Virus record (IMG/VR): IMGVR_UViG_3300005613_002762 | Span: 85,191 to 149,190 of that record | Length of the DNA stretch: 64,000 nt | Reading direction: 5' to 3' (one strand) | Origin: a virus | Shown: positions 1 through 64,000 of the stretch, piece after piece | How positions within the stretch are numbered: the first letter of the stretch is position 1 | Layout of the letters: every line of letters starts with the position of its first letter | Position numbers and translations under genes: made by a program | Notes under the pieces: generated by a model | Databases searched by the model: none | What the model saw: only the letters and a program-made list of their open reading frames with translations | What the model was told of the DNA's origin: nothing

Positions 1-614
1 AGTTTGATCAATTATATGAGAAACATTTAATTGAAAAAAATGAAGATCAATTTTTAGGTCAAACTTATGAACTTGATATGTCAGGTAATACCGAAATTAT
101 TGAAACCTCAGAAGATAACTTTAAGTATGAAAAATTATCTGATGTTACCACTCTTAATTTAAACGATCATTATACATTTAAGAGTTCAGAAGAACTTTTT
201 AATTTTATGTTTGAAGAATATGCTATGGAATTATTTGGTCACGCTCCGTCCACCGAAATGACAACATTTAATATGTTAAATGACTTGTATTTTGATTTAA
301 GAGATGATAACGAACTTTTAGTAGTGTCTCGAGAGATTGGTAAATCAAAACCATCATCACTATTTTTTCTATCTAAATTCGGATGTCTTTTAGAAAAAGT
401 TGTATTTTTTAGTGATATCACAACTAATGATATGTGGAATCAAGTAGATATTTTACTTACCGCAGATCCTATGTTATTATTAGATAAACCAACAAACAAA
501 ATTGTTGTAAAATTTAACACATCCTACAATAAACAAATTTCGTCTGAATATGAGGTATCATCTTTATCTGAGTTTGGCGAAATACTAAAAAAATTAAAAG
601 AAAATGTTATTTAA
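1..614 (+). CDS. Hypothetical protein, 5'-partial; possibly HAD/5'(3')-nucleotidase-like
   Basis: Frame is open from the window edge to 614. The C-terminal DILLTADP...FNTSYN resembles the end of HAD nucleotidase-like phage proteins. Confidence 0.4.
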   Translation, partial: FDQLYEKHLIEKNEDQFLGQTYELDMSGNTEIIETSEDNFKYEKLSDVTTLNLNDHYTFKSSEELFNFMFEEYAMELFGHAPSTEMTTFNMLNDLYFDLRDDNELLVVSREIGKSKPSSLFFLSKFGCLLEKVVFFSDITTNDMWNQVDILLTADPMLLLDKPTNKIVVKFNTSYNKQISSEYEVSSLSEFGEILKKLKENVI

Positions 615-861
615 TATATTTGGTGAAAATTATTACATAGATATCGACAAAGTAGAAAAAGAAGTCGAGATGGCAAATTTAAGTGGAGAATCACAAATTC
701 ATTTAGTCAAATACGAATTAATTAAAACTATGATTGAGGTTTTGATAACAGAATCAGAACCAGTTGATGAAAAAATGGGACCAACTAATAGTGAATTAAC
801 TATTCCCTTTAAAATATCATTTAATAGTTTAGTAATGAAAAACATAATAAATAAAATATAA
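604..861 (+). CDS. Hypothetical protein
   Basis: 85-aa ORF tightly packed in the operon. Confidence 0.6.
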   Translation: MLFNIFGENYYIDIDKVEKEVEMANLSGESQIHLVKYELIKTMIEVLITESEPVDEKMGPTNSELTIPFKISFNSLVMKNIINKI

Positions 862-867
862 TACAAT

Positions 868-1926
868 ATGAGCAACGACAATTTTGAAAAGTTAGAAAAC
901 TCCATAAATAGAATGAAAGAAAAACTTTCACGAATCTATTTTATGGTTCAAGACACTAAAGGGAATGCGAAAGCATCGGTTCGTTATATCTACCAAATGG
1001 CTTTGACATTAAAAAGAAATGGATATAACTCAATAATTCTACACGAAAAACCTGAATACTTTGGTGTATCATCTTGGTTAGGTGAAGAGTATATGACAGA
1101 ACTTGATCACAGAGCAATCGAAGGAACGAGTTTGGAAATTTCTCCTGATGATTTAATTATCATTCCTGAAATCTACGGATTTATCATGGATCAAATTACA
1201 AAACTTCCTTGTGGAAAAATTGTTTTAAGTCAGGCATTTGATCACATATTTGAAACTTTACAACCAGGACAATCTTGGTCACAATTAGGTTTTTATAAGT
1301 GTATTACAACATCTGAAAAACAAAAAGAATTAATTGAATCTGTTATGAGAAATATTAGTGTTGATGTTGTTGAACCTTACATTTCTGAAAACTTTCAAAA
1401 AAATGAGTTCCCACCAAAAACAATCATTAATATTCACACAAGAGATCAAAGAGACACAGCAAACTTAATTAAAAGTTTCTATGTTAAATTTCCACAATAT
1501 AGATGGATTACTTTTAGAGATTTAAGAGGTCTTAGTGAATCTGAGTTTTCTGAAGCAATGAAAGACAGTTTTATTTCTGTTTGGATTGATCAAACAAGTT
1601 CATATGGAACTTTTCCTTTAGAATCAATGAAGATGGGTATTCCAGTGTTAGGTTTAGTTCCTGACATTGTTCCTTCTTGGATGAATGAAAATAACGGTTT
1701 ATGGGTTAATAATAAAACGATTATTGTAGATGTATTAGCAGACTTCATTCAAAATTGGTTGGAGGATAATTTAAATCCTGAACTTTTTGATCAAATGGAA
1801 AATACACTTGGTAATATTAGCACAAAAGAAAGTTTCGAGAATAACACATTATCACTATTCTCAAACATTTTTGAAAAACGAATCACTTCTTTTGAAGATC
1901 AACTTTCTAAATTTGAAACAATATAA
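868..1926 (+). CDS. Glycosyltransferase, GT-B fold (GT4-like)
   Basis: N-terminal 'RYIYQMALTLKRNGY' and C-terminal 'SSYGTFPLESMKMGIPVLG' (E-x7-E-like GT4 region). Confidence 0.7.
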   Translation: MSNDNFEKLENSINRMKEKLSRIYFMVQDTKGNAKASVRYIYQMALTLKRNGYNSIILHEKPEYFGVSSWLGEEYMTELDHRAIEGTSLEISPDDLIIIPEIYGFIMDQITKLPCGKIVLSQAFDHIFETLQPGQSWSQLGFYKCITTSEKQKELIESVMRNISVDVVEPYISENFQKNEFPPKTIINIHTRDQRDTANLIKSFYVKFPQYRWITFRDLRGLSESEFSEAMKDSFISVWIDQTSSYGTFPLESMKMGIPVLGLVPDIVPSWMNENNGLWVNNKTIIVDVLADFIQNWLEDNLNPELFDQMENTLGNISTKESFENNTLSLFSNIFEKRITSFEDQLSKFETI

Positions 1927-1928
1927 TT

Positions 1929-2735
1929 ATGAATACAGAACAAAAAATTTCAGTAATTTTACCGATTAAATCGGCAAAAGCAATCGGATTTGAAGACTTT
2001 TTTGATAAGTCAATTCAGTCCGTAAAAAATCAAAAAGATCACTTGAACGAATTAATAATTGTTCACGGCAATGAAGAACTATTAATCAATCACTTAACAT
2101 CATATGATTTTGGTGATTTAAATGTGGTTTTAGAAAATTGGACTCAGGAACCTAACTTCGCAAAACAAGTCAATCACGGAGTATCAATTTCAAATTCTAA
2201 TTGGTGTTCAATTTTAGAGTTTGATGATGAGTATTCAAATATTTGGTTCAAAAACGCAACAAAATATATGGGAATCTATAAAAATGTTGAGGTATTTTTA
2301 CCGATCGTTGTTGATATTGATGATAAAATGGTATTTGCTGGTTTCACAAATGAAGCAACATTTGCACAAAATATTTCTTCTGAAATGGGTATTTTAACAA
2401 ATGAAACCTTACAAAATTTTCAAAACTTTCAAATTTCAGGAATGGTTTTCCAAAAAGAAAAATTCTTAGAAGTTGGTGGTATTAAATCAAATCTTAAATT
2501 AACTTTTGGTTATGAATTATTTTTAAGATTGACACATAACTCGGCAAGAATTATGACAATTCCAAGAATCGGATACAAACATATGAATCTTAGAGAAGGA
2601 TCTATTTTTTGGAATTACAAAAATGGTGAAAATAGATTAACTCAAGACGAAGCGAGATTTTGGATCGAAACTGCAAAAAAAGAATATTTTTTCAACTCTG
2701 AAAGAGATATACAGTATGAATCACAAGAAGTTTAA
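1929..2735 (+). CDS. Glycosyltransferase family 2 (GT-A)
   Basis: 'ISVILPI', 'ELIIVH', 'NHGV', 'ILEFDDEY' DxD-like motif, 'YELFLRL'. Confidence 0.75.
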   Translation: MNTEQKISVILPIKSAKAIGFEDFFDKSIQSVKNQKDHLNELIIVHGNEELLINHLTSYDFGDLNVVLENWTQEPNFAKQVNHGVSISNSNWCSILEFDDEYSNIWFKNATKYMGIYKNVEVFLPIVVDIDDKMVFAGFTNEATFAQNISSEMGILTNETLQNFQNFQISGMVFQKEKFLEVGGIKSNLKLTFGYELFLRLTHNSARIMTIPRIGYKHMNLREGSIFWNYKNGENRLTQDEARFWIETAKKEYFFNSERDIQYESQEV

Positions 2736-3478
2736 TGTCAGAAATCCAAACGGAAATATCGAACGAAAAGAAAAAGAAAGGAAGAAAACCGAGCACATTA
2801 AATTACTTCGCAGAAAGAGAAGAAAAAGCTGTTAGAGATTTTTTAACAGCGGAGACTTTTGAAGAACGAAATAAGATTTATAATGAATTCTTAAAAGATC
2901 CTTTAGATAAAATGATATCATCTATAATTAGAAGATATAAATTATATAGAAAAGACATGAACTACGAAGAAATTCATGTTGATACACATTCATTTCTTAT
3001 GACCAAAATAGAAAAGTTTAAGCCTTCAAAAGAGAAGAAGGCTTATTCTTATCTTGGGACAATTTGTAAAAATTATCTGATGGGACAAATTATGAAGGAC
3101 CAAAAAGAAATGAATAGAAAAATTCCTTACGAAGATATATCTTCAGATTTAACCAACAGACCTGAAATGTCATATGTTATTGATAATGATGATCTTAGTT
3201 CGGAATATGTTATTAAAAAATTTCTTGATAAATTAAAAAATGAACTAAATAATGATGATTGTAGCGATCAAGAATTTAAATTAGGATCGGCAATCTACGA
3301 CTTATTTGAAAATTATGGAACTATATTTCCAGACACAAATAACAATAAATTTAACAAAAATATTATTTTATTTGAGTTAAGAGAAATGACAAATTTGTCC
3401 ACCAAAGAAATCAGAAATTCTATAAAAAAGTATAAAAAACTATATTTTGATTTAGTTCAAGATTTACTCAAAAGTTAA
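2735..3478 (+). CDS. Phage sigma factor, gp55-like (late transcription)
   Basis: Region-2-like 'KIEKFKPSKEKKAYSYLGTICKNYL' and a C-terminal HTH-like segment; lies upstream of structural genes. Confidence 0.65.
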   Translation: MSEIQTEISNEKKKKGRKPSTLNYFAEREEKAVRDFLTAETFEERNKIYNEFLKDPLDKMISSIIRRYKLYRKDMNYEEIHVDTHSFLMTKIEKFKPSKEKKAYSYLGTICKNYLMGQIMKDQKEMNRKIPYEDISSDLTNRPEMSYVIDNDDLSSEYVIKKFLDKLKNELNNDDCSDQEFKLGSAIYDLFENYGTIFPDTNNNKFNKNIILFELREMTNLSTKEIRNSIKKYKKLYFDLVQDLLKS

Positions 3479-3490
3479 TATTTATTTATT

Positions 3491-3862
3491 ATGCCAAGAC
3501 CACCAAAAAAAGAGATTAATTTAAGCAAAGAGTCAATGTTATCATTGATGCAAGAAATATACAATGAACTTGTAGAACAAAGAAATACCGCAATTAGAAT
3601 TCAAAATAAAATGTTAACTATGATGAAAGAACCTGAAGATATGACTCTGATTGGTCCTGTAATCGAAAAACAACAAAAAATAATTAATGACTGTGTGGAT
3701 AAGAAATTAACTCTTTCTAAACTTCAAGCACAAATGTGGCAAAAAAATACGGAAAAAGAAGAAGATTTCACACTTTCTGATTTAGATATTGATGATGAAA
3801 CTTTTCAAAATTTACTAAAAAAAGATATGAACAAAGATGAGTCATATAAAATGAAAAAATAA
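3491..3862 (+). CDS. Hypothetical coiled-coil protein
   Basis: 123-aa ORF preceded by TATTTAT motif. Confidence 0.6.
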   Translation: MPRPPKKEINLSKESMLSLMQEIYNELVEQRNTAIRIQNKMLTMMKEPEDMTLIGPVIEKQQKIINDCVDKKLTLSKLQAQMWQKNTEKEEDFTLSDLDIDDETFQNLLKKDMNKDESYKMKK

Positions 3863-3868
3863 TAAATT

Positions 3869-5797
3869 ATGGCAGTCGATATTAATAGTGAATTAAAAAA
3901 AGCAGCCAATAAGACTAATGTTTATAAAACCTATAAGGAATATAAACAAGGATATGACGATTTAAAAAAGAAGGCCGGAGACTCGCAAGAACCGGCAAAT
4001 AAGTTTTTGTCAAATCAGTTAGGTAAATTTGTTGAAAATAGAAAAAAACATACCTCAAACGCAAAGACTTTCATTGATGAACTAATAACTCAACTTAAAG
4101 AATTAAAAGGGTCGGGATTAGAAACCGATACATTAATAAAAAGAATTTTTGTTAATTCATTAAAAAAAATTAAACCAGAACTTAAGGATTTAATTATTAG
4201 TGAGGCTCAGAAGGCTTTAGCGTGTAGTAATTTACAAGAATATCAGTTCAACACCACTTATTATATACCAGTTAAATCTGTTGATTTATTTGGTATTTTG
4301 GAGTCATCACCTCAAGAACGAGTTGGTAAGTTATTTTACGAAAAAGACCCAATTTCATTTAATTCTTTTCCTTTTTCCATGAATAAAGAATTATATGACA
4401 GAATACAAAATTTAAATCAACCATATACCGCAGTTGCAGGAACCGATTATTTAGGAACATCACAACAAAATTTATTTGACATCAGTTATGTTGAAAGTTA
4501 CTTTGACATTCCAACTCAACAAACCATACAAGGTAGCTTTTTTAAAGTGGATTTAAAACCAAGACAAACAGCACCTGTTATTGATGAATTTTTAAATGAC
4601 TACTATAGCACAATAGACATATTAGATTATAAAACATTTTTTACAAATTTAACTGATTACGTTACAGGGGCAATATCTTTTAGTAGAGGTGATGGTAAAT
4701 TAAAATTAGCATCAATTCAAAAGTCACTTATGATAATGCAAAGAATTTTGGGATTATGTTCAGATTCAAATAAAGAAATAAATGTTGGTGGGACATCTAA
4801 AGTATCAGAAGTTGACAACATTGACGAATCTTTCTATGAATTTACTGATATCGATTTAAGAATAATAGATCAAATCACATCTGATATTAAGTTAGGTGTC
4901 GTTGAATTTGAGGATTGTGATAATATAAAAGTTCCCATGAATGTTGATGCGGTTTTAACAGCATTAGATGATTTAGTATTTAATGAAGATACTTCGGATG
5001 TTAATGAAATTAATAACGCTTTAGGTGTTATCTATCCTGTAGTTGATGAGGACCCTACTTTCAAACTGGCAATCGATGCTGGGTTCTTTCAACAATTTAT
5101 AAAAGCACTAACTAATACTGTTTTATCACCAAAGGCAGTATTACCGATTATGATTGCAGCTGGTATGGTAAATCAACCAATTTTCAATCAAATAGGTAAT
5201 TTGGAAGATTTTTTAAAAAGATTTAAAAATTTCTTTAATGAATTTTTAACAAAAATCGCATCAGTTTTTACAAAGGCCGTATTTGACGAACTTAAAAAAG
5301 AAATTAAAGTTTTGGTAAGTCTTCTTTTGAAGGATATTGCAGATGAAAAAACTAAAAAGAAATATCGTATGATTTTGTCTATTGTTGCAATTTTACCAGC
5401 ATTAACTCAAGTGGTTAAAGATTTTAGAGAATGTAAAAGTGTCTTAGATGAATTATTACAATTGTTAAATATTGGTGTTAGAAAACGACTTGACGTTTTA
5501 TCTGCTGCGGGTGGTGATTTACCATTACCACTTTTACTATCCGCAAGACTCTTAGATGGTTATTCGCCGACAAGATCTTTTTTGAATACGGTTCAAAATT
5601 TACAAGAGTTAGGAATACCAACAGGGCCAATGCCAGATGGAAGTCCAAATAAGTTTTTAGCATCAATAAAAGCAATGATTGACGGTAATTCACAAGAAAT
5701 TGCGGAAAATGGAAAAGTCGCGATCGGAATAGGTCCATTAACAATTACTCCTGCGGGAGTTACAATACCAAAAGATGCATATGGAAAGTTCATTTAA
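3869..5797 (+). CDS. Large hypothetical protein, probably virion/baseplate-associated
   Basis: 642-aa ORF directly upstream of the spike gene. Confidence 0.5.
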   Translation: MAVDINSELKKAANKTNVYKTYKEYKQGYDDLKKKAGDSQEPANKFLSNQLGKFVENRKKHTSNAKTFIDELITQLKELKGSGLETDTLIKRIFVNSLKKIKPELKDLIISEAQKALACSNLQEYQFNTTYYIPVKSVDLFGILESSPQERVGKLFYEKDPISFNSFPFSMNKELYDRIQNLNQPYTAVAGTDYLGTSQQNLFDISYVESYFDIPTQQTIQGSFFKVDLKPRQTAPVIDEFLNDYYSTIDILDYKTFFTNLTDYVTGAISFSRGDGKLKLASIQKSLMIMQRILGLCSDSNKEINVGGTSKVSEVDNIDESFYEFTDIDLRIIDQITSDIKLGVVEFEDCDNIKVPMNVDAVLTALDDLVFNEDTSDVNEINNALGVIYPVVDEDPTFKLAIDAGFFQQFIKALTNTVLSPKAVLPIMIAAGMVNQPIFNQIGNLEDFLKRFKNFFNEFLTKIASVFTKAVFDELKKEIKVLVSLLLKDIADEKTKKKYRMILSIVAILPALTQVVKDFRECKSVLDELLQLLNIGVRKRLDVLSAAGGDLPLPLLLSARLLDGYSPTRSFLNTVQNLQELGIPTGPMPDGSPNKFLASIKAMIDGNSQEIAENGKVAIGIGPLTITPAGVTIPKDAYGKFI

Positions 5798-6017
5798 TAT
5801 TAACGAAAAGAAAATAAGGGCTGGTGAAGTTTTAGAAATTATTAAAGACTACAAAGAAAAGTCTAATAAAGATTTAAAAATTGCCATGGACTTTATTCAA
5901 GAAGATTTCACTTTAACAAAAGAGTCAATATTAAAATTGACACATCATTTAGATAAGTTAGAAAATACATATAATTTACTATATAAAGAATATACTGAGA
6001 GGACTAAAATAAAATGA
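5775..6017 (+). CDS. Hypothetical protein
   Basis: 80-aa ORF overlapping both neighbours. Confidence 0.55.
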   Translation: MHMESSFNINEKKIRAGEVLEIIKDYKEKSNKDLKIAMDFIQEDFTLTKESILKLTHHLDKLENTYNLLYKEYTERTKIK

Positions 6018-7564
6018 ATGACGATAAATTAATATCACAAGGATTTGTAATTAACAATCAAGACCCTTTAATGTTAGGAAGAATTAGAGCGGTTCCTGTT
6101 GAGGAGCTAGAATCTGCTTTATTACCTGAAGATTGGAATGAGGAGACTGATATATGGACAGAAAAAGATCCTCTAATTTATTTACCCCTTTTACCGTATT
6201 ACATTAGTCAAGTCCCAAAAGTTGATGAATATATACACATATTCTATTACAACAAAAGACAAGTAATTGACAATTCAAAGTTTTATATTCAAGGTCCAAT
6301 CACAAGACCGCAAAATAATAGTTTTGAATACTATAAAAATTCAGAATCAATGCTTGCAAGTGGGACATTTTTAAAACAAGCGAATAACATAAAAGATCCT
6401 TTAACTTTTGAATTAAAAGGTCAATCACAAGGGATTTACCCTGAACCTGGTGACAATTCTATTTTAGGAAGGGGAACGTCTGATGTAATTGTTAAAGAAA
6501 ATGACGTTTTAATTAGAGCAGGAAAAAATATAAAAAGTCAAACCGCAGGGTTTAATCTACCGACACCAAGACAAAATAGAAGTTTTTTACAAATATCACT
6601 ATACGATCAAGAAAAAAAAGAATTAGAACCAATAAATCGAAGAGTCTTTTCAAACAAACCCCAATTAGTTAAAAAATTAATAGAATGGGATATTACCGAT
6701 GAGTTTATTTTGACAGGTTTTACAAGTGGAGGTGGGGTTACAGGAACAACAACATATAATGGTAATATTAAGTTATATTCTTTATTACCAAAAGATCAAA
6801 CAAAAACTACCGAAATTGATATGACCACACCTTTAGATTCTTTTAAAAGTGGTCCTGAATATACTTTAGACTTTACAGGTAAGACTTTAGATGAGGGTGT
6901 TAAAATAATTAATCAATTTATAAATGGTGTTAATCAAGGTAAAATAAATGTTGATGGATATACCCAATTTCCATTAGAGAATGATACCAAATTAGAAAAA
7001 CAATTTCCATTCTATTTTAGACCTTCAAAAGATAGTATTGACAAGTTGTCATCAACAGGGTCAACCGATTTTAACATGATTAACAATTTCTTTAGACGAA
7101 TTAAATTATTACCATCAGATCGTCAATTTGGAAGTGTTTTAGTTTGGTCAAAAAACGTTGTAGGGGAACAACTTACATTACAAAAGGAAACTTTAAGACA
7201 AAGTGTTTATACACCAAATCCGGTGTCGTATGGAACAATCGCCTCTGATTTTGTTTATTTATTATCACATAAATCAGATATACCATCAAAACAAAAAATT
7301 AATCTCGAACCGAAAGAAACTCTATATGGGATTTCACAAGAATATTTTACGGAGCAAATTTTACCAAATACCGACCCAATGGTTAGAGGAAACGAACTTA
7401 TGAAACTTCTAACATTGATTGTCAATTTTTTAGCATCACATGTTCACAATATTAATGAGGCTCCGATTCCAATTGGAACTGATGGGACTCAATTAGAAGA
7501 TATAAGAAAAATCTTACAAGACGCAGATAATTCAATTTTAAATCAAAATATTCGAATCAATTGA
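6014..7564 (+). CDS. Baseplate hub/spike protein, gp5/VgrG/gpV-like
   Basis: N-terminal OB-fold signature 'VINNQDPLMLGRIRA...PKVDEYIHI', 'PGDNSILGRG', and C-terminal HxH 'SHVHN' typical of metal-binding spike tips. Confidence 0.7.
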   Translation: MNDDKLISQGFVINNQDPLMLGRIRAVPVEELESALLPEDWNEETDIWTEKDPLIYLPLLPYYISQVPKVDEYIHIFYYNKRQVIDNSKFYIQGPITRPQNNSFEYYKNSESMLASGTFLKQANNIKDPLTFELKGQSQGIYPEPGDNSILGRGTSDVIVKENDVLIRAGKNIKSQTAGFNLPTPRQNRSFLQISLYDQEKKELEPINRRVFSNKPQLVKKLIEWDITDEFILTGFTSGGGVTGTTTYNGNIKLYSLLPKDQTKTTEIDMTTPLDSFKSGPEYTLDFTGKTLDEGVKIINQFINGVNQGKINVDGYTQFPLENDTKLEKQFPFYFRPSKDSIDKLSSTGSTDFNMINNFFRRIKLLPSDRQFGSVLVWSKNVVGEQLTLQKETLRQSVYTPNPVSYGTIASDFVYLLSHKSDIPSKQKINLEPKETLYGISQEYFTEQILPNTDPMVRGNELMKLLTLIVNFLASHVHNINEAPIPIGTDGTQLEDIRKILQDADNSILNQNIRIN

Positions 7565-7584
7565 TATTTATAAAGAAAAAGTAA

Positions 7585-9054
7585 ATGTCGATTCACAATT
7601 CCTACTTTAGTAGAAATAATACAATAGTATACAACAGTTATGTAAATACGGGAAGAAACCCTGTAATGCAACTGTATTACGGTGAAGGTGGTTTAGTTAG
7701 TCCTATTGGATATTCTAGATTCATTTTTGATTTAGATCTAACATCTTTACGTGAAAAAATTGCTGACGGAACAATTTCTACAAATTGCCAAAATTCAAGT
7801 TTGACTCACATATTGAAAATGACGAATACATCGTCGTTTAATAACGAATTATTAAACACATCGATGCCCGATGGTAGTTTAAGATCAACGTCATTCGATT
7901 TAATTTTATTTAGAATACCACCAATTAATTTTGATCCTGCATTTCCACAAATATGGGATGAGGGAGTTGGGTATGACTTTTATGATGTTCCTGATCAATT
8001 AGGACCAAATAGAGATTATTCAGTAAGACCTTCAAATTGGTTTCAAAGAACAACAATTAATAATTGGCAACAAGCAGGAATTTATGACAATACAAACGGA
8101 GGTTTAGTTCCTTTTTCATCAATAACAATCGTTGACATCCAACATTTTGAATTTGGGAATGAAAACATCGAATTTGATATGTCCACAGAAATAAATGATG
8201 TTTTAAGTGGAGCAATACAAAACCCAACAGGGTGGGGAATTGCATATCTACCACAGGTTGAAAATTTATCAGGAACTACAGGGACATATTCAGTTGGGTT
8301 TTTCACACGACACACACAAACATTTTATGAACCATATCTTCAAACAACATATAACGATTTAATTGATGATAGTAGAAATAATTTTTCTATGGGTAGATCT
8401 AATAAGTTATATTTATACGCATATGAAGATGGTGATTTTGTTAATTTAGATCAAAATCCTTTGGTATCACTTTCAGATTCTTCAGGAACCCCAATTGTTG
8501 GTCTTCAAAATCTAACAACATGCAGAAGAACAAAAGGAGTTTATGAGGTGACGATTCCACCATTAATTGGTTATCAAACACCTTGCACATTCACAGATAC
8601 TTGGTCTAACATTGAATTGAATGGATTTAATTTACCAAATCAAGTTAATGAATTTGTTTTATATCCATTTAAAAAAACAATACAAATCGGAACAAATACA
8701 AATGATCCAGCTCAATACGGATTTTCATATTATGGAATCAAACAAGATGAAAGAATATTAAATACCGATATTAGAAAAGTTGGGGTTGTTATTAAACAAG
8801 CATATACAACAAACAAACAACTTCCAAACATAGATGGTCAATATAGGGTTTATGTAAAGGAGGGAACAACTGAAGTTATTGTTCAAGATTGGACAACTTT
8901 AAATAAAACACCAAATGAATATTATTTCATATTTGACACAAGAGACAAAATTGCAAATGAATATTTCATTGACATTAAGGTTACAACTTCAGGACAAGTT
9001 AATGTTTATAAACAACAAATTAATTTCTTTATTGTTAATGTTAAACCAGAATAA
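7585..9054 (+). CDS. Putative virion structural protein (beta-rich)
   Basis: 489 aa; 'YSRFIFDLDL', 'WDEGVGYD', 'FFTRHTQTFYEPYL'; TATTTAT at 7565. Confidence 0.55.
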   Translation: MSIHNSYFSRNNTIVYNSYVNTGRNPVMQLYYGEGGLVSPIGYSRFIFDLDLTSLREKIADGTISTNCQNSSLTHILKMTNTSSFNNELLNTSMPDGSLRSTSFDLILFRIPPINFDPAFPQIWDEGVGYDFYDVPDQLGPNRDYSVRPSNWFQRTTINNWQQAGIYDNTNGGLVPFSSITIVDIQHFEFGNENIEFDMSTEINDVLSGAIQNPTGWGIAYLPQVENLSGTTGTYSVGFFTRHTQTFYEPYLQTTYNDLIDDSRNNFSMGRSNKLYLYAYEDGDFVNLDQNPLVSLSDSSGTPIVGLQNLTTCRRTKGVYEVTIPPLIGYQTPCTFTDTWSNIELNGFNLPNQVNEFVLYPFKKTIQIGTNTNDPAQYGFSYYGIKQDERILNTDIRKVGVVIKQAYTTNKQLPNIDGQYRVYVKEGTTEVIVQDWTTLNKTPNEYYFIFDTRDKIANEYFIDIKVTTSGQVNVYKQQINFFIVNVKPE

Positions 9055-9079
9055 AGAGATATTTATAAAATAAAATATT

Positions 9080-9685
9080 ATGGCAGATTATTATTATTCA
9101 GGTCAAAGTTGCGTTGACAATTCGGTTATTGCGGTATTGAGCGCTATGACACCATACAATATTGGTGATGTTGTTGGTGCAATTGGTCCATTTGATTGTT
9201 TTACTATTACATCTTTAGCAAATTCTGGAGACACAGGAACTTTAAGTATTGTTGATAGTTATGACGATTGTATTTCTTGTATTAAAGATGGAGGTGGTGT
9301 TTTTATTTTCTCAGAATGTTCAGATCCTACGTCATTATTTAGCATTGATGTTAATGAATTTAACACGGTTCCATCATTTCTTCAATCATATTATTTAGAA
9401 TTAACAGGATCGACAGGTTGTTTTGTATTTCAAGAATGGAACCCGTCAGATATTCCAGATGAATCTATATCGTTAATATTAGGACCATACGAAGAATGTA
9501 ATGTATGTGAAGGATATAACATCCCAACTTCAGCAAATACCGAATACACACTGTGCACAACCGACTGTGATGGAAATCCTGTAGAGTTAGAATTTCCTCA
9601 TCCTGTGTATACAAATAATTATGGAAATGCAGTTACTCAATTAAACGCAGTTCAATTAGGAGGACCAAACGGATTAAATAATTAA
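9080..9685 (+). CDS. Cys-rich putative virion protein
   Basis: Repeated 'YDDCISC / YEECNVC' CxxC units; TATTTAT at 9060. Confidence 0.5.
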   Translation: MADYYYSGQSCVDNSVIAVLSAMTPYNIGDVVGAIGPFDCFTITSLANSGDTGTLSIVDSYDDCISCIKDGGGVFIFSECSDPTSLFSIDVNEFNTVPSFLQSYYLELTGSTGCFVFQEWNPSDIPDESISLILGPYEECNVCEGYNIPTSANTEYTLCTTDCDGNPVELEFPHPVYTNNYGNAVTQLNAVQLGGPNGLNN

Positions 9686-9689
9686 TAAT

Positions 9690-10142
9690 ATGAGAAATTT
9701 AGATTCAATTATTAGAAGAGTTATTAAAGAAACTCACGAAGAAAAATCTTCACGATATATGTTCTTTTCAAATTTAGAACAAATGAGAAGACAATGTGAC
9801 TTACTTTTAGATTTAGATAGAGATATGGTTGAGGAAATACTAGAACATGGACACGATTGGGCTCAAGACCATATTAGTGAAGCAAAAAATAATATGGATC
9901 AAGTTTTTGATTTTTTAATGAATGAAACCAATTCCGATTCTGATATGGAAATGGAAGACAATATCATGATGGAAGGTAGAAAAAAAACAGGAACAAAACT
10001 TTGTGCGAGAGGAAAAGCCGCCGCTAAAGCCAAATATGACGTATACCCCTCGGCATATGCTAATGGTTACGCTGTTCAAGTCTGTAAAGGAAAAAAACCT
10101 GGTTTAGACGGAAAAAGAAGGTGTTCAGGGGTTTATTGCTAA
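9690..10142 (+). CDS. Leader-bearing protein with basic Cys module (PSAYANG)
   Basis: N-terminal 'LDSIIRRVIKE'; C-terminal 'LCARGKAAAKAKYDVYPSAYANGYAVQVCKG'. Confidence 0.6.
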   Translation: MRNLDSIIRRVIKETHEEKSSRYMFFSNLEQMRRQCDLLLDLDRDMVEEILEHGHDWAQDHISEAKNNMDQVFDFLMNETNSDSDMEMEDNIMMEGRKKTGTKLCARGKAAAKAKYDVYPSAYANGYAVQVCKGKKPGLDGKRRCSGVYC

Positions 10143-10215
10143 ATTTTTTTTTAAAAAATTTTTTTTATTCACTTTATATCATATATTTGTAGAACAAAAT
10201 AAAAACTACAAATAC

Positions 10216-10644
10216 ATGAAAAAATTTTTCAAACGAATTTATAAGAGATTTAAAGTTAAAATGGCTCGAAGAATGCGAAATAACATGGTCACACATGAAG
10301 AAGTTGAGTTACATGAAAAAACCGCATTTAAAATTTGTGTTAAAGTTATATCACACCCTTCTTCAGATTTTATGATTGCGCCACTATCGGATAAAAGATA
10401 TGTGATTAACGAAGATCTTAATCTTTTTATTATTATAAATTGGAATAAAGTTGAGATTACAAATCACATATTTCATTATGATGTTGTTTTATCAAAAAGG
10501 GATCACGAAAGAGTTATATATTTATACGATACGGAAACAGAAAAAAGAAGAACAAATACTGAGGCCAATGTAAAAGCAAATATTAAAAATTCTTTAGATA
10601 CTCTATTATCCAAGATAAATCAGAATATGGAAAATAATAAATAA
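10216..10644 (+). CDS. Hypothetical protein (host-type promoter)
   Basis: 142 aa; TATATTTG at 10182-10189. Confidence 0.6.
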   Translation: MKKFFKRIYKRFKVKMARRMRNNMVTHEEVELHEKTAFKICVKVISHPSSDFMIAPLSDKRYVINEDLNLFIIINWNKVEITNHIFHYDVVLSKRDHERVIYLYDTETEKRRTNTEANVKANIKNSLDTLLSKINQNMENNK

Positions 10645-11322
10645 TTATTTTTTTCTTGGTTTATAACTTGTCATTACAGGTTTTTGACCTTTACCCCTTT
10701 GTGGATCTTTCTTTTCGGCAGTCCTTTTTTGTTGACAAGCCGATCTTTTTTGAGAATCCGACATTTTACTAGCAACGCCAGCAGCCCTACATTTTGGATA
10801 AGCACCTTTAGAAGTGTCGGATCTTCCACATGGGGGGTGTTTTCCGTCGACTTTTCTACAAATGTTAACCCAAGGACCTTTTGGTTGAGAAGATCCCTTA
10901 GGTTTCTTCTTTTTACCAAACCAAACTGCCAAGTCTTCATTTAGAATACCTTTATCACTTACCTCAACCCACTCATTAAATGGAACTTTTTGTAAAAATG
11001 GCGGAGTTTTTTTATACTTTATAGATCGATTAATATTTTTACCATCATTTTGGTGATGTTTGATGTAATCTTGTGCTTTGGCTGCTGTTCTTTCTAATTT
11101 AACAATTTGATTGTGTCTTAAACTTAAGTCATTATCGTAACTGTCATATTGAACTAAGGGACTTTTATAATCTGATACAGGTTGGTTAAAAGGTTCTAAA
11201 GAAGATTTTTCAAAGGGACGAAGACCAGGTTGTATTGGTGGTATATAACCCCCCCTACTACCACTAGCATCACTAGTTGCTTCTTTAATAACTCTTTTAA
11301 TTATCTTATTAAGTCTATCCAT
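10645..11322 (-). CDS. Leader-bearing protein with basic Cys module (WVNIC..PCGR..YPKCR)
   Basis: N-terminal 'LNKIIKRVIKE'; C-terminal module resembling DUF5872-type viral proteins. Confidence 0.6.
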   Translation of the reverse strand: MDRLNKIIKRVIKEATSDASGSRGGYIPPIQPGLRPFEKSSLEPFNQPVSDYKSPLVQYDSYDNDLSLRHNQIVKLERTAAKAQDYIKHHQNDGKNINRSIKYKKTPPFLQKVPFNEWVEVSDKGILNEDLAVWFGKKKKPKGSSQPKGPWVNICRKVDGKHPPCGRSDTSKGAYPKCRAAGVASKMSDSQKRSACQQKRTAEKKDPQRGKGQKPVMTSYKPRKK

Positions 11323-11357
11323 TTGATTATATATAATAAATATCTTATATTTTAAAT

Positions 11358-11567
11358 ATGGAACAAGAAAATGAAAAATATGGTAATCTATTTGGATCTA
11401 TAGATTTATTAAGTGAGGATCACCTTGAGATTATACTATCGACAATGGATTCTGAAACTGCATTATATTACATAATTGAATCGGTAAAATCTGCACATAG
11501 AAAAGGTGCTTATTCGATTGGTGAAACTGAAGTCATATCAAAGGCGATTAGGGTTTTAATTAAATAA
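11358..11567 (+). CDS. Hypothetical protein
   Basis: 69-aa ORF followed by a terminator. Confidence 0.55.
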   Translation: MEQENEKYGNLFGSIDLLSEDHLEIILSTMDSETALYYIIESVKSAHRKGAYSIGETEVISKAIRVLIK

Positions 11568-11593
11568 AAAAAGGGACAATTTCTTGTCCCTTT
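11566..11593. terminator. Bidirectional intrinsic terminator
   Basis: aaaaaaagggacaa-tttc-ttgtcccttt hairpin between convergent genes, downstream of the capsid gene. Confidence 0.7.
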
Positions 11594-11616
11594 AATGTTA
11601 TTCTTTAAGATTTTGA

Positions 11617-13533
11617 TTATCTCAATTCTCTTAAATCGAATGTTCTAACACCATCCACGGTAATTCTACCATAGAAGCGATTATTTACCATCTTTTTCGC
11701 GTATCTGGTCATAATACCTTTGATTGGCGTAAAGTTGAATGGGTTATACATTGTAGGTGTTAATTGTAGAGGAACATACGGTGCGTAAATGTAACCTGTG
11801 TCTAACAATGAAGTTCCTTTGTGTCCGATCAAAACTTGGTTTGGTGGGAAGTAAGGATCACGATAAACTTGGTAACGACCTGATAATGTTCCAACTCTTT
11901 CAATACCCATGTTGTATTGGTCTTGATCTGGAGCTGCGTTAGATACGTGGAAGTATTCTAAATCATCAAAGATAGCAGAAACCTCAGAAGATACAACGAT
12001 CCAGTTAGCACCACCTCTCAAAGTAGATTTGTGGATTTGTGCTGACAATTGGTTGATAGCTGTAATCAAAGTTTGGTTCCAGTCTTTTTGAGTGTAAGAT
12101 GTAGTAGCGTTAATTCTTCTCCATCCGTTGTAGTCCCAACGTAAGTTCCAAGCCGCACCTTTACGTAAGTCACGTAAAATTTCACGGTCGATCTCAGCTG
12201 CAACTTGCTCTGACAACAATGCTGTCAATTCAGCTTCAGCGTCGATGTTATGGAATGCAGCAACGTCTTGAGCTAATTCAGGAGACCATTGTGCTCTTAG
12301 TTTTCTTTCTGTAACAGATACAGTAACTGACTCAAGGTCAAAAGAAACTTCACCGATCTCATCTTCGAACTCAAGGTTAGCATATCTTCTATAATAAGCC
12401 GTAAAAGAAGTTCCTGATGCACCTGAAACAATAGTTGTTCCTGTGTAACCATCTAATGATGTTGAGTTACAATCTGCACATACTGGACAAGATAAATCAA
12501 CTTCTAAATAGATACAACCTTGTTGATCACAAATATCATTGTAACTTCCACCGTTACCCGTAGTAGTTCCATTGGCACTACCTGAGTTACCGAATACAGT
12601 TGCTGTATTTGTAGAGGTTGGTTGAACAATTCCTTTTCCGTAGATTTGAGTTACAACTCTAAATAACAATGGTAAGTATTGTCCTGCGGCATTTTGAATA
12701 ACGTCACATGGTGTTGTAGATACATCTAATCCAGCTCCACCATATATTCTAAGATCCGAAAGGAAAGATTCTGTATCCATTTCATTACCATCAGGTCCGA
12801 TTAGTTTTCCAACACCTGCGTTTGCAAAACCACAAAGTTTAACAATTACTTTTCTTGTATTTCCTGAAGGAATTAATGCCCCGCCAGCCGGTGTTCCAGC
12901 TGCAATACTTGCATCAACAAGAGCTGAACCTGCCCATGCTTGTATAAGTGTGTTTGCTGTAACTGCGGTAAACTTACCTTTAGAATAGTCAAACAATCCT
13001 GGAGGATCTAGACTAGCCTCATTTCCTTCATAAAATAAATCATAAAGATTTTTTTGGTAAGGGTATCCGGTGTTATAACCTTGGTTAGGATCATCTTGAC
13101 CTGAATTTACAGCTTCAGGAGAACCAATTGGTGGATAATGTTCACCACCTGTTGGGTTGTTAGGGAAGTTAGCAACTGACCCTGCGTTTTGATAACCTTG
13201 AATTTTAGGTACGAAGTAGAACAATTTACCGATTGGTAAGTTCATAGCTTGTACTGATACGATATCGTTAGCCAACAATTTAGAGAATACACGTCTTACG
13301 ATTGGGAAAACAACAGTTTCGAATGCTCCGTTAGAAGATCCGTCAGAAGTTGCTTCGTTAATTAAGTAAGATGCTTGGTTTTCGTACAATTGTGCTACGT
13401 TTTCTTTTAAGTGACCTCTTAGACCATCTAAAAAGCCTAATTTGTCCCATTTGTTGATTGTGTCTTCTTTGATAACTTTAAGGTGCTTAAGACCGATGTT
13501 ACCAACTAGACCTGATTCTAATAATGCTCCCAT
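11617..13533 (-). CDS. Major capsid protein (T4 gp23-like)
   Basis: 'PIVRRVF', 'VQAMNLPIGKLFY', 'RKLRAQWSPELAQDVAAFHNIDAEAELTALLSEQVAAEIDREIL', 'YAPYVPL', 'PIKGIMTRY'. Confidence 0.97.
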   Translation of the reverse strand: MGALLESGLVGNIGLKHLKVIKEDTINKWDKLGFLDGLRGHLKENVAQLYENQASYLINEATSDGSSNGAFETVVFPIVRRVFSKLLANDIVSVQAMNLPIGKLFYFVPKIQGYQNAGSVANFPNNPTGGEHYPPIGSPEAVNSGQDDPNQGYNTGYPYQKNLYDLFYEGNEASLDPPGLFDYSKGKFTAVTANTLIQAWAGSALVDASIAAGTPAGGALIPSGNTRKVIVKLCGFANAGVGKLIGPDGNEMDTESFLSDLRIYGGAGLDVSTTPCDVIQNAAGQYLPLLFRVVTQIYGKGIVQPTSTNTATVFGNSGSANGTTTGNGGSYNDICDQQGCIYLEVDLSCPVCADCNSTSLDGYTGTTIVSGASGTSFTAYYRRYANLEFEDEIGEVSFDLESVTVSVTERKLRAQWSPELAQDVAAFHNIDAEAELTALLSEQVAAEIDREILRDLRKGAAWNLRWDYNGWRRINATTSYTQKDWNQTLITAINQLSAQIHKSTLRGGANWIVVSSEVSAIFDDLEYFHVSNAAPDQDQYNMGIERVGTLSGRYQVYRDPYFPPNQVLIGHKGTSLLDTGYIYAPYVPLQLTPTMYNPFNFTPIKGIMTRYAKKMVNNRFYGRITVDGVRTFDLRELR

Positions 13534-13566
13534 TTTTTTTGAGTTTTTATTAATTTATGTTTATGT

Positions 13567-15072
13567 TTATTTTAACTTTGTCATCAAATCCTTCATTCTC
13601 ATGAATTGAGGATTCTCATAAGTTTTTGATTCAATCAAATTCACTGCCGATCCTGTTGATACGGTTTTAACTGTTCTTTCAATTGATTCGTTAATTTTGT
13701 TTTCCACATTTGAACCTGAATTCAATTCATTTTTGATGGCTCTATATAGATTTTTTGATTCTTTCAAAGATTCAACATTATCAAATCTTTTAAGAATATT
13801 TATTTTTTCTTGTTTTGTTGTTGAGTGTTCTGTAAAAAGTCTAGTAGCGTAAGCTAAGTTTGAATTAAACACGGCAACCTCATTCAACTTAGTTCTAAAA
13901 ACGTCGAGTGCTTGTTTGTATTCTTCGTTTTTCTCTCTTAACAAATTAACTTCGTTAATTGATGATTCAGAAAGTTTGAATGGATTGAATTCCATATTTC
14001 TGTTATTCAATCTTGCTTTTCTTAAACCTCTACTACCATTTTTTGATCCATTACCGTAAGTTCTTGAAGCTTCTTTCGTCTCAACTTTTTTCATAGATTC
14101 TTTTTTCATATTCACACCCTCTTTATATTCAAATTTGGCTTTACCTGTACCCATCGCTTTGATACCTTTTTTGAACGCTGGTGGTTGTTTTTTTACAGGT
14201 AAGTTTTGGTTAGGTTTTTTGTCGTAATTGAATTTTGGACCTCTTCTTGACTCAAGACCTTTAGATTTCATAGATTTTTTTGACTCGTAAAGATCTTCTT
14301 CTAGTTCATCGGCGTATGGATCACTTTCTTCGTCAAATTCAGAATACATACCTTCTTCTAAATCTTCCTCATAAACTTCCATACCATGAATTGACATGTC
14401 GTCTTCTTCTTCCATTTCAATTTCGTAAACAACTTTATCTTCCATGTCATCCTCTTCACTAAGACCAAGACCTCCTTCGACAGCACCCATTGCGGCACCA
14501 CCCCAAGACCATTCTTCATCTATTTCACCCATGTCTTCCATGTCGTCGCCTTCTTCTTCTTCCATTTCAATTTCATACATTGTTTCGGTCACATCTTCTT
14601 GAGATTCTCCCAACTGAATCATGTATTCGTTATCATCGTCAGTTAAGTGAATATATTCACCTTCTTTTTTAACGATAATACCGTCTTCATCACCCATTGC
14701 TTTGAATACTCGAAGAACTTCTTCGTCTGATGCTCCTGTCATGTCGATAGTTTCCTCATCGTCCATTGACATTTCATCGTCATCCATAGCCATTTCCTCA
14801 TCGTCCATTTCCATGTCTTCATCATCCATTGTCATGTCTTCATCATCCATTGTCATGTCTTCATCATCCATTGTCATGTCCTCGTCGTCCATTGCCATGT
14901 CTTCATCACTAACCTCTTCGTCTTCTTGTTCTTTAAGAGATTCTTTTACTAATTGTCTGATTTCTTCACTCATTGTAGACTGAAGTATTCCTTTTGCATT
15001 CTCTTGTAGAGTCTCTTCCAAATTTCTGATTTGGAATAGAGCTTCTTCTACTACGTTTTTGTTATTTGTCAT
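13567..15072 (-). CDS. Prohead core/scaffold protein (gp22-like), very acidic
   Basis: Sits between protease and capsid genes; E/D/M-rich; many (L/I)xE sites. Likely start MTNNKN at 15072, just after TATTTAT. Confidence 0.75.
   Translation of the reverse strand: MTNNKNVVEEALFQIRNLEETLQENAKGILQSTMSEEIRQLVKESLKEQEDEEVSDEDMAMDDEDMTMDDEDMTMDDEDMTMDDEDMEMDDEEMAMDDDEMSMDDEETIDMTGASDEEVLRVFKAMGDEDGIIVKKEGEYIHLTDDDNEYMIQLGESQEDVTETMYEIEMEEEEGDDMEDMGEIDEEWSWGGAAMGAVEGGLGLSEEDDMEDKVVYEIEMEEEDDMSIHGMEVYEEDLEEGMYSEFDEESDPYADELEEDLYESKKSMKSKGLESRRGPKFNYDKKPNQNLPVKKQPPAFKKGIKAMGTGKAKFEYKEGVNMKKESMKKVETKEASRTYGNGSKNGSRGLRKARLNNRNMEFNPFKLSESSINEVNLLREKNEEYKQALDVFRTKLNEVAVFNSNLAYATRLFTEHSTTKQEKINILKRFDNVESLKESKNLYRAIKNELNSGSNVENKINESIERTVKTVSTGSAVNLIESKTYENPQFMRMKDLMTKLK
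14755..14905 (-). repeat. 21-bp tandem coding repeat (MDDEDMT)n, ~7 copies
   Basis: catccattgtcatgtcttcat units inside the scaffold gene. Confidence 0.85.
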
Positions 15073-15145
15073 ACTTTTTATAAAATATTTTCTAATAAAT
15101 ATCATAGAAAACGAAAAAAGTTCTATTTTTGAATATAAAAGCACA

Positions 15146-15180
15146 AAAAAAAGGGAAAAGACCTAAATCATTTCCCTTTT
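15146..15180. terminator. Intrinsic terminator
   Basis: aaaaaaagggaaa...tttccctttt inverted repeat. Confidence 0.55.
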
Positions 15181-15201
15181 ATTAGAGTTATTGTGTTTGG
15201 T

Positions 15202-15414
15202 TTACCCTTCGATTACCTCATCAATTTTCGATTCAACAATTGCAGTGATTCTCCAATCCATAGAATAGTTCTCATAAACCTTTGTTACTTTTGCTTCAAC
15301 ATCGGTAGGTGAATACCCTCTAACCAATTTTTCTTCTCTCATTTTTTTTATCTTTCCTGTGTTCTCATCAACCATATCAGTTGTGATTCTTGCTATAAAA
15401 TACTTTTCGTCCAT
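15202..15414 (-). CDS. DUF4494-like protein (Bacteroidota family)
   Basis: 'YFIARI...ENTGKIKKMREEKLVRGYSPTDVEAKV...WRITAIVESKI' pattern. Confidence 0.65.
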   Translation of the reverse strand: MDEKYFIARITTDMVDENTGKIKKMREEKLVRGYSPTDVEAKVTKVYENYSMDWRITAIVESKIDEVIEG

Positions 15415-15424
15415 AATTATTTTT

Positions 15425-16153
15425 TTATTTATTCAAATAATCGGATAATCTATTCATTAAGTCAAGCGATTTTGAACCAGTTTCGCCAACATGTCTTTCG
15501 GCATTCATTTTTTTCTCTTCATCTAAGTTTTCTTCAAATTGTGATCTATCTTCTTTATTTGAAAATAAATAAGCCCCTGGCGTAGATGGCGATGATACTA
15601 AGTCAAAACAAATTAATTCAAAATCATCCTGAACTTCATTTTGTTCACCAACCTTTTTAAGTGACCCAACACCACGAGAAGAAATACCCAATGTAACTCC
15701 TTGACGAAGGTAGTTTGCAGCTAAATCACCTTTTGTTGAAACGATCCCTCTTTCATGAAAACCAGGTGATGTAAGTAATTTTAATTTACCTAACAATACA
15801 GGACCCTCCCACCATATATCAGTGATTGCGTGTGATACTCTATCTAAATCAATTAAAGAAGACTCAGGGTGGTTTAACTCAGATAGAGCGGTTCCTTTTT
15901 GAATCATTTTTTTATAGTTTTCTGATTCGCGCTTTAATATCTTTTCGGGATATATTCTACCATTTCTATTTGGTGTGTTATATTTTTGAAGAACCGCATA
16001 AAACTCAAATGGTTTAGAATGGTCTAACATATCACGATTTTCTCTAATCATTGATAAGTTTCTTCTTTCATTTGGGTCAATATATCCAGCATCATACTCA
16101 ACAAGTATTCCCTTACCAATCTCTCTTGGTCCTAATATTTTTAAATTTTCCAT
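15425..16153 (-). CDS. Prohead core protease (T4 gp21-like)
   Basis: 'NRNGRIYP', 'ELNHPE', 'VSHAI', 'GISSRGVGSL', 'FDLVSSPSTPGAY'. Confidence 0.95.
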   Translation of the reverse strand: MENLKILGPREIGKGILVEYDAGYIDPNERRNLSMIRENRDMLDHSKPFEFYAVLQKYNTPNRNGRIYPEKILKRESENYKKMIQKGTALSELNHPESSLIDLDRVSHAITDIWWEGPVLLGKLKLLTSPGFHERGIVSTKGDLAANYLRQGVTLGISSRGVGSLKKVGEQNEVQDDFELICFDLVSSPSTPGAYLFSNKEDRSQFEENLDEEKKMNAERHVGETGSKSLDLMNRLSDYLNK

Positions 16154-16174
16154 TTAGTATTTTCTATATAAATA

Positions 16175-16642
16175 TTAAATAGTTTCGGTTTCTTTTTTTA
16201 TTGGTTTTTGATTTCCGTTTTTTGTTAGATAAAATTTGAAATATTTGTTCTTATTCATTACATCACCATAAACTGACTTGATTAAATTTTTTACATATTT
16301 TTTTAATTTTGGTGATTTAAAATCCATAGGTTCTAAAACGAACAAATTTATTTCTAAATTCATAAAGGATTTTTTATTGAGTTGAAGTCCGCTTGTTCTA
16401 AGGTCTAAATCAACAATAAACTTTGTATCGAAGACTTCTTTATTTATGTTTTCTAAAACTGTGTGTTTAACTGATCGTGTCATGTTTAAAACAACTCGAT
16501 TCCAATTTTCTATATCATCTTTGGGTTCAACCCAACTTTGAATATTTATAAAAATTGATTTTAAATTTGTGGAATCGATTGTTCCATAATGAGATTTGAA
16601 TGTTCTATAACCACTCAATTTAATTGTTTTTCCTTTTTTCAT
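16175..16642 (-). CDS. Hypothetical protein
   Basis: 155-aa ORF in the head module. Confidence 0.65.
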   Translation of the reverse strand: MKKGKTIKLSGYRTFKSHYGTIDSTNLKSIFINIQSWVEPKDDIENWNRVVLNMTRSVKHTVLENINKEVFDTKFIVDLDLRTSGLQLNKKSFMNLEINLFVLEPMDFKSPKLKKYVKNLIKSVYGDVMNKNKYFKFYLTKNGNQKPIKKETETI

Positions 16643-16722
16643 AGATTTTTTTCATACCTGAACTGTTTATTTTGGTATAATTGTAGACAAATATTATATT
16701 TATATCAACAAACGAAAAAAAT

Positions 16723-16911
16723 ATGTTAAAAGTAGAAGTTAAAAAAGGTAATATCGAAAAAGCTTTAAAAGAACTTAAGGGTAAGGTTATTAAAACAAAA
16801 CAAAATGCGATTCTTTTTGATCGAAAAGAATTCACTAAACCGTCAATCACTAAACGTGAGGAAAATAAAAAGGCGGTCTATATTCAAAAAGTTAGATCTA
16901 AAAAAGATTAA
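16723..16911 (+). CDS. rpsU: Phage-encoded ribosomal protein bS21
   Basis: 'MLKVEVKKGNIEKALKELK...RKEFTKPSITKRE...KKAVYIQ' matches bS21; lies antisense between portal and protease genes. Confidence 0.88.
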   Translation: MLKVEVKKGNIEKALKELKGKVIKTKQNAILFDRKEFTKPSITKREENKKAVYIQKVRSKKD

Positions 16912-17621
16912 AGACCCTCGTTAAGTTGTTTTAATTTGTAGTAATTCAGTTCTGAAAATGATTCCGTCTGCAATTTATTTAAAACTTGGTCTATTGTTGA
17001 TATTGTGTCAGAATCAGACTCGTTATTTTTTTGTTTTGTCAATTTAGAAATAACATTTTCTTTTTCTATGTTATAACTTTCAATCAAGGTTTCCTTTGGT
17101 TTTGACAAAATAGTTTTCAATTCTTTTCGTTCTGATTCCGTTAAAGAGGCTATGTATTTATCTATTGTTTTGTTTGCAACATTAACCATAGATTTTAAAG
17201 GAACTTTGATAATTTCTTTTTGATCTTCTTTTTTGGTTTTTAGATTTTCTAAAATAACTTTTTTACTTTTAATCTTATTTTCTAACGTTAAAACATTTGT
17301 GGAGAATAAGTTGTCAATTTCTTGATATTTGTTTTCACAAACAACATGACCAACCCAAGCGTTAAGTTCTTGAATGTGAACAGGTTTTACCTTATTAATT
17401 AAATTTTCGTAAGCTGTAATTGATTCATGAATGAATTCATTTGCAACAGATTCATTTAATCCTTTTTGATCTTTAAGTTCATCATATAAGAAAAATATTT
17501 TTGATATATTCTTATTTTTCAATACCAATTCTTCAAAAACAAATAAACTTGATTTGAATCTATTTTCTTTATACGACTCAGATAAATAAGTCTCTATTTT
17601 TGATTTTATTTCTCCAAACAT
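16908..17621 (-). CDS. Hypothetical protein, probably head-associated
   Basis: 237 aa; downstream of portal; TATTTAT upstream. Confidence 0.6.
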   Translation of the reverse strand: MFGEIKSKIETYLSESYKENRFKSSLFVFEELVLKNKNISKIFFLYDELKDQKGLNESVANEFIHESITAYENLINKVKPVHIQELNAWVGHVVCENKYQEIDNLFSTNVLTLENKIKSKKVILENLKTKKEDQKEIIKVPLKSMVNVANKTIDKYIASLTESERKELKTILSKPKETLIESYNIEKENVISKLTKQKNNESDSDTISTIDQVLNKLQTESFSELNYYKLKQLNEGL

Positions 17622-17671
17622 TTTTTTCTAATTTAATAATAAATATCAACTAATTTTGTTTAAGAAAATAA

Positions 17672-19465
17672 TTAATCATTTATCAATTTATTTAATCGAT
17701 CTTCAAGATCACCCAGAGAACCATTTATCTTTTGAAAATCTAAAAATTCATCTTCATCAAAATCATCATTCATTGATTCCAATATTAATTTACTTTTATC
17801 TTTTTTATATGATTCAGGAATTGGTGGTTCTCCTCCTGCCGGTGGCGGTGGTGCTCCTCCTTCTGCAGGTGCTCCTCCTTCTGCAGGTGCTCCTGCACTT
17901 AATGTTCCACCTGTTACAGGTTTGTATAACTTATCAACAGTATCAAAAATACCTGTTTTAGTGATTATAGTTGCAGTATTATCAAGTTCGGCTGAAACTG
18001 CTCGTTCCATTCTAATTTGTTGAAGTTCAAGTTTAATTTCATCATCAGAAAACCCAAATATATGTTTTTTCGCCCATGTGGCTGATGTTGGTTGAATTGA
18101 TTTTGCAATCTCTGTAACCATATCTTTATATAACGTAACTTTTTCTTTCCATACATCGATCATCAATAAATCAGCTTGTTTCGATGGGTTTGTAAGTTGT
18201 AAAGTAAAGTTAGACAACTCATCCTCGAATCCCATTAAAAATAAGTGAATGATTGCAATTTTATTCATTTCAGATAATGCCGATTTTTGAATTCTATTGA
18301 TAGTTCTTGCAAATCTAATATCTAACAACGACAAGTTTTTACCATCACCAACAGGTTCCTCAAATCCTAAATAAGCTTTAGGTATTCTAAGTGCTGTAAC
18401 CAATTTCTTTTGGATATATTCAATATCGGCAATTTCAGATAAATTAGTTCCACCTGGTAAAGTATCAATTGGACTTCCTTGAGCGGCATCACGAACAGGA
18501 ATAAAGTAATCTTGATCTACCGCCATTTGATTAAATCTCAAATCCACATTTCCTGTGTTTTTATCAACAACTTGATCTCTTTTGAATTTGTTGGCGACCC
18601 TTTGAACGTAAGCTTCAACATCTTTATCATCCATATTACCAACAAACACTTTAAACACCCTTCTTTCAGGAGCTCTTGATGTTCGATAAATTAACATCGC
18701 ATCTTCTGCCAAAACTAATTGTTTCCAAATACGACGAGCTTTTTCTAACATTGACGTTCCATAAGGAAGTTTTCTATCATCACCCAATAATCTAAAGTGG
18801 GCAACTTCCCATGTGTTAAATTCTGCGTCTCTTGCTTTCCATACAAATTTTAACGCCTTTCTATTTAGATTTATCGTTGACTGAAATGTTCTTGAGTCAA
18901 TACCTCTTTCTAATCGTTCGATTTCTATATTCGGTAATTGTAAACAACCAGTAACACCTTTTTCAGGATCCAATTTTAAATAAACAAAATTATCACCATA
19001 CTTACACATGTTTCTAATCCACATTGGTAAATTGGTGTTAATATCTAATATGTTCACAAATAAATCTACAAGAATACTTTTAATTCTTTTTGATTCTGAA
19101 TATACTTGTAATACATATCCGTCTTGATTTGGTGTTGTTGATTCTTCTGCATATATGTCTAATGCCGTTGAGATCTCAGGGGTATATTCCATAGATTCGT
19201 AGTCATAAAATGCCGCCAACCTTGTTGGTTCATAATATATTGCCTGAGTATAAAGATTATTTTCAACTTTAGCCCAATTTGTGCTTAAATAAAGGGATTG
19301 TTGATTTTGTAATTTAGCCCTTTCATATTCGGCCTTATCTTGTGTTTTTAAAAGTTCTGATTTATCTAACTTATAATCTGGTTGACCTTGACCTAATGTT
19401 GAATTAGGACCAAAGGTCTTTGATAACTTCTGCCAAACTGTTAGATTTTGATTATTATTTTCCAT
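17672..19465 (-). CDS. Portal protein (T4 gp20-like)
   Basis: 'YESMEYTPEISTALDIYAEE', 'LAEDAMLIYRTSRAPERRVFKVFVGN', 'DYFIPVR', 'IDTLPGGTNL', 'ALRIPKAYL', 'DIRFARTINRIQ'. Confidence 0.96.
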   Translation of the reverse strand: MENNNQNLTVWQKLSKTFGPNSTLGQGQPDYKLDKSELLKTQDKAEYERAKLQNQQSLYLSTNWAKVENNLYTQAIYYEPTRLAAFYDYESMEYTPEISTALDIYAEESTTPNQDGYVLQVYSESKRIKSILVDLFVNILDINTNLPMWIRNMCKYGDNFVYLKLDPEKGVTGCLQLPNIEIERLERGIDSRTFQSTINLNRKALKFVWKARDAEFNTWEVAHFRLLGDDRKLPYGTSMLEKARRIWKQLVLAEDAMLIYRTSRAPERRVFKVFVGNMDDKDVEAYVQRVANKFKRDQVVDKNTGNVDLRFNQMAVDQDYFIPVRDAAQGSPIDTLPGGTNLSEIADIEYIQKKLVTALRIPKAYLGFEEPVGDGKNLSLLDIRFARTINRIQKSALSEMNKIAIIHLFLMGFEDELSNFTLQLTNPSKQADLLMIDVWKEKVTLYKDMVTEIAKSIQPTSATWAKKHIFGFSDDEIKLELQQIRMERAVSAELDNTATIITKTGIFDTVDKLYKPVTGGTLSAGAPAEGGAPAEGGAPPPPAGGEPPIPESYKKDKSKLILESMNDDFDEDEFLDFQKINGSLGDLEDRLNKLIND

Positions 19466-19513
19466 ATTAATAATTTAACTATAGATATAAATATTTCAAT
19501 AGTTATTTAATGA

Positions 19514-20293
19514 TTATGGTGCAGGTGCGGTATTTAATGGACTATTAACTCTCATTTTTAAACTAAATGTTATAGGACCACCACCATAACCATATGCTGT
19601 TGTAAAATATGGGGTGGCTGGTGGAGACACACAAGGATCTACCCCATTGGCCAATGATGATGTTTCAAAAACTAATGTGTCATCACCACTTCTAACTTGA
19701 ATATACACCGATTGACCAGTTAGTAAACCAATTTGACCAAATGATGTATATGAATTACATTGAGCAGGTATTTGAGAACTACCTAATTTAGTCCACGTTA
19801 ATCCTGGTGGATATGGTTGAGTTGGGTTAAATGGACCCACAATATAAGAATACCACACCGAACAATTTGTATTTGTCAATGGAGACTGAAGAGCTAACTC
19901 AATAGGTAAATAAGCATCATAATTTGGACTTGGTGTTGGGGTTGGTGTGCTCGTAGGTGTGTTGGTTGGAGTGTTCGTAGGTGTTACTGTAGGTGTGTTG
20001 GTCGGTGTGTTAGTTGGTGTGTTGGTTGGTGTATTAGTTGGTGTTTGTGATGGTTGAAATGTTGGTGTAGGGGTTGGTGTATTCGTTGGTGTAGGGGTTG
20101 GTGTTGAAGTTGGAGTTGGGGTCGGAGTTAAAAACGGTAAAATTTGTTCCAATATATCATTATCTCTTGGTGCAGACACCTTGAATCTAAAAGTGGGTGA
20201 AAACACTTTTTGACCTGTTGTTGGTTGTCCATCAACAATAAGTCTTGATCCATTTGCAATTCTTCCCGTTCTTTTTCTAAAATCTAATCCCAT
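19514..20293 (-). CDS. PT/TPTN-repeat (mucin-like) protein, probably virion surface
   Basis: ~65-aa TPTPTNTPT tract between N- and C-terminal domains. Confidence 0.65.
19926..20129 (-). repeat. Low-complexity Thr-Pro coding repeat
   Basis: ggtgt/gttggt-rich tract encoding (TP/TPTN)n. Confidence 0.85.
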
Positions 20294-20298
20294 ATTAT

Positions 20299-22074
20299 TT
20301 ATCTTTTTGAATTACCAAATAACCAACCATAAGTCATATAATCATTTCTTGTTGGTCCTGTTTGTAAACCAGCTCTTTCTCTTAAAACATTTTCATTAGG
20401 TATAACTGGATTAAAATGTGCTTCTTTTGTGACCGCCTCATTATTAACAACCGCCCATGAATCAATCATTGATTTTGCTTGTTCGGTCGCCTTCTCCAAT
20501 TTTGAAAATGATGATTCTGCAACATAAATCGCCATCGATATACCCATGATTAAATCATCATGTTGACCTTTTTGGTGATCTGGTCTTCCGTTTATATATA
20601 CAAAAGTATTCATCTCGTTATATAAACGAACACTCTTAATTTTAAATTTGTGTCTAACTCCTTCTTCAAATGCTGCAATGATCTGAACTCGTTTATTGTT
20701 AAAATTTAAACCAGGAATTTTTTCAACAGAACTTTTATTTGAAGCCCAAATATTCATAGAATCAACTCCGTCAACATATAAATTTTTGTAACCAAGTTCT
20801 TGCATTTTTCTAACTGTTGTTATACCCATTCCTCCTGTAATATCCACAACAACAAACGCACTATACATCATTCCCCACTTATACGCAATTTCCGCTAAAG
20901 TATCAGGTGGTATTTTTCCAACATATTCTAATACTTGTTCTCTTTCATCAAAATCGATAATTTGAATTGATGAAAAGTCTTCACTATCCCCACGAGATAC
21001 GTCAACACCCATGATATATTTATGACCCTCAACAGGTTCTTTCCATATCCATAAAGAATTACCCATTAATTTAGAAGGAGGATCTTGTAATGAATTATTT
21101 TTAATATCTTCAAGTTGTTTGTTATCAAATACGTTATCACCCGATCCTAAGAATTCACAATTTAACTCTTGGTTGATTTTTCTCTTATCATATTTGAGTT
21201 TTTTAACCATCTTCTCATACCAAGTAGAACATGGTCTATATCCTTGATTAAAGAAAAGTTGTAATTCTTCGTAATCTCTATCATATGGATCGATATGAGC
21301 AAAAGAAATATTTTTTGATTCGTCATATTCTTCTTTATTTAAAAGATAGTGAATCAAATCATCGGTTTTAACTAAATAAAGATCTTTAGCGTATCTTGGA
21401 TCTCGATACCAATACATCTCAGAGATCTTAAAGTTATTCATCCCTTTTAATGACTGATCGTATATTTCATAATAAATTGGGTCATATCCGTTAGGAGTTG
21501 AGACCACGATTACCTTACCACCCGTAGATAAGGATGCCATACAAGCCGCCCAAAAATCACTATCGGCTTCGATAAACGCAGCCTCATCAAATACAAGTAT
21601 TGTAGGTGTAAATCCACGAAGGGCATCTTTTGATGTTGCAACTGCTTTAACTTCAGAACCATTATTTAATTTATAATGTCGTTGTGAGTTTTTTTCAGCT
21701 GCAAATCCAGCACCAACCCAAGAAGGCCATTGATCGACAAATGCTCTAATTTTATTTGCCATTTCCATCGATGTATCAAGTTTGTTGGCAATAATCAATA
21801 TTTTTTCAGGTTGAGTTTTTTTAGCAAATACCAATCTTTTTGATACCCAAGCTGCAGTTACGGTAGATACACCAGCCTGACGATATTTTAACGCAATATT
21901 TTCTTCATAATCTTCATAATCTTGAAGTAATGAAATTTGATCGGGAAATAATTCTAATGGAACGTATTTTGATACTGTGTTGTCGTAAGTTTGTAAATAG
22001 GTTCTTAATGCGTATGTTGTATCAGACATACACTTAGCATATTCAATTAAAACTTGTTCTCTAGTTAAACCCAT
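20299..22074 (-). CDS. Terminase large subunit (T4 gp17-like)
   Basis: Walker A-like 'KYRQAGVST', Walker B 'LVFDEAAF', 'STPNG', '[10 protein letters not shown]', nuclease 'GVDVSRG' and 'HDDLIM'. Confidence 0.96.
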
Positions 22075-22112
22075 ATTAAATAAATATCAATTCGGGTTTT
22101 TTATTCTTAGAC

Positions 22113-22943
22113 TTATTTTTTTCCAATCGAAAACATTTGACCAATTGGTAAATTCATTGGTGCTTCGTCAGAAAACATTGTTAGTTTTTTTGGATTTCTT
22201 AAAATCATTGAGTCATTATTTTTGACTTTTTTTTTGATTGTTTTAACTAAATCCTTTTTTTTCATTTTTGGCTCAATTTTTTCATCGACCATTTTAGCAA
22301 TTTTTTCTTCTAAAAATTTTTGAAAATTTTCGTTAGCCTTTTCTTTTTTGGTTTTTACGGTTTTTTCAGGGTGTTTTTTTTCTGGCATTTTTTTGTATTG
22401 TTTTTTTGACGTAGAATCAGAAAATTCTTTTGCCATTTTACACCATTTACAATTTTTAGAAGAACATTTATTACAACGAGCCCAAAATAAACCTTGTTGT
22501 GCTTTAGATTCGAATTTTTCACTAATTTCTGATTCTGCCATACCCATCATAGATCGATCTTCACCTGAGTCATCACCCATACCATCATCCGCCATGTCAT
22601 TTGCATCATGTGGAGCTTCTTGTCCCGTATATGCCTGTTCAGCGTCTTTACCGAGAGCATTTGATGTTGTTAGATCATCGGTTTCATCTTCAGTCATTTC
22701 AGTTTCTTTGACTTGAATGTTTTGACCTTGTAATTTTGATGGTTCTTTTAACGCCTGATTTAAGTTTTTCACATCTTCAGGATTTTTTGTGTCATAAACC
22801 TGAGTTACAACTTGAGTTTGTTCTTTATTTTCTCTTTTAAACTTCTCAACCAAAATTTTAACTTGACGATCCGAAAAAGATGAAATGGTTGACAAAGACA
22901 ACCCATTTTCAGTTAAAAATAAAATATCCTTTTTAGTTTTCAT
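22113..22943 (-). CDS. Hypothetical protein, putative internal head protein
   Basis: Acidic/basic blocks; 'ISEKFESKAQQ' and a CxxC..CxxC module. Confidence 0.55.
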   Translation of the reverse strand: MKTKKDILFLTENGLSLSTISSFSDRQVKILVEKFKRENKEQTQVVTQVYDTKNPEDVKNLNQALKEPSKLQGQNIQVKETEMTEDETDDLTTSNALGKDAEQAYTGQEAPHDANDMADDGMGDDSGEDRSMMGMAESEISEKFESKAQQGLFWARCNKCSSKNCKWCKMAKEFSDSTSKKQYKKMPEKKHPEKTVKTKKEKANENFQKFLEEKIAKMVDEKIEPKMKKKDLVKTIKKKVKNNDSMILRNPKKLTMFSDEAPMNLPIGQMFSIGKK

Positions 22944-23340
22944 AAACCACTTTTTTTTCAAATTGTAATACTATATCTCTTTCATATAGTTTGTTTTTAA
23001 CTTCTTCTTCAGTTTCACCAAAATGAAATACCAATCTTTTAACTAAAGAAAAATCAACATTGTCAGTTTCTTTTTCCCAACCTAATGATATTACACCATC
23101 CATAGAATCAATTAAAGAAAATACGTCCGAATCTTGAACGAGTTCGAACGCAACTTCCTCATTAATCATTGTCCCAACTTTTTTTATATATTCCAAGTCA
23201 GGAGGTGATGGATAACCATTTGCTGGTTTAGATTCCCAATTTTCACCAAAAACATCTATGGTGTCCGAAAAAATAAATTCATAAATATTATCACCTTTAT
23301 AGTTCGGACCTAAACCATTGACATAAATCAATCGATTCAT
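22933..23340 (-). CDS. Hypothetical protein
   Basis: 135-aa ORF in the operon. Confidence 0.65.
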   Translation of the reverse strand: MNRLIYVNGLGPNYKGDNIYEFIFSDTIDVFGENWESKPANGYPSPPDLEYIKKVGTMINEEVAFELVQDSDVFSLIDSMDGVISLGWEKETDNVDFSLVKRLVFHFGETEEEVKNKLYERDIVLQFEKKVVYEN

Positions 23341-24809
23341 AAAATTCTTCCACTTTTTGTGATTTTAGTTTCAGTTAAACCTTCTTTAAAAACAAGATTT
23401 CCTTTTGTAGATAACCCGATCAATTTTGTTCTTGGGTTTTCTCTAATAAAATCTAACGCCACATCAAGTTGTTCTGTTGATTCAGATAACCGAACAATAT
23501 TTTCTTTATTTTGTTTGAATAGATCGCTTGTTCTTCTTTCTTTTCTTTTTTGGTTTTCTAAATCTTCTGTTTCATTAGAAACAAAATATCTTGACAATAC
23601 TCTATCCACGGCAGATTCACTAAAAGTTCCATGTTCGAATCGATCTACATTTGGGTAGTGTTTTCTACCTTTTCTTCTTTCTCTATGGTATTCATCATCC
23701 TCTTCTTCACTAGTTAACTTATTTGCTGACCCAGCGGTATAAGATCCCATAAATTTATTTACAAAAGCATCACCCAAACTATCATAACCTTCGGCCATTT
23801 CAGGTTCTTGTGGTGGTTCAGGAGCAACTTCAGTTTCTTCAACGTCTATTTCCTCTTCACTTCCACCTTCTTCATCTTCAACACCTTCTAGTTTATTAAT
23901 AATTTGTTCAATATCGTCTTCATCTAAAACATCAACATCAATTGCTGATAAAATAGAATTAATAATATATTTGATATCTTTTGGATCCAAATCTTTTTCT
24001 TCTTCGTATGATCTAATTTTTTGTGCCAGTTTACCTGTTAAAATTTGAATTCTTTTAAGATCCGATACCTTCTTTTCTTTTGGTTTTTTCTCAACATCAA
24101 TTTCTTCCTCTTCTTCAAATCCCATATCAGGCATTTCACCACCCATATTAGGATCGGGAGCACCTGCATCTGCCGGTGGCATACCCATATCACCACCCAT
24201 ATTAGGATCTGGTGCAACTGCATCTGCCGGTGGCATACCCATATCACCACCCATATTCGGATCAGGAGCGCCGGCGTCTGCCGGTGGCATACCCATATCA
24301 GGCATCGGTGGTTCCATACCAGGTTCAGCACCCATATCAGGCATCGGTGGAGTTGGTGGGGTTTCAGGAGCAGGTGCTACTTCAGGAGCAGGTGCTTCAG
24401 CAGCCGGAGATTCAACTTCTTTAGGTTTTTTAGTCTTTAGTATGAACTTTTTTTTTTGCTCCCCTAAAAGCGGAGTTCCTTCTTCGTTCTCAAATAACGT
24501 ATTGATTTCTTTAGTCATAAGATTCAAACGCTTCAAAGCTTGTGAATATGAAGAATAGTATTTTCTACTTTTCATAGGTTCAATATAATCTGAAACAGAT
24601 TCATTGATTGACATTTTTACAATATAACCTTGTCTTTCTTTAACAATCTCATAAGTGTTACCATCGGCCAAAGTGATTTTGTATTCACTTGAGTCGGTTT
24701 CATTTATATTTTGTGGAATATTCTCATTATAACGAGAAATTTCTATCATTCGTCTAATTTTGTCCATCCCTTGAAGTTTTTCGCTTCCAATAGGTTTTAA
24801 TCCTGCCAT
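23337..24809 (-). CDS. Pro/Met/Glu-rich protein, putative internal head protein
   Basis: 490 aa; TATTTAT upstream; many I/L-x-E sites. Confidence 0.6.
   Translation of the reverse strand: MAGLKPIGSEKLQGMDKIRRMIEISRYNENIPQNINETDSSEYKITLADGNTYEIVKERQGYIVKMSINESVSDYIEPMKSRKYYSSYSQALKRLNLMTKEINTLFENEEGTPLLGEQKKKFILKTKKPKEVESPAAEAPAPEVAPAPETPPTPPMPDMGAEPGMEPPMPDMGMPPADAGAPDPNMGGDMGMPPADAVAPDPNMGGDMGMPPADAGAPDPNMGGEMPDMGFEEEEEIDVEKKPKEKKVSDLKRIQILTGKLAQKIRSYEEEKDLDPKDIKYIINSILSAIDVDVLDEDDIEQIINKLEGVEDEEGGSEEEIDVEETEVAPEPPQEPEMAEGYDSLGDAFVNKFMGSYTAGSANKLTSEEEDDEYHRERRKGRKHYPNVDRFEHGTFSESAVDRVLSRYFVSNETEDLENQKRKERRTSDLFKQNKENIVRLSESTEQLDVALDFIRENPRTKLIGLSTKGNLVFKEGLTETKITKSGRIL
24140..24305 (-). repeat. 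54-bp tandem coding repeat (MGMPPADAGAPDPNMGGD) x3
   Basis: Three near-identical units seen in both DNA and protein. Confidence 0.85.
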
Positions 24810-24886
24810 AATATTATTGTTTTGTAATAAATTATTTTTTCTTAATAAATATATCGATTTATAAGAATATTTTATTTTTTAAGGTA

Positions 24887-25621
24887 TTATTGTTTCATTG
24901 ATAAACCTTTTTCTAAAACTTTGGTTCCTGCACTCATCAATTTTTCTAAATAACCGTTTCTTCTTAGTATTTTAAAGACCAAATTCTCTGATGAATATTC
25001 ACCATTTTTTTCAAGACCACAAGTTCTAAACTTTTTAAGTTTATCTTTATATTTGGATAATAATTCTTTAGCATCTTCAATAGATTCATCTTCAATATTT
25101 TCTAATACACCATCGATAATTTCCATCCATTGTTTTGCCTTTCTTTCAATAGTGTTTTTATCAATCTTGACTTGTTCTTTTTCAGGTTCATGTTGCCATT
25201 CATCATATAACAAAGAATAAACTCCACTTGAAAAATGAGCTTCGTCTTCTGATTCAACATATAACTCAGTTTCATAACCAAAAAGTTTTATATCATGGTT
25301 TTTGTTAAATAAGGCTTTTTTTAACATAAAAAACTCTTTATATAGATCAACATGTGATTGAGGAAATTGATTGAAATTGGTAATGATATGAATATCAAAA
25401 TCTGAATACTTTGACCAGTTGTAATTTGCCAAAGATCCTGTTAAAACTACATCGGTGATGATAATTTCAATTTTTAAATAATCAATAAATTCGTTTGCAA
25501 TTTCTAAAAGTCTTTCTCTAACTTCAGGTTTCATCACATATGATTTACCTTTCTTTTCCCAAATTTTAGGATTTAATTCATTTTGAGGTTCGAAACTTTT
25601 TAGAATTTCTTTAGTATTCAT
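24887..25621 (-). CDS. Nucleotidyltransferase (pol-beta superfamily)
   Basis: 'VVLTGSLANYNWSKYSDFDIHI' = GS..DxD motif, with a third acidic residue in 'ETELYVE'. Confidence 0.8.
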   Translation of the reverse strand: MNTKEILKSFEPQNELNPKIWEKKGKSYVMKPEVRERLLEIANEFIDYLKIEIIITDVVLTGSLANYNWSKYSDFDIHIITNFNQFPQSHVDLYKEFFMLKKALFNKNHDIKLFGYETELYVESEDEAHFSSGVYSLLYDEWQHEPEKEQVKIDKNTIERKAKQWMEIIDGVLENIEDESIEDAKELLSKYKDKLKKFRTCGLEKNGEYSSENLVFKILRRNGYLEKLMSAGTKVLEKGLSMKQ

Positions 25622-25640
25622 ATTAATAAATACTTAGAAA

Positions 25641-25883
25641 TTAGAGTTTTCTATAAGTGTGATTTTTAGAAATGTTTTTGTTAAAGAAATTTCCTTGAGA
25701 TTCTGCAGATCTAAATGAGGTATATAGTTGATGAGGAACATCATCATATTCGTATCTTATTCCATTTTTAAATTCTGCTATCATTTTTTTTGTGATGGTA
25801 TCGTATTCCGTTTTAACCAAATTTGAGGACTCAATTTCATTTATAATTTTAGTCCCAACGTATTCTTCTTTTGTAATTGCCAT
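25641..25883 (-). CDS. KTSC-domain protein
   Basis: 'ESSNLVKTEYD...EFKNGIRYEYDDVP...AESQGNFFNKNI'. Confidence 0.85.
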   Translation of the reverse strand: MAITKEEYVGTKIINEIESSNLVKTEYDTITKKMIAEFKNGIRYEYDDVPHQLYTSFRSAESQGNFFNKNISKNHTYRKL

Positions 25884-25885
25884 TA

Positions 25886-26179
25886 TTATTGTTTTAATGG
25901 GGTTATGTCATCTATATGACGAAGTTTATCTATAATGTAATAACTAACTTCATCTTCGTCAACATCAAAACCATAATCTCTTATTGTTTGGTCTGTTTCT
26001 TGAATCAATTTTTGGACCTTTGAATGTAAAGACATTAAATCCGTTGGATAATATGGAGGTCTTTCAATATCTTTTTGTGTCCAACCTTCTCTTTGAAAGA
26101 TTTCTCTAATTTTGAAATATGTATTTTCTAACTCTCTTGTTAATTCTAAAGTCTCCGCGAATTTTATCCAAGCTTTCAT
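25886..26179 (-). CDS. Hypothetical protein
   Basis: 97-aa ORF with TATTTAT upstream. Confidence 0.6.
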   Translation of the reverse strand: MKAWIKFAETLELTRELENTYFKIREIFQREGWTQKDIERPPYYPTDLMSLHSKVQKLIQETDQTIRDYGFDVDEDEVSYYIIDKLRHIDDITPLKQ

Positions 26180-26194
26180 AACTATAAATATACG

Positions 26195-26819
26195 AAAAAA
26201 AAATCCACCGATGAGGTGGATTTAATAATTTATAATTTTGTTTTTTATTTTTGTGTTGGTTGTATCTCTTTATAATATACCTTGGGTGAACCTATAACTG
26301 TGTTAGCTTCAGGACCTTGTGTGGATATCTTCATCCCCAAACTACCAGAACTATCTGTTTGACCTACCCAAGTTTTTAAAACATTTAACAATTTTTGGTC
26401 TGCATAAATACTCCCAACTATATTTCCTTGATCATCTTTTTTACTTGTCTTCAAACAACCAGATGGTTTAGAGCATTCAATATCCCCAAATTTTAAAGAC
26501 AAAAAGTTAGTTTCGTTCATTAAACTAGACATTCCATTTTTTCCTGGTTCATTTTTTGCAAAATAAGATAAGTATGCGGTATCTCTTTTTGGTTCCAGTT
26601 TACCTGTTTTTTGATTTTTAACGGCAGGAATTGCAATTTCTATAGGAATTACTTTTCTGACATCATCTTCCATTAAATATTGTCTTGATGTTGCATTTTG
26701 GTGCATTTCCAAAATACGTTGTTTTTCTGATTCTGAGATTATAAACTTGTTCATAATTTTTTTATTTAATAATAAATACACACATATAAAAAAAAATCCA
26801 CCGATGAGGTGGATTTAAT
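26195..26819. repeat. 32-bp direct repeat (terminator hairpin) flanking one gene
   Basis: aaaaaaaaatccaccgatgaggtggatttaat at 26195-26226 and 26788-26819. Confidence 0.9.
26245..26754 (-). CDS. Leader-bearing hypothetical protein
   Basis: Likely start MNKFIISESEKQRILEMH at 26754. Confidence 0.65.
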   Translation of the reverse strand: MNKFIISESEKQRILEMHQNATSRQYLMEDDVRKVIPIEIAIPAVKNQKTGKLEPKRDTAYLSYFAKNEPGKNGMSSLMNETNFLSLKFGDIECSKPSGCLKTSKKDDQGNIVGSIYADQKLLNVLKTWVGQTDSSGSLGMKISTQGPEANTVIGSPKVYYKEIQPTQK

Positions 26820-26823
26820 CGTT

Positions 26824-27186
26824 TTATTTAAGAGACCTAATTTTATCACGATATTCAATCGCACTTTCAAAGTCTTGGTTTTTTACACAATCATTTAGTT
26901 TAGATTGCAACTTTGATATTTCTTCTCTGTTTTTCTCTAACTTTTTTATTTGGTCTCTTAACGTAACAGCATCCTCAAATTTTTCTTCTTTAATTGATAG
27001 ATTTAATTTTTCTTTTAACACATCAACCTCATCGACTTGGTTAGATTTATTAAAATTTTTTGTCATATAAGACATACTAAAAGATCCGTCAGGTGATGTA
27101 TATGATCTTTTATTCCAATTTTTATCATCAAATGATGATGAAAGTAATTCATTAAATAATTTGTCAAATTCGTTCCAATTAAACAT
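26824..27186 (-). CDS. UVR (UvrB/UvrC motif) protein, McsA-like adaptor candidate
   Basis: Two motifs: 'SIKEEKFEDAVTLRDQI' and 'CVKNQDFESAIEYRDKI'. Confidence 0.8.
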   Translation of the reverse strand: MFNWNEFDKLFNELLSSSFDDKNWNKRSYTSPDGSFSMSYMTKNFNKSNQVDEVDVLKEKLNLSIKEEKFEDAVTLRDQIKKLEKNREEISKLQSKLNDCVKNQDFESAIEYRDKIRSLK

Positions 27187-27358
27187 TTTTTATTTTTTTA
27201 TCGTTTATTTTAACTCAAAAAACAACCAATAAAATACCAATACATAAAATATGACAATATGTCAGTATATTTACAAAAATTTTAATATCAAACTGACAAA
27301 AAGACAATGTTGGACTTTTTAAATCATTAATCTTATTATTTATAAAAAACGAAAAAAT

Positions 27359-29398
27359 ATGTTAGAATTTATGGACGATAGCAACGAAAAATCCAAGAAA
27401 AAAACAGATAGTGGAACACCTGTTTTAGATAACTTTAGTAAAGATTTAAATAAATTAGCTCAAGACGGAAAATTAGATCCCGTTATTGGTAGACAAAGTG
27501 AGATATTTAGAATTGCTCAAATTTTATCAAGAAGAAAAAAGAATAACCCAATTATTATTGGTGAACCAGGAGCCGGAAAAACCGCAATAGTGGAAGGTTT
27601 AGCAATGATGATCCATAACGGAGAATGTCCCAAAAATTTAATGGATAAAAGGATTGTTTCTTTAGATATGAATTCATTGGTTGCAGGAACCAAATATCGA
27701 GGTCAGTTCGAAGAAAGAATGAAAGCGATAATCGAAGAACTACAAGTTGCCCCAAATATAATTTTATTCATAGATGAAATTCATACTATGGTTGGTGCTG
27801 GAAACAGTTCAGGATCGTTAGATGCTTCAAACATTTTAAAACCAGCGCTTTCTCGAGGAGATATACAATGTGTTGGAGCAACAACTTTAGATGAATATAG
27901 AAAACATTTTGAAAAGGATGGAGCTTTAGATAGACGATTCCAAAAAGTCATTGTCGACCCTTCTTCAAAGGAAGAGACATTTGAAATTCTAAAACAAAGT
28001 AAATCAAAATATGAAGACCATCACAAAGTTTCTTATGATGATAAAACTTTATGGATATTTGTTGAGTTAGCTGATCGATATATTACAGATCGTGAGTTTC
28101 CCGATAAAGCGTTTGATATTTTAGATGAGGTTGGGTCGAGAATGCAAGTTGATATAAAACTACCTGAAGAAATTGAAAAATTAAAGGATGAGGCGGCAGC
28201 AATTAAACAAGAAAAATATACTGTAATTAAACAACAAAAATACGAACTTGCCGCAGAACTAAGAGATCGAGAAAGAAATGTTATTTCGAAACTTGAGGAA
28301 GAAAAAAAGAAATTTGAACTTAGTCTATTAACTAGTAAAAGAAGTATTCCTGAAGAATTGATATATGAAGTTGTTTCAAACATGACAAAAATTCCAATTT
28401 CAAATATTAATTTAGACGAAAGAAACTCTCTAATTAATTTGAATGATAATTTGAATTCAAAGGTGATTGGTCAAGAGGAAGCCGTTAATAAAATTGTCAA
28501 ATCGATTAGAAGAAATAGAATCGGAATTAAAGATCCAAATAAACCAATTGGTTCATTTATTTTCTTAGGTTCTACTGGTGTTGGTAAAACATATTTGGCA
28601 AAACAATTGGCAAAAGAAATTTTTGGAAGTGAAGAGAACATGATCCGTGTGGATATGAGTGAATACCAAGAAAAACACACCATCTCTCGTTTAATTGGTT
28701 CACCTCCAGGATATGTTGGTCACGATGAAGGTGGTCAGTTAACCGAACAAGTTAAAAACAAACCTTATTCTGTTGTATTGTTTGATGAGATTGAAAAGGC
28801 ACATAAAGACATCTTTTCAACATTACTTCAGTTGTTAGACGATGGTCATATCACAGATTCTTTAGGTCGTAAGATCAACTTCAAAAACTGCTTAATCATT
28901 ATGACATCTAACATTGGTGTTAAGAAATTACAAGATTTTGGAACTGGAATGGGATTTCAGACCAGCAAAAGTGAAGTGGTTAAAGAAGAAGAAAAACAAG
29001 AAGTCTTAAAAAAAGAAATGAAAAAGTTTTTCGCTCCTGAATTTTTAAATAGAATTGATGATGTTGTTATCTTTAATTCTTTGGACAAAGAACATATTGA
29101 TGTTATTACAAAATTAGAAATTGACAAACTCTTAAAAAGAGTGTCTGAAAAAAACTACCACTTCACATATGATCAAGACTTAGTCGACTATATTTCAAAA
29201 GTTGGATTTGACGAAACATTTGGAGCAAGACCAATCAAAAGAGCTATTCAAAATAATATTGAAGATCTAATTTCAGAAAAAATCCTAATGATGGAGATTG
29301 AAGAACATAAAGACTATGTTTTAAAAATTGAAAATGATGTGGTGGTGGTATCAAATAAAGAAGAAAAAGTAAAAAGAGGTAGAAAAAAGAAAGAATAA
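27359..29398 (+). CDS. clpC: ClpC-like AAA+ unfoldase lacking the N-terminal Clp-repeat domain
   Basis: 'GKLDPVIGR', Walker A 'GEPGAGKT' and 'GSTGVGKT', UVR M-domain 'YELAAELRD', 'RLIGSPPGYVG', ClpP-docking 'MGF' loop. Confidence 0.9.
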   Translation: MLEFMDDSNEKSKKKTDSGTPVLDNFSKDLNKLAQDGKLDPVIGRQSEIFRIAQILSRRKKNNPIIIGEPGAGKTAIVEGLAMMIHNGECPKNLMDKRIVSLDMNSLVAGTKYRGQFEERMKAIIEELQVAPNIILFIDEIHTMVGAGNSSGSLDASNILKPALSRGDIQCVGATTLDEYRKHFEKDGALDRRFQKVIVDPSSKEETFEILKQSKSKYEDHHKVSYDDKTLWIFVELADRYITDREFPDKAFDILDEVGSRMQVDIKLPEEIEKLKDEAAAIKQEKYTVIKQQKYELAAELRDRERNVISKLEEEKKKFELSLLTSKRSIPEELIYEVVSNMTKIPISNINLDERNSLINLNDNLNSKVIGQEEAVNKIVKSIRRNRIGIKDPNKPIGSFIFLGSTGVGKTYLAKQLAKEIFGSEENMIRVDMSEYQEKHTISRLIGSPPGYVGHDEGGQLTEQVKNKPYSVVLFDEIEKAHKDIFSTLLQLLDDGHITDSLGRKINFKNCLIIMTSNIGVKKLQDFGTGMGFQTSKSEVVKEEEKQEVLKKEMKKFFAPEFLNRIDDVVIFNSLDKEHIDVITKLEIDKLLKRVSEKNYHFTYDQDLVDYISKVGFDETFGARPIKRAIQNNIEDLISEKILMMEIEEHKDYVLKIENDVVVVSNKEEKVKRGRKKKE

Positions 29399-29454
29399 AT
29401 TTGGTAAATTAAATTTTGTCGTGTATATTTGTAGAAATAATAAAACAATATACG

Positions 29455-29877
29455 ATGAAAACAATTTTGGCAACCTTAACTTTTTTACTCAGTTTTTTAA
29501 CCTTTAGTCAAAAACTAATTATTCACGTCTTTGAAAGACAAGAAATGGTGTCTTTTTCAAAAACGACAATCGATTCGGTATTATTGAGTCCTGATATTGT
29601 GATGGATAAAAACACCGATTACACCAAATATGTGATTGATCTTAATCAAGAGACTTCAACGTATTTTCTAAATAATGAAGAACTTAGCACTTTACCAATC
29701 AAATGTCAAAATCTTGGTAATGGAATTTTAAAAATTAACATTATGGAAGAAGGTTTTGATTATGGACTATTAGTTCAGACGGATTACCAAAATGAATCAG
29801 TCACTTGGTTTTGGTTTACTGAATATTCAACAACAGTGAAAAACATCACTAAGTTTAAATTTGAGAAACCTTCATGA
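29455..29877 (+). CDS. Secreted hypothetical protein
   Basis: Signal peptide MKTILATLTFLLSFLTFSQ; TATATTTG at 29424. Confidence 0.6.
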   Translation: MKTILATLTFLLSFLTFSQKLIIHVFERQEMVSFSKTTIDSVLLSPDIVMDKNTDYTKYVIDLNQETSTYFLNNEELSTLPIKCQNLGNGILKINIMEEGFDYGLLVQTDYQNESVTWFWFTEYSTTVKNITKFKFEKPS

Positions 29878-29911
29878 AACAAAAAACCCCATCTTTTCAG
29901 GTGGGGTTTTT
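29878..29911. terminator. Bidirectional intrinsic terminator
   Basis: aaaaaaccccatc-ttttca-ggtggggtttttt. Confidence 0.7.
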
Positions 29912-29926
29912 TATTAGTTATTTTTT

Positions 29927-30421
29927 TTATTTTTGTGTTGGGGATAATTGTTTTTTAACCGCATCAACTCCACTTCTTACTGCAGTAGCTAGTTGGTTTT
30001 TTACAGTTGCATCGGCAGTATTTAAAACATTTATTAAACTATTTTTGAATTGTATAAGTTTACCATCAACTAATTGTGTGGTATAATTATCTAACGGATC
30101 TTTTTCTTGTTGGACACCTGGTGATAAATTTGCTGTAACTGCAATACCAAAATCTTGTGGTGATTTAACTAATTCTTTACCATCTTTGTAAATAACAATA
30201 TTTCCGTGATAATCATCAGCTCCTTTTACAAATTTTGCGGTGTATGCGGGTAATTTATATGCCGTCATAACTCTATTAAATTCATTAACAAATGCAGGTG
30301 CTTGAGTGGTAGCAATAGATTGCTCCATCAACAAATGTTTTGATTTTTCTTCCAATCTTCTATTTTCTAACACCAAGTTTGCTTCTTGAATGTGTCTAAT
30401 TTTACTAAAACTTTTATTCAT
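29927..30421 (-). CDS. Leader-bearing hypothetical protein
   Basis: Leader MNKSFSKIRHIQEANLVLENR is shared with 61694..62251. Confidence 0.65.
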   Translation of the reverse strand: MNKSFSKIRHIQEANLVLENRRLEEKSKHLLMEQSIATTQAPAFVNEFNRVMTAYKLPAYTAKFVKGADDYHGNIVIYKDGKELVKSPQDFGIAVTANLSPGVQQEKDPLDNYTTQLVDGKLIQFKNSLINVLNTADATVKNQLATAVRSGVDAVKKQLSPTQK

Positions 30422-30439
30422 GTCTTTATATTTTACTTA

Positions 30440-30478
30440 ATAAATACTTTGTATATTGAAAAAATAAAGTTATCTTTG
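30440..30478. promoter_or_regulatory. Back-to-back promoter unit: TATTTAT (minus) and Bacteroidota -7 TATCTTTG (plus)
   Basis: ataaatac at 30440-30447 and tatctttg at 30471-30478; same layout at 33256-33295 and 47587-47626. Confidence 0.65.
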
Positions 30479-30497
30479 TAGAAATTAAACAAACACT

Positions 30498-31010
30498 ATG
30501 AAATCATTAGTAATTTTATTTTTATTCTTTTTCTCTTTTGGTTTAACCCAAACTCTTAATGAGTTGGTTATTAAAAAAATAAACAACTATAGAAAAGAAT
30601 ATGGATTACCTTCATTATTATATGCACCTGAAGCTAAATTGGCGAATGATCAAATGTTGAATTATATGACTCAAACTTGCACCGTTCCGTTAGATCATTC
30701 TCAAAGAATACCAACCAGTTTTCCTGTCACATTTGAAACATTCCAAGAAAGATATGAATACCTTTATAAAAACACATCATGTATTGCTCTTGGTGAAAAT
30801 TTATGTTCATTCGTTGATTTAAAGACAGATGAGGAAAGAGCAAATATGATACTTAATTTATGGAAAAATTCTCAATCCCATAATGCACTATTATTAAGTT
30901 TAAGATTTACCGGTATTTGTGTTGGTAATAAAACTACTAATAAGATTATTATAGATGGTATAACATTTAATGATAAGATTCGTTATTGTGTCTTAACAGT
31001 GTATAAATAA
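30498..31010 (+). CDS. CAP (SCP-like) domain secreted protein
   Basis: Signal peptide; 'INNYRKEYGLPSL', 'GENL', 'WKNSQSHNALLL'. Confidence 0.8.
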   Translation: MKSLVILFLFFFSFGLTQTLNELVIKKINNYRKEYGLPSLLYAPEAKLANDQMLNYMTQTCTVPLDHSQRIPTSFPVTFETFQERYEYLYKNTSCIALGENLCSFVDLKTDEERANMILNLWKNSQSHNALLLSLRFTGICVGNKTTNKIIIDGITFNDKIRYCVLTVYK

Positions 31011-31081
31011 AAAACACGATTTAACAACAAATACTTTGTATGTTGGAAAAATAAACCTATCTTTACAATAAAATACATATA

Positions 31082-32113
31082 ATGGATCTAAATAAATTTA
31101 AAGAACTTCTTTCAGTCCCGTCTAAAACTTATCAAGAAGATAGAATGGTTAATTATCTTATTGATGAACTTTCACAAATTAACGGGATTGAGGTGGTCTG
31201 TGATGAACATAACAATATCTATGTCACCAAAGGAACATTAGATGAAGGTGAATTTTACCCAATGTTTATCTCACACACCGACACGGTTCATAATATCGTT
31301 GATGAAATTATAGTTAAAGAAGAACACCTTCTTCGTCCTTATACATTCGGAAAAGACTTTGGGTCTGAACAAGTATTATGTTTAAAGGCTTACGATAAAG
31401 ATGACAAACCAACTGGTATTGGTGGTGACGACAAATGTGGAATCTTTATTTGTTTAGAATTACTTAAACAATTAGACAAAGTTAAGATCGCATTTTTTGT
31501 TTCAGAAGAAACAGGATGTCATGGGTCAAAAATGGTTGATTTAAACTTTTTAAAAGATGTTGGTTATTGCTCCCAATACGATGCACCTGGTGATCACTTG
31601 ATTTCATATAGTTGTATGGGAACCGTGTTATTTGATGAAAACTCTGAGTTTTTTGATGTCGCATATAGATCCATTTCAGAAGGTTTTAAAAACGAAATGA
31701 TGGTTCAAGCTCACCCATATACAGATATTATGATGATTAAACAAAAATCAAATCTATCTTGTATTAATATGTCTTGTGGTTATTACAACATGCACACATC
31801 AAATGAGTTTGTTTGTATTTCTGATGTTGAGAGAGCAATTGTTGCAGGAAAAAACATGGTTGATAATTTGGGTTTAAAAAAATATGAATTTAGATCTGAA
31901 CCAAAATCAACAACAACCACAACAACTTTATTTGATTTTGAGGATCAGGATCCATTTTACGATGAGGTTCATCAACTTACATCTATTGATGTTATTGAGG
32001 ATAAGGATGGTATTGTAATTGTTGATTTCTACGACGACAATAAATTCTATATTGACGATGAAGATGGTTATAAATTATACGAGATTTTAAAGAACCGTTA
32101 TTCTTTAGATTAA
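31082..32113 (+). CDS. Zn-dependent peptidase, M20/M28/M42 clan
   Basis: 'SHTDTV', 'GGDDKCG', 'SEETG', 'GYYNMHT'. Confidence 0.85.
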   Translation: MDLNKFKELLSVPSKTYQEDRMVNYLIDELSQINGIEVVCDEHNNIYVTKGTLDEGEFYPMFISHTDTVHNIVDEIIVKEEHLLRPYTFGKDFGSEQVLCLKAYDKDDKPTGIGGDDKCGIFICLELLKQLDKVKIAFFVSEETGCHGSKMVDLNFLKDVGYCSQYDAPGDHLISYSCMGTVLFDENSEFFDVAYRSISEGFKNEMMVQAHPYTDIMMIKQKSNLSCINMSCGYYNMHTSNEFVCISDVERAIVAGKNMVDNLGLKKYEFRSEPKSTTTTTTLFDFEDQDPFYDEVHQLTSIDVIEDKDGIVIVDFYDDNKFYIDDEDGYKLYEILKNRYSLD

Positions 32114-32115
32114 TG

Positions 32116-33249
32116 TTAATTAATTCTATACTCAGTCGGGTCAAATAAACCTGGCTGAGTTGCCATTGCAATCACACTATCAACATCAGAAACACCTATT
32201 TTAGAGTTCCAATTTTGTCGTGAGGTTCCAACTCTAAATGTTACTTTGAGTGTTTCAGGATCCACCTTTTCAACTTTAAGGTAATGTTTTTTATCGGGTA
32301 ATTGTTTAAATTGAAATAAATCCAACTTTCCAAGTTTTTGCATTACTTCAATATAATCTGAATCAATTTCTTCATGAGCTTTTTCAATATACTCATCCAT
32401 CAGATCTTCAAGTTTTTCACAAGTTTCAGATTCAAAAATTTCATTATCCCAAACATTATATTCAATTTCGTAATACTCAGGTGGGTGATTATTAAAACCT
32501 CTTTCTATCGCACTGAATAATAGATCTAAAACATTCTCATCAAAGTCCCCTTTATCTATATATAACTGAACAAGATTTCCCCAAGTTATAAAGTAGGTTC
32601 TAAAACAATTTGTAAAATTACTCTTTCCCCAATTTTCAATACCAAATTGTTTTAGACCATCACAATAGGTTTTCTCCATTAGTTCTTGAGCTCCACTTGA
32701 AACCGCACGATCTTTTCCCATACAAACGATTTCATCAATTGCATCACCAAGTCTAGGAAAAAACTTATCTAATATTGTTGGTAGATCACCTCCGCCATCA
32801 TATCTTATACGACCGTTATTTGTTCGTATAAAATCTTTACTTGTAGATGGGTCTAAAAACTCGGCAAGTTGTTTTAGTTTTAACATCGCAGAATCACAAA
32901 AATAACCTAAGGTATATCCCTCACTCCAATCATCGTATGCTCTATCTTGACACTCACTATAAAAGTCCCACTGACCGTAATACATTCTATCGTAATTTAC
33001 GGCCTCCCACTCACCATCACTACCTTCTTCATATGTCTCTTGAAAGAAAAACTTTAAAAACTGTTCTAAATCATCAAAATGAAACAATAGACCATGTTTG
33101 GTTACTTCAATAGTATCTCTGAAGTTATTTCCATCTTTATCATAGAAATCAACGTCATTATAATCCAACTTATTTTTATTTAAAAGTAGAATTTTTCTAA
33201 AATCTTCTAGTTCATCTATGTCGTTTTCTATAAGAAGTCTTTTTTTCAT
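32116..33249 (-). CDS. Hypothetical acidic protein (late motif)
   Basis: 377 aa; begins MKKRLLIE. Confidence 0.65.
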   Translation of the reverse strand: MKKRLLIENDIDELEDFRKILLLNKNKLDYNDVDFYDKDGNNFRDTIEVTKHGLLFHFDDLEQFLKFFFQETYEEGSDGEWEAVNYDRMYYGQWDFYSECQDRAYDDWSEGYTLGYFCDSAMLKLKQLAEFLDPSTSKDFIRTNNGRIRYDGGGDLPTILDKFFPRLGDAIDEIVCMGKDRAVSSGAQELMEKTYCDGLKQFGIENWGKSNFTNCFRTYFITWGNLVQLYIDKGDFDENVLDLLFSAIERGFNNHPPEYYEIEYNVWDNEIFESETCEKLEDLMDEYIEKAHEEIDSDYIEVMQKLGKLDLFQFKQLPDKKHYLKVEKVDPETLKVTFRVGTSRQNWNSKIGVSDVDSVIAMATQPGLFDPTEYRIN

Positions 33250-33332
33250 ATATTTATAAATATATTGAATAATACAAATCTTTGTATTATATTTGTATTA
33301 TAGTTCTTTGAAAATAGTCATTTAAGATATAT

Positions 33333-33751
33333 GGGCCTATATCGGATTTGACGGGCGTTGGTTGGATAAAAGAAGCATGTAGGGACTAAGTTAATCTCTT
33401 TAAAAACTGACTTAGAAAACAACTGGCAATGTGCTAAACAAAATGGAAACTCTTGGTTTACTAAGAGGTTCTGAAGTTACTGTAGCTTAATAAGATACGG
33501 AAACGGGGGGTCGGTCAGACAGATAACCTAGCAACAGAAGTCGTAGATGAGTTGGTTTTCACTCTAAAAGAAAACAACGGTCTCGTTCAGAGGGCTACCG
33601 TAACAAAAGTGAACTCGACACAGTTTTTGGTAACAATGTCAAAATAGGAACCAAATATTTTGGAAGGTATGAAAAACCTTAACCTAAACATGTAGTTGTC
33701 TTTTTGACAAAACGAGCCGGACGAGGGAGTCGGAGCCCTCTAGGTCCACCA
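33333..33751 (+). ncRNA. ssrA: tmRNA
   Basis: 5' GGGCCTATATCGGATTTGAC pairs with 3' TAGGTCC-A-CCA (G3:U70 alanine identity). 'aactggc' resume context; tag frame 33425-33493 GNVLNKMETLGLLRGSEVTVA**. Confidence 0.92.
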
Positions 33752-33755
33752 ATTG

Positions 33756-33788
33756 ATCCCATCATTTAATTATGATGGGATTTTTTTA
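33756..33788 (+). terminator. tmRNA terminator
   Basis: atcccatcat-ttaatt-atgatgggat followed by a T run. Confidence 0.8.
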
Positions 33789-33832
33789 TGCATTAAAATT
33801 ATTGTGTATTTGATTGTGATTTTTTTGAGCAC

Positions 33833-33857
33833 AAAAAAAGGGACAACTAAGTCCCTA
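33833..33857 (-). terminator. Terminator of the large ncRNA
   Basis: agggac-ttagtt-gtccct followed by a T run on the minus strand. Confidence 0.7.
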
Positions 33858-33859
33858 AA

Positions 33860-34810
33860 TGTTTTTGCCGGTCGCTCCATCTTTTTAAAAAAGAAACGCT
33901 GAGATTACACGTTTGTTGCGAGAACCTTTAGAGTCATTATTGTTTCTACTCTTATCCACTTTCTTTTGGAAAGTATTTCTCAGTGTTGGTTATTTAGGTG
34001 AACCACTCCTTGAGATCTTATCTACACTCTTACTACTTGACTCTCTTCGAGGATGCCTCCCCAACTCGTCCTTGCGGGATTAGAGATCTTTGGTAAAAAT
34101 ACACTTGGTCTTGGGAACCTCATGTGCCACGGACAGCCCGTGACTAAGTAAACACCTTTCGACAAGATCTGACAGACACTTTTCCTTATTTTATTAATTA
34201 ATTTGACTTAATACAATAGTCATAAGTTTGTGTCGTGGATTATCGAAGTAGTGGTCTGCCAACCGAGCCAACCCATTTTTTGAACGAGTCGATACTCAAC
34301 TACTCCGTGAAATGTCCCCATTTCCATATTTCAAGACTACTTCGAAACTAACCCCTTGGTAGAAGTTGGTTAAGGTTAGTAACGACACCACTCGTACACT
34401 AACATACCTTTCGGCTTTAAGTATCCTTTTATATTGGGAAACGCAATAATGAAATCGGATAATCTCATGTTTTGCAATATCCCTACGAGTTATTCCTATT
34501 GTTGTTCCCAACTCAACTGAACGACCCACATCGCCCAATCATCTAACCACTTTCCCTACAGCGTTGCCCTCGGTACTAAAGGTTAAACGGTATCCCGCTT
34601 GTGTACTCAAGCTCCTAAAAGAAGCCGCAAATCATCTAACACAAATGACTCACTTTATCCTACTTTCGTAGTTTATTTTATGGACCATACACAGCCCAAT
34701 ATCTTTATCATTCAAAGATGGAAATTTTATTCCAATTACTTGTCAAAGAATCTGACAAAACTTTTCCTGAACGGATAATCTATTTCTTCAAAGAACGTTT
34801 CGGACTTTTC
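33860..34810 (-). ncRNA. Large (~900-950 nt) structured ncRNA, GOLLD-like candidate
   Basis: No credible ORF, GC-enriched, many GNRA hairpins and long-range helices; own tandem promoters, boxA-like site and terminator; next to tmRNA/tRNAs. Family assignment is tentative. Confidence 0.75.
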
Positions 34811-34914
34811 CGATTTGTTTTACAAAGTTAAGACATTTATTTTGATCTGTCAAGTACTTTGTGAACTTTTTTTTTAATTTTTTTTCGGTTGTTTCCGATT
34901 GTTTTACAAATGTA
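34788..34914 (-). promoter_or_regulatory. Tandem Bacteroidota-type promoters plus boxA-like site for the large ncRNA
   Basis: TAACTTTG (34823-34830) and TACATTTG (34907-34914), each followed by taaaacaa(a)tcggaa; GTTCTTTGA at 34788-34796. Confidence 0.7.
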
Positions 34915-34925
34915 AAAAACTTTTT

Positions 34926-35102
34926 TTAATTATTCAAGTCCTTTACAATATTTTTTTCTACATACACATCATATGTTCCGTAGAATCGTGCTCTTAATTG
35001 TGCAAACTCCAAATTTGATGTCCACAATGTTTTTCCGTTTGAAATATATGAATACATCTCAACGTCTTTAACTTCTTTTTCTTGTTTTATTTCTTCACTC
35101 AT
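34926..35102 (-). CDS. Small hypothetical protein (58 aa; not in ORF track)
   Basis: MSEEIKQEKEVKDVEMYSYISNGKTLWTSNLEFAQLRARFYGTYDVYVEKNIVKDLNN; TATTTAT at ~35135. Confidence 0.55.
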   Translation of the reverse strand: MSEEIKQEKEVKDVEMYSYISNGKTLWTSNLEFAQLRARFYGTYDVYVEKNIVKDLNN

Positions 35103-35158
35103 GTTATTATTGTATTACAAGTGAAATGATAGTATAAATATAAAAATGAGTCAAATAT

Positions 35159-35827
35159 TTAAAGAACTTTTTTCATGATTTCTTTAATTCTTACCACATC
35201 TTCATTTACAGATTCTTTTTTCAAACTCGCAATCCCTTTGAAAAAATCGGTCATTGGTCCTAAATCGAACAATTGAAAATCATCGTCACCCCCAAAATCT
35301 ATCTTTTTATCGGTGTCATCTTTTTTTTCATCGTCAGAAAAATCGTCCGTTTCAATTTCATTACTTTTACCACTGAAAATTGACTTAGAATTTTTTAATA
35401 AATCTCTTAAGTGTTTACCAAAAGGAAGACCAATATGGACATGAGTCATTTTATCGTGACCAACCCATTCAGAAACTACACCTATTCTATCACCAACTTT
35501 GACTTTATCACCAGCACTTAATTTAACATCTTTAAGGTGTGTATAAAAAATTTCAGGAAATCCATCCGTTCCTGAAACTGTGACTTGAGTTCCATATATT
35601 TTACCTGAATTTTTTCCTGTATCTCTAACTTTTTTGACCGTTCCATTTGTGTATGAATTAACAACCGAACCTGCAGGCGCAAATACGTCCCAAGCATTAT
35701 CTGATTGCCAATTCCCTAAAGCTCTTGATCCGTGATTTTTTGGACCATTTTCTAAATCGGTACGAAATGGACCACCTATATTGGTTGAACCTTCAGATAT
35801 TATTTTTTTTGAAGTATTTCTATTCAT
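35159..35827 (-). CDS. M23 family metallopeptidase (peptidoglycan hydrolase-like)
   Basis: 'AWDVFAPAGSVV', 'FYTHLKD...GDKVKVGDRIG', 'THVHIG'. Confidence 0.8.
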   Translation of the reverse strand: MNRNTSKKIISEGSTNIGGPFRTDLENGPKNHGSRALGNWQSDNAWDVFAPAGSVVNSYTNGTVKKVRDTGKNSGKIYGTQVTVSGTDGFPEIFYTHLKDVKLSAGDKVKVGDRIGVVSEWVGHDKMTHVHIGLPFGKHLRDLLKNSKSIFSGKSNEIETDDFSDDEKKDDTDKKIDFGGDDDFQLFDLGPMTDFFKGIASLKKESVNEDVVRIKEIMKKVL

Positions 35828-35871
35828 AAGTTTGGATCTTATAGACTTATTTTAATATAAATACTTCTATA

Positions 35872-36342
35872 TTATAAAAACCATTCAGGGATATCTCTAT
35901 TTTTCCATTTACAAAAATCTTTTTTTGCTCCTACGTAATAATTTCTGTATGATTGTATTACATCACCAACTTTATATTCGTCAGGCATTGCCTTTGGTGG
36001 TGTGGTGAAGTCTTTATCAACAATATCAGGTTTATTCATTAAACACCATTCAATCACATCTTGAGATTTATGACGTTTTCCATAACGATATGTATATTCC
36101 TTACACAACTCTAATCCAAGATCACAAAGGTATAAGTAATTAGATAAACTCTCACGAGTCCATATAGCACATGGGTGATTTTTGTGAGATAACTTGTAGG
36201 GTACTTGGGGAGTAACTTGGGGGGTCATATGATGAACACCACACAGAAGTTGTGCTGTTTCCAATATCATTTTAACCACATGTTTATCACAATGGTATTT
36301 AGCACATTTTTTGGTGTCAAAATCTAAAAAGAAAATATTCAT
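35872..36342 (-). CDS. Pyrimidine-dimer DNA glycosylase / endonuclease V family
   Basis: 'MNIFFLD...HCDKHVVKMILETAQLL', 'HKNHPCAIW', 'EYTYRYGKRH', 'SYRNYY'. Confidence 0.8.
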   Translation of the reverse strand: MNIFFLDFDTKKCAKYHCDKHVVKMILETAQLLCGVHHMTPQVTPQVPYKLSHKNHPCAIWTRESLSNYLYLCDLGLELCKEYTYRYGKRHKSQDVIEWCLMNKPDIVDKDFTTPPKAMPDEYKVGDVIQSYRNYYVGAKKDFCKWKNRDIPEWFL

Positions 36343-36365
36343 ATCACAAAGATATGAAAAAATCT

Positions 36366-36986
36366 TTACTGATTCAAATAACTCATTAAAACACCGCCGA
36401 TTGATGATGCGTGAACTTGAAGATGGGTAATTTCTTCAACGTTTAGATCTTTTTTGTCTTTAACGTAATCAACAGATAAAACCCCAATAAATTTATCTTC
36501 AATTGTTTTAATTGCAAATAAATAAGACGACTTACATCCTGTTTCTTCTGCAACATACTTTAATCCAAAAGTTGGTATTTCTTCATTAGTATAATCAGAG
36601 ATTTCGATTGCATCGTTATTTAATAATTCATTAATAGACTTAGAAAATAAATTAACAGGAATGTTTTTAAAATTAGTTTGAACAGATTGTGCGTGTTGAC
36701 CAACGGTTTCATACATTATTGAAAATTTCGCCATTGATTTTCCTGTTGGGTAAAAATTTCCTCCATTATGAAATTGAGAAACCCAAACTCTGTCAGCATC
36801 AAATTCTTCTTTAATGTGTTCGATTTTTGAGTTTATTAACTCACTAACCCTTAATGTGTCCATAACCATGTCTGGTTTTGGTTTCTTTTTAGATTCTAAA
36901 TAGTGTTTTATAAACATTATTAAAATAGGCCCCAAAACACCTGTTAAAAAGGCCACCATTACTGTTGAGAAATTATCCATATTCAA
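36366..36986 (-). CDS. Single-TM plus GAF-like domain protein (T4 holin T-like architecture?)
   Basis: N-terminal TM; GAF pattern 'ADRVWVSQFHNG...KSSYLFAI..FIGVLSVDY'. Confidence 0.6.
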   Translation of the reverse strand: MNMDNFSTVMVAFLTGVLGPILIMFIKHYLESKKKPKPDMVMDTLRVSELINSKIEHIKEEFDADRVWVSQFHNGGNFYPTGKSMAKFSIMYETVGQHAQSVQTNFKNIPVNLFSKSINELLNNDAIEISDYTNEEIPTFGLKYVAEETGCKSSYLFAIKTIEDKFIGVLSVDYVKDKKDLNVEEITHLQVHASSIGGVLMSYLNQ

Positions 36987-37045
36987 TTAATAAATATTAT
37001 AAATTAAAAAAGCCCACATAAAATGTGAGCTTTTAGTGAAAATAA

Positions 37046-37219
37046 TTAAGCGTTGTTTTTAACGATTATCGACCAGATTGCACCTGCCAATGTAGTAACA
37101 CCACCGATGATTTCGGTAAGGATCGTCTCGTCAATTAATCCTTTTGTTATTAGAATACCACCAACAAAAGTTAATGTGTGTCTAAGAATACCTAATAATT
37201 GTTCTTTAGATAATTTCAT
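37046..37219 (-). CDS. Small two-TM holin-like protein (57 aa; not in ORF track)
   Basis: MKLSKEQLLGILRHTLTFVGGILITKGLIDETILTEIIGGVTTLAGAIWSIIVKNNA; TATTTAT at ~37247. Confidence 0.7.
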   Translation of the reverse strand: MKLSKEQLLGILRHTLTFVGGILITKGLIDETILTEIIGGVTTLAGAIWSIIVKNNA

Positions 37220-37409
37220 GTCAAAATATTTATTGTTTATTTAAACATAAATATCTTAAAGTTTGTAAAACTACTTCTCTTTTTTAAATTGTAAAGACTT
37301 AAGTAAAACAAATCCAAGTAGTATAATTGGAAATAAAATAGCGATTAAGACAGATGTATTCATGTTTTTTTGATTTTTATATTGACGAAAAAAAAGTTAA
37401 AATTTTATA

Positions 37410-37607
37410 TTATTTTTTAATAAACCCCTTGAAATAGTTTTCCCATTTATCAGTTGCAGGTGAAATAATAAAGTATCCAATTAAACCAAGAATAATACTT
37501 GTGAATGAGACTTGATTAGTCACGTAGAATGATAGAAAATAAATCCCAATCATTACAAATATGATTGACATAAAGGACATTAAAAAATTTAAAATAGTGT
37601 TTTTCAT
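37410..37607 (-). CDS. Small membrane protein
   Basis: 65 aa, two hydrophobic helices. Confidence 0.5.
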   Translation of the reverse strand: MKNTILNFLMSFMSIIFVMIGIYFLSFYVTNQVSFTSIILGLIGYFIISPATDKWENYFKGFIKK

Positions 37608-37641
37608 AAAAAAGTTAGTTTATAAGTTATTTGTTTGTTTG

Positions 37642-37715
37642 TGGTCCCTGTTGGGATCGAACCAACCACCTACTGATTATGAGTCAGTTGCTCTAACCGA
37701 ATGAGCTAAGAGACC
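37642..37715 (-). tRNA. tRNA with CAU anticodon (Ile2 or elongator Met)
   Basis: GGTCTCTTAGCTCATTCGGTTAGAGCA-ACTGA-CTCATAA-TCAGT...GGTTCGATCC; no encoded CCA. Confidence 0.9.
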
Positions 37716-37724
37716 AAAAGGAAA

Positions 37725-37955
37725 TTAGGCCTTTGCCAAATGTTTTTCCATCATTTCATTTGCTTTAGTTATTGCCAAATCTTTCGTTTTAAATCCTTTC
37801 TCCTTTAAAGATTTTGCATGATAGATATCATAATCGGTTGATGCAACCTGAGGTTTTGAACCTCGTCCTTTACTTGTTCTCATGGTGTCTTTAGCGTAGA
37901 TATCATAAAAACCTACTTTACAAATGTAACGTCCTCTTGTTTGTCCTTTACTCAT
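37725..37955 (-). CDS. Hypothetical basic protein
   Basis: 76 aa; TATATTTG at 37989-37996. Confidence 0.6.
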   Translation of the reverse strand: MSKGQTRGRYICKVGFYDIYAKDTMRTSKGRGSKPQVASTDYDIYHAKSLKEKGFKTKDLAITKANEMMEKHLAKA

Positions 37956-38026
37956 TTTTCTTTTTTTTTATTTAGTGATACAATTATACAAATATACGAT
38001 TAAAAAATCAAATAACCAATTTTTTT

Positions 38027-38308
38027 TTAAAAAGTTTCATCCCATTCTGAGATCACAAATGATAAAGAAATGAAATCATCTTTTTTATTATAATGAACTC
38101 TAAAACCCCCTGTTCCAATACTAACTTTTTGATTAATAGAATCTTCCATTAATCTTCTTGCCATTTCCCTTATTTCAGGTTCAGTTGGGATTCCATCTTC
38201 TGCAGATGCCCATTTCCATTCTAACGCAACCATGGTTCGGTGAACTTTGGAAAAGTCAAACCAATCCATAATTTTATCAATAGCTTTTTTGTGTTTATTT
38301 TTCATCAT
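38027..38308 (-). CDS. Hypothetical protein
   Basis: 93-aa ORF. Confidence 0.6.
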   Translation of the reverse strand: MMKNKHKKAIDKIMDWFDFSKVHRTMVALEWKWASAEDGIPTEPEIREMARRLMEDSINQKVSIGTGGFRVHYNKKDDFISLSFVISEWDETF

Positions 38309-38577
38309 TTTAATTCTTGAACTTGTTTCATAATATTAGTTACATCTTCTTCAGTTAAGTATCCGATCACATCGTTAGTCACAGGAGTCTCGTAAGTAAG
38401 ATTACCATCAGAGTCCAATACTGCAACTTCATAAAGACCATTACGACCTCCGTATGAATGAGTGTGTGAAATAACAGATACACCATATCCATTGTCAAAT
38501 TGCATACGAGACTTTTTACCAACCATATATGGAGGATCATTTAATTGTTCAAATTCTAGATCTTCAAAAGTTTTCAT
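38305..38577 (-). CDS. Phage hypothetical protein
   Basis: 'FDNGYGVSVI...SYGGRNGLYEVAVL...TPVTNDVIGYLT'. Confidence 0.65.
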   Translation of the reverse strand: MKTFEDLEFEQLNDPPYMVGKKSRMQFDNGYGVSVISHTHSYGGRNGLYEVAVLDSDGNLTYETPVTNDVIGYLTEEDVTNIMKQVQELK

Positions 38578-38608
38578 AGTTTTTAATTTAATATATCATT
38601 TTTTTTTG

Positions 38609-38691
38609 AAGTCAGGGTAGGATTCGAACCTACAATGAGCAACCATCTATAACAGATGGATTCAACACCATGTCTCTTTACACTCCTGACC
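38609..38691 (-). tRNA. Aberrant tRNA-like element (no canonical D arm or anticodon loop)
   Basis: Acceptor GGTCAGG/CCTGACT, perfect T arm GTAGG-TTCGAAT-CCTAC, hairpin CCATC-TGTTATA-GATGG. Confidence 0.6.
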
Positions 38692-38716
38692 TTCCTGTGT
38701 TACCTTAACAGGTTTG

Positions 38717-38788
38717 TAGCCCCACCGGGAGTCGAACCCGACTTTCCAGGATGAAAACCTGGCGTCCTAACCGATAGACGATGGGGCC
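38717..38788 (-). tRNA. tRNA-Glu(UUC)
   Basis: GGCCCCATCGTCTATCGGTTAGGACG-CCAGG-TTTTCAT-CCTGG...GGTTCGACTCC. Confidence 0.93.
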
Positions 38789-38818
38789 ATTTAACAAATC
38801 TTTCTTTAACTTTTTTTG

Positions 38819-38892
38819 CGGTCTGGACGGGACTCGAACCCGCGACCCCCTGCGTGACAGGCAGGTATTCTAACCAACTGAACTACCAGACC
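38819..38892 (-). tRNA. tRNA-Asp(GUC)
   Basis: GGTCTGGTAGTTCAGTTGGTTAGAATA-CCTGC-CTGTCAC-GCAGG...GGTTCGAGTCC. Confidence 0.95.
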
Positions 38893-38898
38893 GAGTTG

Positions 38899-38973
38899 TG
38901 GTATGGGAATGGAATCGAACCATCGGCACAAGGGGTTTCCGTCCCTTTGCTCTACCTTCTGAGCTACCACACC
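38899..38973 (-). tRNA. Phe-like tRNA with an 8-nt anticodon loop (aberrant)
   Basis: AAGGG-ACGGAAAC-CCCTT anticodon arm; one extra base at the T/acceptor junction. Confidence 0.7.
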
Positions 38974-39169
38974 ATTTATTTGTAGTTAAGTAGTTGACAC
39001 ACACTCTCGTTTCACCATCTTATGTCAACAGGTTAATGCACTTAACGAGTTTCCCTTTTCTTACCACCACAATATTTTAAATCAAAGAACTTTTTCCCTC
39101 TCGTGTGGGGGTGAGTCCACCATCACATTTTCTCACCCCCGTTTGTTTTACAAATATAAGAACTTTATT

Positions 39170-39508
39170 TTAATTTACCAAACACTTTATAAAATATTTT
39201 TTACCAATTTTTTCTAACTTTCCAACATAGTCGTTTTTGTGATCAATTCCTGTCCAAAAACCGCTACCATCACTCCAAAGACCACGTTTATTATTTTTAT
39301 AAACTTCTTCACCAAATGTAATGTAATCAGGCTGATCGTGCTCAAGTAAAAATGTTGCTCTTGTCATTTCACGTTTTTCTTGTGGTGTGTAATTTCCTGA
39401 CCAATCTTGTTTACATAAAAAAGTAGCTTCACCAACCTTAACTTCTTGTCCATTAAGAATTGCTTTTTTATCTAATTTTTTCTTGTAAGTGTAAATGTAA
39501 GTTCCCAT
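39170..39508 (-). CDS. Hypothetical protein (host-type promoter)
   Basis: 112 aa; TATATTTG at 39526-39533. Confidence 0.6.
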   Translation of the reverse strand: MGTYIYTYKKKLDKKAILNGQEVKVGEATFLCKQDWSGNYTPQEKREMTRATFLLEHDQPDYITFGEEVYKNNKRGLWSDGSGFWTGIDHKNDYVGKLEKIGKKYFIKCLVN

Positions 39509-39653
39509 ATGTTTTATTGTTTCTACAAATATATGGACTTCATTTCAATTGGCCAAATATTTTGTAAAATATTTTAAAACAAAAAACCCCTCTTTTTTGA
39601 AGAAGGGGTTATTTGACAATACGGGATGATAATGATTGTGTAAGTCTTTTTTT

Positions 39654-40172
39654 TTAATCTTGGGATTTCTTTGGATACATTATATGTTCTAAATAACTTG
39701 TGTATTCAAAATTTAAAACACTAAGAACGTCCTTAATCCCTGATTCTATTTCTGAATTTTCACCAACTAAGTCATATTTTCTTTCATAATGATCAATTAA
39801 TTCTTCGAAAAGTTTCCCAATTTTTTTAATGTTTGTATTTTTCAAATCAATCAACTCTTCTTGTTCGTTTTTTGAAAGTTCGTCATATTCGATTTCATCA
39901 TCAAATCTTTTTGATGGTCTTCGTGTATATTTAGACATGTTCTTTTTTCTCCAAAGATTATAACTGTGTTGGATATCGTTATAACGTAAATAATTTTCTG
40001 GATTCATTTTTCCTAAAATATGTCCATTGAGTAATTTTAACAAATCCATTTTAAAATTTTCAATTTCTTCATCTGTAATTACTTTGTAAATTTCAGAGAT
40101 GGATCCTTCCATAATCACACGTCTAATAATACGAGCAAGATCTGATTCTGTAAGTCTTATAATTTTTTTCAT
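39654..40172 (-). CDS. Leader-bearing hypothetical protein
   Basis: MKKIIRLTESDLARIIRRVIME; TATTTAT at ~40187; own terminator at ~39580-39610. Confidence 0.7.
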   Translation of the reverse strand: MKKIIRLTESDLARIIRRVIMEGSISEIYKVITDEEIENFKMDLLKLLNGHILGKMNPENYLRYNDIQHSYNLWRKKNMSKYTRRPSKRFDDEIEYDELSKNEQEELIDLKNTNIKKIGKLFEELIDHYERKYDLVGENSEIESGIKDVLSVLNFEYTSYLEHIMYPKKSQD

Positions 40173-40389
40173 GAATTATTTTTATTATAAATATATTGTT
40201 AATTTATTAAAATTATACTATAAGGACATTTTACGTTTCTTGGTAAACGCAAGAGAGGCATCCAATCGTTCGGTTCAATTTTAATGTACGCATCAATTTT
40301 CGCTTGAAAATTCACCTCTAATTTTTCTAGTGTTTTAGTTTCCATATTAATAAATACCAACTTAAAATATTAGAAATTACACCTACATA

Positions 40390-40845
40390 TTAACGACAAT
40401 GAAAATCAGCCGCCTTTGTTGCAATTTGGTTATCAGGTTTAATATTCGCCTTATAACCCAAAGAATTGACCCACCCAACTGCAGGTCCAACCAATTTTGA
40501 ACTAAAGTATTGTTCTTGAGCGTTATAATCAAGATCAATCTCAAGTTTAACATTTACCTTACTTGTTAAAAAGTTTGCAACCTCAATTGAATAATCCACT
40601 TCATTCCATAACCTCGTCCACTTATCACGAATTTTTTTAACCTTATGTTTGTGATATATGTAGTGGACTCCTCGGTTTCCATACCGATATGCAATTGCGG
40701 TCACATATACGGTTGATCTTCTGTGGTTTTGAGAATCAGTTCCGACATGAATTTCAACATAAGGACATTCATTTAAAATATCCAAAGTATGTTTTGATAT
40801 GTCAGAAACCGGATCCCCATCAACCTTTCTAAATACTCGGTTCAT
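40390..40845 (-). CDS. RNase H-like YkuK/DUF458 family protein
   Basis: 'IHVGTDSQ...YVTAIA', 'RLWNEVDYSIEVA', 'EIDLDYN', 'IKPD...AAD'. Confidence 0.8.
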   Translation of the reverse strand: MNRVFRKVDGDPVSDISKHTLDILNECPYVEIHVGTDSQNHRRSTVYVTAIAYRYGNRGVHYIYHKHKVKKIRDKWTRLWNEVDYSIEVANFLTSKVNVKLEIDLDYNAQEQYFSSKLVGPAVGWVNSLGYKANIKPDNQIATKAADFHCR

Positions 40846-41122
40846 TAAATTCCCCCTTTTATTATAATTAGATCACCCGAAAGGTTTTATTCTATTAAAG
40901 TCTAAAAGTGTTAAAAAATAGTTCTGGTCAACCACTCGCATCCCACCGATCTGTTGTATCAAATTTTCTGTAGTGCAAACGATTATATCTCCTACTACTC
41001 ATTATCAACTCACTCGCCCAAGCCTTGTCCGTTGTGAACTATTTATTACTCACCACATGAGTGGTTGTTTTAGTTTTTCAGAGCAAAAGTAATCATTTTT
41101 TGGTAATAATTGCTCAGTTTTT

Positions 41123-41503
41123 CTAAAATTTTATTATAACCCCTGTCGTATGAAAAATCTGACTATTACTTAATCCTGTGATAAATGCTCGTTGAAATAC
41201 TTTCACATTAGGTGATATGTAAAATCTGGCTCTTATATCATAGGATCCTGCAAATATAATGTCATCTACGGTAAGATCAGAAAATCTGTCTTGAAATGGA
41301 ACCCTTCTAATTTTGGAGCTAATAGATAATTGAAAATTATCATACCCAAGTCTATAAACATAATCACTTTTTGGTTTAAATGTTATTTTACTAAAATTTG
41401 TTCTTGCAATTGATTGGTAGTCAATTGTTGAATATTGGTTCATCAAAGGTTGAGAAAAACCAATAGACGATAAAAGTAAAAAAATTATAAGTATTTGTTT
41501 CAT
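41123..41503 (-). CDS. Secreted/outer-membrane hypothetical protein
   Basis: Signal peptide; beta-strand pattern ending in Phe. Confidence 0.55.
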   Translation of the reverse strand: MKQILIIFLLLSSIGFSQPLMNQYSTIDYQSIARTNFSKITFKPKSDYVYRLGYDNFQLSISSKIRRVPFQDRFSDLTVDDIIFAGSYDIRARFYISPNVKVFQRAFITGLSNSQIFHTTGVIIKF

Positions 41504-41507
41504 AGTA

Positions 41508-42005
41508 TTATTTTATTTCAAATGCACATCTCATAGGTCGTTTTGTTTTAGTTGCATCTTCAGGGTTTCCAATTACAACACCATCTTTAATTGTAAAAGC
41601 GTGACCTTTAACTAATACAAAAAAAGTTCCCTTTGGGTTTTGTTTAACAAATGTCCCAACGGTCATGTTTCTTTTTTTAATCTCACCTTTTACTTTAACA
41701 TCATACATTAATGATCTTAACATGTAATCATTGTGTCTTACTCCAAGAGGACAGATTTTTTTACCGTTCACTTTGAGTGAGTTATCTGACATTTTAACAA
41801 GTTTAGATACGGTTCCGTAAGTTCCTTTTCTTGGTTTTCTTCCAAACTCCTCAGCAACATATTTGTGAGCAAAATCATAAGACACGTCGAATGAAGAAGC
41901 AAATGCTCTTACAACACAATCATTTGTTTCACCTTTGGCAATTGCGGATTCAGTATATCCTTTAATAGCCTTTCCTGTTTTTTCGTATGGTAGTTCGTTT
42001 TTCAT
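41508..42005 (-). CDS. Hypothetical phage protein (DCVVRA motif)
   Basis: 'NDCVVRAFA...GHAFTIKDG'; start MKNELP follows TATCTTTG at 42010-42017. Confidence 0.65.
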   Translation of the reverse strand: MKNELPYEKTGKAIKGYTESAIAKGETNDCVVRAFASSFDVSYDFAHKYVAEEFGRKPRKGTYGTVSKLVKMSDNSLKVNGKKICPLGVRHNDYMLRSLMYDVKVKGEIKKRNMTVGTFVKQNPKGTFFVLVKGHAFTIKDGVVIGNPEDATKTKRPMRCAFEIK

Positions 42006-42136
42006 ACTACAAAGATACAAAAATTTTTTAAATCAAACCATATTGATTTAATTCGTATAAAAATTTTTCATACTCTTCTGAGGTAATAAACTCGTCGTGG
42101 ATTTGTTGGTGTATATCTTCCATAATTTTAAAGTAG

Positions 42137-42210
42137 TGATCCCGTTTGGATTCGAACCAAAGACCTACTGCTTAGAAGGCAGTTGCTCTATCCAGCTGAG
42201 CTACGGGACC
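42137..42210 (-). tRNA. tRNA-Arg(UCU)
   Basis: GGTCCCGTAGCTCAGCTGGATAGAGCA-ACTGC-CTTCTAA-GCAGT...GGTTCGAATCC. Confidence 0.95.
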
Positions 42211-42225
42211 ATATTTCACATTTTG

Positions 42226-42310
42226 CAGAGGAGGAGGGATTCGAACCCCCGGATCCGTAAAGATCAACGGTTTTCAAGACCGCCTCATTCGACCGCTCTG
42301 ACACTCCTCT
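42226..42310 (-). tRNA. tRNA-Ser(UGA)
   Basis: GCGGT-CTTGAAA-ACCGT anticodon arm, long variable arm, G discriminator. Confidence 0.93.
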
Positions 42311-42337
42311 AACATTCAAAGAACTAGTATAAATATA

Positions 42338-43060
42338 CTAACTATTATATAATTTGTCAATCAACTCAACATCTATTGGTGAAAATTCTGTAGTTGTTGT
42401 CCAACCTTGATAAAAGATACTTTCAGGATATCTGTATGAATCATTACATAACCCCAAAGATTGAGTTAATTCTTCACGAAGTAAGTGTTTTTGGGCATCG
42501 ATTTTAGTTGTTCTGAAAATATCAACATAAATTAATGAGTAATCTCTATAAATTTCAAAATAACCCCAATTATGAACCAATAACTCCTCACTAACCTGTG
42601 GGTATAACTTATCAAATGTTTTGTAATCACCCAAATAAATAAAAGTGTTGGCTTCCGATTTATTTGAAACTATCTCAATATTAATTGTTTCGATAATATC
42701 GTTAAGTTCCCCAACAATACGATCCAATTCAGTCATTAGGTAATCTTTTTTGTGACCGTGAACGTAAATCTTAACATCTTCAGTTCGTTTAAAAACATTA
42801 TGAGATTTACCGTCAAATTCACTACCTAATGCGATTTCATTAAAATAAGTATTAACCTCTTTTGAATAATGTTTTTCTTTTTTGATCGGTTGAGATTCAT
42901 CATTATTTACTAATGAGTTATTTGGTGAATTATTTTCTATAGAATTGAAAATAACCCCTAACTTACCAACAATTTTATCTTGATCGGATTTATCTAAAAG
43001 ACAAAATAAGATGAATAATACTATTGAAATACCAAAAACTCGATTTAAAAACTTTCCCAT
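42338..43060 (-). CDS. DUF2927-like membrane-anchored protein
   Basis: N-terminal TM; 'YFNEIALGSEF', 'HLLREELTQSLGLCNDS...SIFYQ'. Confidence 0.7.
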   Translation of the reverse strand: MGKFLNRVFGISIVLFILFCLLDKSDQDKIVGKLGVIFNSIENNSPNNSLVNNDESQPIKKEKHYSKEVNTYFNEIALGSEFDGKSHNVFKRTEDVKIYVHGHKKDYLMTELDRIVGELNDIIETINIEIVSNKSEANTFIYLGDYKTFDKLYPQVSEELLVHNWGYFEIYRDYSLIYVDIFRTTKIDAQKHLLREELTQSLGLCNDSYRYPESIFYQGWTTTTEFSPIDVELIDKLYNS

Positions 43061-43125
43061 TTGTTTATTTATTTAATTATTTCTACAAATATAGGATTTT
43101 TTTTTAAATCAACAAACTTTAATAA

Positions 43126-44835
43126 TTATTTTTTTATCCCAAGCTTAGAAAGAACCATATCAGACAAACCTTCTAATATTGGACAAATCATTTGGGCTAC
43201 CTTATCTTGTAAAGCTTTAAATGCCGATGATTCTGCAGCACTTTCAGTAACCATATTTTTAATTGCGGAATAAACAAAACTATCAATCCCGTGATCAACC
43301 GCCATTTTATCCAAATAAGCCTCTAATAAAGATTTTGTTATTATTGGTGATGAAAAATCACAATCATTAAATAGTCTTTTCATATCTTTGATATCTGTGT
43401 TTGCAAAGACATTTACAATTGCCAAACCAACATAAGAGTTTTCAATATTTGGATATCCAATAAATGAACCTAGTTTACCAACAATAAATTTACCTATTCT
43501 TTCTTTAAATGCTTGTGTAAGTTTCTCAGCAGGATTTGAAAATAATGAAGACCCAACATTTTTGATTCCACCAAGTGCGGTAGATAAAAAATTATCATCT
43601 TCTTTAATTGTTTTTTTATATTTTGATAAGTCATTTGTCACATTTTCAAAAATGGAATTAACAATATTATCAATATCTAAAGTTGATTTTTTAGAAAAAG
43701 AGAACTTTTTAAATTCTTCATTTAATAATTTGTTGATTTTTAAATCAATATTTTCGGTCACTTTTGGATACCGAGCTTTACCTAATTTTGATTTTAAATT
43801 ACCTAACCCGAAAGGAGAAGTTCGGTCATTTAATAATCTTTCAAACTCATCTTTATTACCAAAAGCTCCACCTATAAATTTCCTACTTTGACATCTAAGT
43901 GACATAAATTTATTTTTGAATAAATCTGTCGAACAACTAGAACCAAATTTTCTTTTAACTTTGTCATCTCCTTGAAAACCTACGGTTCTACACATGTCTA
44001 ATTTTTTTATAACGTCTCTACATTGCTCTCTACTCGGGTTCATAGCCTCTGAAGTCTCTTCAGGGAAATAAATCAAAGTGTCTCTTAAATCTTGACTTAA
44101 AGAAAATGCGGGTAAGTCTTTTTGTATATCTTTAAAATAAAAACTGAAATTGGCGGCTTCAGAACCCATTGGTGGTTTATTTTGGGTAAATCCTTGATTT
44201 TCCATATAGGTTTTAAGTTCTTCAGGGATATTTCCCATAGACACTTCACCGGAAGCCACCTGATACCAAATTGATCCATCACCAGGATTCGAAAGTAAGG
44301 GTTTACCGTCTTCATCTTTTAATGTACTTAATTTAACTTCCTTATAATTTAAAATATTTTCATCAGGCTTATTCATTTCAAATTCAACAACACCTTTTCT
44401 TTTTGCCCATTGTTTAACTTTATTATAATCCATTGCAGATAACGTAACTTGACCAACATCTTCCATTTTTTTAAAATAGTTACATTGTGATCCTGCACCT
44501 CCCTCGATTCTTTGTGGTGTTCCTGATTTTATATTATAAGCTAAAAGAGAGTTATTTTCAGAAAATGGATTTTTTAAACCAAAAACAACAATATTTCCGT
44601 TACCAACAAAAGCAACATTGTCTTTACCACTTTTAACCAAAGCCGGAAATTTATTGAATGTTTTTATATTTTGTCCAAGTTCGGAAGTCTTAGATAAAAA
44701 TTTTATTTTTTTTCCTGCAAAACTTTTATTTGTATCACAAAATTGCATGTAGTTGTTAACTAAATTGTATGTGTCGTCCCAATTTATTGTTTTTTGTTCC
44801 AATAAAACTTTTCTAACTATTTTTGAAATTTCCAT
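43126..44835 (-). CDS. Leader-bearing large protein, putative internal/ejection protein
   Basis: MEISKIVRKVLLEQ; helical C-terminal part. Confidence 0.55.
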   Translation of the reverse strand: MEISKIVRKVLLEQKTINWDDTYNLVNNYMQFCDTNKSFAGKKIKFLSKTSELGQNIKTFNKFPALVKSGKDNVAFVGNGNIVVFGLKNPFSENNSLLAYNIKSGTPQRIEGGAGSQCNYFKKMEDVGQVTLSAMDYNKVKQWAKRKGVVEFEMNKPDENILNYKEVKLSTLKDEDGKPLLSNPGDGSIWYQVASGEVSMGNIPEELKTYMENQGFTQNKPPMGSEAANFSFYFKDIQKDLPAFSLSQDLRDTLIYFPEETSEAMNPSREQCRDVIKKLDMCRTVGFQGDDKVKRKFGSSCSTDLFKNKFMSLRCQSRKFIGGAFGNKDEFERLLNDRTSPFGLGNLKSKLGKARYPKVTENIDLKINKLLNEEFKKFSFSKKSTLDIDNIVNSIFENVTNDLSKYKKTIKEDDNFLSTALGGIKNVGSSLFSNPAEKLTQAFKERIGKFIVGKLGSFIGYPNIENSYVGLAIVNVFANTDIKDMKRLFNDCDFSSPIITKSLLEAYLDKMAVDHGIDSFVYSAIKNMVTESAAESSAFKALQDKVAQMICPILEGLSDMVLSKLGIKK

Positions 44836-44841
44836 ATCTTT

Positions 44842-46110
44842 TTATATTAAATATTCTGGTGCATCAAAACCTTTTGAACAAATAGTGGTTAAATCGTCCT
44901 TTGTAAAGGTTCTTTTATTTATTTTTTTAAATAGAGCGTCTTCGGTTGCTTGATCAAATAAACCAGTGACGTTTACTTTTAAACACTCCTGAGCCTTTAT
45001 AATGTCAGTGTTCCCTTTTTTGTTTTTACATCCTTTTTTATATAAAGTGTCACACTCAACATATTTATCTTCCTCATCTTCCTCATCTTCATCATCTTCA
45101 TCTTCCTCATCACCTCCTCCTCGTTTGATACAACCAACACCTTTTTTATAGTAATAACCCGGTTCGCAATCATCAACATCCCAACCAATTTTTTTAAATT
45201 GATCATATAACCACCAAACGCCAAATCCTAACAGTCCCATACCAATCAAGAATTTAGATAATGCTATTAAACCTGAGAATAATACTGTTCTTTTACCCCA
45301 GTTAAAAACCTTATTCCAAATTCCACCTCTAGATTTAAGATCACGGGTTAATCTTTCAAAGTTCGAGCTATCTTGTATCCAAACTTCAAAATTCTTAATT
45401 TTATTTGTTTTTATCCAATTTTTTAACCACCTTCTTTCGCTTCTATTAAGACTACTTAAAGTTGATTCCACTTCTTCAGTCGAGACTTTTGCTTTTCTAG
45501 CTGCGTCTTCAGTTTCTTTTAAAGCGGCTTCAGCCTTTCTAGCAGCTTCTTCTGCTCTTCTAGCGGCCTCTTCGGCCTGTTTAGCTGTTTTAAATGCCGA
45601 TTCACCTTCTTTTGTTGAGCTAGATATTCTTCGACTATTGGCCTTCCAAAGTTCTTCGGCTTGTTTACTGTTAAGTTTATATTTATCTTTTACTCTATTA
45701 ATAAACGTCTGTTTATCCAACGATCCGTATTTTTGAATAAAAGTTTTACTTTGGACGGCGTCCTCAGCAACGGCTTTCATTATAACAGGATTATCAGTTT
45801 TTCTAAAAATATTCCATGAAAGTCTACCCTGTTCTGCAGGTGCTAATTTTCCCAATCTTAATGCTTCTATAATTTCATCTGCCGTTTTTAATTGTTTTAA
45901 ATCTTTAGTTACAAACGCACCACCTTTTATTTCAGAACTTAAAACTTTTTCTATATCTGACATTAAACCTCGTAATTGAGATGTGTCACGTATTATCGAT
46001 CTGAAACCTTGCTCAATAAGAGTTTGTTTATTTTCTTCTGAAGTAAATTCTGAATTATAATTCGATATGAATTTTATTCTTCGTATTTCTTCTAATAATT
46101 CTTTTTTCAT
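44842..46110 (-). CDS. Putative internal protein with coiled coil, TM and degenerate PG-binding domain
   Basis: AEEAARRAEEAA coil; TM 'FLIGMGLLGFGVWWLY'; 'IIKAQECL..TGLFDQATEDAL'. Confidence 0.55.
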   Translation of the reverse strand: MKKELLEEIRRIKFISNYNSEFTSEENKQTLIEQGFRSIIRDTSQLRGLMSDIEKVLSSEIKGGAFVTKDLKQLKTADEIIEALRLGKLAPAEQGRLSWNIFRKTDNPVIMKAVAEDAVQSKTFIQKYGSLDKQTFINRVKDKYKLNSKQAEELWKANSRRISSSTKEGESAFKTAKQAEEAARRAEEAARKAEAALKETEDAARKAKVSTEEVESTLSSLNRSERRWLKNWIKTNKIKNFEVWIQDSSNFERLTRDLKSRGGIWNKVFNWGKRTVLFSGLIALSKFLIGMGLLGFGVWWLYDQFKKIGWDVDDCEPGYYYKKGVGCIKRGGGDEEDEDDEDEEDEEDKYVECDTLYKKGCKNKKGNTDIIKAQECLKVNVTGLFDQATEDALFKKINKRTFTKDDLTTICSKGFDAPEYLI

Positions 46111-46112
46111 AA

Positions 46113-47312
46113 TTAAGTAAATATTTGGTCATAATCACCTTTTTGTTTATCTAAAAGTTTTATTAACTCATCCTCTTGTTTTTTTGAGTCTTTTTTCTTT
46201 ATATCAGAATATATCTCAACACCAGTACCCAATCCTGTTATTAAACCTAACTGAACTAAAACAGGTCTTAATGCTTTTGATTTAAACATACCTTTTATAC
46301 TATCTAATATTTTCTGAACAAATTTTCCGACACCTGTTAACGCCTGAGAAATAAACCCACCCCAAGTTTTATTTTTGGATAAAGATTTTGCAACCGAAGA
46401 TAATTTAGATGGTAATTCTTTTAACGCAGAAACTATGGTTTTTAAAAGTTCAATCATTTTAGGACTTTTTGCAATATTTTTACCAATTTCCTCTGCTGTT
46501 TTAGCTCCACCCAAAGATGTTTTGATAAGAACTCTACCTGATTTAGCAGCCGCTCCGGCAAATACAAGACCTAAGACATCAACACCCATAAAAAGTATTC
46601 TTAACCACATTGGTTCATCGGGATGTTCGTAATCACCACTAATTAATTCATATATGTCTAATACAACAACAATTGCCCAAACAACAACTTGAGCAACTTT
46701 ACCAACACCTGTTGCAATTAAAATAGCATCTATAATCATCCCAACAGGACTATATACTGCTTGTCTAATTTTTCTGGCAATCCATTTCGGGCCTGCCGCC
46801 AATAATTTTACAACTTCGTTCCATTCTCCTTTAGAAATAGCAATACCAAACTTTTTTAAACCCTCATATCCTTGTGATATAAAATCAGACACACCTTTAA
46901 CAGTTTCTTGTCCTGTTTTTTTTAAAAATTCACCAACATATGTGTTATCCCAAAAATTCCATTCAGTTAAAAATAATTTTTTAAAATATGGTTTCATTGG
47001 GGTTAAATCTATTGAGCTCTCATTAATTAATCTATTAGAAAAAACCGATTTTGCATGTTCTTTGATTTGTTTTGAGATATTTGAAACGGAATAACTATGT
47101 TCAAAAAATAAAAATAGATTGTCTGAATTTTTCCATATGTCTCCAAGATTTTTTTTGGTTTCGATCTCAATTAAGTTATCCATAAAGATAACATATTTTT
47201 CATCGGGGCTCATCATATCTAATATAACGGCATCTTCAAAAATTAATGAATCAACACCATGTTTTTGTAATATTGATTTTTTTTCTGATTCTGTAATTAC
47301 TAATTTTCTCAT
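46113..47312 (-). CDS. Leader-bearing protein with hydrophobic helical hairpins
   Basis: MRKLVITESEKKSILQKH; several Gly/Ala/Val-rich TM-like helices. Confidence 0.6.
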   Translation of the reverse strand: MRKLVITESEKKSILQKHGVDSLIFEDAVILDMMSPDEKYVIFMDNLIEIETKKNLGDIWKNSDNLFLFFEHSYSVSNISKQIKEHAKSVFSNRLINESSIDLTPMKPYFKKLFLTEWNFWDNTYVGEFLKKTGQETVKGVSDFISQGYEGLKKFGIAISKGEWNEVVKLLAAGPKWIARKIRQAVYSPVGMIIDAILIATGVGKVAQVVVWAIVVVLDIYELISGDYEHPDEPMWLRILFMGVDVLGLVFAGAAAKSGRVLIKTSLGGAKTAEEIGKNIAKSPKMIELLKTIVSALKELPSKLSSVAKSLSKNKTWGGFISQALTGVGKFVQKILDSIKGMFKSKALRPVLVQLGLITGLGTGVEIYSDIKKKDSKKQEDELIKLLDKQKGDYDQIFT

Positions 47313-47344
47313 CTTATGTTATAAATATTAAAAAAACCAAAAGA

Positions 47345-47578
47345 TTATAATAAAGTATTACTTTTTCCTCTTGTTATTTTATATAAATCTTTCCACTTGG
47401 CTTTATAATCTATTTGATTTGCAACACTTCGAGTCAATCCTGTTTCCCATTTTGTTACAGTAGGATACGCGGCTCCCCCACCTCCGCCCGCACCAGCGTC
47501 ATCTTGTTCTGTCATTTCACTACCATTATCGAAAGTAGTATATCTTTTTAACAAATAAATTATTTCGTCTAATTCCAT
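47345..47578 (-). CDS. Small late hypothetical protein
   Basis: 'MTEQDDAGAGGGGG...KWETGLTR'; TATTTAT at 47587. Confidence 0.6.
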   Translation of the reverse strand: MELDEIIYLLKRYTTFDNGSEMTEQDDAGAGGGGGAAYPTVTKWETGLTRSVANQIDYKAKWKDLYKITRGKSNTLL

Positions 47579-47640
47579 CTTTTTTTATAAATACTTTTGT
47601 AAATCAAAAAAAAAGATATATATTTGTAGAAACAAACAAT

Positions 47641-48144
47641 ATGAGACACTTTTTTTATTTACTAGTATCAATTTTTATTTTATCCTCTTGTGTTAAATAC
47701 GGAGAACCTGTTTCACTTAGTTTAAGTGGCGAATATCGAATCGATAAGATTACTTATGAAAATAGAGATAACTCCAATTTGAACCAAGTGTTTTATCCTG
47801 GTGATTTATATGTAAATCAAAGTGAGACAAAACCTTTGGATTCGATCGCAGTTGGTTTTACAAGATTAGCTCTTGATTATGCGGTTATTTACTTTGATCC
47901 AGTTGACGATCCATCTACAGGATCGACTACATGGACCAAACAATACACTTATATGGTTCAAGGACATAATAATGTTTACGATTTGGGCTATATCTCATTT
48001 AACTACGAAGGAACAAAACGAGTTTGGAAAATCATTGATGATGGTATGGAAAGTCTTGTTATCAGAACTTCAGGTAGTTATGACTATGGAAATAACACAA
48101 GTGGTGAAACAACGACAATGTTTTTAACTCGAGTTGGTCCTTAA
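47641..48144 (+). CDS. Lipoprotein (lipocalin-like)
   Basis: Lipobox LSSC; 'LSGEYRI'; TATATTTG at 47619-47626. Confidence 0.7.
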   Translation: MRHFFYLLVSIFILSSCVKYGEPVSLSLSGEYRIDKITYENRDNSNLNQVFYPGDLYVNQSETKPLDSIAVGFTRLALDYAVIYFDPVDDPSTGSTTWTKQYTYMVQGHNNVYDLGYISFNYEGTKRVWKIIDDGMESLVIRTSGSYDYGNNTSGETTTMFLTRVGP

Positions 48145-48443
48145 ATCAACTCGGGTTTTGGTAATTTATCAGGTTTTACAATATAGTATTCGTTTAAGAA
48201 TTCGATTAAATTATCCTCATCAATACTAGCGGAATCACTCCAAAAAAAGTCTTCCTCTAGATCATCTTCTTCATCAAAGTCAAAACTTTCTAATACTAAA
48301 TTATAACCAAATTCATCGGCTTCCATTAAGTCAATATGGTCAATTCTAACTTCTTCTTCTGAATCAATTGTTAATCTAAATTGAATTTCTAATATGTTTG
48401 TATCTTCGTGTAGATAATAGAAGATAACTTCTTGAACTTCCAT
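48141..48443 (-). CDS. Acidic hypothetical protein
   Basis: Likely start MEVQEV. Confidence 0.6.
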   Translation of the reverse strand: MEVQEVIFYYLHEDTNILEIQFRLTIDSEEEVRIDHIDLMEADEFGYNLVLESFDFDEEDDLEEDFFWSDSASIDEDNLIEFLNEYYIVKPDKLPKPELI

Positions 48444-48447
48444 TTTG

Positions 48448-49041
48448 TCAGTATTTTTTAAATCTTTCGAACATGTCCAAAGATTCATTCAACTTGGAAA
48501 TAAAATCAGGCAATATATCCTCATCGATTTTGTCTAAAATATCATCCTCTTCTTCGTTGACCTCATCCTCTTCTTCGTTGAAAGTTTCGTTAATCTCCTC
48601 TGAGGAGTAATCTTCCAATTCATCGATATCGTATTCATACTGATTATAATTTTCCTCCATATCATCTTCATAGTTACCAAAAGATTCATAATCAAATTCC
48701 TCTTCATTTGGTGAAGGGTAAAGATCATGTAAAAATTCTGTATTTTTTGTTTCTGTATCCATATAAGAATCAACATCAACCGTCCCATTTTTTAAGTCCA
48801 TAGGTCCATCTCCAATGGTGTCAAGTAATGATTCATTAATATTCATATTAGTATAAGTCTTCACATTACCTTTATTGGTTACTGTGATTCCATTTTTATC
48901 ATTTGCTAAATCCTGAACATATAAAGGATATTGATTACTTTCTTGATTATATCTTGTAACATAACCATCATATAACGATTTATGTTGGTCTAATATATTA
49001 GATCTTTCTTCTTTTGTCATTTTGAAAAAATATGCATTCAT
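48448..49041 (-). CDS. Leader-bearing acidic protein
   Basis: 'MTKEERSNILDQH'; C-terminal 'LNESLDMFERFKKY'. Confidence 0.6.
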   Translation of the reverse strand: MNAYFFKMTKEERSNILDQHKSLYDGYVTRYNQESNQYPLYVQDLANDKNGITVTNKGNVKTYTNMNINESLLDTIGDGPMDLKNGTVDVDSYMDTETKNTEFLHDLYPSPNEEEFDYESFGNYEDDMEENYNQYEYDIDELEDYSSEEINETFNEEEDEVNEEEDDILDKIDEDILPDFISKLNESLDMFERFKKY

Positions 49042-49145
49042 AGTTCTTTGTTTTTTAATAAATATTTGTTCTTTGTCAAATATTTTAACTTATCGTTAAT
49101 TGTTTTTGTTAGTGTATATTTATTATATAGATATTAACACACAAT

Positions 49146-49760
49146 ATGGACTTAATTTTAACCGAATCCCAATTTATTAAATTATTAAAGGAAGAAAAAC
49201 AAGAAGAATTACACCAAGTTTTTAATGAATCAAGAAAATTCACAAAAAATTTAATTAAAGATGTTAAAAATCAATATGGTATTGATTTTAAATTTGCATT
49301 AACATGGGGATCTGTTATTGGTGGGTTTGTAGGTCCGATTAGTAGATATATGGAAGGTAAATACACAAATTTATCTCAGTCGGAAATTAATTTAATTTGT
49401 TTTGGTATCATTTTAACATTTTTCTTTGATAACAAAGAAAAATTAAAAGAAGTTTTAGAAATCATTAAAGAAAAAAAATTAGTCACCTTTTTTGATCGAG
49501 CGATTATGAAATCATTTGACTTGAAAGATGCATTTTTAAATTTCTTATCAAGTCTTAATTTAACATTTTCAAAAGTGTCAAATATGATGGCGTATACCTT
49601 TTTGGTTCCAGTTGTTCCATTACTTCTCGAATTACCCGATTTAAACGAAGAACAAATCTCACTAATAGCAACAGGAGTCGGACATTATATGGGTTCTTTA
49701 TTTTCTTCTAAAATAGTGTCAGAAGTTATTCAAAAAATGATCGAAAGGTTTAAATCTTAG
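49146..49760 (+). CDS. Leader-bearing protein with hydrophobic segments
   Basis: MDLILTESQFIKLLKEE; TATTTAT at ~49116. Confidence 0.6.
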   Translation: MDLILTESQFIKLLKEEKQEELHQVFNESRKFTKNLIKDVKNQYGIDFKFALTWGSVIGGFVGPISRYMEGKYTNLSQSEINLICFGIILTFFFDNKEKLKEVLEIIKEKKLVTFFDRAIMKSFDLKDAFLNFLSSLNLTFSKVSNMMAYTFLVPVVPLLLELPDLNEEQISLIATGVGHYMGSLFSSKIVSEVIQKMIERFKS

Positions 49761-50367
49761 AATTGTAATCTAAAATCATTTCAATAATCTTTTCTTGTTC
49801 TTTTTCGTTTAACTGGTGTATTTCCTTGTGTGTTCTAAACCAATTTCTAACAAGTTCCTCAAAAGGTCTTCGAGTTACTTTTTTCATTCTTCTAAACCCA
49901 TAAACTTGAGCATCAATTTCTTCAGGTTGGGAATAATATTCAAATGGTGGTAATTCTTCTTCCTCATCATCTTCATCACTAAAATCGAAAAGGTCAGTAT
50001 CTCTCTGATATAGGTGTCTTAATTCGTGAGCAATTATTTCATTTAACTCACCAATTAAATCATAAGTAATTTTTCTTTTATTTTTAGGGTTATATACAAT
50101 TTTAATTTCAATAACATTTTCATCTCTAACAAAAAAGGCGGTTGACATATAATCGTCCACATCATCAGACATTTCTAAAGTAAGTTCGACAGACACTGAA
50201 TTTTTTGGTGACCGATATTCCATTTCTTCACCATCTAAATCTTCAGGTAAATAAAATTCACCATCACCATTACTCTTATATATTTGTATAATATCCCTTA
50301 CTATTTGTCTAATAAGTTGTGTTTGTTCGGATTTTTCTAATATTAAGGATTTTTTAATTTCAATCAT
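49750..50367 (-). CDS. HExxH zinc-metallopeptidase-like protein
   Basis: 'IIAHELRHLYQ...YYSQPEEIDA'. Confidence 0.7.
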   Translation of the reverse strand: MIEIKKSLILEKSEQTQLIRQIVRDIIQIYKSNGDGEFYLPEDLDGEEMEYRSPKNSVSVELTLEMSDDVDDYMSTAFFVRDENVIEIKIVYNPKNKRKITYDLIGELNEIIAHELRHLYQRDTDLFDFSDEDDEEEELPPFEYYSQPEEIDAQVYGFRRMKKVTRRPFEELVRNWFRTHKEIHQLNEKEQEKIIEMILDYNSKI

Positions 50368-50426
50368 ATTGATAAATATTTCTTAAAAGTGTATTATTAA
50401 CTTAAATAACAAACTAAAAAAAATAC

Positions 50427-51395
50427 ATGAAAAAGAAATTTGATTTTGAAGATATTACCTTAATACCTCAATTTAGTTACGTAGGATCAAGATCCGAATG
50501 TGATACTAGTTGTGACTTCGGTGGACATAAATTCAAATTACCAATTACCCCATCCAATATGGAAAGTATAATTGATGAAAAATTAGCAATTAAACTATCC
50601 GAAAATGGATACTTTTACATAATGCATCGATTTGATATTGATCCAGTAAAATTCACACGTAAGATGCATAAAAAAGATTTAATTTCTTCAATATCCTTAG
50701 GTGTAAATGAAGAGTCATATAATTTTGTAGATCTTTTAATGAAAGAAAATTTGACACCCGATTTTATTACAATAGACATCGCTCATGGTCATTGTGTGAA
50801 AATGAAAAAAATGGTAAAATATATTAAAGAAAAGTTACCAAAAACATTTTTAATCGGGGGGAACGTGTCAACACCTGATGCGGTGATTGATTTACAAGAG
50901 TGGGGTTGTGATGCAATTAAATGTGGTATTGGTGGAGGATCCGCCTGCACAACATATCACTCAACCGGATTTGGTAATCGAGGGTGGCAAGCAAATATGA
51001 TTTTAGATTGTTGTAGGGTTTCAAAAGTTCCAATTATTGCCGATGGATCTATTAGACAACATAGTGATATTGTTAAAAGTTTAGTATTAGGTGCGACTAT
51101 GGTTATGGTTGGTGGAATGTTGGCAGGATATGAAGAATCTCCCGGTAAAAAAGTAAAAAATATGATCGATAATCGTTGGTATAAAGAATTTTGGGGTAGT
51201 GCATCATCATCACAAAAAGGAAAAACTAACAGAATTGAGGGGATAAAAAAATTGGTTGACTATAAAGACACTTCGATTTTTAATAAACTCACAGAAATTG
51301 AGGAATCTTTACAAAGTGCAATTTCATATGGTGGGGCGAATCCGGCTAATTTAGATTGTTTGAACACTGTTGAGTTTGCGATTAAAAAAAGTTAG
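50427..51395 (+). CDS. guaC: GMP reductase
   Basis: 'FDFEDITLIP', 'FYIMHRF', 'ITIDIAHGH', 'GIGGGSACTT', 'PIIADG', 'KEFWGSAS', 'LQSAISYGG'. Confidence 0.92.
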   Translation: MKKKFDFEDITLIPQFSYVGSRSECDTSCDFGGHKFKLPITPSNMESIIDEKLAIKLSENGYFYIMHRFDIDPVKFTRKMHKKDLISSISLGVNEESYNFVDLLMKENLTPDFITIDIAHGHCVKMKKMVKYIKEKLPKTFLIGGNVSTPDAVIDLQEWGCDAIKCGIGGGSACTTYHSTGFGNRGWQANMILDCCRVSKVPIIADGSIRQHSDIVKSLVLGATMVMVGGMLAGYEESPGKKVKNMIDNRWYKEFWGSASSSQKGKTNRIEGIKKLVDYKDTSIFNKLTEIEESLQSAISYGGANPANLDCLNTVEFAIKKS

Positions 51396-51414
51396 AACTT
51401 TATTAAATAATAGA

Positions 51415-52002
51415 TTACCAAGTTCTACAGGCCCAATATCTTGGTTTCCATCTTGGCCCTGGATTATCACAATTATGTCTAGCCCTGAAAGATCTTCGTC
51501 TTTCGGGGTTATTTTTTTTAATAACCATACGTTTTCCTTTGGCAGATTTACCACCAAAACCAAAGTTTACTTTCACAACCTTACCCTTGTCATTTTTGAC
51601 ATAGACTTTAAATTTTTTAACATCTCCTTGCATTATCTTACCAAGTTTTACTTTTCTACCTTGATATTCGGCTTCAGATAAAAAACTTTGATCCTCAACA
51701 GGAACTTCTAAATAAACAACTTGACCATTTTCAAGTATTACTTTTTTTCCCAAGTCAGATTCAACAATCCAACGGTCTTCCCCGTTTAAATAAATTAAAT
51801 CATTATTATACAAGTTTCTAACTTCATTAATTAAGTTAATAAATGATTTAGAGTATTCCTTAAATACATTTTCACTTAAAGGGATTTTTTTATCTAAATG
51901 GTATCTAAGTTCATCAGAAACTTTAACCCCTTTTTTTAGTTTCATTGGGTGATTGATTGATTCGAGTAAAACTCTTCTAACAACATTTTCTAAAATTCGC
52001 AT
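51415..52002 (-). CDS. Leader-bearing protein with basic Cys/Trp module
   Basis: 'LENVVRRVLLE'; 'LSEAEYQGRKV...RRSFRARHNCD..YWACRTW'. Confidence 0.65.
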   Translation of the reverse strand: MRILENVVRRVLLESINHPMKLKKGVKVSDELRYHLDKKIPLSENVFKEYSKSFINLINEVRNLYNNDLIYLNGEDRWIVESDLGKKVILENGQVVYLEVPVEDQSFLSEAEYQGRKVKLGKIMQGDVKKFKVYVKNDKGKVVKVNFGFGGKSAKGKRMVIKKNNPERRRSFRARHNCDNPGPRWKPRYWACRTW

Positions 52003-52055
52003 ACTATATGATATTTATTAATATAAATATTAAATGCCTTGTAAAAAATAATTGT

Positions 52056-52589
52056 ATGAGAACAATAAAAATAACTGAAAGTCAAATTCAAAAAATTGTA
52101 AGATCTGTTTTAACAGAAGAAGAAATGGAATCTTCTAAATCAAAAAAGAAAGATAAAAAGGCTCGTTGTATTCCTGAAAACGTAATACCTTTAGATGAAA
52201 TAGTTGGGAGATCCGATGAATTTTCAAAATATACACCAGGTATAACAAAAAGAGCCGCAGGTGTAAACTCTATGGTTGACACACTTGGTATTTTAAACAA
52301 TTTACGTTTGTTTAAAGATGTAAAAGATGGTGGATCACATTTGGCGTATGAAATGATGAATCACTTAAACAGATTTAGAAATAAAAACTATTATGACGAA
52401 ACTTCAGGTGGTTGTAATAAGGCCATGGACAAAGTAATTGAATTGTATAAAGAAAATGAGCACGGAACCGAACTTGTTAAAGATATTGAGAGGGTTTTAA
52501 AGTTACAAACTAAAGAAGATGAGTATACACCCTCACCAAGAGCTAAAGAGTATCTTAAACAATGTATAAACTTGATTAAAGGACTTTAA
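52056..52589 (+). CDS. Leader-bearing hypothetical protein
   Basis: MRTIKITESQIQKIVRSVLTEE. Confidence 0.65.
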   Translation: MRTIKITESQIQKIVRSVLTEEEMESSKSKKKDKKARCIPENVIPLDEIVGRSDEFSKYTPGITKRAAGVNSMVDTLGILNNLRLFKDVKDGGSHLAYEMMNHLNRFRNKNYYDETSGGCNKAMDKVIELYKENEHGTELVKDIERVLKLQTKEDEYTPSPRAKEYLKQCINLIKGL

Positions 52590-52591
52590 AA

Positions 52592-52840
52592 ATGACAAAA
52601 TTTAAAAAAATAACAGGTAGTTATTGGAAACCTACACCAAAAAAGTGGAGAAGAATCGGAGATTCTTTATTGGCAGTCGCTTCTGTTCTTGCGATTGGGG
52701 GTCTATGGCAATTTGACAACCTTAAAGACATATTCACATCCTTCGAAATTAAAGCTATGATAGTATCTTCAATAGCTTTAGGTGTGGTTGGTAAGTTTTT
52801 AACTAATTTTTTTAAGGAAGATACCTCTGAAGCTGAGTAA
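52592..52840 (+). CDS. Small two-TM membrane protein (holin-like)
   Basis: 'PTPKKWRRIGDSLL' followed by two TM segments. Confidence 0.55.
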   Translation: MTKFKKITGSYWKPTPKKWRRIGDSLLAVASVLAIGGLWQFDNLKDIFTSFEIKAMIVSSIALGVVGKFLTNFFKEDTSEAE

Positions 52841-52942
52841 AAATACCCCATTTTAAACGTAAAAACCCCCTATTTTGGGGGTTTTTTTGTATATATAAAG
52901 ACAAAAAATGACCAAAAACAGGTCTTTTTTGGGAGTTTTAAC

Positions 52943-53236
52943 CTATTTTTTATTCATTTTTTTAGCAATTTCACTCATTCTTTGGTTAAATTTGGTCATA
53001 TTTTGATTAATATTACCCATTTGACCACCAAAACTACCAATATTTTGATAAAAATCCTCTAAATTACCCAAATTTCCCATGTTTTCCATAAAATTTGGTG
53101 GATTTTGCATGTTTTTTAGGTCTTTTAGGGTGGAAAATAGTGATTTTCCATACTTTTTCCACCAATATATTAATAAAATGGTTGTAAAAAGGATAATTAT
53201 ACTAAAAACTAATAGAGAAACCGATAATAATGTCAT
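52943..53236 (-). CDS. Single-TM hypothetical protein
   Basis: N-terminal TM and an N/M/Q-rich tail. Confidence 0.55.
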   Translation of the reverse strand: MTLLSVSLLVFSIIILFTTILLIYWWKKYGKSLFSTLKDLKNMQNPPNFMENMGNLGNLEDFYQNIGSFGGQMGNINQNMTKFNQRMSEIAKKMNKK

Positions 53237-53308
53237 AATTTGTATGTTTTTATGAAAAAATCGTCAATATTTGTGATATAATCAAGTGTTTTAGTAAAAA
53301 AAACAGAA

Positions 53309-53968
53309 TTAATAACCCATAAAGTGTTTTACAAGTTCAGTTGAGAGTCTATTTACCCTATTTGTTGCTGATGCACCCGTAATTGTTTTATTATTACGTT
53401 CTAAATCAGTAACGGCAGCTGAAATCATGATATTTCTTACATTTTCAGACATTTCTAAGATTTTTTTTATCTTTTCTTCATCATTATCGTCCAATTCACG
53501 TTGCATTCGGTGTAAATTGAAGTATGCTGTCAGATAATCCTTAGTTTGACCTAAAAATTGACCTGATTGGAACATATTTACAATCCCTGACTGTCTAATC
53601 AATTCCAAATACTCCATAATATACTTCAAATCGGACTTTTTAAAGAGTCTTGACCATTCATGTCGATTAATTAACTCATCTAAGTCAGTAATTACACGAT
53701 TTCTAGCTTCATTTAGGTCATTTTGCGTGAATTCGGGGTCTAATATCCAAGAATCCGCCTCAGGAAGTAAAGAAAGGGTGCTAATTACCTTACCATCGTC
53801 ATCTAACCACTCTATATTATACATATAATTGGATCCACCACCAAAAGATGGGGCTTGACCAATACTTTTAACTCTTCCTTTGGTTCCTGTATCAATATCT
53901 TCACCTGGCATGTAGATTAAAACGATGCGATCACCTTCTTTTAACTCAGGATTTTTCTTTTTACTCAT
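53309..53968 (-). CDS. Hypothetical two-domain protein (DUF4314-like SH3 plus DUF5049-like)
   Basis: 'GDRIVLIYM..DTGTKGRV' and 'LELIRQSGIVNMF'. Confidence 0.55.
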   Translation of the reverse strand: MSKKKNPELKEGDRIVLIYMPGEDIDTGTKGRVKSIGQAPSFGGGSNYMYNIEWLDDDGKVISTLSLLPEADSWILDPEFTQNDLNEARNRVITDLDELINRHEWSRLFKKSDLKYIMEYLELIRQSGIVNMFQSGQFLGQTKDYLTAYFNLHRMQRELDDNDEEKIKKILEMSENVRNIMISAAVTDLERNNKTITGASATNRVNRLSTELVKHFMGY

Positions 53969-53983
53969 ATTAATAAATATCTA

Positions 53984-56440
53984 TTACCTAATAAGTGTAA
54001 AACTTCCTAAAAATTCTTTAATTTCATCAGTTTTAGGAACTTTAAACCTCATTTTCCACGTATAAACCCCATCTTGACAAGGAATATTGTTATATGTCCC
54101 ATCCCAACCTGTATTTGGGTTAAAAGATTCCCATATAATCTGTCCCCATCGGTTGTAAATCACAAAAGTATAGTTAAATATGTCAACTCCTGAGGTAATT
54201 ATTGGTTTAAATACGTTATTTCTTTCGTCTCCATTAGGTGTAAAGGCATTTGGGATGTAAAATACTTCATTTGGACACAATTCTAAGGTTATATTGAACG
54301 TTTGAGGGTTAGAAACACACCCATTGTCCCATCTTACACCCTGAAATGTGAATATTCCGTCCATATCCCATGTTACACTTAGAGTATTATTGGTAATTGT
54401 GTCTTCGAATAGATACCATTGGTTAAATCCACCACTCACGGACACTAAATCAAAGACATCACTTACCGTATCACCCTCACATATTTGATGATATACATTA
54501 TTTTCGTCAACAATCCCATTTGTCATTGGTAATATTATTGGTCTTGGGTATACTTGAACATTTATTGACGTATCAAACCAACATCCTGACTGAGTATAGT
54601 TGTAATTTACAAGATCAACACCAATAAAACCATTATTAGGACAATATTGATCGTTCCATACATTCATTCCACTGAAAATACCACCCGAAGGAGTTGCAAT
54701 TAGGTTAATACAATTGTCATATTCACAAAATGGACCCACTTGAGTGATCACAGGAAGAATATTTAACACATAAATGGTAAAAGTTTCAGGTGATGACTGA
54801 CATCCAAGTTGATTTTCACCAATAACAGATAAAGTATTAGTATAAAGACCACCATTTACACCAGTTACATCCAAATTTAGTTGATTTGTCCCTTGTCCTG
54901 TGGTGATATTCCCCATCGTGTTAGTCCATACGTAGTTTAGGTTAGGAAAAACACTTGAGACGTTATATAAATTGGTTGTGGAGTTAAAACAAACCGTGTC
55001 TAACCCTGTAATTGGGTTGATTGTCACCATTGGTGGATCAACTAACGTTGTTGTTTGCGTTGCAGGGCAGTTATTTGCGTCTGTAACGGTTACAGAATAA
55101 GTTCCTGAACATAAATTTGTTGTCGTTTGATTGGTTTGTCCGTTATCCCAAAGATATGTGTATGGTGCAAGACCATCAATAGGATTTACAATCGCAGATC
55201 CATCACAATATCCAAAACAAGTTGGATCTGTTGGTGTAATTGTTGGTAATTGTAACGGTGCCGGGTTTAATAATGTTGATGTTCCATTATAACTACAGCC
55301 AGTAGCGTCCGTTAGTGTAAATGTGTAGGTTCCTGAACAAAGATTATTTAACGTTAGTGTGTTTCCACCATTATCCCAACTTATATTGAATGGTTGAGTT
55401 CCGCCAACAGGACTAACAACGATAGTTCCATCACAACTATTATTACATAATGGATCTGTTGGTATTATATTTGGAACAGGAAGGTTTGGTGTGGGTAAAA
55501 CAAATACGGTATCAGGTCCCAAGTTTCCTCCACCAACATTACACGCCGACCATCCAGCATTACAAGTGGGATATACAGGAACACAAGTGTAATTAGCCCC
55601 TTGAGCCGGTGGAGTTACCGTAATTTGTAAACCAGTTCCAATTGGATTAGGATTACCCACTTGAAACCATGTGTAAATTGGGTTAACGACAGGTCCTGAT
55701 GGTGTATAACGATATGAATTGTTTACGGTTGTCCATTGTGTTGAGTTTCTACCAGGAACCGTAACAGCTTGAGTCCCTCCTGCGTTGTGAATACCCTGAA
55801 CTGCAGTTCCACCTGCCCATTGAGGACAATTTGGTTTATTTGCAATGTGATTTTCTATCACATTAGAAGACTCATATAACACAATATGAAAAGTTCCTTG
55901 TAAATTGGTGCAAGAAAACATTCTAACATTAATCCAACTAACCACGAGTTTACGACAAGGTGCTGTTCCTTGAACTTGATATCTGATTTGACCCCCCGAT
56001 AAACCAGGATTCCAATCTTGCCATGGACCCATAATACAATTTTTTGGAATATTAAACCCAGCACTTGGTATTGCTGCCGATGTGAATGTTGCTGGTTGAG
56101 CTCCAGCTCCCAAAGAAACCCATCCATTAGAACCAACTCTAAATTGTGTATAAGTTTGTCCGTAAAAACAAAACGTAAAACCAATATTATATACACCTGA
56201 TTGTGAGTCATCACTTAAAAAAACTTGAGTTCCATTGTTTACTTGAGCAACATATGGAATGTTTGTAACATTGTAGTTCGTTGTTTGATTAGGTTGAGAT
56301 CCAGGACCACATTGTGATAGATCGGCAGTTAAAGTTGCCTGTGTAACCCCACAAGGTAAAGTTTGGTTAGGTCCCAAATAAGGACAATACTGCGAATAAA
56401 TAAAAAGGGGGAATAAAAATAAAAGTAATAAGTTTTTCAT
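53984..56440 (-). CDS. T9SS type-B (gliding-motility-associated CTD) secreted protein with SprB-like repeats
   Basis: Signal peptide; 'GLAPYTYLW...NLCSGTYSVTVTDANNC' repeats; CTD 'YIPNAFTPNGDERNNVF...IYNRWGQ...WDGTY...GSFTLIR'. Confidence 0.9.
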   Translation of the reverse strand: MKNLLLLFLFPLFIYSQYCPYLGPNQTLPCGVTQATLTADLSQCGPGSQPNQTTNYNVTNIPYVAQVNNGTQVFLSDDSQSGVYNIGFTFCFYGQTYTQFRVGSNGWVSLGAGAQPATFTSAAIPSAGFNIPKNCIMGPWQDWNPGLSGGQIRYQVQGTAPCRKLVVSWINVRMFSCTNLQGTFHIVLYESSNVIENHIANKPNCPQWAGGTAVQGIHNAGGTQAVTVPGRNSTQWTTVNNSYRYTPSGPVVNPIYTWFQVGNPNPIGTGLQITVTPPAQGANYTCVPVYPTCNAGWSACNVGGGNLGPDTVFVLPTPNLPVPNIIPTDPLCNNSCDGTIVVSPVGGTQPFNISWDNGGNTLTLNNLCSGTYTFTLTDATGCSYNGTSTLLNPAPLQLPTITPTDPTCFGYCDGSAIVNPIDGLAPYTYLWDNGQTNQTTTNLCSGTYSVTVTDANNCPATQTTTLVDPPMVTINPITGLDTVCFNSTTNLYNVSSVFPNLNYVWTNTMGNITTGQGTNQLNLDVTGVNGGLYTNTLSVIGENQLGCQSSPETFTIYVLNILPVITQVGPFCEYDNCINLIATPSGGIFSGMNVWNDQYCPNNGFIGVDLVNYNYTQSGCWFDTSINVQVYPRPIILPMTNGIVDENNVYHQICEGDTVSDVFDLVSVSGGFNQWYLFEDTITNNTLSVTWDMDGIFTFQGVRWDNGCVSNPQTFNITLELCPNEVFYIPNAFTPNGDERNNVFKPIITSGVDIFNYTFVIYNRWGQIIWESFNPNTGWDGTYNNIPCQDGVYTWKMRFKVPKTDEIKEFLGSFTLIR

Positions 56441-56503
56441 GTGTTATATACGAGTTTAATTATTATAGGTTGTTAGTTTTTGAAAAGTAAAAGTGATCAT
56501 ATG

Positions 56504-56701
56504 CTAATTTGAAGATTTTTTTTCTTTCCATTCAAGGTAAATGGTATGAAAAACCATTAAATTAATCAACACACAAAAACAAGTTTCTAAAATCCAATGC
56601 CAATCAACTTGAGTAACACCCATATGAATACCAAACCACATGAATGAACCATACTTATTCATTAACGTAACATACAAATACTTTAAAAATTCTTTCATCA
56701 A
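56504..56701 (-). CDS. Small membrane protein
   Basis: 65 aa; TATTTAT at ~56705. Confidence 0.5.
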   Translation of the reverse strand: MMKEFLKYLYVTLMNKYGSFMWFGIHMGVTQVDWHWILETCFCVLINLMVFHTIYLEWKEKKSSN

Positions 56702-56764
56702 TCAATAAATATCATTTTACAATACTATTTTTTATTGTTAAGTTTTAACCAAATTAAAAAAAAT

Positions 56765-57190
56765 ATGAAAAAAGTTGATTTAAACAGCTCCGTGACTGTT
56801 AATTACACGGGAAGATTAGAAGATGGGACTATTTTTGATTCATCATTAACTGATGGTAGAGAACCATTATCAGCAACTTTAGGGCAAGGATCTCTAATTC
56901 AAGGGTTTGAAAAAGGTTTAATTGGGATGTCCGAAGGAGAAACCAAAACAGTTAACATACCTTTTGACGAGGCTTATGGTGGTGTTAATCCTGATTTAAT
57001 TGCTGAGGTTACAAAAGATCGAGCACCTGAAGGAGTTCAAGAAGGTCAAATGTTACAGACCATGACCAATCAAGGTCCTTTAAATGTTACGGTAAAAGAA
57101 ATTAAAGAAGAAACTATTGTGATCGATGGTAATCACCCATTGGCCGGTAAAGATTTAATTTTTGATTTAGAAGTTATTTCGGTTCAATAA
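56765..57190 (+). CDS. FKBP-type peptidyl-prolyl isomerase (SlyD/FkpB-like, with IF domain)
   Basis: 'VNYTGRLEDGTIFDSS', 'LIQGFEKGL', 'DGNHPLAGKDLIFDLEV'. Confidence 0.92.
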   Translation: MKKVDLNSSVTVNYTGRLEDGTIFDSSLTDGREPLSATLGQGSLIQGFEKGLIGMSEGETKTVNIPFDEAYGGVNPDLIAEVTKDRAPEGVQEGQMLQTMTNQGPLNVTVKEIKEETIVIDGNHPLAGKDLIFDLEVISVQ

Positions 57191-57255
57191 TTTTTTTATT
57201 ATCAAATAATTTATTATATTTGTTTTTATATAAAACAATTAAAATATTTATTGAT

Positions 57256-57582
57256 ATGATGAAATTACAAAAGGAAGTTGATTTGTATAAAGACTTACCA
57301 AAGAAAAAATTAAAAAAAATAATCAGACAATACAAATTTTTGTCTTTTTCAAATTCAGAGTTGTATTATTTTTTATACACAATGTTAACTTTTGGTGGGA
57401 CTTTTCTATTCTTTTTTGGGGTTTCGTATAATACCATATTTGTTATGTTTTTATTACATTACATTTTTTATTGGGAAATACTTTACAAAACAACTAATTT
57501 TAAATCTTTAGATAAAAAAGAAAAAGAAGAGATTGATCAGATTATAGAAATTTTACAAAAACATCTTAAAGATAAGGAATAA
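57256..57582 (+). CDS. Membrane hypothetical protein
   Basis: Two TM segments; TATATTTG at 57215-57222. Confidence 0.5.
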   Translation: MMKLQKEVDLYKDLPKKKLKKIIRQYKFLSFSNSELYYFLYTMLTFGGTFLFFFGVSYNTIFVMFLLHYIFYWEILYKTTNFKSLDKKEKEEIDQIIEILQKHLKDKE

Positions 57583-57633
57583 AAAAACCCCTCGTTATTG
57601 AGGGGATTTTTTATTTAATTACATTCTGAATTA

Positions 57634-58227
57634 TTATCTAAGTCTTTCTGATCTATCAGCGGCTCCTTTTAATGCCATAACTAAACCAGCAATCAATACT
57701 GCCGTGCTAACAGGTCCACCACCCATTTTGTCAACATAATCATGAAGTTGAACCATAAGTTCACCAGCGTCAGTATATCCCATTGCTTGACTAATCATTC
57801 CGAGCATTCCTGCTCCCATCATTCCAATACCTCCACGCATCATGGCTTTTTCTTTGAATGATTTCATTCTGTCTGAAATATCTTCTCTTAAAAACATTTC
57901 GGTCAAACCTTCAGTTTTTTGATTGATAACCATATCCTCAAGATTTTCGATTTCATCACTATCTAATCTTCTTAGTTTTCTTTTAAAGAAGTTAGCAACC
58001 GCATGAACAGTGTCTTCTTTTGACATCCCGTCATTTTCTTCATCATCTGACATACTCATGTCGTCTGACATACTCATGTCGTCTGACATACTCATGTCGT
58101 CTGACATACTCATGTCGTCTGACATACTCATGTCGTCTGACATTCTCATTTCTTCTTGAGTTTCTTTAACGAGTCTTCTTACTAAAGAATGAAACTCTGA
58201 TTCTGTAAGTCTAATTTTTCTTTTCAT
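57634..58227 (-). CDS. Leader-bearing Met-rich protein with C-terminal hydrophobic helices
   Basis: MKRKIRLTESEFHSLVRRLVKE. Confidence 0.65.
   Translation of the reverse strand: MKRKIRLTESEFHSLVRRLVKETQEEMRMSDDMSMSDDMSMSDDMSMSDDMSMSDDMSMSDDEENDGMSKEDTVHAVANFFKRKLRRLDSDEIENLEDMVINQKTEGLTEMFLREDISDRMKSFKEKAMMRGGIGMMGAGMLGMISQAMGYTDAGELMVQLHDYVDKMGGGPVSTAVLIAGLVMALKGAADRSERLR
58046..58149 (-). repeat. 18-bp perfect tandem repeat x5 (+ partial), encoding (MSDDMS)n
   Basis: tctgacatactcatgtcg x5 at 58046-58135. Confidence 0.95.
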
Positions 58228-58272
58228 TTTAAATTATTTTATTTATAAATACTTATGTTTTTAAAAAAAACT

Positions 58273-59025
58273 TTATTTTATTATTTTATCACTCATAGGT
58301 AGTTTTAAACCCTTAGTTTTACCCCAATTATAGATTACCTTTTTAAGCTCACTTACATGTTTTGTTGGAACTTTAGTGCAAACTCTTGATTGCGATGTTT
58401 TTACGGGTATTGGATAGATATCATCTCTTTCAGGAAAATTTTTATCGTAAATTTTAGGTGATGTTCTTGTGTTATCACCAATGTCACCTTTAGGTTCAAC
58501 AAATAACGATCCTGCACCTACAATATCTAAAGTAACATTTTGATTTTCTTCTTTATCTGAATCCCCAACCGTATAGTTACCAGCAACAAATTTCAAGTTT
58601 GATAAACCTAAACCTTTCAAAAAGGAAATCATATTATCTCGTCTTTTTTTCGCCAACTCAGTATTCTTTTCCTTTGCTTGACTTGAGCTTGCAGGATATG
58701 ATCCCCAATCAGTGTTTGACGATTTTCCATTTACAGTTACAGTTCCACCACCACTAGATTGAATTTTTGTTAATAGAGTTACAATATCTTTTATTTTTTG
58801 ATTTGATTTATCAATTTGATCTTTACCTAACTTAAATACGTTTGATCCTGACGCACCAATTGTAATTGGTATATTTCTACCCTTGATTCTTTCCCAAGAT
58901 GCGGTATTAACATTTTTTGAGTTAATATCTGTCTGTAATGATAGTGGGATGATAGCGTCTTCAGAAATTATTTTTCTAACAATATTATTAAGTTGACTTT
59001 CTGTTATTTTAACTGTTCTATTCAT
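58273..59025 (-). CDS. Leader-bearing protein with OmpA-like (peptidoglycan-binding) domain
   Basis: MNRTVKITESQLNNIVRKIISE; 'VTVNGKSSN...NTELAKKRRDNMISFL...ENQNV'. Confidence 0.55.
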   Translation of the reverse strand: MNRTVKITESQLNNIVRKIISEDAIIPLSLQTDINSKNVNTASWERIKGRNIPITIGASGSNVFKLGKDQIDKSNQKIKDIVTLLTKIQSSGGGTVTVNGKSSNTDWGSYPASSSQAKEKNTELAKKRRDNMISFLKGLGLSNLKFVAGNYTVGDSDKEENQNVTLDIVGAGSLFVEPKGDIGDNTRTSPKIYDKNFPERDDIYPIPVKTSQSRVCTKVPTKHVSELKKVIYNWGKTKGLKLPMSDKIIK

Positions 59026-59076
59026 AAAAATATTTTATTAATAAATATCAATAAATAAAAAAAAAAACACATAGTT

Positions 59077-59418
59077 TTATTTTTTTACAAAACAAAATGG
59101 TTTTCCATCTTTTATTAATGTAAGTCCTAATTCACTAGACGGATCATTTGGGTTATAAATAACATCAACATTATTAACTCTTTTTTGAGTCTCGTCTTTT
59201 AAACTGTTTTTATCGAATGAAACCATATTGATATTTGATTTCATAAGTGCGGTAAAACAATCAGGAAGAATATTAGGATCTGGAATTGGTCGTCTATAAT
59301 CCATTTTATCGGGTTGAACTCCAGGTAAATTAGAAAAAACACTTTGTTCTTGTAATAATTGTTTTTTTTTCTCTATCAAAGAATTCTTAAATTCCAATAA
59401 CTCGTCTCTTACACTCAT
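59077..59418 (-). CDS. Late hypothetical protein
   Basis: MSVRDELLE...LLQEQ; TATTTAT at ~59423. Confidence 0.55.
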   Translation of the reverse strand: MSVRDELLEFKNSLIEKKKQLLQEQSVFSNLPGVQPDKMDYRRPIPDPNILPDCFTALMKSNINMVSFDKNSLKDETQKRVNNVDVIYNPNDPSSELGLTLIKDGKPFCFVKK

Positions 59419-59429
59419 ATTAATAAATA

Positions 59430-64000: not shown

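What the first reader, a model, noticed from the sequence alone, without database searches (positions are those of the whole stretch)
33860..34914. ~950-nt ornate non-coding RNA with its own rRNA-style transcription unit, convergent on tmRNA
Seen on the minus strand: no credible ORF and raised GC. Hairpins with GNRA loops (CUAC-GAAA-GUAG, GCC-GAAA-GGU, AAAUG-GGGA-CAUUU, CC-GCAA-GG) and other hairpins (CACGG/CCGUG, ACUUUC/GAAAGU). Nested long-range helices: 10-bp UCGAAGUAGU/ACUACUUCGA (34336-34345 with 34243-34252), GUGUCGU/ACGACAC, CUGAGA/UCUCAG. Two tandem TAnnTTTG promoters, a boxA-like site and a terminator. Known: GOLLD and ROOL are giant phage RNAs of unknown function found near tRNAs. 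Inference: a GOLLD-like or new giant RNA that is highly expressed from host promoters.
Basis: partly seen in the sequence, partly recalled or inferred. Interest (0 to 1): 0.85.

Follow-up and report, generated by a model that had tools for sequence, protein, structure and literature searches.

The report
Phage GOLLD RNA with rRNA-style leader
The stretch encodes a full-length GOLLD RNA, a known giant phage RNA that self-assembles into a cage, so it is not a new RNA family; the only fresh point is a conserved promoter and leader that resemble those of bacterial ribosomal RNA operons.

Summary
The RNA is real, but it belongs to a known family. Rfam's GOLLD model (RF02032) matches window 34307-33896 (-) end to end at 308 bits, against a gathering score of 150. 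The 400 nt upstream form the matching 5' domain. More than 50 phage contigs share it, and it aligns by eye with the env-38 GOLLD solved by cryo-EM (PDB 9MEE).

On 56 homologues, 122 of 190 predicted pairs show compensatory changes.

The "rRNA-style unit" holds up at sequence level:
- There are two tandem TTGA-N19-TAnnTTTG promoters.
- A covarying hairpin follows, then a near-invariant GTTCTTTGA.
- An intrinsic terminator closes the unit.

The GTTCTTTGA motif sits at a fixed distance upstream in 63 of 77 GOLLD loci. It also precedes this phage's tmRNA and two tRNA units, and it resembles motifs in Bacteroidota 16S leaders. An earlier first-reader note in this scan, on this same genome, had already flagged the motif.

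Family novelty is nil. The leader is a modest new lead on how GOLLD is made.

The parts
34907..34937 (-). Distal promoter P1: TTGAAT (34937-34932), 17-nt spacer, TACATTTG (34914-34907). The -35-like box overlaps the end of the upstream 58-aa ORF.
   Evidence: Pattern TTGA-N18-20-TAnnTTTG gives 8 hits in the window against 2.9 expected. Sequence read. Tandem upstream promoters are also present in many homologues.
34885..34898 (-). Small hairpin after P1 (UCGG-AAACAA-CCGA), a partial duplicate of the P2 leader hairpin.
   Evidence: Read from the sequence. The direct-repeat match TTTGTAAAACAA(A)TCGG is.
34823..34853 (-). Proximal promoter P2: TTGACA (34853-34848), 17-nt spacer, TAACTTTG (34830-34823). 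The inferred start of transcription is about 34819-34816.
   Evidence: This block is 70-83% identical across 61 homologues even though the RNA core is only about 70% identical in the distant ones.
34800..34813 (-). Leader hairpin in the boxB position (UCGGA-AAAG-UCCGA).
   Evidence: A hairpin is present in 44 of 44 homologues, with compensatory variants such as UCAGGA/UCCUGA, CUUGGU/ACCAAG and UCUCA/UGAGA.
34783..34796 (-). boxA-like element GUUCUUUGA(AGAAA).
   Evidence: Near invariant in homologues. Found 734-814 nt upstream of the 3' motif in 63 of 77 loci, against 1 in control windows. Four of the 7 exact copies in the 149-kb record precede stable-RNA genes. Similar motifs occur in Bacteroidota 16S leaders.
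34700..34777 (-). Leader-closing helix (UAUC 34777-34774 with GAUA 34703-34700; UCA 34770-34768 with UGA 34710-34708) around a variable insert (34765-34711). It lies upstream of the part present in the solved env-38 construct.
   Evidence: The helix is 3-6 bp with compensatory variants (UCAG/CUGA, UCUCU/AGAGA, CAGGU/ACCUG, UUGGU/ACCGA, UCGAUU/AGUCGA). The insert is 8-71 nt long in 43 homologues. Conservation dips at 34765-34720.
34308..34699 (-). GOLLD 5' domain, about 390 nt, env-38 type.
   Evidence: blastn finds it at 70-89% identity in more than 70 viral loci. It is collinear with the start of the env-38 construct, which begins AUGGCCGCUAUGGUC...AAAUAAAUACGAAAGUAGGAUAAAGUGG.
33896..34307 (-). 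GOLLD conserved 3' domain (Rfam RF02032, model positions 1-416).
   Evidence: 308.3 bits, E 2.5e-87, gathering score 150.
34188..34230 (-). A/U-rich variable linker inside the 3' domain. It corresponds to the disordered J13/15 linker that faces the cage interior.
   Evidence: Conservation falls to 0.32 here. The Rfam alignment shows an unpaired A/U-rich stretch. Linker description from PMC12286853.
33832..33856 (-). Intrinsic terminator: AGGGAC-UUAGUU-GUCCCU followed by U7.
33265..33782 (+). Context: convergent tmRNA unit with the same layout. Promoter TTGAAT-N-TATATTTG (33265-33295), GTTCTTTGA at 33303, tmRNA 33333-33751, terminator 33755-33782.

Best explanation
Window 34699-33896 (-) encodes a full-length GOLLD RNA of the env-38 type, carried on a large phage whose promoters point to a Bacteroidota host.

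Shown:
- It is a member of Rfam GOLLD.
- Its two-domain secondary structure is under selection.
- It lies in a dedicated unit: two tandem TAnnTTTG promoters, a hairpin, GUUCUUUGA, a short closing helix, the RNA itself and an intrinsic terminator.

Inferred from solved relatives: the RNA self-assembles into a closed homo-oligomeric nanocage. A 14-mer like env-38 is my guess at about 0.6. The A/U-rich linker would face the interior.

Inferred from the leader, at about 0.55: the nascent hairpin plus GUUCUUUGA acts like the boxB-boxA leader of rRNA operons. It would load host NusB-S10 and the other Nus factors onto RNA polymerase. The untranslated transcript of about 1 kb would then escape Rho termination, be made at a high rate and fold co-transcriptionally. 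The phage's tmRNA and two tRNA units carry the same signal, which would make a small stable-RNA regulon.

What the cage does is unknown. The constant linkage to tRNA genes, and here to a tmRNA, favours a role in managing the translation machinery during infection. The confidence of 0.9 applies to the GOLLD identity and the anatomy of the unit; the sub-claims carry the lower odds given above.
For: - GOLLD model hit of 308.3 bits over model positions 1-416.
- Homologues score 207-326 bits, including huge phage LR756502 and Acinetobacter phage vB_AciJM_313.
- The 5' domain is shared at 70-89% identity by more than 70 viral loci.
- 190 consensus pairs, 122 with compensatory changes, covariation term -37 kcal/mol.
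- GOLLD-model helices pair in 99.7% of cells; 0 of 500 shuffles reach this.
- MFE z-score is -3.2.
- The 5' domain is collinear with the env-38 construct sequence.
- The phage carries tRNAs and a tmRNA nearby. The record is 149 kb and CheckV rates it 51% complete.
- Leader: conserved promoter block; hairpin in 44 of 44 homologues with compensatory changes; GTTCTTTRA at a fixed distance in 63 of 77 loci against 1 control.
- Four of 7 exact genomic copies lie just upstream of stable-RNA genes, against 1.8 copies in total expected from shuffles.
- Tandem TAnnTTTG promoters, each followed by a hairpin and (G)YTCTTTGAAA or GTTCTTTAAAA, lie upstream of 16S genes in Chitinophagaceae and Pedobacter. 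The same motif is seen in a Bacillaceae rrn-like leader and 89 nt before an Ignavibacteria 16S gene.
- Cage formation by GOLLD: PMC12286853 and PMC12990946.
Against:
- Nus binding is untested. No boxC was identified.
- In the tmRNA and tRNA-Ser units the motif starts only 5-7 nt after the -7 box. It would therefore sit at the very 5' end of the transcript, or could act as DNA.
- GOLLD loci in Acinetobacter phage vB_AciJM_313 and in huge phage LR756502 show no such motif within 1.5 kb, so the leader is not universal to GOLLD.
- Bernardetia 16S leaders show only a weak match.
- Oligomer number is inferred from sequence likeness judged by eye, not computed.
Confidence: 0.9

Rival explanations
1. 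The RNA is GOLLD, but the conserved GTTCTTTGA is not a Nus-loading boxA. It would instead be a promoter-proximal DNA element, a site for a phage-encoded regulator, or a 5' processing signal shared by the phage's stable-RNA genes.
For: In two of the four units the motif lies 5-7 nt from the -7 box. Its distance to the promoter ranges from 5 to 60 nt. It sits 8-22 nt upstream of the mature tRNA-Ser and tmRNA 5' ends, where processing occurs. No boxC was found. It is absent near GOLLD in two non-Bacteroidota-type phages.
Against: The same or near-same motif lies in 16S leaders of several Bacteroidota and of a Bacillaceae genome, downstream of their promoters and hairpins. Those genomes are cellular, so a phage-specific factor is unlikely. 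The order hairpin-then-motif matches the boxB-boxA order of rrn leaders (established knowledge; PMC10250234 abstract).
Confidence: 0.35
2. It is a new family of giant RNA that only resembles GOLLD.
For: The Rfam model covers only the 3' 412 nt. The 5' 400 nt has no Rfam model of its own.
Against: There is a full-length model hit at twice the gathering score. GOLLD is defined as a conserved 3' domain plus a variable 5' domain. The 5' domain here is collinear with that of the solved env-38 GOLLD.
Confidence: 0.01
3. It is a decayed protein-coding region or chance structure with no function.
For: An 80-aa TTG-start ORF exists at 34296-34538 (-).
Against: One-base indels fall inside that ORF across homologues (alignment A1). 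122 base pairs are kept through compensatory changes. More than 70 loci are conserved.
Confidence: 0.01

Closest known systems
GOLLD RNA, env-38 (Rfam RF02032; cryo-EM PDB 9MEE, Kretsch et al. 2025, PMC12286853)
   Same: The full 3' domain matches the model. The 5' domain is collinear in sequence. Total size is about 800-830 nt. An A/U-rich internal linker is present. The element is phage-borne and lies next to tRNA genes. Some homologues in the set also follow a tRNA-Met, as env-38 does.
   Different: Here the RNA sits in its own promoter-to-terminator unit, convergent with a tmRNA. The conserved leader (hairpin, GUUCUUUGA, closing helix) lies upstream of the part used in the solved construct, and the two GOLLD papers searched do not mention it.
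Streptococcus agalactiae GOLLD (PDB 9L0R, dodecamer; PMC12990946)
   Same: Same family and the same conserved 3' domain.
   Different: The Sag RNA is about 700 nt and lacks P9, P11a-c and P21b. Its host is a Firmicute. The RNA here has the longer env-38-like 5' domain.
rRNA operon leader (tandem promoters, boxB-boxA-boxC, Nus antitermination complex)
   Same: Tandem promoters, then a hairpin, then a U-rich conserved motif close to the one in Bacteroidota and Bacillaceae 16S leaders, ahead of a long structured untranslated RNA.
   Different: No boxC and no leader-trailer helix were identified. The unit is phage-encoded. Nus binding is untested.
ROOL and OLE RNAs
   Same: Both are large ornate RNAs, and ROOL is also phage-associated and cage-forming.
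   Different: Neither family, nor group I/II introns or RNase P, gave a hit at gathering threshold.

Membership tests
GOLLD (Rfam RF02032) | Covariance-model score above the curated gathering score over the conserved 3' domain | tested here: met
   308.3 bits against 150, model positions 1-416 of 416, E 2.5e-87.
GOLLD (Rfam RF02032) | 3' domain helices maintained by covariation | tested here: met
   For example, the first helix of the model shows CG:37, GC:14, AU:5 at one pair.
GOLLD (Rfam RF02032) | A structured but more variable 5' domain of about 400 nt, giving a total of about 800 nt | tested here: met
   34699-34308 carries covarying helices. It is collinear with the env-38 5' end, judged by eye.
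GOLLD (Rfam RF02032) | Located in a phage or prophage near tRNA genes | tested here: met
   The source is an IMG/VR virus record. A tmRNA is adjacent and six tRNAs lie 2.8-7.5 kb away.
GOLLD (Rfam RF02032) | Self-assembly into a homo-oligomeric nanocage | not testable with these tools
   Known for env-38 and Sag GOLLD. Inferred here by homology.
GOLLD (Rfam RF02032) | Transcript accumulates during lytic growth | not tested
rrn-type antitermination leader | boxA motif like that of the host clade's rRNA leaders, between the promoter and the structural RNA | tested here: met
   GTTCTTTGA at 34796-34788. Compare GCTCTTTGAAA, GATCTTTGAAA, GTTCTTTGAAA and GTTCTTTAAAA upstream of 16S in Chitinophagaceae and Pedobacter.
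rrn-type antitermination leader | Hairpin (boxB) immediately upstream of boxA | tested here: met
   Present in 44 of 44 homologues with compensatory changes.
rrn-type antitermination leader | boxC element downstream of boxA | tested here: inconclusive
   A conserved AGAUUAUCC(G/A)UUCAG follows, but it forms a helix with the region before the core. No reference boxC for Bacteroidota was available.
rrn-type antitermination leader | Binds NusB-S10 and confers read-through | not testable with these tools
   Needs biochemistry or genetics.
ROOL, OLE, group I/II intron, RNase P | Rfam model hit at gathering threshold | tested here: not met
   One search lists only GOLLD, tmRNA and tRNAs in the whole window.

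The most novel reading that the evidence does not exclude
GOLLD RNAs of Bacteroidota phages are made by hijacked rRNA-type antitermination complexes. The conserved hairpin plus GUUCUUUGA leader would recruit host Nus factors, which protect and chaperone the 1-kb transcript as it folds into cage subunits. The same signal would mark a phage stable-RNA regulon of GOLLD, tmRNA and tRNAs. If true, this would be the first handle on GOLLD biogenesis and a route to producing and perturbing it in vivo.
Probability: 0.5. Interest if true: 0.5.

Novelty: new member of a known kind. Interest (0 to 1): 0.3.

Why it matters
GOLLD's function is still unknown although its cage structure has been solved. This locus adds no new family. 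It does supply a clean, self-contained transcription unit and a set of more than 50 close homologues.

The conserved rRNA-like leader is not mentioned in the two GOLLD papers searched. It suggests that the RNA is produced in the same way as ribosomal RNA, and that it is co-regulated with the phage's tRNAs and tmRNA.

That idea can be tested directly with Nus-factor binding and reporter assays. It would also link GOLLD more firmly to takeover of the host translation apparatus.

Tried and rejected
- The genome-contig scan for TTTGTAAAAC-N10-40-GTTCTTTGAAA gave 51 hits. Most lie inside coding sequence and look like chance. Only L138, L149, L152 and L162 looked like real leaders, so the pattern was too specific to find host rRNA promoters. 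I therefore fetched 16S upstream regions directly.
- No boxA-like motif lies near GOLLD in Acinetobacter phage vB_AciJM_313 or in huge phage LR756502.
- The fixed-spacing pattern TTG-N19-TAnnTTTG was not enriched (5 hits against 2.5 expected).
- A literature search for the motif together with 'boxA' found nothing useful.
- ARAGORN did not call the tmRNA that Rfam finds.
- tRNA-Met at 37641-37715 has no promoter or leader. An ORF ends directly upstream of it.
- The env-38 sequence could be compared only by eye. It has no reference id usable in the tools, so no alignment or identity figure was computed.

Full report
**Identity.** A gathering-threshold Rfam scan of the whole window gives one strong non-tRNA hit inside the finding. 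GOLLD (RF02032) matches 34307-33896 on the minus strand at 308.3 bits, against a gathering score of 150, with E 2.5e-87 and model positions 1-416 of 416 (repeated on the whole record). No ROOL, OLE, intron or RNase P model reaches threshold. The window is part of a 149,190-base IMG/VR virus record that CheckV rates 51% complete. Its overall GC is 0.316. Neighbouring genes encode a ClpB/ClpC-like ATPase, M23 and M20 peptidases and a pyrimidine-dimer glycosylase.

**The 5' half.** The Rfam model covers only the conserved 3' domain of GOLLD. I collected 118 viral loci with a 3'-domain motif. blastn of the 493 nt upstream of the Rfam hit finds it at 70-89% identity in more than 70 of them. It also gives 70% matches in the 634-642 kb huge phages LR745206 and LR756502. 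LR756502 and Acinetobacter phage vB_AciJM_313 both carry unannotated GOLLDs at 275 and 207 bits.

Per-position conservation across 61 non-identical homologues shows three zones:
- a conserved core at 34710-33896;
- a variable stretch at 34765-34720;
- a strikingly conserved upstream block at 34880-34765.

The construct used for the cryo-EM structure of env-38 GOLLD (PDB 9MEE) begins AUGGCCGCUAUGGUC...AAAUAAAUACGAAAGUAGGAUAAAGUGG (supplement of PMC12286853). That is visibly collinear with our sequence from about 34697. The RNA is therefore an env-38-type GOLLD. This comparison was made by eye, because the published sequence has no reference usable in the tools.

**Structure.** On a 56-sequence, 930-column alignment (A1), RNAalifold predicts 190 pairs. 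Of these, 122 keep pairing through changes on both sides, and the covariation term is -37 kcal/mol. The single sequence folds with z = -3.2.

They pair in 82% of cells, which is indistinguishable from shuffles, and many cells are broken. The mutually exclusive helices of the GOLLD model use the same 3' strands. These are CGGAGUAGU/ACUACUUCG, the local CGA/UCG stem and UGAGAA/UUCUCA. They pair in 99.7% of cells with 100 compensatory cells, and 0 of 500 shuffles reach this. The apparent 10-bp helix arises because GAAGUAGU (34343-34336) resembles GGAGUAGU, the true partner. In the consensus that upstream copy pairs elsewhere in the 5' domain.

One-base indels across the only sizeable ORF (80 aa) exclude a coding reading.

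**Transcription unit.** Both upstream promoters have the same architecture, TTGA-N19-TAnnTTTG: 34937-34907 and 34853-34823. The tmRNA promoter at 33265-33295 shares it. The pattern gives 8 hits in the window against 2.9 expected. TAnnTTTG is the -7 element of Bacteroidota promoters; this is my own knowledge and was not tested here.

After the proximal promoter come four elements:
- UAAAACAAA;
- a hairpin at 34813-34800, present in 44 of 44 homologues with compensatory variants;
- the near-invariant GUUCUUUGA at 34796-34788;
- a short helix that closes a variable insert of 8-71 nt just before the core, again with compensatory variants.

The unit ends at an intrinsic terminator (33856-33839 plus U7). 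That terminator lies about 57 nt from the terminator of the convergent tmRNA.

**Is the leader rRNA-like?** Three lines of evidence bear on this.

First, GTTCTTTRA lies 734-814 nt upstream of the 3' motif in 63 of 77 distinct GOLLD loci. A control window of equal size downstream contains it once.

Second, the 149-kb record holds 7 exact copies, against 1.8 expected from shuffles. Four lie just upstream, on the same strand, of stable-RNA genes: the tmRNA (33303), GOLLD (34796), the tRNA-Phe/Asp/Glu cluster (39090, also with a preceding hairpin) and tRNA-Ser/Arg (42324). tRNA-Met has no promoter of its own. An earlier first-reader note from this scan (e1-5825440) reports the same four sites, and I reproduced them independently.

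Third, the regions upstream of 16S in Bacteroidota genomes show tandem TAnnTTTG promoters. Each is followed by a hairpin and then GCTCTTTGAAA, GATCTTTGAAA, GTTCTTTGAAA, GTTCTTAAAAA or GTTCTTTAAAA (two Chitinophagaceae and a Pedobacter). A Bacillaceae contig shows TTGACA-17-TATACT, a hairpin and TGTTCTTTGAAA. An Ignavibacteria contig has the motif 89 nt before its 16S gene. Bernardetia shows only a weak match.

The order hairpin-then-motif is that of boxB-boxA in rrn leaders (PMC10250234 abstract). Nus binding, a boxC and expression remain untested. In two units the motif begins only 5-7 nt after the -7 box. GOLLD loci in an Acinetobacter phage and in a huge phage lack the motif. I therefore put the antitermination reading at about 0.55.

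**Function.** GOLLD RNAs form closed homo-oligomeric cages: a 14-mer for env-38 and a 12-mer for the S. agalactiae RNA. Their variable linker faces the interior. They lie near tRNA arrays, and their function is unknown (PMC12286853; PMC12990946). By homology I expect the same here. The A/U-rich, poorly conserved stretch at about 34230-34188 would be the internal linker.

Neither of the two GOLLD papers searched mentions promoters, leaders or antitermination.

**Verdict.** The RNA is a known family member, so family novelty is nil. The conserved rRNA-style leader is a modest, testable addition to what is known about GOLLD.

Noticed in passing
window 33265-33782 (+): Phage tmRNA (Rfam 73 bits) that ARAGORN does not call. 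It has the same TTGA-N19-TAnnTTTG promoter, with GTTCTTTGA 22 nt before its 5' end, and its own terminator.
   Followed up: partly
window 39085-39160 (-) and 42316-42360 (-): The tRNA-Phe/Asp/Glu cluster and the tRNA-Ser/Arg pair each have a promoter followed by GTTCTTTGA. The cluster also has a 9-bp hairpin before the motif. tRNA-Met (37641-37715) has neither, and an ORF ends directly upstream of it.
   Followed up: partly
L120 1500-2410 (LR756502.1, 642-kb uncultured phage) and LR745206.1: Huge-phage records carry an unannotated GOLLD (275 bits) whose 5' domain is 70% identical to ours. A tRNA follows it directly.
   Followed up: partly
L121 980-1771 (Acinetobacter phage vB_AciJM_313, PX050566.1): An unannotated GOLLD (207 bits) sits inside a 16-gene tRNA array, between tRNA-Gln and tRNA-Pro. 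There is no boxA-like motif within 1.5 kb.
   Followed up: partly
L149 about 4540-4586 (-), MAG of an uncultured Bacteroidetes: A promoter TTATCTTTG, UAAAACAAA, a hairpin CUAAC-GAAA-GUUAG and GTTCTTTGAAA have the same layout as the GOLLD leader. No 16S, tRNA or GOLLD motif was detected downstream.
   Followed up: no
window 34239-34199 (-) and A1 columns about 573-600: A small hairpin inside the variable linker (UGACU...AGUCA here; UGGAA...UUCCA in relatives) appears to covary even though the linker is otherwise unconserved.
   Followed up: no
L072, L017, L117 (upstream of GOLLD): In these homologues a tRNA-Met lies directly before the GOLLD promoter block, as reported for env-38.
   Followed up: no
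window 34343-34336 versus 34305-34298 (-): GAAGUAGU and GGAGUAGU are near-duplicate strands 38 nt apart, and both can pair with ACUACUUC at 34252-34245. Only the second pairing is supported by covariation. A transient alternative pairing during folding is not excluded.
   Followed up: partly
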